28,147 nt of DNA from an uncultured Elusimicrobiales bacterium (GCA_964606755.1 CAZSIW010000001.1:1-28147); one strand, 5' to 3'; counted from the first letter of the stretch, positions 1-28,147 are shown. Notes: a model not told the origin generated them from the letters alone. Program-made: numbers and translations.

Positions 1-1
1 C

Positions 2-82
2 CCAATAAGGCCCCTTTATAAAATATTTGGGCCCGGAATCGCCTTTCCTGAAACTTTTTTCTTTTTCGTTGAATTTTTCCAT
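2..82 (-). CDS. 5' part of a probable cupin-domain protein, truncated by the window edge
   Basis: Not in the ORF track. ATG at 82 preceded by SD-like GGGGAGAG and a consensus promoter. Reads MEKFNEKEKSFRKGDSGPKYFIKGPYW; the GDSGPKY segment resembles the N-terminus of a small cupin family (from recall). Confidence 0.6.
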   Translation of the reverse strand, partial: MEKFNEKEKSFRKGDSGPKYFIKGPYW

Positions 83-111
83 AAAAACTCTCCCCGGCAG
101 GCTGTTTACAA

Positions 112-140
112 AGTCTACTAATTTTACCAAACCTTGTCAA
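112..140 (-). promoter_or_regulatory. sigma70-type promoter for the edge gene
   Basis: TTGACA-17 nt-TAGACT on the minus strand. Confidence 0.75.
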
Positions 141-141
141 T

Positions 142-172
142 AAAAAAAGCTCTCAAAATAGAGAGCGTTTTT
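142..172 (-). terminator. intrinsic terminator after the response-regulator gene
   Basis: Stem GCTCTC/GAGAGC (149-154/161-166) followed by T7 on the minus strand, with a T-run on the plus side too. Confidence 0.7.
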
Positions 173-193
173 GCACAAATGCGTTCCCGCGGT

Positions 194-1123
194 TTATCCG
201 AGTTCGCGCTTTACCACGCTGACAACGTCTTTCGAGAAAAACGGTTTCGGCAGGTGTCCCTTTGCGCCGAGCTCCCTGGCCTGGGTCTTGAACGTCTCGC
301 CTGATACCCCGGATACAAAATATACCGCCGCCATTTCATCTATCTCTTTTATCGCCTTCAGCACCGCAAGCCCGTTCATGTTCGGCAGCGAAACATCGAG
401 AAAAACGAGGTCTGGCTTTTTTTTCATGTATATATCCAATGCCTCTTCTCCCGATGCCGCGAGATGCACTTCCACTCCTTCTTTCTCGATGATCGCCGAC
501 AGCGTGAGCCTTATATCTTCTTCGTCGTCAACCACCATGACGGACTTCCTGAGGATCTTTTTCGCCCTCTCCTGCTGTTTTACCGCGTCGTTGTTGATGA
601 CCGCGAATATTTTCTGACAGTTTTTGAAAAGGGAGAGTATCAGTCCTGTGTTGTCGGCTTTTATCTTCAGGTCGGGCTCATAGACGAGCCTGTCCCGCTC
701 GACGGACAGCGCATCCATATCCCTTAAAAATGTATCATGCCCGCTCGCTGCCAGCAGGGCTTCCAGCGGCCTGTGGTTCAGGGTATCGAAATATTTGACC
801 TGCGCATCCGCGCTGAGATTCTTCAAAAATACGGTGTTCACGTTGTCCGCGTTCTTTGAACATTTTTTTGAAAGCGTCCATATGGCGTCTTCCATCATCA
901 TCTGCAGCACCGTGTGCAGGTTCAAGAGGGCTATCCGCTGCTGGTTATAGTTCGAAAGGTCCTGCTTTCCTATGAGCTTCAGGAGTTCCTTTATAAGGGG
1001 GGAAGGCCACTGAGCAAAATATGCGGTCGACGAGCTGCAGCACAGTGAAGCGTCGTACGCGCTAAGGATTTTGAGGCATTCCGAGCATTTGTAATAGAGG
1101 TCCTGCTTGATCTCGGTGGTCAT
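194..1123 (-). CDS. response regulator: C-terminal receiver domain, unusual ~190-aa N-terminal region with CxxC...CC
   Basis: Receiver motifs VMVVDDE, phosphoacceptor FLDVSLP, FVSG, LPKPF; N-terminal KCSECLK...LCC. Confidence 0.85.
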   Translation of the reverse strand: MTTEIKQDLYYKCSECLKILSAYDASLCCSSSTAYFAQWPSPLIKELLKLIGKQDLSNYNQQRIALLNLHTVLQMMMEDAIWTLSKKCSKNADNVNTVFLKNLSADAQVKYFDTLNHRPLEALLAASGHDTFLRDMDALSVERDRLVYEPDLKIKADNTGLILSLFKNCQKIFAVINNDAVKQQERAKKILRKSVMVVDDEEDIRLTLSAIIEKEGVEVHLAASGEEALDIYMKKKPDLVFLDVSLPNMNGLAVLKAIKEIDEMAAVYFVSGVSGETFKTQARELGAKGHLPKPFFSKDVVSVVKRELG

Positions 1124-1209
1124 AGGGTTGTAGTATTATTATTAGCAGAAAAGCTGAGGGGGTTCAAGGGGGAATTAAAAAACCAGGATAGTCTAATCCT
1201 GTCAAAAAC

Positions 1210-1238
1210 TTGATGAAAATTCGATTATTTGATATTAT
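1210..1238 (+). promoter_or_regulatory. sigma70-type promoter upstream of tRNA-Ser
   Basis: TTGATG-17 nt-TATTAT about 110 nt before the tRNA. Confidence 0.5.
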
Positions 1239-1348
1239 GAATACAGAATTTGTGGTCCACACGAGGAAATTTGCAACATTTTCGTGCGGTCAGCAAATTA
1301 TATTAAATTACCAATATCGATTGTTAAATAAACCAATTTGTTGAAAAT

Positions 1349-1439
1349 GGAGAGGTCGCATAGTGGTTTAGTGCGCCGGTTTGCTAAACCGGTGTATGGG
1401 TGAAAACCTATACCGAGGGTTCGAATCCCTCCCTCTCCG
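1349..1439 (+). tRNA. tRNA-Ser (anticodon GCT), CCA not encoded
   Basis: Acceptor GGAGAGG/CCTCTCC plus discriminator G; anticodon arm CCGGT-TTGCTAA-ACCGG; long variable arm; T-arm GAGGG-TTCGAAT-CCCTC. Confidence 0.97.
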
Positions 1440-1549
1440 TTTGTTCTTTTTAGAGCCGTTATTGCTGTGCAACCGATTCGAATTCGACGGGAGACGTCCT
1501 CGTGAGCGCAACGTCGCGAGACGAGTACCCGAACATACACTGTTTAAAC

Positions 1550-1598
1550 AAAAAACCGCTAAAAAGCAGAACATGATCTGCCTCCTAGCGGTTTTTTT
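1550..1598. terminator. bidirectional terminator-like hairpin between the tRNA and the convergent HdeD gene
   Basis: AAAAAACCGCTA...GCAGA-ACATGA-TCTGC...TAGCGGTTTTTTT. Confidence 0.7.
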
Positions 1599-1681
1599 CC
1601 GTCACCAGCGTGAAGTTTCTGATTTTCTCCCGACACCGTCAGGCGAGGGAGAAAGGTTTTGCCGTTAGTTAAACAATTATT

Positions 1682-2299
1682 TTACGCTTGTTTTTCTCTT
1701 ATCGGTCTTCTCATTTCAAGGCTGAAATTCGTGATGTACCCGCCGTTAAGCAGCAGGCTTACCCCGATTATTATCCCCAGAATAATGTTGTTTGCCGGCG
1801 TTACGGCGAACAAAGCGATGATCCCCAGGACAACTCCGTATATGGCGTTAAAGTTAGATATCGCGTCTACCGTAGGTCCGAAAAACCTTGTTACCCCGGC
1901 CGCGATAAGATAAACGCTTATTAAACCCATAAGGATCGAAAGACCGAACAGCGGGTGCGCCATGATCAACAGCCCCGCCAGGGCCGAAATGATCCCCAGG
2001 CTCAATTGTCCGAAAGATGAATCTGCCACTGAAGCTACTATGTTCACTATCCCGCTGACCAGAATCGACACCCCGAGCAGAAACACAAACGAGTCTCCGC
2101 CAAAAACGGAGCTTAGCCTGTAAAAAGCGGGGGACAACATCGCTACTAAACCGCATACGGCCTCGATTATCCCAAGTGCCTGCAGCGTCTGGGACGTGTT
2201 GGTAATTGCGGCGGAAAGCTGGCTCGCGTTGATCCTTTTTAATTCTTCTTCCACCAGAATTTTTGACTCCATCGTGGGTTGTTCCTGAAGAGTGACCAT
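1682..2299 (-). CDS. HdeD/DUF308 family membrane protein
   Basis: About six hydrophobic segments with repeated G-rich patterns (LLGVSILVSGIVNIV, GIISALAGLLIMAHP); SD AAGGAGG. Confidence 0.8.
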   Translation of the reverse strand: MVTLQEQPTMESKILVEEELKRINASQLSAAITNTSQTLQALGIIEAVCGLVAMLSPAFYRLSSVFGGDSFVFLLGVSILVSGIVNIVASVADSSFGQLSLGIISALAGLLIMAHPLFGLSILMGLISVYLIAAGVTRFFGPTVDAISNFNAIYGVVLGIIALFAVTPANNIILGIIIGVSLLLNGGYITNFSLEMRRPIREKQA

Positions 2300-2451
2300 A
2301 ATACGCCTCCTTTTTTAGAGCATGCCGGTTATTTGACAAGGCACTCGCGGCTGAACGATGATGTAAAAATTCAGAACAACGAATGCGTCGCAGGAAATAC
2401 CGCTATCGCTCTTTTTGGTTGGTGTTACGTCGAAGTATTAATTCTGGTTCC

Positions 2452-2480
2452 ATTCTAAAACTATTTTCGTGTTGTGTCAA
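2452..2480 (-). promoter_or_regulatory. sigma70-type promoter for the HdeD-like gene, implying a ~145-nt 5' UTR
   Basis: TTGACA-17 nt-TAGAAT. Confidence 0.75.
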
Positions 2481-2583
2481 CAAGATGTGGGAAATAGGTT
2501 ATGGCGGGGTTGTTAAATATAACCGTGTAATTTCAGCGCGCGCGGACTCAACATTTCAACCGTCTCAAAAAAGATGAGCCTCT

Positions 2584-2838
2584 CTACCTGTTTCCCTCAT
2601 AGTTGAACAGGTCTTTAAGCGTAAAATGCGTTTCCGGTCTGGCCGCGCAGAGGGCGCGCAGTATCTTCGTCTGGATATTGAACGTCAGCCGCCGGCCCCC
2701 TCGCCCCTTGTTGATCATCTTGTGCGTCAGTTGCTCTTTCGAAGCGAGGGCCAGGTCCGTGTTGGAGATGCCCAGCCGCGTCATTATCTCATCGAGCGGC
2801 TGCGGCCCCTGTTCCATATCGGGGATGAACGATGACAT
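2584..2838 (-). CDS. small hypothetical protein, possibly HTH-like
   Basis: 84 aa ORF continuing the rnr operon; segments GPQPL, L..AS.EQLTHKM, GRRLT.NIQ.KI.RAL resemble a small uncharacterized family (from recall). Confidence 0.7.
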   Translation of the reverse strand: MSSFIPDMEQGPQPLDEIMTRLGISNTDLALASKEQLTHKMINKGRGGRRLTFNIQTKILRALCAARPETHFTLKDLFNYEGNR

Positions 2839-2842
2839 TGTT

Positions 2843-3004
2843 TTATTTGTCGTGCTTCGCTACGAATTCCTTGATAGCTTCGATATTTTCCAGAACGAGC
2901 TTAGCCTTCTTCAGACCGAACTGGAACGGGAACTTGTCCTCTTCCGAGTTCTTCAGCACTATCATCGGGTTGCCCTTGTACTCTGATTCCGATACGATCG
3001 ACAT
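2843..3004 (-). CDS. 53-aa hypothetical protein missed by the ORF track
   Basis: Strong SD AAGGGAGGAG before ATG 3004; MSIVSESEYKGNPMIVLKNSEEDKFPFQFGLKKAKLVLENIEAIKEFVAKHDK*; fills the gap between rnr and the 84-aa ORF. Confidence 0.8.
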   Translation of the reverse strand: MSIVSESEYKGNPMIVLKNSEEDKFPFQFGLKKAKLVLENIEAIKEFVAKHDK

Positions 3005-3059
3005 GGTTACTCCTCCCTTGTTGCCTCACGGCCCTGCGGCCGCGGGTTATATACATCAT

Positions 3060-5018
3060 TTATCTTCTGTGCCGTTGTTTCGTCTGCCGCCGGGGCGTCA
3101 CGCGCCACTGGGCGGGGATCCGCGGCTGTTCCGCGAGAGAAAGGTCTATCTTCCCTTCGGCTGTATCCACGGCGTCCACCACTACTTTCACCTTTGTGCC
3201 TGGCATCAGGTTCGTCACCCTCAGCATGCCCTCTGCCCCCGTCGCTCCGCACATCACGAACGTGCCGCTCTCTATCACCGTCGTCACCGTTCCTTCCATC
3301 ACTACGCCTATCTGGTCCTTAAACAGCTCCGCCCGCATCAGGTCTACGGCCTTGTGCTCGGCTTCCGCCGCGGTCCGCTCGCGTTCCGAGCAGTGTTCGC
3401 CCGCCATTACGAGCGGAATTGCGCCGTGGTCTTCTTTTCTCCCGTGCAGAAGCGCCTTGACCGCGCGGTGCGCCATCAGGTCCGGGTACCTGCGTATCGG
3501 GGACGTAAAATGCGCGTAGGCTGTCGCGGCAATACCGAAATGGCCTTTTGATTCAGGCGAATAAACCGCCTGTTTCATACTGCGCACCATGAGAGAATTT
3601 ATAATGTCTGTCAAAGGATGGTTTTCGGCTTGGCGCAGGATATCCTGCAGGGCCTTGTGCGTGTTCCCGCCGATAAGGTGTCCCGCCGAAAGGCCCAGCT
3701 CGCCCAGCGCTTTTGCCAGCGCCTCTATCTTGGCCGGGTCCGGCTCGTCGTGTCGCCTGTGCAGGAACGGCGCCCCGGCGCGTATAAGCTCCGTCGCTAT
3801 GGCCTCGTTGGCAAGGAGCATGAACTCTTCTATAAGCCGGTGGCTCTTGAGCCTCGGGCGCAGCGCCACGCCTACGGGTTTACCCTTGTCGTCCGTCACC
3901 ACCTTGTATTCGGGAAGGTTAAAATCCAGGGCGCCCCGTTTTACCCTCGTGCGGTATAACACCTCGGCAAGCTTGCCCATGTGCGTTACGGCATCGTTAA
4001 CTATAGCGTGCACGTTGTGTACTTTTCTTCCGTCCAGCAGCTCCTGCACTTCCTCGTATGTGAACCGCCGGCACGAACGGATAACGGTCTGGGCCATCCG
4101 CCGTTTCGTCACCCTGCCTTCGGGATTTATATCCATGAACACAGAAAGCGTCAGCCGTTCCTGGTCTGGCACGAGACTGCATAGATTGTTCGAAAGAGAG
4201 GGGGGTATCATAGGCACAACGCGGTCCGGCAGGTAAACGCTCGTGCCGCGCGCGTACGCCTCTTTGTCCAGGGCTGAACCGTTCTTCACGTAATTTTCGA
4301 CGTCTGCTATATGAACGCCCAGCCGCGCGATACCGTTGCCGAGAGGTTCTATCGAAACTGCGTCGTCAAAATCTTTTGCGTCCGCCCCGTCAATAGTAAC
4401 CACGGGCAGGTGGAACAGCTCTTCCCTGTCTTTCCAGTGGTGGGGCTCAAGTTTATCGGGGAACGACTCGCTCTGCGCCAACACCTCTTTGGGAAATTTT
4501 TCAATAATGCGCCGCGCGCGAAGGAGCGCCGTTATGCACGCGTGCACATCGTCCTGCTCGCCCAAAACTTCTATCACCGTGCCGGCCGCGCCCTCGGTCG
4601 TCGATGGCCAGCGCGTCACCTCGAGCACCGCGAAGGCCCCCGCCATGGGCGCGATCTTCTGCGCGAAACCCGTCACCTGCGCCGGCGGCGCGTCGCCTTT
4701 CTCGGGCAAAACCACCCATCCGTGCGGAAATTTTTTGAGTATGCCGACTATCGAAGCGCTGGCGCGTTTAAGCACCTTTATTACTTCGCCGGCTACGCGG
4801 CCGTTGTGTTCGGTGTGCACCCTTGCCAAAACACGGTCGCCGTTCATGGCAAGGTCAAGCCCGCGTCCGCGCAAAAACACGTCCGGCTCGCCGGGCTTTT
4901 CAGCCAGAAGGAACCCGAACCGCCCATGATGCTGTATCACACCCTCTACGACGGGCCCTTCCTTTTCGGACGACCGCCTGTATTCCTGATGATGGTGTTT
5001 TTGCCAGTGTCTTTTCAT
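3060..5018 (-). CDS. rnr: ribonuclease R (RNase II/RNB family)
   Basis: Cold-shock domain GRFGFLL; RNB catalytic TIDGADAKDFDDAVS; HFTSPIRRYPDL; short C-terminal S1-like domain. Confidence 0.93.
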   Translation of the reverse strand: MKRHWQKHHHQEYRRSSEKEGPVVEGVIQHHGRFGFLLAEKPGEPDVFLRGRGLDLAMNGDRVLARVHTEHNGRVAGEVIKVLKRASASIVGILKKFPHGWVVLPEKGDAPPAQVTGFAQKIAPMAGAFAVLEVTRWPSTTEGAAGTVIEVLGEQDDVHACITALLRARRIIEKFPKEVLAQSESFPDKLEPHHWKDREELFHLPVVTIDGADAKDFDDAVSIEPLGNGIARLGVHIADVENYVKNGSALDKEAYARGTSVYLPDRVVPMIPPSLSNNLCSLVPDQERLTLSVFMDINPEGRVTKRRMAQTVIRSCRRFTYEEVQELLDGRKVHNVHAIVNDAVTHMGKLAEVLYRTRVKRGALDFNLPEYKVVTDDKGKPVGVALRPRLKSHRLIEEFMLLANEAIATELIRAGAPFLHRRHDEPDPAKIEALAKALGELGLSAGHLIGGNTHKALQDILRQAENHPLTDIINSLMVRSMKQAVYSPESKGHFGIAATAYAHFTSPIRRYPDLMAHRAVKALLHGRKEDHGAIPLVMAGEHCSERERTAAEAEHKAVDLMRAELFKDQIGVVMEGTVTTVIESGTFVMCGATGAEGMLRVTNLMPGTKVKVVVDAVDTAEGKIDLSLAEQPRIPAQWRVTPRRQTKQRHRR

Positions 5019-5057
5019 TATTGTTGTATTGTTTATGCATTACAATTTACTTTGTTA

Positions 5058-5086
5058 AAAATATCATATCCTAGGTTAAACGTCAA
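5058..5086 (-). promoter_or_regulatory. putative rnr promoter
   Basis: TTGACG-17 nt-TATTTT with an extended -10 TG. Confidence 0.5.
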
Positions 5087-5120
5087 GTGGAGCGCCTTCG
5101 GAGACTTTCTAAACAGGCGA

Positions 5121-5140
5121 CATCCCGCCGCGGCGGGATG
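5121..5140. repeat. perfect 20-bp GC-rich palindrome
   Basis: CATCCCGCCGCGGCGGGATG equals its own reverse complement. Confidence 0.9.
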
Positions 5141-5184
5141 CTAGCCTCAAATTTACCACACTTTTTTATGCTTTCGCCAATAAT

Positions 5185-5691
5185 TTAAATATTATTCCAA
5201 CGGGTTACGTTACAGATCCTTTCCAGAAGCGCTGAAAAACGGTTTATGCTCTCGGTCGCTCCCTCCTGCATGCCGTGCTGAACCATGCCGTCGCGGTCTT
5301 CGACGCTCTGGAAAACAACGTTGTCGTTGCTGATGGTCTTGCCGTTTTGTTCTTCGAGGACCACCGTCTCAAGCGACACGTGCCCGGGCGCGCCCTCGAA
5401 CTCGAAGGTGTACACGAGCTTCTCGGGTGGCAATACCTGGTGATAAACGCCGTGGAACGCGAACACATTGCCTTGCGCGTCGCGCGACACGAACCTCCAC
5501 ACACCGCCCGCCCTCACGTCCATCTTATCGACAATGGTGTTGTACTTTTGCGGCCCCCACCACTTGGGTATAAGCTTCGGATCCGTCAACGTCTTAAAAA
5601 CAAGTTCGCGCGCTGCGTTATACTCATGGGTGATAACGACCTCCTGATTACCCGGCTCAATAACAAATTCGGTTTTCGTCATAGTTTCCAT
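5185..5691 (-). CDS. SRPBCC/AHSA1-like ligand-binding protein
   Basis: ARELVFKTLTDP.LIPKWWGP, DVRAGGVWRF, PPEKLVYTF, GMQEGATES; SD GGGAGG. Confidence 0.88.
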   Translation of the reverse strand: METMTKTEFVIEPGNQEVVITHEYNAARELVFKTLTDPKLIPKWWGPQKYNTIVDKMDVRAGGVWRFVSRDAQGNVFAFHGVYHQVLPPEKLVYTFEFEGAPGHVSLETVVLEEQNGKTISNDNVVFQSVEDRDGMVQHGMQEGATESINRFSALLERICNVTRWNNI

Positions 5692-5720
5692 GATTTTTTC
5701 CTCCCGTTTTTATGTTTAAA

Positions 5721-5755
5721 TAAAAAACCCGCCACTGCCTGATGCAATCGCGGGT
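5721..5755 (-). terminator. terminator-like hairpin between rho and the SRPBCC gene
   Basis: CCCGC-GATTGC-ATCAG-GCAGT-GGCGGG followed by TTTTTT on the minus strand. Confidence 0.65.
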
Positions 5756-5767
5756 TCCATTATGCCC

Positions 5768-5796
5768 ATTGTATAACTCAAGTTATGAACGGTCAA
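5768..5796 (-). promoter_or_regulatory. sigma70 promoter with an operator-like inverted repeat overlapping the spacer
   Basis: TTGACC-17 nt-TACAAT; ATAACT-CA-AGTTAT at 5773-5786. Confidence 0.6.
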
Positions 5797-5822
5797 TAAG
5801 CGTTACTGTTCGGATTATCCCT

Positions 5823-6908
5823 TTAAATACTCGCCAATAACCTCTTGTTCGTGGGGTACAGCCTTATCAGTTCTATAAGATAATGCATCATCTCCGCGGG
5901 TTTCTTGGGAGCCAGCGTCCTTCTTAACAGCGTCAGCTGTTTGATGTCGTCCTTGTCGAACAACAGCTCCTCTTTTCTCGTGCCGCTCTCCATGATGTTT
6001 ATCGCCGGGAAAATGCGCTGCTCGGCCAGTTCGCGGTTTAAAACTATCTCGCAGTTGCCCGTGCCCTTGAACTCCTGGAAAATGAGGTCGTCCATGCGCG
6101 AGCCCGTGTCGACAAGCGTGGTGGCAAGTATAGTCACCGACCCGCCGTTCTCCACGTTGCGCGCCAGGCCCAGGAACTGCCGGGGTATCTTTAAAGCCCC
6201 GGCATCCACCCCGCCGGACATCGTCCTTCCGGTGGATGAGCCCCGCTGGTTGAACGCCCTCGCCATGCGGGTCAGACTGTCTACGAGAACAACCACGTCT
6301 TTCTTGCACTCGAGGTCGATCTTTATGTGCGCGAGCACCAGCTCCGTAAGCGCCACGTGTTCCGCGACGCTCCTGTCGCTGCTGCTGGCGATCACTTCCG
6401 CCTCAACACTGCGTTTGAAATGCGTCACCTCTTCCGGCCGCTCGTCTACTAGAAACACGATGATCCGCGCGTCCGGGTCGTTCTCGCGTATGGTCTGCGC
6501 CAGCTTCATCAGCAGCATGGTCTTTCCGGCCTTGGGGGGAGAAACGATCAGCCCCCTCGTCCCCTTTCCGATGGGCGTTATCAAGTCAAGTATCCTCATG
6601 CTGGGGTCTTTGGATTTGGAGAGGTCGAACCGCTCGTTCGGGTCTATCGCGGTCAGCGTGTCGAACAATGTTCTGTCCATGAACTCTTTGGGCGTCAGCC
6701 CGCCGATCGTGTCCACTCCAGAGAGCTGTTTTCCCTGAACCGGACCCTCGACAAACGCGCCCGGAACAAGCCGGTACTGCCTTACCAGGGCGGGCGGCAC
6801 AACAATATCGTTCGGCCCGGGAAGAAAAGACCTCTGCGGGTCCCTAAGCTCGCCCGCGCCGTTCCTTGTGAATTGAAAAACACCTTTGGTTGTTTGTAAC
6901 GTGTCCAT
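5823..6908 (-). CDS. rho: transcription termination factor Rho, short atypical form (361 aa)
   Basis: P-loop GKGTRGLIVSPPKAGKT, LVDERPEEVT, DSLTR, SGGVD, GTGNCE, SGTRKEELL. Start re-set to ATG 6908 (SD AAGAGG); the track start at 6992 overlaps the upstream gene. Confidence 0.9.
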   Translation of the reverse strand: MDTLQTTKGVFQFTRNGAGELRDPQRSFLPGPNDIVVPPALVRQYRLVPGAFVEGPVQGKQLSGVDTIGGLTPKEFMDRTLFDTLTAIDPNERFDLSKSKDPSMRILDLITPIGKGTRGLIVSPPKAGKTMLLMKLAQTIRENDPDARIIVFLVDERPEEVTHFKRSVEAEVIASSSDRSVAEHVALTELVLAHIKIDLECKKDVVVLVDSLTRMARAFNQRGSSTGRTMSGGVDAGALKIPRQFLGLARNVENGGSVTILATTLVDTGSRMDDLIFQEFKGTGNCEIVLNRELAEQRIFPAINIMESGTRKEELLFDKDDIKQLTLLRRTLAPKKPAEMMHYLIELIRLYPTNKRLLASI

Positions 6909-6930
6909 TGTTATCCTCTTAATTATCAGG

Positions 6931-8124
6931 CTAAAACGCTTCCAGGAAAGTAAGATATGTCTTAGCGGAATCGGGCGTGAACCCGAAATCAAGCCTTATG
7001 TTTATTTTGTTGTCGGGGTCAACCATGTAGCGAATACCGAAACCGTGGGCCTCCTTGATCTCATCTGCCCGAAAATCGCTGAACCGGTCCGCGAGTGCCG
7101 CGAAACCCTCAAAAAACGCCAGGTGGAACCGCCAATACAAAGGCATGCGGTACTGCCATCTCGCGAACATCATGTCGTTGTCCCTGAAACGGCCCATGTA
7201 GTACCCTCTCATAACGTTCTGGCCGCCCACGTAGGGCATATCCTGGAAAGGAACGTCCCCGTTCACCCACTGGGCAAGCCCCTCGATAGCGAGGACGTGC
7301 GTTGTAAAACAGGGGAAATATTTGCGCAGGTCTATTGTGGATTTCATGAACTCGTAGTCGCTGCCAAATATTTTGTCGTAGCGCGAGCTCGTGAAAGAAC
7401 AGAGGCTGCCCTCGCTCGGCTCACAGATGTTGTTTCGCGTGTCCCTGATGACGGTCACGCCAAGCGAAGAGACGTTGGCGTCCTGACTACCGGGAATATC
7501 GCCCTGGACAGGCAGACCGTTGTCCGATACCGACAAGATCTTTGTCTGCCTGAAATGCTCCACTAACCCGGCGTAAATTTTTGGGGAGATCCTTCTTAAC
7601 AAACTCGTCGTCAGGATGGTGTCCTGGGAACCGAAGGTCTCATACACGCCTTCCACCGTCTGTTCGCCCAGCCCGTAAAACCTGTCCTTGAACGTGAGAA
7701 AGGTCAGTGCGCTTCTGAAAATGTATTCGCCTTTGTTAAAATATATCTCCGGGGCCACGCTGAACACTCTCTGCCCCGTCGTAGTGCCGACAGCGGTCAA
7801 TCTCAATGAAGAAGGCCGGGTAGGGTCGCAGCTCCCCTCACAGCTGAAAAGATGTACTCCGCTCACACCAAACCCGCTCTGCGTCTCCGGGGTGTAGAAG
7901 TAGACCGGAACGATGTCCCGTTTTTTTCCGATCATGTTCACAAGGTTCTGCAGGATTTCGTTGCCCCCGTGCGAGGGTGTGGTTATGACAGGCGGCACTT
8001 CCATGAAAATAACTTTCTCTGCGTCGTCATCTTCATCTTCCTGCGCGAACAGCCGGCAGGGGACGGAACTTAATATTAAGCCGCAAACCAGGATAGCAGA
8101 TATTGTTTTTAATGTTCGCATCAA
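6931..8124 (-). CDS. Omp85/BamA-TamA family outer-membrane beta-barrel protein
   Basis: N-terminal signal peptide; GGQNVMRGYYMGRFRD (Omp85 loop-6 RGY motif); GFGIRY; terminal aromatic residue (EAF); no obvious POTRA repeats. Confidence 0.85.
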   Translation of the reverse strand: MMRTLKTISAILVCGLILSSVPCRLFAQEDEDDDAEKVIFMEVPPVITTPSHGGNEILQNLVNMIGKKRDIVPVYFYTPETQSGFGVSGVHLFSCEGSCDPTRPSSLRLTAVGTTTGQRVFSVAPEIYFNKGEYIFRSALTFLTFKDRFYGLGEQTVEGVYETFGSQDTILTTSLLRRISPKIYAGLVEHFRQTKILSVSDNGLPVQGDIPGSQDANVSSLGVTVIRDTRNNICEPSEGSLCSFTSSRYDKIFGSDYEFMKSTIDLRKYFPCFTTHVLAIEGLAQWVNGDVPFQDMPYVGGQNVMRGYYMGRFRDNDMMFARWQYRMPLYWRFHLAFFEGFAALADRFSDFRADEIKEAHGFGIRYMVDPDNKINIRLDFGFTPDSAKTYLTFLEAF

Positions 8125-8252
8125 CAGGATTTAGCCTTTACAGGACCACCGTGACTTTTGAAGTTATCTTATTATTACCAAATATTTAAGCATATGTACA
8201 GTGCCAAAACTTGCCTGAAGGCGCTCTGAGGAACTTTTTATAAGTTTTATCT

Positions 8253-8281
8253 GTCATCCCCCGGGGATTTAATCGTGGATC
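8253..8281. repeat. degenerate left half of a REP-like palindromic element
   Basis: GTCATCCCCCGGGGATTTAATCGTGGATC aligns with GTCATCCCCGAGGGTCTAATCGGGGATC at 9173. Confidence 0.55.
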
Positions 8282-8314
8282 AACGACGCCGAAGAGAGCT
8301 TCCTGAATTGTCAC

Positions 8315-9121
8315 TTATCCCGCCCTGAAAGCGAAATAGAAACCGCCTCTCTCTTCTATCTTCACCGGCGCGTTGAAGAGATCGCCGATATTTTTATCAG
8401 TGAGCATCGTCTCTTTCGGCCCGTCTTTAACTATCCTGCCGCCCTTCATAAACACGACCCTCGATATCTCGGGTATTATGTCGTGAATGTTCTGGGTAAC
8501 AAGTATCACGCTTATGCCCGCCTGCGCCAGCTTGCGAAGGATGTCAGTGAACTTGAAATGCGCGTGCAGGTCAAGGTTATCCGCCGGCTCGTCAAGTATC
8601 AGCGCCTTCGGGTCGTGCACCAGCGCCCGGCCTATAAGGAACCGCCTCGCTTCGCCGGAGGACATCTCGTTCATGTTCTTGTTCTGTAAGTGTGCTATCT
8701 CGAGGAACTCCAGAACTTCCGCGACCTTCTTTTCCATTTTCGCCGTCACGGGCTCGTTATAGATGCCGATACCGCTGAAAAACCCGGACATAACCGTTTC
8801 ATAGCCGGATAATTCCCTGTCGCACTCGGCCTGCAGCGCGTTGGAGACGATGCCGAGGGTGGAGCGCATCTCAAAGATGTTCCACGTATCCTGCCCCCAG
8901 AGTTTAAAAATATAATCCTCGTCCTTGCAGACCGGGTAGTGCTGTCTTGTGATCGTTTTGATAAGCGATGACTTGCCCGCGCCGTTCGGCCCCAGTATCG
9001 CCACATTCTCGCCGGCATGGATGGTGATAGAAACGCAGTCCAGCACCGTCTGGCGTAAATTTTTTAGAACAGTAATATTTTTAAATTCTATCAGAGGATG
9101 CGAATTATTTTTGTTGGTCAT
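8315..9121 (-). CDS. ABC transporter ATP-binding protein (ModF-like), no adjacent permease
   Basis: Walker A GPNGAGKS, signature MSSGEARR, Walker B LILDEP; H-loop position reads TQN. Confidence 0.9.
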   Translation of the reverse strand: MTNKNNSHPLIEFKNITVLKNLRQTVLDCVSITIHAGENVAILGPNGAGKSSLIKTITRQHYPVCKDEDYIFKLWGQDTWNIFEMRSTLGIVSNALQAECDRELSGYETVMSGFFSGIGIYNEPVTAKMEKKVAEVLEFLEIAHLQNKNMNEMSSGEARRFLIGRALVHDPKALILDEPADNLDLHAHFKFTDILRKLAQAGISVILVTQNIHDIIPEISRVVFMKGGRIVKDGPKETMLTDKNIGDLFNAPVKIEERGGFYFAFRAG

Positions 9122-9172
9122 TTTTTGATAGTCTCTGTCAAACTTCCTGCCGCACGATATATTTTGTTCGGC

Positions 9173-9256
9173 GTCATCCCCGAGGGTCTAATCGGGGATC
9201 CACAAATTGCTTCGATCAAGGCCCGTGGATTCCCGATAACGGATTTCGGGAATGAC
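9173..9256. repeat. complete REP-like cruciform element
   Basis: GTCAT-[CCCCG..CGGGG]-ATCCAC...GTGGAT-[TCCCG..CGGGA]-ATGAC: terminal inverted repeat enclosing two hairpins and an inner stem. Confidence 0.8.
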
Positions 9257-9293
9257 AAGCAAAAACATGACAATAGCAAGACAGCGGGGATTA

Positions 9294-9991
9294 TTATTGC
9301 TTAACCGGTTTCATCCTGCTTTTAATATCGGCTATCAAACCTGCCGCGACTTCTCTCACCATATAATAGTTGTCATTCTCTCTGACCCTTATGCAATACG
9401 GGTCGCCCGCGGCTATCTTTTCGAGCGCCGGCAGCCCCTTCTCGCCGGCGACATCGGCGTAATCCACCACCGACGACGCGCGAACGGAGGCGTCGGGGTC
9501 GTTCGTTGCCAGCTCAGCCAGGGCGTTCATTATAATAGTTTTGTTGGCCTCGCTTACCTGCGGATAAACTTTGCCTAGCAGTGAAGACGCGCCGCCCCGC
9601 ATCGCGATATCCTTGCTGTTCTTGGCTATCCCCACCAGGGGCTCGACCGCGGCGTCGCCGTACGCGAACACCAGTTTCATCATCTTCGGGTCGGACGGGA
9701 ACGCTACCGCCACCATCAACAGCTCGCGCGCGTATTGCCTGTTCTCCGCAGGCGTCAGCGTGTCCATGCTGTCGCGGAAAGAATTTTGTTCCTTCGCCAG
9801 CGCCCTGTACCTGTCTTTCATCCCTGGGCTTGACCTGGCCTTGTCCGGCGCCGAGCCGAACTCCACCCAGAACTTGTCCGCGTCGGCGTAGTGTTGCTTA
9901 ATCCGTTCGATCAGCTGCGCCGAACCTTCCTGCGCGCCGAATACGAAATCGCGCACACCAGCGCCGCGATAATAAATATAAACACTCTCAT
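9294..9991 (-). pseudogene. secreted helical (HEAT-repeat-like) protein with an apparent frameshift just after its signal peptide
   Basis: SD GAGGT plus ATG 9991 gives MRVFIFIIAALVCAISYSA then RRKVRRS* (stop 9911-9913). The 220-aa body (...QEGSAQLIERIK...) lies in another frame and has HEAT-like segments (AVEPLVGIAK, DPDASVRASS). Confidence 0.6.
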
Positions 9992-9998
9992 CTTTACC

Positions 9999-10229
9999 TC
10001 AATGCGACTGCAGGTATTTGTAGACCGCGGCTATGAAAGGCACCGCTACGATAAGGAAAGAATAAAACATCATCTTGCGCATCTTCCTTACCAGCTCAAG
10101 CGTGACAGTGCCGTTTATCACGAAAACAGCGAGTATTATAAGCCAGTTGAAAAGCCCCGTGTAGAAGAATATCTTCATCACGAGCGATTCCATTGTGTCT
10201 GAAAAACATGCCTTGAGAGAATCTAACAT
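9999..10229 (-). CDS. small hypothetical membrane protein (2 TM)
   Basis: 76 aa with two hydrophobic stretches; stop overlaps the SD of the next gene; no clear SD of its own. Confidence 0.55.
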   Translation of the reverse strand: MLDSLKACFSDTMESLVMKIFFYTGLFNWLIILAVFVINGTVTLELVRKMRKMMFYSFLIVAVPFIAAVYKYLQSH

Positions 10230-10277
10230 GGGATTCTTTGTTTTATTTTGTTATTCATCTAGTTAAATACATCAGGG

Positions 10278-10556
10278 TTATTTCGCGGGGAATTTCTCTT
10301 TAAAAACTACTATCTTCCAGAACGAGCCCTGCCTTTCCACCAGGATATTTGAAATACGCCCCGAGGAAAGCTCCCGTCCGATAAGTTTCCTGGAGGCGGT
10401 CCTGATTATCCTTACGGTGTTGTCCATCGTGTTGTCTTCCAGCCCGATCTTGCCCGCGAACGCGTTATCGATCATAGCCGTAAACATCACCTTGTCCGCC
10501 ATGACCGCGTTCAGCCAATAATACAACAATTCATCCGCCGGTTTATATCCGTCCAA
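10278..10556 (-). CDS. hypothetical protein
   Basis: TTG start with SD AAGGAG, 24 nt after the kinase stop; 92 aa. Confidence 0.6.
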   Translation of the reverse strand: MDGYKPADELLYYWLNAVMADKVMFTAMIDNAFAGKIGLEDNTMDNTVRIIRTASRKLIGRELSSGRISNILVERQGSFWKIVVFKEKFPAK

Positions 10557-10580
10557 GCCGAACTCCTTAAAATAAACTTG

Positions 10581-12446
10581 TTACTTAGCGGGCAGGGTTA
10601 TCTTAAAGATCGTTCCCCGGCCGGGTTTGCTTTCAAAATCTATCTTCCCGTGATGCTGTTGCACTATCTCGTACACCAGCGACAGCCCGAGGCCAGTGCC
10701 CTCGCCCACTTCTTTCGTCGTAAAAAACGGCTCGAATATCTTCGTCTTTATCTCGTCCGGTATGCCTGTCCCGGTATCCGCCACCTGTATCTCCACATCG
10801 CCCGAGGCCGCCATCATGGTCCTTACCGTCAGCTTTCCATTGCCGTTCATGGCGTCTATCGCGTTTACGCACAGGTTCATTATCATCTGCTGTATCTGGT
10901 AACGGTTGACCTCTATCTCTTTGAGCCCGCCGCCGAATTCCCTTTCCAGTTTGACCAAACCCGTCTTATCCTGCACCTCCACCATTGTCAGCGCGCTGTC
11001 TATTACCTGGTTGATGTCGCTTTTTTCCGTGGGGAACTTTTCAACCCCGCTCCGGGCGAACGTCAAAAGGTCCTGCACAAGGTTTTTGCAGCGCAGCGCC
11101 TCGCGTTCTATCGATTTCAGCGGCAGGTACAACGGGTCGTTCTCTTTCAAGTCCTTCGTCGCCACCTGGGCAAACCCAAGTATCACGCCCATCGGGTTGT
11201 TGATCTCGTGCGCCACCCCGCCCGCCAGCTGTCCGACAGCCGCCAGCTTTTCCGACTGCAAAAGACGATCCTGCGCGGTCTTCAGTTTCTCGTACGCCGC
11301 CTTCAGCTCCGCCTCAGCCTTCATGCGTTCCCGAAGCTCTTTTTCCGTCTCCTGCGTCTTGCGCGTCAATTCTTCTATGAAGAGCCTGGTCACCCTTACA
11401 TCCCTGGCTATACAAACGTATCCGTTCACCTGCCCGGCGTCGTCCCTTATCACGCCGATGCTCAGGCTCACGGGTATGTTCTCGCCCGAGCTGTCCAGCG
11501 CCGTCATCTCGAAATTACGCGTCATGCCGCCCGCCGCCAGCTCCGCGAGCACGTTTTGCTCGAACAGGTTTTTTTCCAAAAACAGGTCGCGCGCGGCCTT
11601 GCCCATCAGCGCGCTCCGCTCGTATTTGAAAAGACCCTGCGTTACCGGGTTCACCGACGTGATGTTCCCGTCACTGTCGAAAACTATCAGCGCGTCCGCC
11701 ATGGTGTTCACTATCGTGTCCGCCGCCATCGAGGGCGTGATCAACAACTGGTATCTTTTCACGCTGTACGCCATAATGGCCACGAAACACAGGACGGGCA
11801 GGTAGCCGAAGGGATAGAAACTAAAACCGAAGGTCGCGATAAAATCAACTATGCCGATGTAGCCGATCATGAACCCGATCAGCATGTATTTCAACCGCTG
11901 GCGTTCGATGCTGGCGTTCGCCTGCCTTAGCGCGCGGACGTAGAGCCATGGGCTGATCATCATAAAGGCGCACCACTGGACGATGAACGGATACGAAGCG
12001 GGGCCGTACAACGGATACCATCCCCAGAAATGCTTTTTTATGCCTATCAGGAAATGGCTGGAATAAAGGAAGAGAAAATAAAATAATACTGAAAAAACGT
12101 ATCCCAGCAGTATCAGGTATTTGAACTGTTTTTCTTTGTTTAGGTACAGGACGGTGAAAGCCAAAACGGAGGAAGCGATCAGCGTTACGCCCACGAACGA
12201 CACCGAAAACCAGAATTTCGCCAGCCCGGATCCCGCGCTCAGATACATCATCCCAAGCCCGCCGAACCACGTCCCGATGCTCAGGCACATCACCAGGAAA
12301 GAAATATTGACCAGCGAATCTTTCTTGTTGAAAAAGATCCACAGGCCCAGCGCTGCGACCGCCGCGCTCGTTAACAGCACAGGCAAAGAGTAAAAATTAA
12401 TGTGGTAATTTGAAACAGTAAAAATCTGTGCCAGTATCTTAGACAT
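10581..12446 (-). CDS. sensor histidine kinase: N-terminal multi-TM (HisKA_7TM-like) region, PAS, HisKA, HATPase_c
   Basis: H-box [12 protein letters not shown]-box [11 protein letters not shown]1 DTGTGIP, F-box FEPFFTTK, G2 GTGLGLS; PAS-like segment [17 protein letters not shown]. Confidence 0.93.
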
Positions 12447-12525
12447 GTTATATGTCTCTCGCAGGCGCTGTCCGCTCTGCCAATGCTTCGCTTTACGCCG
12501 CCGCCGGGTTCCGGCAAGCGCGGCG

Positions 12526-12759
12526 TTATTTGTTCAGATATGCGCGGACCTGCTTTTTGGAATAGTAGCGCGAGCCCTTGACGCGTATCCGGGAGAATTT
12601 TAACAGCACGGCCTTGATAACGGCCTGCTTAACGCTCAGGCCCAGAATCTCGGCCAGCTGGGTCTCGGTCAGGAACTTGCCTTCGGTCGCCATTATCTCT
12701 TCAATCTTTGGATCTACGACTTTCGGCGGGGGAATAACTTTTCTCAGCCTCAGCACCAT
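12526..12759 (-). CDS. small HTH (HTH_17/MerR-like) DNA-binding protein
   Basis: FLTETQLAEILGLS...RIRVKGSRYYSKKQVRAYL; SD GGGAG. Confidence 0.65.
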   Translation of the reverse strand: MVLRLRKVIPPPKVVDPKIEEIMATEGKFLTETQLAEILGLSVKQAVIKAVLLKFSRIRVKGSRYYSKKQVRAYLNK

Positions 12760-12819
12760 GCATGTCTCCCGGGCATTACCGCTTTTTTTCCTGGCCCCTT
12801 GACCGTTGCCCCTGACTCT

Positions 12820-13053
12820 TCATATCCCCTTTTTGCTTTTCAGGGAATACACGTACAGCTCCTCAACCTTTTTCCTGGCCCAGGGCGTTTTCCTTAAGAA
12901 AGTTAAACTGGATTTTATGCTGGGGTAAGAGTTAAAACACCGTATATTGATCTCCAGGCCAAGCTCTTCCCAGCCATAGAGCGCGACCAAATGCTCGAGT
13001 ATTTTTTCCAGCGTTACGCCGTGTAGAGGGTCTTTTGATCTTTGAGCTTCCAT
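12820..13053 (-). CDS. VF530 family (DUF2132) DNA-binding protein
   Basis: [19 protein letters not shown]...I.IRCF...[21 protein letters not shown] is the family signature. Confidence 0.9.
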
Positions 13054-13084
13054 TTTTATGATTATACCTTTTTGCCGTATCTTT

Positions 13085-14380
13085 TTACCACCGTTTTCTG
13101 CCGTAAGGGCTCCTGTTGCCCGAATGGCTCGAATGGCCGGAAGAACGGCCGGAATTGCCCGGGCGGCCCTGCGGAGCCGGTGAAAAACGCCTGCCCTGCT
13201 GGTATCCGCCGCCTCCGCGCTGCTTTGGCGCCGCGGGAGCGTTGCTGAATTTTTCTGTCGGCACCTTGCCGTGTTTTGAAAGCGGTATCGTTGTCCTGAT
13301 GATCTTTTCTATGCTGCGCACGTCCGCGCCCTGATCCGGGGTCGCGAAAGATATGGCATGCCCCTGCTTTCCCGCGCGGCCCGTGCGGCCGATGCGGTGC
13401 ACGTAGTTCTCGGCGTCGTCGGGCAGGTCGTAGTTTATCACAAGCTCTATGGAGGTCACGTCAATGCCGCGCGCGGCGATATCGGTGGCCACTAAAATCC
13501 TGTACCTGCCGGACTTAAAACCTTCGAGCGCCTCTTTGCGCTGGTTGAGCGAGCGGTTTGCGTGTATCTCGGCCGCGCTGTGCCCCATCGCCCTTATATT
13601 CTGGACAACTTTTGACGCGTTGCGTTTTGTGCGGGTGAACATCAGCACCGTTCCGCGGTACTGGTTGAGCAGTTCTTTTAGCAAAGCCCCTTTTAGCGGG
13701 CTCGCCACCACGAACATCTCCTGCGAAACACCAGCCGCCGTGGTGCCCTGCGGCGCTATCTCCGTGCGCACGGGAAGCTTCATGTGAGAAGCGGCGATCT
13801 TGACTATAGTTGACGGCATGGTGGCCGAAAACAGCATCGTCTGTCGCTCGCGCGGCACGAGTTTTAAAATACGCTCTATCTGCGGCGCGAATCCCATGTC
13901 CAGCATGCGGTCCGCCTCGTCCAGAATAAGTATTTCCACGTCGCTTAAAGACACGCGGCGTTCGGTGGCGTGGTCCAAAAGCCTGCCGGGCGTTGCGACT
14001 ATTATGCGCGGCTTTTTGCGCAGGGCGTTCATCTGTTTGCCTATGGATTCACCGCCTATAAGAACAACGGTTTCAATTCCGAACGCGCGGGTGAACTTCT
14101 GCAGCGATTCATTGACCTGTATAGCCAGCTCTCTTGTCGGAACCAGTATGAGCCCGCGTCCCTTGAGGGCCGACAACCGCTGGATAAGCGGTATGCCGAA
14201 AGCTATGGTCTTGCCCGTGCCTGTCTGGGCGACCCCGATAATGTCTTTTCCGCTTATCCCGATGGGGATAGCGCTGGCCTGGATAGGCGTGGGCTTTTTG
14301 AAACCGAGCTTGTCGAGCGCGGCGAGGATCCCGGGCGCGATGCCCAGGCCGTAAAAACTTTCAGCGTTATTAGTATTCAT
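13085..14380 (-). CDS. DEAD-box RNA helicase (RhlE-like)
   Basis: Q motif, [42 protein letters not shown]; Gly/Arg/Ser-rich tail. Confidence 0.95.
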
Positions 14381-14386
14381 GGTATC

Positions 14387-14415
14387 ATTATACGTGTATT
14401 GACGAAGGAAGTAAA
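14387..14415 (-). promoter_or_regulatory. promoter placing the helicase ATG at about +1 (leaderless)
   Basis: TTTACT-17 nt-TATAAT-6 nt-ATG; no SD. Confidence 0.65.
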
Positions 14416-14451
14416 CCCCGCCGACGGGCGGGCGGACAGGTTAGGTTATTT

Positions 14452-14673
14452 TTATATTTTCGCAACGATATACTTTCTGTGCGACACTTCAATAAGGTCA
14501 CCGTTCTTCAGCCACTGCTGGTATCTCGCGTAATCCAGGAACATAAGAGAATCTCTCTCTTCCTGGTTCCTGGGCCTTCTTTTAGCGGCCCTTTTATTGC
14601 CCAGCAGCGCGGGGACTTTGAAATATTTATCTTTTTTCAGTTTAGCAAAATCATCATAGTTTATTTTTCGCAT
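14452..14673 (-). CDS. small basic hypothetical protein, partner of the upstream nucleotidyltransferase
   Basis: 73 aa, K/R rich; overlaps the upstream gene by 20 nt. Confidence 0.65.
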   Translation of the reverse strand: MRKINYDDFAKLKKDKYFKVPALLGNKRAAKRRPRNQEERDSLMFLDYARYQQWLKNGDLIEVSHRKYIVAKI

Positions 14674-15436
14674 TTTTTATTTCCGCCTTCAATTCCAGCA
14701 AAGCCGACTCGGTTTTTTCTTCCTTTGAACGCCCGTCAACATAAGCCCAGTCGATCTTATCATAATTTATAAGCATAAGGTCTTTTATCCAATTCCTTTC
14801 ATCCGTAGATTTCCAGTGAACTAAAGCGTTCAGCCTGTCGATTATAAGATCTTCAACGCCCAAAAGATAAACGCTTAAACCCTTGATCTCAACTTCAGCG
14901 AGATGCTCGGACTCTCCTTTTGTAAGCTGAGAGCCCGGCGCTTCGATATACACATCCAGTTCTTTGTGTATCCAGTGCCTGCCTGCTTTTATAAACCCGA
15001 ACCCTAAAAGAACCTTTCCCAGCAGTTCGCTGTCGGCAAAAACCAGGTCAATATCGGCGGTGTTATAGCCGCCCATCGTGTAAAACTCCACGGCAAAACC
15101 GCCCACAATTACGGGCTTCACTTTATATTTTGCCAGTTCCTTGGAAATAACGGCGACAATATATAACTGCCTTTTTAATTTGTCATGTATGCCGGAGGCT
15201 GCTTTCAACAGCTCTTTGGGTTCGCTTGCCGCGGAATAACTGTTTTTGTCTTCATGAAGTTCGTTCGCGGGCAACTCTTGAGATATCCACTTATCGATAT
15301 CTGATCTGACAAAACGGTACTGCCCGCCGATTTTCTTGAAGGGTATTTCTCTGCTTTTGACAAGCTGGTATACCTTTTTTGTGCTTAATTTAAGGTATTT
15401 TGCTATTTCCGCGACATCTAATATTTCTGTGTCCAT
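14654..15436 (-). CDS. excisionase-like HTH_17 domain fused to a nucleotidyltransferase (DUF6036-like)
   Basis: N-terminal ILDVAEIAKYLKLSTKKVYQLVK.REIPFKKIGGQYRF; NTase motif IVGGFAV...T.DIDLV. Confidence 0.8.
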   Translation of the reverse strand: MDTEILDVAEIAKYLKLSTKKVYQLVKSREIPFKKIGGQYRFVRSDIDKWISQELPANELHEDKNSYSAASEPKELLKAASGIHDKLKRQLYIVAVISKELAKYKVKPVIVGGFAVEFYTMGGYNTADIDLVFADSELLGKVLLGFGFIKAGRHWIHKELDVYIEAPGSQLTKGESEHLAEVEIKGLSVYLLGVEDLIIDRLNALVHWKSTDERNWIKDLMLINYDKIDWAYVDGRSKEEKTESALLELKAEIKNAKNKL

Positions 15437-15442
15437 ATTAGA

Positions 15443-15494
15443 TATATAGCATAAAAAATATGAAATAACAAGATTATTTAGGAATTATTTAGAA
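15443..15494 (-). promoter_or_regulatory. leaderless-type promoter with tandem 11-bp direct repeats just upstream of the -35
   Basis: TTGTTA-17 nt-(TG.)TATATA-6 nt-ATG; ATTATTTAGGA (15473-15483) and ATTATTTAGAA (15484-15494). Confidence 0.5.
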
Positions 15495-15525
15495 TATAAT
15501 GGAATTCTGTATACCGAATCAGTCC

Positions 15526-15668
15526 GTCATTCCCAACGAACAGACAATGTCTGGAAAACGAGATTCCGGGAAACGTTAAGTGTCATATTAACAAACCTTA
15601 TGTCAAAGCCGCTGGATTCCCCCGCCACACTGCCGGCGGGCAGGCCGATAACGAATTTCGGGAATGAC
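15526..15668. repeat. expanded REP-like element with a nested mini-hairpin insertion
   Basis: Ends GTCATTCCC...GGGAATGAC; right half TGGATTCC[24-nt insert]CCGATAACGAATTTCGGGAATGAC matches 9226-9256. Confidence 0.75.
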
Positions 15669-15719
15669 GGCTTAATTACTACATTTCATTGGAGAACCTT
15701 GCGGTAAAGGCAATTTAAC

Positions 15720-17318
15720 TTAAGACGCGGGCTGGGCGGGCTTGAACTCGGAAGAGAAATGGAATTTTATGTCTGAGTATTTTTCTATGTAGTGGTGCAG
15801 CATCCACTCGGACTCGGCGAAGAAAACCACGTTGTTGTCCTTGTCGCTGCCTATGTGGCCGGCCTTGTAATCGCAGAAACTCCTGAACTGCTCGGCGTTG
15901 TCGGAAGTTATCCAGCAGGCCTTGTAGAAATTGAGCGGCTCGAAAGTGCACTGCGCGCCGTACTCGTGCTCGAGCCGGTACTTGATGACCTCGAACTGGA
16001 GCTGTCCCACCGTCCCCACTATCTTGCGCCGCGTGCTGCCCAGCCGGAAAAGCTGCACCACGCCTTCGTCGGTAAGCTGTTCGATGCCCTTCTCAAGCTG
16101 CTTGGCCTTCATGGAGGTGTTTATCAGTTCCTTGAAAACCTCGGGTGAAAAACTGGGTATCCCGTGAAACGCGAGGTCCTCGCCGTCCGTGAGAGTGTCG
16201 CCTATCTTGAAATGCCCGCGGTCGAAAAGCCCTATCACGTCGCCGGGGTAGGCCTCTTCTATAACGTCTTTCTTCTGCCCCAGGAAACTAACCGGGTTTG
16301 TGAAACGCAGCTGGGTGTCGAGGCGCACGTGCCTGTAAAACTTGTTGCGCTCGAACTTGCCGGAGCATATCCGCAGGAAAGCTATCCTGTCGCGGTGGCG
16401 CAGGTCGAGGTTGGCGTGTATCTTAAAAACAAACCCGCTGAATGTTTTCTCGTCGGATTGAACGATGCGGCTAACCGCCGGCCTCGGGCCCGGCGTGGGG
16501 GATATCTCAACGAAAGCGTCCAGCACTTCCTTTACGCCGAAATTGTTCAGGGCGCTGCCGAAAAAAGCCGGGGCGATCTCTCCGGCCAGATACTTTGTTT
16601 TATCGAACGGGCCGTACACGCCGCTTAGGAGCGCCACGTCTTCCCTCAGCTGATCGGCCAGCGTCTTGCCGACATGCTCGTCGAGCAGGCTCTCGTTCAG
16701 GTCGTGGATGGCCACTATCTCGTCGTCGTCCGCCTTGCGGTTCGGGTTAAACAGGTGCAGGTTGTTCTGGTGAAAACTGTACACCCCCTTAAAACTGCTC
16801 CCGCGGCTTATCGGCCAGCTCAGAGGCTGAACTTTTATATCGAGCTTTTTTTCTATCTGGTCCAAAAGCTCGAACGGGCAGGAGCCCTCGCGGTCGAGCT
16901 TATTAATGAATATGATAACGGGGGTGTTGCGCATCCGGCAAACCTTCATCAGGTTCTCGGTCTGCTCCTCGACTCCCTTGACGCTGTCCACAACGAGTAT
17001 CGCGCTGTCAACAGCGGTAAGCGTGCGGTAGGTGTCCTCGGCGAAATCCTTGTGGCCCGGCGTGTCGAGCAGGTTGATGTTCAGATCCCTGTAATCGAAG
17101 CTCATCACGGCGGACGCCACGGAAATACCGCGCTGGCGCTCTATCTCCATGAAATCGGACACCGTTGTCTGCTTTATCTTGTTGGATTTCACCGCCCCCG
17201 CGCTCTGAATAGCCCCCGCGAAAAGCAAAAACTTCTCCGTCAGCGTGGTCTTTCCCGCGTCGGGATGGCTTATTATAGCGAATGTCCGTCTTTTTATTAT
17301 CTCTTCGTGTAAACCCAT
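15720..17318 (-). CDS. prfC: peptide chain release factor 3
   Basis: [49 protein letters not shown]. Start re-set to ATG 17318 (SD GGCAGGAG). Confidence 0.97.
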
Positions 17319-17321
17319 ATT

Positions 17322-17374
17322 CTCCTGCCAATAAAAAACCACCCGCCAACTTCATGGCGCGTGGTCAAAATTTC
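17322..17374. repeat. direct repeat copy A (terminator-like hairpin plus prfC SD)
   Basis: 49 of 53 nt identical to 18693-18747, including the first 28 nt, with one 2-nt indel. Confidence 0.92.
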
Positions 17375-17410
17375 CATTTCCACAGCCTGCCAGATCAATG
17401 CTTCTACTAT

Positions 17411-17439
17411 ATTATATCTCTTTTTGAATTAACTGTAAA
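17411..17439 (-). promoter_or_regulatory. sigma70 promoter for prfC
   Basis: TTTACA-17 nt-TATAAT. Confidence 0.7.
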
Positions 17440-17458
17440 TATCTGTTGTAGTTTGTAC

Positions 17459-18598
17459 TTACATTTGAATCGTTTCAATTCCAGTCAACGGCATGCTTGT
17501 GCATTTTTCATCGAGGCTGTATCGTTCCTTGCCAGGATAAACTACCCATAAATGCTCAAGCTTTAAGTCTTCTATGGCGATTTTCATTGATTTAGTTAAA
17601 ACCGGCGCATCTGAACATTTAAACTCAAAACCATATTTTTTCCCTTTTCTTAAAAGCAGAAGATCCAACTCAGCGCCGTTATATGTGCGCCAGAAAAACG
17701 AATCCCTCTCGCCAAATTTATTTAGTATCTCTTCACAAGCAAAACCTTCCCATGAGGCGCCGATCTTAGGATTAAGCAGCATTTCTTTATAACCCGATAA
17801 ATTCAAAAAAGCATGAAATATTCCGCTATCTCTTAAATATATTTTAGGGGATTTGATCAATCGTTTACCCATGTTCTCATAAAAAGGCGATAACTGACGT
17901 ATCATATATGTTCCAGTCAAAGCGTCAAGATATTTCTGGGCAGTGGTATGCGAAACACCTATGGAAGAGCCTATTTCAGAACCGTTCCATATCTGCCCGT
18001 GATAATGCGTTATCATGCCCCAGAACCGTTTCATTATCGCTGTGGATACTCCCAGTCCAAGCTTCAGCACATCTCTTTCAAGAAATGTTTTTATGAAATC
18101 ATGCCGCCAAGACAGGCTGTCTGAATCATTCTTCGAGAGGAATGATTTCGGGAATCCGCCCCTTACCCAAAGCCTGTTAAGCTTCCCGACGCCGACTTCT
18201 TCAATCGAGAACCCCGCCATATCCACAAAATGAATCCTTCCCGCAAGCGATTCTGAAGACTCCTTTATCAATTCAGGAGAAGCGCTTCCAAGTATCAAAA
18301 ACCTTACTTTTAAAGGCTTCTTGTCTGAGTATACCCTCAACAATGGAAGCAAATCGGGTTTTCTCTGTATCTCATCAAGCACAATTATGCCGCTGAAAGA
18401 ATCAAAGATCAGCTGGGGCCTGTTAAGTTTTGCTTCATCAAGCGGATTTTCAAGGTCAAAGTAGAGGCTTTTGAATTTTCCAGCGACAGCCCTGGCTATA
18501 GTGGTTTTTCCACATTGCCTAGGGCCGAGAAGGGCAGTCACTGGATTCTTTTTTATACCGGCATTTATTCTATCAAAGATCAGTTTTCTTTCAATCAT
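17459..18598 (-). CDS. AAA+ ATPase (AAA_14) with DUF4143 and a C-terminal PD-(D/E)xK-like domain
   Basis: GPRQCGKTT, LDEIQR, LGSAS, LAGR, GGFP, KSPKIYLRDSG, ELDLL...GFEFK. Confidence 0.9.
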   Translation of the reverse strand: MIERKLIFDRINAGIKKNPVTALLGPRQCGKTTIARAVAGKFKSLYFDLENPLDEAKLNRPQLIFDSFSGIIVLDEIQRKPDLLPLLRVYSDKKPLKVRFLILGSASPELIKESSESLAGRIHFVDMAGFSIEEVGVGKLNRLWVRGGFPKSFLSKNDSDSLSWRHDFIKTFLERDVLKLGLGVSTAIMKRFWGMITHYHGQIWNGSEIGSSIGVSHTTAQKYLDALTGTYMIRQLSPFYENMGKRLIKSPKIYLRDSGIFHAFLNLSGYKEMLLNPKIGASWEGFACEEILNKFGERDSFFWRTYNGAELDLLLLRKGKKYGFEFKCSDAPVLTKSMKIAIEDLKLEHLWVVYPGKERYSLDEKCTSMPLTGIETIQM

Positions 18599-18605
18599 TT
18601 TTCCT

Positions 18606-18672
18606 CCAGTAATATTGAAACATGCATTTGCAATATTACTGGTATTATATATCTTTCACTTGGTTTATGCAA
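18606..18672 (-). promoter_or_regulatory. promoter and perfect 12-bp inverted repeat over the transcription start of the AAA gene
   Basis: TTGCAT-17 nt-TATAAT (18644-18672); CCAGTAATATTG-13 nt-CAATATTACTGG (18606-18642). Confidence 0.75.
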
Positions 18673-18692
18673 CAGGTATTGGAGAATTTATA

Positions 18693-18747
18693 CTCCTGCC
18701 AATAAAAAACCACCCGCCAAAACTTCATGGCAAGTGGATAAAATTTC
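18693..18747. repeat. direct repeat copy B, probably the terminator of the DUF1801 gene
   Basis: Minus strand CCACTTGCCA-loop-TGGCGGGTGG-TTTTTT, followed by an SD-like GGCAGGAG with no start codon after it. Confidence 0.92.
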
Positions 18748-18769
18748 GCTCTCTGTTATTATTGTATCT

Positions 18770-19138
18770 CTATTTTTTTCTCTTCAGGTTTTCTTGCACC
18801 CTAAACGCAGTTATCTTCTTCACCAGGTCGTAGGGGATAGGCTCATCCATAGGAAACCGCACGGTGCCTTTGGAAAGGCTGTACCGCGACAGCTCTTTCT
18901 TAAATTTGCTTACGCCAGAAGACGTAGGAAAAAAACCGATATGGTTTTTGAAGGCCGCGAAGTATACCAGAGCGCCATTGAGCACAAACGCCGGTATCCT
19001 GTAACTGATCGTCTCTGCAGCCCCCGGCGCAGTTTCTTTTATCACCTGTCTCATTTTTCCGAGAATGCCCGAGACCGGAGCTGGGAAAGATTTTATATAT
19101 TCATTTATAGTCGTGATCTGTTTTTTCCGCGCTATCAT
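18770..19138 (-). CDS. DUF1801 (YdhG-like) protein
   Basis: TINEYI..FP, ETISY.IPAF, VYFAAFKNHIGF.P, SKGTVRFP.DEPIPYDLVKKI. Confidence 0.88.
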   Translation of the reverse strand: MIARKKQITTINEYIKSFPAPVSGILGKMRQVIKETAPGAAETISYRIPAFVLNGALVYFAAFKNHIGFFPTSSGVSKFKKELSRYSLSKGTVRFPMDEPIPYDLVKKITAFRVQENLKRKK

Positions 19139-20163
19139 CAGCCCTGCTTTCCGCCATCCAGCTCGTCCAGCTCTTTTTGCGAGTGCTGAATGATCGCTAT
19201 CAGGCTGGCCTTTTCCGCTTCGCTTACGGAAGGCTCTTTCATCCGGGCCTGCGATTGTTCTATTGTTGATACTAGCTGGGTTTTCATCAGCGCCTTTATC
19301 GGGTCTACCTCTGCCCCCGCTTGGGCCTTATTGTCAGGGGGTGTGCCTGCCTCCACAACCTCCAACTTCGGCATCGTGTGATCGAGAGGGGGGTTCTGGT
19401 CAGGCGCTATTTGAAGCGGCATTGGTTGTTCGCCTTTCCCTTTGCTCTTACCCCTTTGCTCTTTTCTCTGCAGTTGGGCCTGCTCTTTTATCTGTTTTAT
19501 TAGATCCTGTGCAAAAGCTATGGCCTGATCGGGATTATCGCGCTTTCTGTCAAATTTCAGGGTAGCGCAAAATCCACTTTTAGTTGATTTTACATACATA
19601 TTCTTGTTTTGAGAAACCGAATCGTAATTATTACGATTGCCTGCGTTTCCCACATCGGTTGCACTTATTTCACCCGTTATTATCCTTTTATGCACATCCT
19701 CCGGCGCCTCGGCTACCTTAATGTATCTGCGCACCTGGCCTTCGGTTTTACCTATCAATAGGCCTATCTCCTCGTTGGTCTTTTTCTTCTCATCTTTAAG
19801 CCTCTTGCAGGCAAACATTATATCCAAAGTGTTCAGGGTCTTGCGGTCTATGTTTTCAATAAAGTTGGTGCTAAGCATGTCTTCCTGGCTGGCATCGGCC
19901 TCGGGTATGGTGATGGCCAGAATGCTCTCCCACTTAAGGCTTATGGCCGCGGCAAGCCTGCGCAGCCCGCTCACCACCACCAGCTCCCCGCTGTGCCTGC
20001 GCCACAACAGGATGGCGAACTTCTGCCCATTCTCCGCCATCGACTTTGCAAGCCCCGCAACGCTCTCCGGGGTAATGTCCCTGCGGAACTGGAACTCCCT
20101 GTTCGCGGCATTGATATCCGCGATCTTCACCCACCCCTGCTGATACTTCGAAAGGTCTAACAT
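19138..20163 (-). CDS. orphan ParB/Spo0J-like protein with a long unrelated C-terminal region
   Basis: VSGLRRLAA (ParB Arg patch), IENIDRKTL (ENLxR), HTH EEIGLLIGKTEGQVRRYI; no ParA in the window. Confidence 0.85.
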   Translation of the reverse strand: MLDLSKYQQGWVKIADINAANREFQFRRDITPESVAGLAKSMAENGQKFAILLWRRHSGELVVVSGLRRLAAAISLKWESILAITIPEADASQEDMLSTNFIENIDRKTLNTLDIMFACKRLKDEKKKTNEEIGLLIGKTEGQVRRYIKVAEAPEDVHKRIITGEISATDVGNAGNRNNYDSVSQNKNMYVKSTKSGFCATLKFDRKRDNPDQAIAFAQDLIKQIKEQAQLQRKEQRGKSKGKGEQPMPLQIAPDQNPPLDHTMPKLEVVEAGTPPDNKAQAGAEVDPIKALMKTQLVSTIEQSQARMKEPSVSEAEKASLIAIIQHSQKELDELDGGKQG

Positions 20164-20218
20164 ATATATACCCCCTACATTAAGGTTGTATCTGCGCGGC
20201 TGGAACTACATGTTCAAG

Positions 20219-20548
20219 CTATTTGCGTGTGTGGCTGATTTTTGATTTGGGTTTCTGGATCACTTCGAACCCGCTGGATTCGATCGTTTTGCGAAACTCC
20301 GGGGTTAAAGCGTTCCAGTCCAGAACATCTGCTATGATAGGAATGTCAGATTCGGAGAGAGCCTGTTTGATCTTTTCGATCAGGCGCCAATCTAGTTTGT
20401 GGTTGTCAACGAGAATAATATCAATATCGGAGTATTTTTTTGCCTTGCCTGTTACCCGGGACCCGAAAACACGTGCCTCACAGCCCGGGGCAAGCTCAGC
20501 CAGAATATTTTTAATTTCTTTAAGATAATTTGTATCCAGATCAATCAT
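20219..20548 (-). CDS. minimal nucleotidyltransferase (MNT), putative antitoxin
   Basis: FGSRVTGKAKKYSDID fits GSx10DxD; overlaps the upstream HEPN gene by 8 nt. Confidence 0.9.
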   Translation of the reverse strand: MIDLDTNYLKEIKNILAELAPGCEARVFGSRVTGKAKKYSDIDIILVDNHKLDWRLIEKIKQALSESDIPIIADVLDWNALTPEFRKTIESSGFEVIQKPKSKISHTRK

Positions 20549-20957
20549 TGTGTTTTTCCAGCTGTATCAGCAGATATTTCGCGTCTCCCGAAAACCGTAA
20601 GGCCTGCTTAAAAACGATCTCGGCTTTATCCAGATCATAAGTATGAGCTGTCAGGTTGCGGGCATCACCGTATTCAAACCAGGGAAGAGGATCGCTTATA
20701 ATACCGTACTGCGCCGCCATGCGAAAAAGTTCTTTACGCGTCCGCGGAAGTTCAACGTCGCCTTTGCTTTGATTTTCTTTCAGCCAGCGCTGCATAAATT
20801 TCCAGCACAATTCGTATGTAAACTCAAAATTCTGAATTACGCCCGCTCGAAGCACCTCTTCCTGATCCTTTCCGGACCCGGCCTGGCCCGCCGCAACTTT
20901 AATAGCGCGCTCGAGAGAATCAACTGCTTTCTGCAGACTGCTAAGATCTAAAACCAT
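20541..20957 (-). CDS. HEPN-domain protein (HI0074-type), putative RNase toxin
   Basis: GVIQNFEFTYELCWK; RNLTAHTY fits Rx4HxY; SD GGAGGG. Confidence 0.9.
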   Translation of the reverse strand: MVLDLSSLQKAVDSLERAIKVAAGQAGSGKDQEEVLRAGVIQNFEFTYELCWKFMQRWLKENQSKGDVELPRTRKELFRMAAQYGIISDPLPWFEYGDARNLTAHTYDLDKAEIVFKQALRFSGDAKYLLIQLEKHND

Positions 20958-21001
20958 ACAAACCCTCCGGACATCTTAAACGCAACCCTGACAACAGTTT
21001 T

Positions 21002-21030
21002 ATTGTACCTCTTTAATCTAGAGTTTTCAA
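21002..21030 (-). promoter_or_regulatory. promoter for the HEPN-MNT pair
   Basis: TTGAAA-17 nt-TACAAT. Confidence 0.7.
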
Positions 21031-21176
21031 ACCCCTCAACATCCCCCGGAGTGTTCCTCAAAAGTCAGTGGTTGAAGTTCACCCCGGCACGAAAAATTGT
21101 TATACTAAAAATTACCGCGGCAGCGTCGACGCTCAGGCCGCGGCACCACGCCCCGGCGGGACAAAGGAGGAATATC

Positions 21177-21362
21177 ATGGCAAAAGCAATAGACCCGGTC
21201 TGCGACACGGAAGTGGACACCAAAACAGCATTCAAGAGCGAGTACAAGGATAAGACATACTATTTCTGTTCCAAGGACGATAAGAACGAGTTCGACATGC
21301 ACCCCACGGCATACACCGGCAAACAGAAAGAAAAAGTAGGAAGCTCAAAAGAAAGCTGCTAA
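21177..21362 (+). CDS. YHS-domain protein (61 aa)
   Basis: SD AAGGAGG then MAKAIDPVC...YKDKTYYFCS...F...P..Y; extended -10 TGTTATACT at 21098-21106. The track start at 21003 is an over-extension. Confidence 0.88.
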   Translation: MAKAIDPVCDTEVDTKTAFKSEYKDKTYYFCSKDDKNEFDMHPTAYTGKQKEKVGSSKESC

Positions 21363-21367
21363 AAAAC

Positions 21368-21409
21368 AAAAGCGGGGCCAGGCATTTTTTAAAGTCCTGA
21401 CCCCGCTTT
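21368..21409. terminator. bidirectional terminator between the YHS gene and hsdR
   Basis: AAAGCGGGG.CAGG...CCTG.CCCCGCTTT. Confidence 0.7.
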
Positions 21410-21430
21410 ATTATTTGTTATTGCAATAAG

Positions 21431-24400
21431 TTAATTAGGTGTTGTGTTCCCAGAATTTCCCAACAAATCTTCTGCTAAAAGCTTTGCTTGGTCAAGAACG
21501 GTTTGAACAGCTTTTTCCTGCAAATCAGGCGGGTACCCATTTAAACGAAGAATCCTGCGAACATTTCTTCTTAAACCGGATTGCACGCTTTCTTTAATGG
21601 TCCAATCAATTGTAGTGCTGCTCCGCACTGTTTTCAATAATTCCTGAGCAATTTGTTTCAATATCTTATCTCCGAGAACAGCCACGGCGCTATTATTTAC
21701 CTCTAACGCCGTATAAAATGCATATTCTCTGAAATCCAGGCCTAATTCCTCGCCTCTTCTGTCAGCTTCTTTTATTTGCCCGGCAAAAGGAATCAGCACT
21801 TTTTCTAAAAACTCAACAGTATCAATCATTCCGTTGTGGTAACGTTTTATAGCGTCCGCCAGCATATCAGAAAACTTCTTGCTTTCAACCAGGTTTATTT
21901 TTGTTCTTTTCCTAATCTCATCTTTCAATAACTTTTTCAACAATTCAACGGCTAAATTCTTTTGGGGCATATGTTTCAATTCTTCAAGAAAACGCTCGTC
22001 AAGTATTTCGATACTCGGCTTCTTTATGCCTGCGGCATCGAAAACATCTATAACTTTATCGGCGGTTATCGCTTCGGATATTATCTGTTTTATCGCTGTT
22101 TCCATTTCCTGATCGGATTTGCCGCCCTCATTTCTGTCTGATATTTTGACAAGCCTTGCCTTTACAGCCTGGAATAAAGCAACATTATCGCGTATAGCCA
22201 TAACCCTTTCATGTGGAACAGAAATCGCAAACGCTTTCAGCAAATTTATTGTATTATCAACAAATGCCTGCTCCCCGTTTTCCTGGCTGAAAATGTAATC
22301 AACAATAACAGGAATATATCTTAATTTACCTTCGGAAGTTAGAGTAAAGAATTTCTTCCAATCAAAATGCCTTAATTGATACTCGATAGCCTCATAATAT
22401 TCTAAACACTTAGCCACAGCTATTTCCTGATCAAGAGCAGGTTTACCTTTCCCGCCGTTTACGGTATATTCTGTTAATGCGTGTTTTAATTCCTGCGCTA
22501 TGCCAAGATAATCTACTACTAAACCGCCCTCTTTATCTTCTCTAAATACGCGGTTCACCCTGGCAATTGCCTGCATCAGGGTGTGGCCCCTCATAGGTTT
22601 ATCAACATAAAGCGTGTGTAAACAGGGCGCATCAAAACCTGTAAGCCACATATCCCTAACAATCACAAGTTTTAAAGGGTCTGTAGGATTTTTCAGCCTG
22701 TCACCGATAGCTTTTCTTCTCTCTTTATTTCTAATATGTGGCTGCATCCTTAACAAATCACTGGAAGAACCGGTCATAATTACTTTTATACTTCCTTTAT
22801 CGTCATCTTCGCTATGCCAATGAGGCCTGAGTTTGATGATTTCCTCATACAAATCAACGCAGATTCTGCGGCTCATGCACACAATCATCGCTTTACCGTC
22901 CAAAACTGCATTGCGGTCTTCAAAATGCTTTACTAAATCTTCTGCGATTTTCTTAATGCGGTTTGGATTGCCTACTATAGCTTCCAGTCTTGCCCATTTA
23001 GCTTTTAACTGCTGGCGCTGGGTTTGTTCTTCTGTTTCAGTTACTTCATCAAACTTTTCATCAACCTTTGGTTTTTCTTCTTCCGTAAATTTAACTTTCG
23101 CCAATCTGCTTTCATAATAAATTGTTACAGTTGCCTTATCGTCAACGGCCTGCTGAATATCATAAATATCGACATAATTTCCAAACACAGCCTGAGTGTT
23201 GCGGTCTGTGGTTTCTATCGGGGTACCAGTAAAACCTATGAAAGATGCGTTAGGCAATGAATCACGCAGATGCTTTGCATAACCATCAATAAAATCATAC
23301 TGGCTGCGGTGTGCCTCATCTGCAATTACAACAATATTTTTGCGAAGGCTCAAAGCTTTTATTTCAGCGCCTATATACTCTGCCCTTGGTTCTTTAACAG
23401 CAAGAGCGGGCTCAACAATATCTTCCTGCATCGGCATAAACTTTTGAATTGTTGTAAACACAATACCGCCTGAAGCAACTTTTAGTAACTGTTGTAAATT
23501 TTTTCTATCCTGCGCCTGCTGAGGCTGCTGACGCAACAACTGCTGGCAATTACTAAATGTGTCAAAAAGCTGGTCATCCAAATCATTTCTGTCTGTCAGT
23601 ACAACAATTGTGGGGTTATCCAAAGCTAAAACAAGCTTACCTGTATAAAACACCATAATAAGGCTTTTTCCACTGCCTTGCGTGTGCCACACTACACCTG
23701 CACGCCTGTCACCTTCTTCTGCAACAGCTATCTTTGTCGTTTCAACAGCCTTGTTTACAGCATAATACTGATGATACGCGGCAACCTTTTTAAGAGTTTT
23801 ATCTTTGCTCTTTTCATAAACAATAAAATGAGATATTAAATCCAGTAATGTCTCCTTGTTCAACATACCTTTACACATTACTTCTAACTGAGGTAAAACT
23901 GAGTCCGCAGTTGTCTTACCGTCTTTTGTTTTCCAGCTTGAAAACCTACCCCAATCGCTTGTAAGTGTTCCACATTTTGCGTCCCACCCGTCACTTACAA
24001 TAAGCAGCTCATTATAGGTAAATAATGATTGTATAGTTTGTTTATAGGTTTGTAATTGGTTAAAAGCTGTTTTTACGGTAGCGGTTTCATCAGCGGCATT
24101 CTTTAATTCTATTACAACAAGAGGCAGGCCGTTAACAAACAACACGATATCGGGGCGTTTATTCAAATTGTTTTCTAGTACGGTAAACTGGTTTACACAA
24201 AGGAACTCGTTTTTCTTGGGCTTATCAAAATCAACTATATAAACCTTTTTCCATTCACTACCTGTTTGTGTTCTTATTTCAACATCAATGCCTTCTGTAA
24301 GATACTTATGAAATGTTTCATTGTTTATCAACAGGTTTGGGCTTTCAGCACGCAAAACTTTTTTCAGAGCGTCTTCTTTTGCTTCATTTGGAATATCAGG

Positions 24401-24574
24401 GTTAAGTTTATCGATTGCATCGCGCAGGCGGGTGACAAGCACAACCTCGTTATACTTACGCTCAGGGTGCTCGCCATCAGGCGAAATATCCGGGCCTAAA
24501 AGATGCGTATATCCGAGATTTATAAAATAATTAATAGCTATTTGCTCTATTTCGTCTTCACTTATAGAGTTCAC
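21431..24574 (-). CDS. hsdR: type I restriction endonuclease subunit R
   Basis: Nuclease [57 protein letters not shown] start overlapping the hsdS stop. Confidence 0.97.
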
Positions 24575-26100
24575 GCTTTTACCTCAATCTTTCCGGACAT
24601 GAGTCTTGGCAACAAATTGTCACGTAGTTGTATCAATGTTTGAATCTCTAATGTATTATTGAGTATTTTAGTATCAATACCATTCGCAATTATCTCAAAT
24701 TTTTGAATATTTTTTTCATCCGGTTCTATTACTTCGATATTTTCAAAATTTGTCTTACTGATAGAACCAAAGACTGTACCTTCGCCTTCAAAAACACGGA
24801 AAGTACTTTCTAGATTTTTCATTGAATAGTAAGTAAAAGAATAAGCTCCTGTTTTATGCTTAATAGCGGAAAGACCACGTCCGATGCAACAATCTTCCAT
24901 CGCCATATTTATATCACCAACAGGAGCCCGTACACTAATTAGCGTATCGTATCTTTTTGCTTTTCTAGATGGGTTTGTTGTATACATCCTATTAGAAGGA
25001 AACCTAAAACCAAAGTCAGTCCTTCCTTGGTAAAACACATCACCTTCACCAGTTTCATTATAACTTTCTCCAGGAGGTGATTGCCCCATAATCAGATTAA
25101 AACTATCTCCTAATTTCCCGATTTTCCAGCCCTTCGGTAAGCCATTTACAAATTTGCCATCAAATCCTGGAAAATTGAATTTTACGAACCATTCTTTAAA
25201 AATTGCCTGCACCATTTCTTCAAGGGTTTTGTTTGTTTGCAGGTTGGTTTCAATTTTATCATCTAAAGCTGAAAGAATAGAAGCAATTGCTTTTTGTATT
25301 TTTTTACTGGAAGGAGCAATGAACTCATACGCACAAATCCTTGATGGCGATGTATGTTTTACAGATGATCCTGTTGCTGAACCTACAATAAAACCTTGAT
25401 ACTGTCTAGTTCTAAGTATCCAATAAACAAAATCCTTGTCTAATTCATCGTTTTTAAACTTTACAAGACCCAATCTTTGATTGTGTAAAAATCTAACTCC
25501 TGCGTGTGCAGGTATTTTAGCTGAATACCCTAAAGTATCGCCAGCCTTACTTAGATCAGTCATACTAATTATAATATCGCCTTCTTTTAAAATATAATCT
25601 TTTGGTACTTCGCCCTCGTAATATTTAAACTTATCAGTTTTAAAACCACCACCAATTTCAAAATTGCCTGGGGTTAATAGAATGTTTTTAGTTGGTTTGT
25701 CTGAAAAATACTTACCCTGGAATGCAAAGCCATGCCTTACTTCAATATGATCTCCCAATTTATATGTTTTCCATCCTTTCGGAAGCTGCTTTTGATCGGA
25801 TTTCATATCTTGAAGCACAACATATTGTTTCTCAATATTTTTCTTAAATTTATCAGGTATACTATACCAATCGTGAACATCCACGCGAAAAGGTAAATCT
25901 GAGTCGTCAAATGCTTCTTTTAAAGATGATAAATTAGTTTTTTGTTCAGGTGTGATGAATGCTGTTAGATCGAGGTCTGATTCCGGCTTTGAGGTAAATT
26001 TTACTCGTGAACCAAAGGCCCATACTTTAGTAGAGGGCAAATAACTATTAAGCAAGGAAAGAATTATTTTTCTTTGCTTAACTGTGAGGTCTATCTTCAT
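24571..26100 (-). CDS. hsdS: type I specificity subunit S with an N-terminal MNT nucleotidyltransferase domain (fusion)
   Basis: First ~100 aa: [18 protein letters not shown] (GSx10DxD), [12 protein letters not shown]. Then [15 protein letters not shown]1[25 protein letters not shown]2[12 protein letters not shown] with no intervening stop. Start set to ATG 26100 (ATGA overlap). Confidence 0.93.
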
Positions 26101-26525
26101 GCCCTTTCCCACGCTTTACCTGTCATTTTCATGTACAGTTCTATCGCATCGGCTATATAATCTCCCATAGATTCCAGGGCAATATCAGCTTTATTTTCTG
26201 AATAATCGTGAGAAGTGTCTACTCTGAATTGCAAATATTTTAACCACTGTTCTATGCTTGAAGAGAAGAGTTTATTTTCATTTGCAATACGGAAAATTTC
26301 TTTTGGGCTGTTTGGCATATCGGAGACACCCATTTCTTCAGAAAGGTACCGCTTAAGGACTTTCCATAAACTATCAAAGCAAACTTCAAATCTTTGTATA
26401 ACAGATTCCTTTACAGCTTCTTGGATAAGTTCTTCAACATCTGTTTTATTTCGCATCTGTTGATAATTTATATATTGCAGTTCAAGATGTTTTAATGATT
26501 TCTCAAGTTTATCGTATTCAATCAT
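26097..26525 (-). CDS. HEPN-domain protein (HI0074-type) inside the RM operon
   Basis: ESVIQRFEVCFDSLWK, SPKEIFR; RVDTSHDY fits Rx4HxY; ATGA overlaps at both ends. Confidence 0.9.
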   Translation of the reverse strand: MIEYDKLEKSLKHLELQYINYQQMRNKTDVEELIQEAVKESVIQRFEVCFDSLWKVLKRYLSEEMGVSDMPNSPKEIFRIANENKLFSSSIEQWLKYLQFRVDTSHDYSENKADIALESMGDYIADAIELYMKMTGKAWERA

Positions 26526-28042
26526 ATTTTGTACCCCACTTTTTTTAGGTTTTTCTTTATTTGCTCATCCAGCATTGATGCTTTGCTCATCTGTTCTTTT
26601 AATTCTTTGGTCAGATGTTTCATTTTTTTATCAAAAGATTCATCATCTTCTTCCGTATCTTTAAGTTCAATATATCTTCCAGGAGTGAGAATATGGTTAT
26701 TTTTTCTTATTTCTTCTATACCTGCAGATTTACAAAAACCAGGAACATCTTTATACTTTTTCTTCCATTCTTTGCCTTTCCAATTATGGTATGTTGCTGA
26801 AATCTTTGCGATATCGGCATCTGTTAACTCTTTCTGACTGCGGCTTATCATTGTGCCCATTTCGCGGGCATCGATAAAGAGTATTTCATTGCTGCGGTTA
26901 CGAAATTTACTATTAGTTTTATTTCGCGCCAAAAACCACAGACAGGCAGGAATCTGAACATTATAAAATAATTGCGCCGGCAATGATACCATGCAATCAA
27001 CCAAATCATTTTCTATCATTTTTTGCCTGATCAACCCTTCGGAAGACGTGTCACTGCTCATACTGCCGTTTGACAACACTATTCCCGCGCTGCCATATGA
27101 AGAAAGTTTGCTTGCAAAATGTTGAAGCCAGGCGTAGTTTGCGTTACCGGGTGGGGGAATGCCATATTTCCATTTATGTGTTTCAGAAGGATTAATTGTA
27201 TATTCACTCACGTTAAAAGGAGGATTCGCCATAATATAATCCACTTTCAAGTCAGGGAATTTGTCATCTTTAAGAGTATCTCCAAGCTCAATTTTAGCTT
27301 CAATACCGCGAATTGCCAGATTCATCTTTACCAGTCTGTAAGTTGTAGGGTTACTTTCCTGGCCGTATATAGATATTTTACCTTTACGGTGTTCATGCAT
27401 TTCAATAAATCGTTCGCTTTGAACAAACATTCCTCCGCTTCCGCAGCAGCCGTCATAAACTCTTTTCTCGGACTCAGGCGCAAGCATTTCAACCAGTAAT
27501 TTAACTATACATGAAGGAGTATAAAACTGCCCGCCCCTTTTACCTTCAGCGTTGGCAAACTGGCCGAGAAAATATTCAAATACAAAACCAAGCAAATCTT
27601 TGCCTTTTTCCTTCCCTTCGCCGGTTAGAGTAATAGAACCGATTAAATCGATAAGCTCCCCGAGTTTTTGCTTATCTAAAGCCGGTCTTGCGTAATCTTT
27701 TGTTAGTACACCTTTAAGTGAAGGGTTATCTTTTTCAATCGCCTCCATTGCATCGTCAATGTCTCTTCCTATAGTGGGAAGCTTTGCTCGTCCCTGAAGC
27801 CACTTCCACCGGGCCTGGGGAGGGACATAAAATACGTGATCTGCACTGTATTCGTCTTTGTCTTCAGTGTCAGCGCCGGGGGTAGCCTTGATTTTCAAAT
27901 AATGTTCTTCAAAAGCATCCGAAATATACTTTAAAAAAATAAGCCCGAGAACCACATGACTGTATTCAGACGGGTTCATATGAGAGCGAAGTTTATCCGC
28001 TGTTAGCCATAATTTTTTTTCAAGCTCATAATTCTCAGTCAT
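26522..28042 (-). CDS. hsdM: type I DNA methyltransferase subunit M (N6-adenine type)
   Basis: LW..AD.LR, GGQFYTP, motif I YDGCCGSGGMF, motif IV ANPPFN. Start 28042 preferred (SD GGAGA); ATG 28057 lies only 2 nt after the predicted -10. Confidence 0.96.
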   Translation of the reverse strand: MTENYELEKKLWLTADKLRSHMNPSEYSHVVLGLIFLKYISDAFEEHYLKIKATPGADTEDKDEYSADHVFYVPPQARWKWLQGRAKLPTIGRDIDDAMEAIEKDNPSLKGVLTKDYARPALDKQKLGELIDLIGSITLTGEGKEKGKDLLGFVFEYFLGQFANAEGKRGGQFYTPSCIVKLLVEMLAPESEKRVYDGCCGSGGMFVQSERFIEMHEHRKGKISIYGQESNPTTYRLVKMNLAIRGIEAKIELGDTLKDDKFPDLKVDYIMANPPFNVSEYTINPSETHKWKYGIPPPGNANYAWLQHFASKLSSYGSAGIVLSNGSMSSDTSSEGLIRQKMIENDLVDCMVSLPAQLFYNVQIPACLWFLARNKTNSKFRNRSNEILFIDAREMGTMISRSQKELTDADIAKISATYHNWKGKEWKKKYKDVPGFCKSAGIEEIRKNNHILTPGRYIELKDTEEDDESFDKKMKHLTKELKEQMSKASMLDEQIKKNLKKVGYKI

Positions 28043-28059
28043 TTTTTCTCCATTCATTT

Positions 28060-28068
28060 ATTATATCA
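28060..28068 (-). promoter_or_regulatory. extended -10 promoter for the RM operon
   Basis: TG-A-TATAAT; the -35 is weak. Confidence 0.5.
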
Positions 28069-28147
28069 ATTTCTACTATCTTAATAATTTTTCACTTGCT
28101 TATAAAGCTTCTTGTCTGATTTTTTACTTAAAACCCTATTTTCTTAC

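Follow-up and report, generated by a model that had tools for sequence, protein, structure and literature searches.

Why does a type I restriction-modification (RM) operon carry a HEPN gene among its subunit genes and a minimal nucleotidyltransferase (MNT) domain on its specificity subunit, HsdS? The operon lies in a 28,147-nt stretch of DNA from an uncultured Elusimicrobiales bacterium (GCA_964606755.1 CAZSIW010000001.1:1-28147), hereafter the window. Its genes are read from the minus strand in the order hsdM - HEPN - MNT::HsdS - hsdR, with 4-nt overlaps at all three junctions (ATGA 26525-26522, ATGA 26100-26097, and GTGA 24574-24571). A sequence-only reading of this DNA had described the same order and overlaps, and both were borne out when the ORFs were re-read. 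We propose, with a probability of roughly 45%, that the operon captured a HEPN/MNT toxin-antitoxin cassette whose HsdS-borne MNT ties toxin control to the RM core, which would provide a second-line abortive response. The features of the operon are as follows, in window coordinates.

26522..28057, minus strand: hsdM, type I methyltransferase subunit, 511 aa (PF02384 N6_Mtase, 2e-103; PF12161 HsdM_N, 2e-27; PADLOC MTase_I, 3e-190)
26097..26525, minus strand: HEPN, 142 aa, HI0074 / NTase_sub_bind family (PF08780, 5.5e-23; TIGR01987, 59.2 bits)
26202..26225, minus strand: RX4HXY motif, RVDTSHDY, HEPN residues 101-108 (read in sequence)
24571..26100, minus strand: MNT::HsdS fusion, 509 aa (Polbeta/NTP_transf_2 at residues ~20-100; Methylase_S in two stretches)
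25810..26100, minus strand: MNT domain, fusion residues 1-97 (PF18765, PF01909)
25969..26013, minus strand: GSX10DXD catalytic motif, fusion residues 30-44, G30 to D44 (read in sequence)
25777..25809, minus strand: flexible linker between MNT and the first target-recognition domain (TRD1) of HsdS, about residues 98-108 (AF2 pLDDT and homologue alignment)
24571..25776, minus strand: HsdS part, two target-recognition domains and two long conserved helices (PF01420 in two stretches; PADLOC Specificity_I models)
21431..24574, minus strand: hsdR, restriction and translocase subunit, 1047 aa, GTG start (HSDR_N, 1e-49; SWI2_SNF2, 5e-81; T1RH-like_C, 5e-114; TIGR00348, 636.8 bits)
21362..21406, no strand assigned: G+C-rich hairpin followed by a T run, 3' of hsdR (read directly in sequence)

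Judged by its genes, the operon is a complete type I RM system: in HsdM, the HsdM N-terminal domain accompanies an N6-adenine methyltransferase domain; HsdS has two target-recognition domains (TRDs) separated by long conserved helices; and HsdR joins a nuclease domain at its N terminus to an SF2 translocase motor. The location previously given for hsdM stands; the start at 28042, however, is the second in-frame Met of an ORF whose longest form begins at 28057, and both starts are possible. The operon likely ends at the hairpin after hsdR, a putative terminator common to hsdR and a convergent YHS-domain gene. This hairpin was absent from the list of the automatic scan and was found by direct reading.

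The 142-aa HEPN is predicted to be an RNase toxin. It scores above the TIGR01987 (HI0074 family) cut-off of 55.8 bits, and its sequence relatives in the PDB are 1wwp, 1wty, 1jog (HI0074), and 8xdj, the last deposited as a "HEPN toxin." Its RX4HXY motif is predicted to supply the catalytic Arg and His plus an AMP-acceptor Tyr. R101, H106, D107, and Y108 were invariant among 11 RM-embedded homologues, and 25 of 27 fused genome loci retained the motif, as did all 80 metagenome loci. Decay or loss of the HEPN was observed in 2 of 28 fused loci, by an H-to-Q change in one (L023) and by replacement in the other (L004). PADLOC models returned zero matches to this protein. A PrrC/RloC-type anticodon nuclease, in which an ABC/Rad50-like ATPase at the N terminus is fused to a C-terminal HEPN nuclease domain, was considered and rejected, since the protein is 142 aa long, lacks an ATPase, and consists of one PF08780 domain.

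The partner domain is HI0073-like and lacks the alpha-4 helix. In an AF2 model, the MNT matched HI0073 (1no5) with a target TM-score of 0.90, an rmsd of 1.5 A, and 42% identity; it also matched 8xeo, the structure of an MNT antitoxin. Catalytic-motif residues G30, S31, S41, D42, and D44 were invariant across 26 sequences. Class I HEPN/MNT systems are defined by neighboring HEPN (PF01934 or PF08780) and MNT (PF01909) genes, and the class I HepT/MntA systems, in which the toxin is neutralized by Tyr poly-AMPylation, include PF08780/PF01909 pairs that carry RX4HXY and GSX10DXD (PMC7641770). In the window, PF08780 adjoins PF01909/PF18765, and both motifs, already reported in the sequence-only reading, were read directly in the sequence. 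These component identities are a solid basis for assigning the module to the class I HEPN/MNT (type VII) toxin-antitoxin cassettes, here lodged within a type I RM operon. The earlier HepT/MntA-type label thus holds for the class but not for the Shewanella type: the NCBIfam equivalog of Shewanella-type MntA (NF047752) scored 29.6 bits against a cut-off of 60, which makes the MNT domain a relative of that protein rather than an equivalog. By HEPN score and MNT fold, the cassette, which is toxin-first and without alpha-4, instead belongs to the HI0073/HI0074 subfamily.

Comparison with characterized relatives suggests how the pair might work. Shewanella SO_3166/SO_3165 (PMC7641770) and the Aphanizomenon HEPN-MNT system (Songailiene et al. 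2020, via PMC13645617) likewise place an RX4HXY HEPN beside a GSX10DXD MNT, and by analogy the expected mechanism would be Tyr oligo-AMPylation; unlike them, the module described here is toxin-first and lies inside an hsd operon. Closer relatives, in the same subfamily, are Haemophilus influenzae HI0073/HI0074 and the Legionella pneumophila HEPN-MNT (1no5, 1jog, 8xdj, and 8xeo; PMC11586414). The Legionella MNT, which is short and without alpha-4, poly-AMPylates its HEPN at the motif Tyr, and under low ATP or upon MNT loss the HEPN stays active (PMC11586414). Those are free two-gene modules; here, by contrast, HsdS follows on from the MNT C terminus, and translational coupling links the pair to hsdM and hsdR.

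A different use of the same parts would be a domesticated two-part nucleotidyltransferase that regulates or extends RM activity by nucleotidylating a restriction-related target, such as an Hsd subunit, DNA ends, RNA, or a phage protein. Both the name and the annotation of the HEPN family indeed describe a nucleotidyltransferase substrate-binding subunit, other MNT-HEPN modules became protein-modifying enzymes (PMC3710099, section 14), and one related locus (L049) carries in the same slot a second MNT, fused to a DUF1016/YhcG nuclease. However, domesticated HEPNs typically lose their RNase residues (PMC3710099), whereas R, H, and Y are essentially invariant here, and pairs bearing these motifs, where characterized, act as toxin-antitoxin systems (PMC7641770, PMC11586414). 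We regard domestication as improbable.

Is the fusion itself real? The mechanical ORF opens at GTG 26112, and ATG 26100 fits the ATGA overlap and the N termini of homologues. Domain matches and a continuous reading frame confirmed the earlier statement that the MNT is in frame with a complete two-TRD HsdS. The HsdS part is 72 to 73% identical to ordinary HsdS proteins of 402 to 407 aa, its Foldseek matches include HsdS structures 3okg, 5ybb, 1yf2, and 1ydx, and its long helices span residues 266-306 and 462-501 of the AF2 model. In that model (pLDDT 89.5), pLDDT fell below 50 only at residues 100-104, within a linker whose length and sequence vary among homologues. Modeling thus depicts the fusion as real and modular, with a structured domain on either side of the linker. 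An assembly chimera or a sequencing frameshift joining two genes is extremely unlikely: unfused versions do exist (L016, L081, L160, and Acetobacter plasmids), but dozens of independent fused ORFs occur in isolates, metagenome-assembled genomes, and metagenomes, including a cultured example on the finished plasmid pZMOB01 of Zymomonas mobilis ATCC 10988.

The HEPN/MNT::HsdS arrangement occurs widely among bacteria. When 1.84 billion cluster representatives were searched exhaustively, the 150 closest to the MNT part included 130 HsdS fusions. The best 120 HsdS relatives included about 30 fusion proteins, in which GS..SD.D was constant and either TRD varied, and the PADLOC S-subunit profile PDLC03138 has the MNT within its first 98 positions. 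The fusion is present in many phyla and was kept through TRD turnover. A HEPN gene lay directly upstream, mostly overlapping, in 27 of 28 fused loci examined. Reciprocally, in a metagenome sample seeded on the HEPN, 79 of 80 HEPNs were followed by an MNT and none by anything else; every HEPN with downstream DNA had an MNT after it. These 79 MNTs comprised 47 fused to HsdS, 16 free, 1 followed by a separate hsdS, and 15 cut by the end of the contig. The sequence-only reading had allowed that the fusion might prove a one-off or a chimera with no conserved HEPN linkage; its abundance across many phyla, almost always with HEPN upstream, speaks otherwise. The same reading had suggested that the cassette might render the specificity allele addictive, an idea weakened by the homologues, in which both TRDs change but the MNT is retained.

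The cassette could instead be a selfish, ordinary mobile toxin-antitoxin cargo inserted between hsdM and hsdS that stabilizes the operon or island, or does nothing, with toxin control independent of RM state. The HsdS fusion would then be near-neutral, arising because stop and start codons overlap and because translational coupling of hsdM to hsdS has to be preserved. Consistent with this, the subfamily has many free pairs that are close relatives (55 to 57% identity over concatenated HEPN and MNT), and a second, free pair adjoins the operon. The cassette was toxin-first in all related loci recovered and therefore places the MNT gene against hsdS; in L016, the two are joined by an ATGA overlap alone, one indel short of fusion. 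As this unfused precursor state illustrates, a 1-nt change at such an overlap is enough to fuse the genes, so the recurrence of fusion could reflect mechanical ease and not selection. In an Acetobacter plasmid whose hsdS is broken by IS5 and whose hsdR is truncated, the genes for HEPN and an unfused MNT are still annotated as complete. Junctions of the same RM family also hold other cargo, namely, Fic, PDDEXK_3, Abi_C, and DSPc. A sister operon (L088) has Fic and an unknown gene in the same hsdM|hsdS slot, which fits plain cargo embedding; the other cargo of related operons lies mostly in the hsdS|hsdR gap, in contrast to the HEPN/MNT cassette in the hsdM|hsdS junction.

Against neutrality, however, fused MNTs outnumbered unfused ones by 40 to 1-2 in the hsdM|hsdS slot when hsdM was upstream (HEPN-seeded metagenome sample), whereas neutral fusions would be expected to re-split about as easily as they form. 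The fusion also persists across many phyla and TRD turnover. In a bootstrapped neighbor-joining tree of 242 columns, whose deeper nodes were weakly supported, fused and free pairs interleaved in clades with 80 to 100% bootstrap on both sides of a 100%-supported split, which implies at least three fusion or fission transitions and places fused forms in several supported clades. Fused MNTs further share an aromatic substitution in the catalytic loop: F35 of the fusion occupies the F/W site of GSRVK[F/W], which was aromatic in 26/27, 47/47, and 101/105 fused MNTs of three sets, while 28/51 free MNTs had Gly. Slot ratio, recurrent clades, and common aromatic together suggest that fusion is favored in the hsdM|hsdS slot, and we consider the selfish-cargo explanation rather unlikely, although less so than domestication.

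Under the reading that we prefer, a type I RM operon with a T1RH-like HsdR would have captured an HI0074/HI0073-subfamily cassette at its tight hsdM|hsdS junction, with the MNT becoming joined in frame to the HsdS N terminus via a flexible linker of about 10 residues. The HEPN would be an RNase that uses RX4H as its active site and is silenced when the Tyr of RX4HXY is oligo-AMPylated, and the AMPylating domain would be carried on HsdS. The MNT would thus presumably be present on M2S1 and R2M2S1 complexes, and antitoxin activity would depend on how much RM core there is, whether it is intact, and where it is located. Were the complex blocked, degraded, or lost, or ATP low, newly made HEPN might outrun the S-borne MNT activity, and the RNase would arrest translation as a second-line abortive response behind restriction. 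Because type VII neutralization is covalent, losing or blocking the MNT would affect only newly made HEPN or would require a de-AMPylating activity, and we know of none for these systems. The linker is flexible, and the AF2 model suggests no allosteric path by which DNA mimics or other anti-restriction proteins might change MNT activity. Coupling of toxin control to RM state, whether as guard or as addiction, nevertheless remains plausible by analogy.

The nearest precedent is PrrC of EcoprrI, a type Ic RM system, also a HEPN-superfamily RNase encoded in a type I hsd operon (PMC3506569, PMC3710099, PMC3632139). This likeness suggests an RNase whose latent activity is restrained in connection with the RM complex. 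PrrC itself is a large ABC-ATPase::HEPN protein that non-covalent association keeps silent until the T4 Stp peptide frees it (PMC3506569, PMC3710099, PMC3632139), and has no dedicated antitoxin enzyme; here, in contrast, the HEPN is minimal and an enzymatic antitoxin is tethered to HsdS. By analogy with PrrC/EcoprrI and the type VII mechanism, the sequence-only reading had proposed that anti-restriction proteins, HsdS loss, or hsdS swapping could release the RNase. Earlier work suggested a PrrC-like part in second-line defense for RM-linked HEPNs (PMC3710099, PMC3506569), and neither the embedding of HEPN toxins in RM loci nor PrrC-like back-up defense is a new idea. We found no description of an antitoxin-HsdS tether in the literature searched. 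FhepTA proteins (PMC13000451) similarly hold an MNT antitoxin domain within a larger polypeptide, but there the MNT is joined to its own toxin, whereas here it is joined to a third protein, HsdS, and the toxin is separate. The operon likewise resembles the "guilt by embedding" cargo of type I RM, BREX, and DISARM systems, in which genes are nested in an immune operon (bioRxiv 10.1101/2024.01.29.577857). The terms MNT, nucleotidyltransferase, and hsdS are absent from the main text of that preprint, which thus contains no report of a cargo antitoxin fused to a core RM subunit.

Just downstream of hsdR, we observed a free-standing HEPN/MNT pair that the sequence-only reading had not mentioned.

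20541..20957, minus strand: free-standing HEPN, 138 aa, RNLTAHTY (PF08780, 3e-35)
20219..20548, minus strand: free-standing MNT, 109 aa (PF18765, 2e-11)

This pair has its own promoter-like site (21030-21002), and its HEPN is 29% identical to the embedded one. The free-standing pair fell inside a 30-member clade with 100% bootstrap and the embedded pair outside it, identifying the former, by sequence, as a paralogue from the other deep clade.

Direct reading of the window bore out the operon proposed from sequence alone. Four minus-strand ORFs with clear domain content lie in 21431-28057 in the claimed order hsdM-HEPN-MNT::HsdS-hsdR (double colon, in-frame fusion), and the 4-nt junction overlaps ATGA, ATGA, and GTGA were exact. 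The HEPN carries RX4HXY as RVDTSHDY and the MNT carries GSX10DXD, both as described.

Features of the hsd operon
HsdM, minus strand: N6_Mtase (2e-103) and HsdM_N
26525-26097, minus strand: HEPN, 142 aa, NTase_sub_bind/HI0074 family (PF08780, 5.5e-23; TIGR01987, 59.2 bits, cut-off 55.8)
26100-24571, minus strand: MNT::HsdS, 509 aa, Polbeta/NTP_transf_2 at residues ~20-100, the remainder a two-TRD HsdS
HsdR, minus strand: 1047 aa, HSDR_N, SWI2_SNF2, and T1RH-like_C
~21406-21362: G+C-rich hairpin and T run, 3' of hsdR

Given the overlapping junctions and the hairpin with T run after hsdR, the four genes look like one unit. G+C content is 35 to 42% over the hsd operon (21001-28000), whereas it is ~50% in most of the remaining window, whose gene products have chromosomal functions (an RNase II/R-like protein, RF3, a DEAD-box helicase, and a histidine kinase). 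This low G+C amid chromosomal genes suggests that the operon is a horizontally acquired island, consistent with recent acquisition. Phage origin was considered and rejected, with only two short partial matches among 2.9 million viral contigs.

The AlphaFold2 model of MNT::HsdS (26 homologues) had a mean pLDDT of 89.5, with disorder confined to residues 100-104, the linker. In Foldseek searches, the C-terminal 400 residues matched HsdS crystal structures (3okg, 5ybb, 1yf2, and 1ydx), and the N-terminal 98 residues matched HI0073 (1no5; target TM-score 0.90, rmsd 1.5 Å, 42% identity) as well as the MNT antitoxin structure 8xeo. The solved relatives nearest to the HEPN by sequence include HI0074 (1jog) and a structure that was deposited as "HEPN toxin" (8xdj). 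Taking the HI0073 match together with the HI0074 kinship, the embedded module is an HI0073/HI0074-type pair. A conserved internal start yielding extra free HsdS was rejected, as homologues do not share Met98 of the window's linker.

The fusion proved to be widespread. When 5.8 billion proteins were searched with the window's fusion, the closest matches by TRD were ordinary HsdS proteins (72 to 73% identity, 402 to 407 aa), and ~30 full-length fusions of 480 to 560 aa were found at 42 to 54% identity. Residues G30, S31, S41, D42, and D44 were invariant in the alignment of full-length fusions, in which the MNT stays attached while either TRD is swapped for an unrelated one. An exhaustive HMMER search of 1.84 billion cluster representatives, queried with fusion residues 1-125, returned 3054 relatives (E ≤ 0.001), and 130 of the best 150 carried an HsdS domain. 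No fewer than 130 clusters (50% identity) from Bacteroidota, Spirochaetota, Pseudomonadota, and other phyla contain the fusion; hosts of the fused loci include Bacteroidota, Spirochaetia, Ignavibacteriales, Methylococcales, Arenicellales, and Caenarcaniphilales, among others. The possibility left by the sequence-only reading that the fusion is a one-off did not hold, and an artefact (chimera or frameshift) is excluded at the family level, its probability being negligible. The MNT::HsdS family is real, abundant, and overlooked. The sole fusion named by its source among the search matches (P0020) is called "restriction endonuclease subunit S." The first 98 positions of the PADLOC S-subunit profile PDLC03138 match free MNT, so the fusion already sits, unlabelled, within the PADLOC S-subunit models; no PADLOC model matched the HEPN of the embedded pair or of a second, free HEPN/MNT pair in the window.

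To assess linkage to HEPN, we assembled a genome sample of 80 loci found with the MNT N-terminus, plus loci fetched via individual proteins, and annotated it with HMMs derived from the proteins of the window. The locus scan used a six-sequence N-terminal alignment, as one of 17 sequences proved too diverse. In this sample, which the six-sequence query biases towards relatives of fused MNTs, the upstream HEPN that the sequence-only reading would expect was present in 27 of 28 fused loci as a ~140-aa protein whose gene immediately precedes the fusion, usually with an overlap. The genes run hsdM-HEPN-MNT::hsdS, and hsdR lies either upstream or downstream. RX4HXY was intact in 25 of 27 fused genome loci; in one (L023), the H is changed to Q. 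In the locus L004, the HEPN is replaced by a 207-aa protein without an assigned family and a HicB-like antitoxin; the HEPN is present in its close relative L085. As a counter-check on the MNT-seeded sample, a reciprocal metagenome scan was seeded with HEPN. All 80 HEPNs recovered kept RX4HXY, and an MNT followed every one having enough downstream DNA (47 fused, 16 free-standing, 15 cut by the contig end, and 1 followed by a separate hsdS). Neither a HEPN without an MNT nor a HEPN followed by HsdS without an MNT was seen among these 80. This linkage is the obligate pairing expected of a putative toxin and its antitoxin. A domesticated role for the nucleotidyltransferase is improbable because the RNase residues are invariant. 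An hsdM lay upstream in 40 fused cases versus 1 to 2 unfused ones in the metagenome scan; the fused state is therefore the norm in the hsdM|hsdS slot.

Unfused forms point to how the fusion could arise. The cassette is toxin-first in every related locus, so the MNT adjoins hsdS. In the unfused locus L016, the MNT stop and hsdS start share ATGA within an A-rich run, and a single indel would fuse the two genes. Here the main rival explanation enters, namely that the cassette is selfish and the fusion a cheap by-product of overlapping genes; we consider this unlikely, but well ahead of domestication. Further unfused forms were found in L081, L160, and Acetobacter pasteurianus plasmids. We then built a neighbour-joining tree from concatenated HEPN and MNT (242 columns, 300 bootstrap replicates) and used only clades with at least 80% support, deeper nodes being weakly supported. 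One split, supported at 100%, separates off a clade of 30 members, in which the motif is mostly H-T-Y; the embedded pair and most other sequences have H-D-Y. The window's free pair falls inside this clade and the embedded pair outside. Each side of the split contains fused forms. Within the clade they form two separately supported groups, each also holding free pairs (L037/L042 with L082, 100%; L049/58/64/75 with L059/L071, 100%), and L023 pairs with the free L039 (80%). Such mixing of fused and free forms in supported clades implies three or more transitions, each a fusion or a fission, as judged from this tree. The fourth X of GSX10DXD, F35 in the window's fusion (25996-25998), is F or W in 26 of 27, 47 of 47, and 101 of 105 fused sequences, whereas in free MNTs it is mostly Gly (28 of 51); an aromatic residue is present there in certain free sisters of fused clades, too.

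Related operons carry other genes in the same places. The closest ordinary HsdS proteins belong to this same RM family, and the operon in L086 is without HEPN/MNT. In a sister operon (L088, 2796-5008), whose HsdS shares 68% identity with its counterpart in the window's fusion, the hsdM|hsdS slot holds an AMPylating Fic protein and a 289-aa protein without an assigned family, indicating that this junction accepts different cargo. Cargo in the hsdS|hsdR gap of related operons includes Abi_C, PDDEXK_3, DSPc, and Trypsin_2. The HEPN/MNT cassette is thus one among several alternative passengers of these RM operons; cargo embedded in type I RM operons has been documented (bioRxiv 10.1101/2024.01.29.577857). 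Three further arrangements were observed. A DUF1016/YhcG PD-(D/E)xK nuclease with a C-terminal MNT lies between hsdM and HEPN in a Methylococcaceae locus (L049, 1670-3121), so that one HEPN is flanked by two MNT domains with different fusion partners. The HsdM of L004 (3518-8650) has an inserted DUF559/MTES_1575 module. Two HsdS proteins of ~770 aa each (P0023 and P0040) carry DUF559/MTES_1575; P0023 also has an MNT, and precomputed Pfam gives none for P0040.

A finished example from a cultured strain is plasmid pZMOB01 of Zymomonas mobilis ATCC 10988, whose fusion protein is also annotated "restriction endonuclease subunit S."

Features of the pZMOB01 operon
30878-32470: hsdM
3-392: HEPN, motif RNLTSHTY
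389-1972: MNT::HsdS, 527 aa, GSRARWTAKDYSDLD
1969-5154: hsdR

Lal et al. 2021 (PMC8432527) reportedly saw no growth defect after deleting a plasmid hsdS of Z. mobilis ZM4, described with two conserved domains, at a locus whose numbering skips a gene. The pZM32 record rules this deletion out as a test of the fusion family: the gene order is hsdR-hsdM-hsdS, the HsdS is an ordinary one of 420 aa whose gene abuts hsdM, and neither HEPN nor MNT is annotated. The deletion is therefore uninformative. Acetobacter pasteurianus IFO 3283-01 plasmid pAPA01-020 (NC_013211.1; L092) has the unfused order hsdM-HEPN-MNT-hsdS; an IS5 element interrupts hsdS and hsdR is cut short, but the annotation gives HEPN and MNT as complete genes. 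Related copies occur on ~20 Acetobacter plasmids.

By every sequence criterion tested, the locus is assigned to type I RM and to class I HEPN/MNT of the HI0073/HI0074 family, but it is neither an MntA equivalog nor a PrrC-family member. Neighbouring PF08780/PF01909 genes that carry RX4HXY and GSX10DXD constitute class I HepT/MntA modules, in which the MNT blocks the RNase by adding three AMPs to its motif Tyr (PMC7641770). A Legionella HEPN is described as a Mg-dependent RNase that is tri- or tetra-AMPylated, with transient MNT binding, and that stays active at low ATP or on loss of the labile MNT; its MNT, like the window's, lacks alpha-4 (PMC11586414). By analogy, the HsdS-borne MNT would AMPylate Y108 of the co-translated HEPN, and the tether would make antitoxin activity co-vary with HsdS and presumably place it on the RM complex. 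We favour a PrrC-like second line of defence in which the antitoxin is an enzyme borne by the complex, and regard this explanation as plausible (probability about 0.45). A stronger version of this second line of defence is doubtful: the RM complex would be a platform restraining a type VII TA system, the HEPN being AMPylated only while M2S1/R2M2S1 is made and unperturbed, so that phage anti-restriction, HsdS loss, or energy collapse would turn failed restriction into abortive infection by the RNase. Were the platform version true, repeated independent fusions would mean that the tether was selected, and the system would be a general enzymatic answer to the PrrC problem, with the "antitoxin" of an immunity-linked toxin being a domain of the immune complex.

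That HEPN-bearing RM loci couple immunity to suicide or dormancy is a long-standing proposal, of which PrrC is, to our knowledge, almost the sole worked example. An antitoxin enzyme inside the specificity subunit makes that hypothesis directly testable with simple constructs. HEPN toxins linked to RM as a restriction back-up are an established hypothesis (PMC3506569, PMC3710099, PMC3632139), and a passage of a 2013 survey holds that immunity loci seem to be without antitoxins (PMC3632139). Neither an MNT antitoxin fused to HsdS nor HEPN/MNT in the hsdM|hsdS junction was found in the literature covered, with subscription journals mostly outside that coverage. Since fusions are labelled only as S subunits wherever named, RM censuses, TA censuses, and defence finders could easily miss the module. 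In strains with the module, removing hsdS so that they can be transformed might unmask a toxin.

Other modules lie near the operon. Just downstream of hsdR is the free pair (20219-20957, minus strand; HEPN, 138 aa, RNLTAHTY; MNT, 109 aa), which has a promoter-like site of its own (21030-21002). The free and embedded pairs fall in different deep clades (29% identity for HEPN, 32% for MNT). With 99% bootstrap support, the free pair clusters with the second pairs from three MAG loci of Deltaproteobacteria (L014, L017, and L021), which also have a free relative of the embedded pair 3 to 5 kb away. Between the free pair and the housekeeping gene for RF3 (17459-20163, minus strand) are ParB-like, DUF1801, and AAA_14/DUF4143 genes; the ParB-like protein (341 aa) has a long low-complexity C-terminal half, and the stop of the DUF1801 gene abuts its gene. 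An AAA_14/DUF4143 ATPase gene also directly adjoins the fused RM operon in the related locus L003 (469-1704). A possible further two-gene module of the nucleotidyltransferase type lies at 14452-15436 (minus strand): the gene for a 260-aa protein with both an excisionase/MAD1-like HTH_17 domain and a DUF6036 nucleotidyltransferase domain, followed by a small overlapping 73-aa ORF with no family match.
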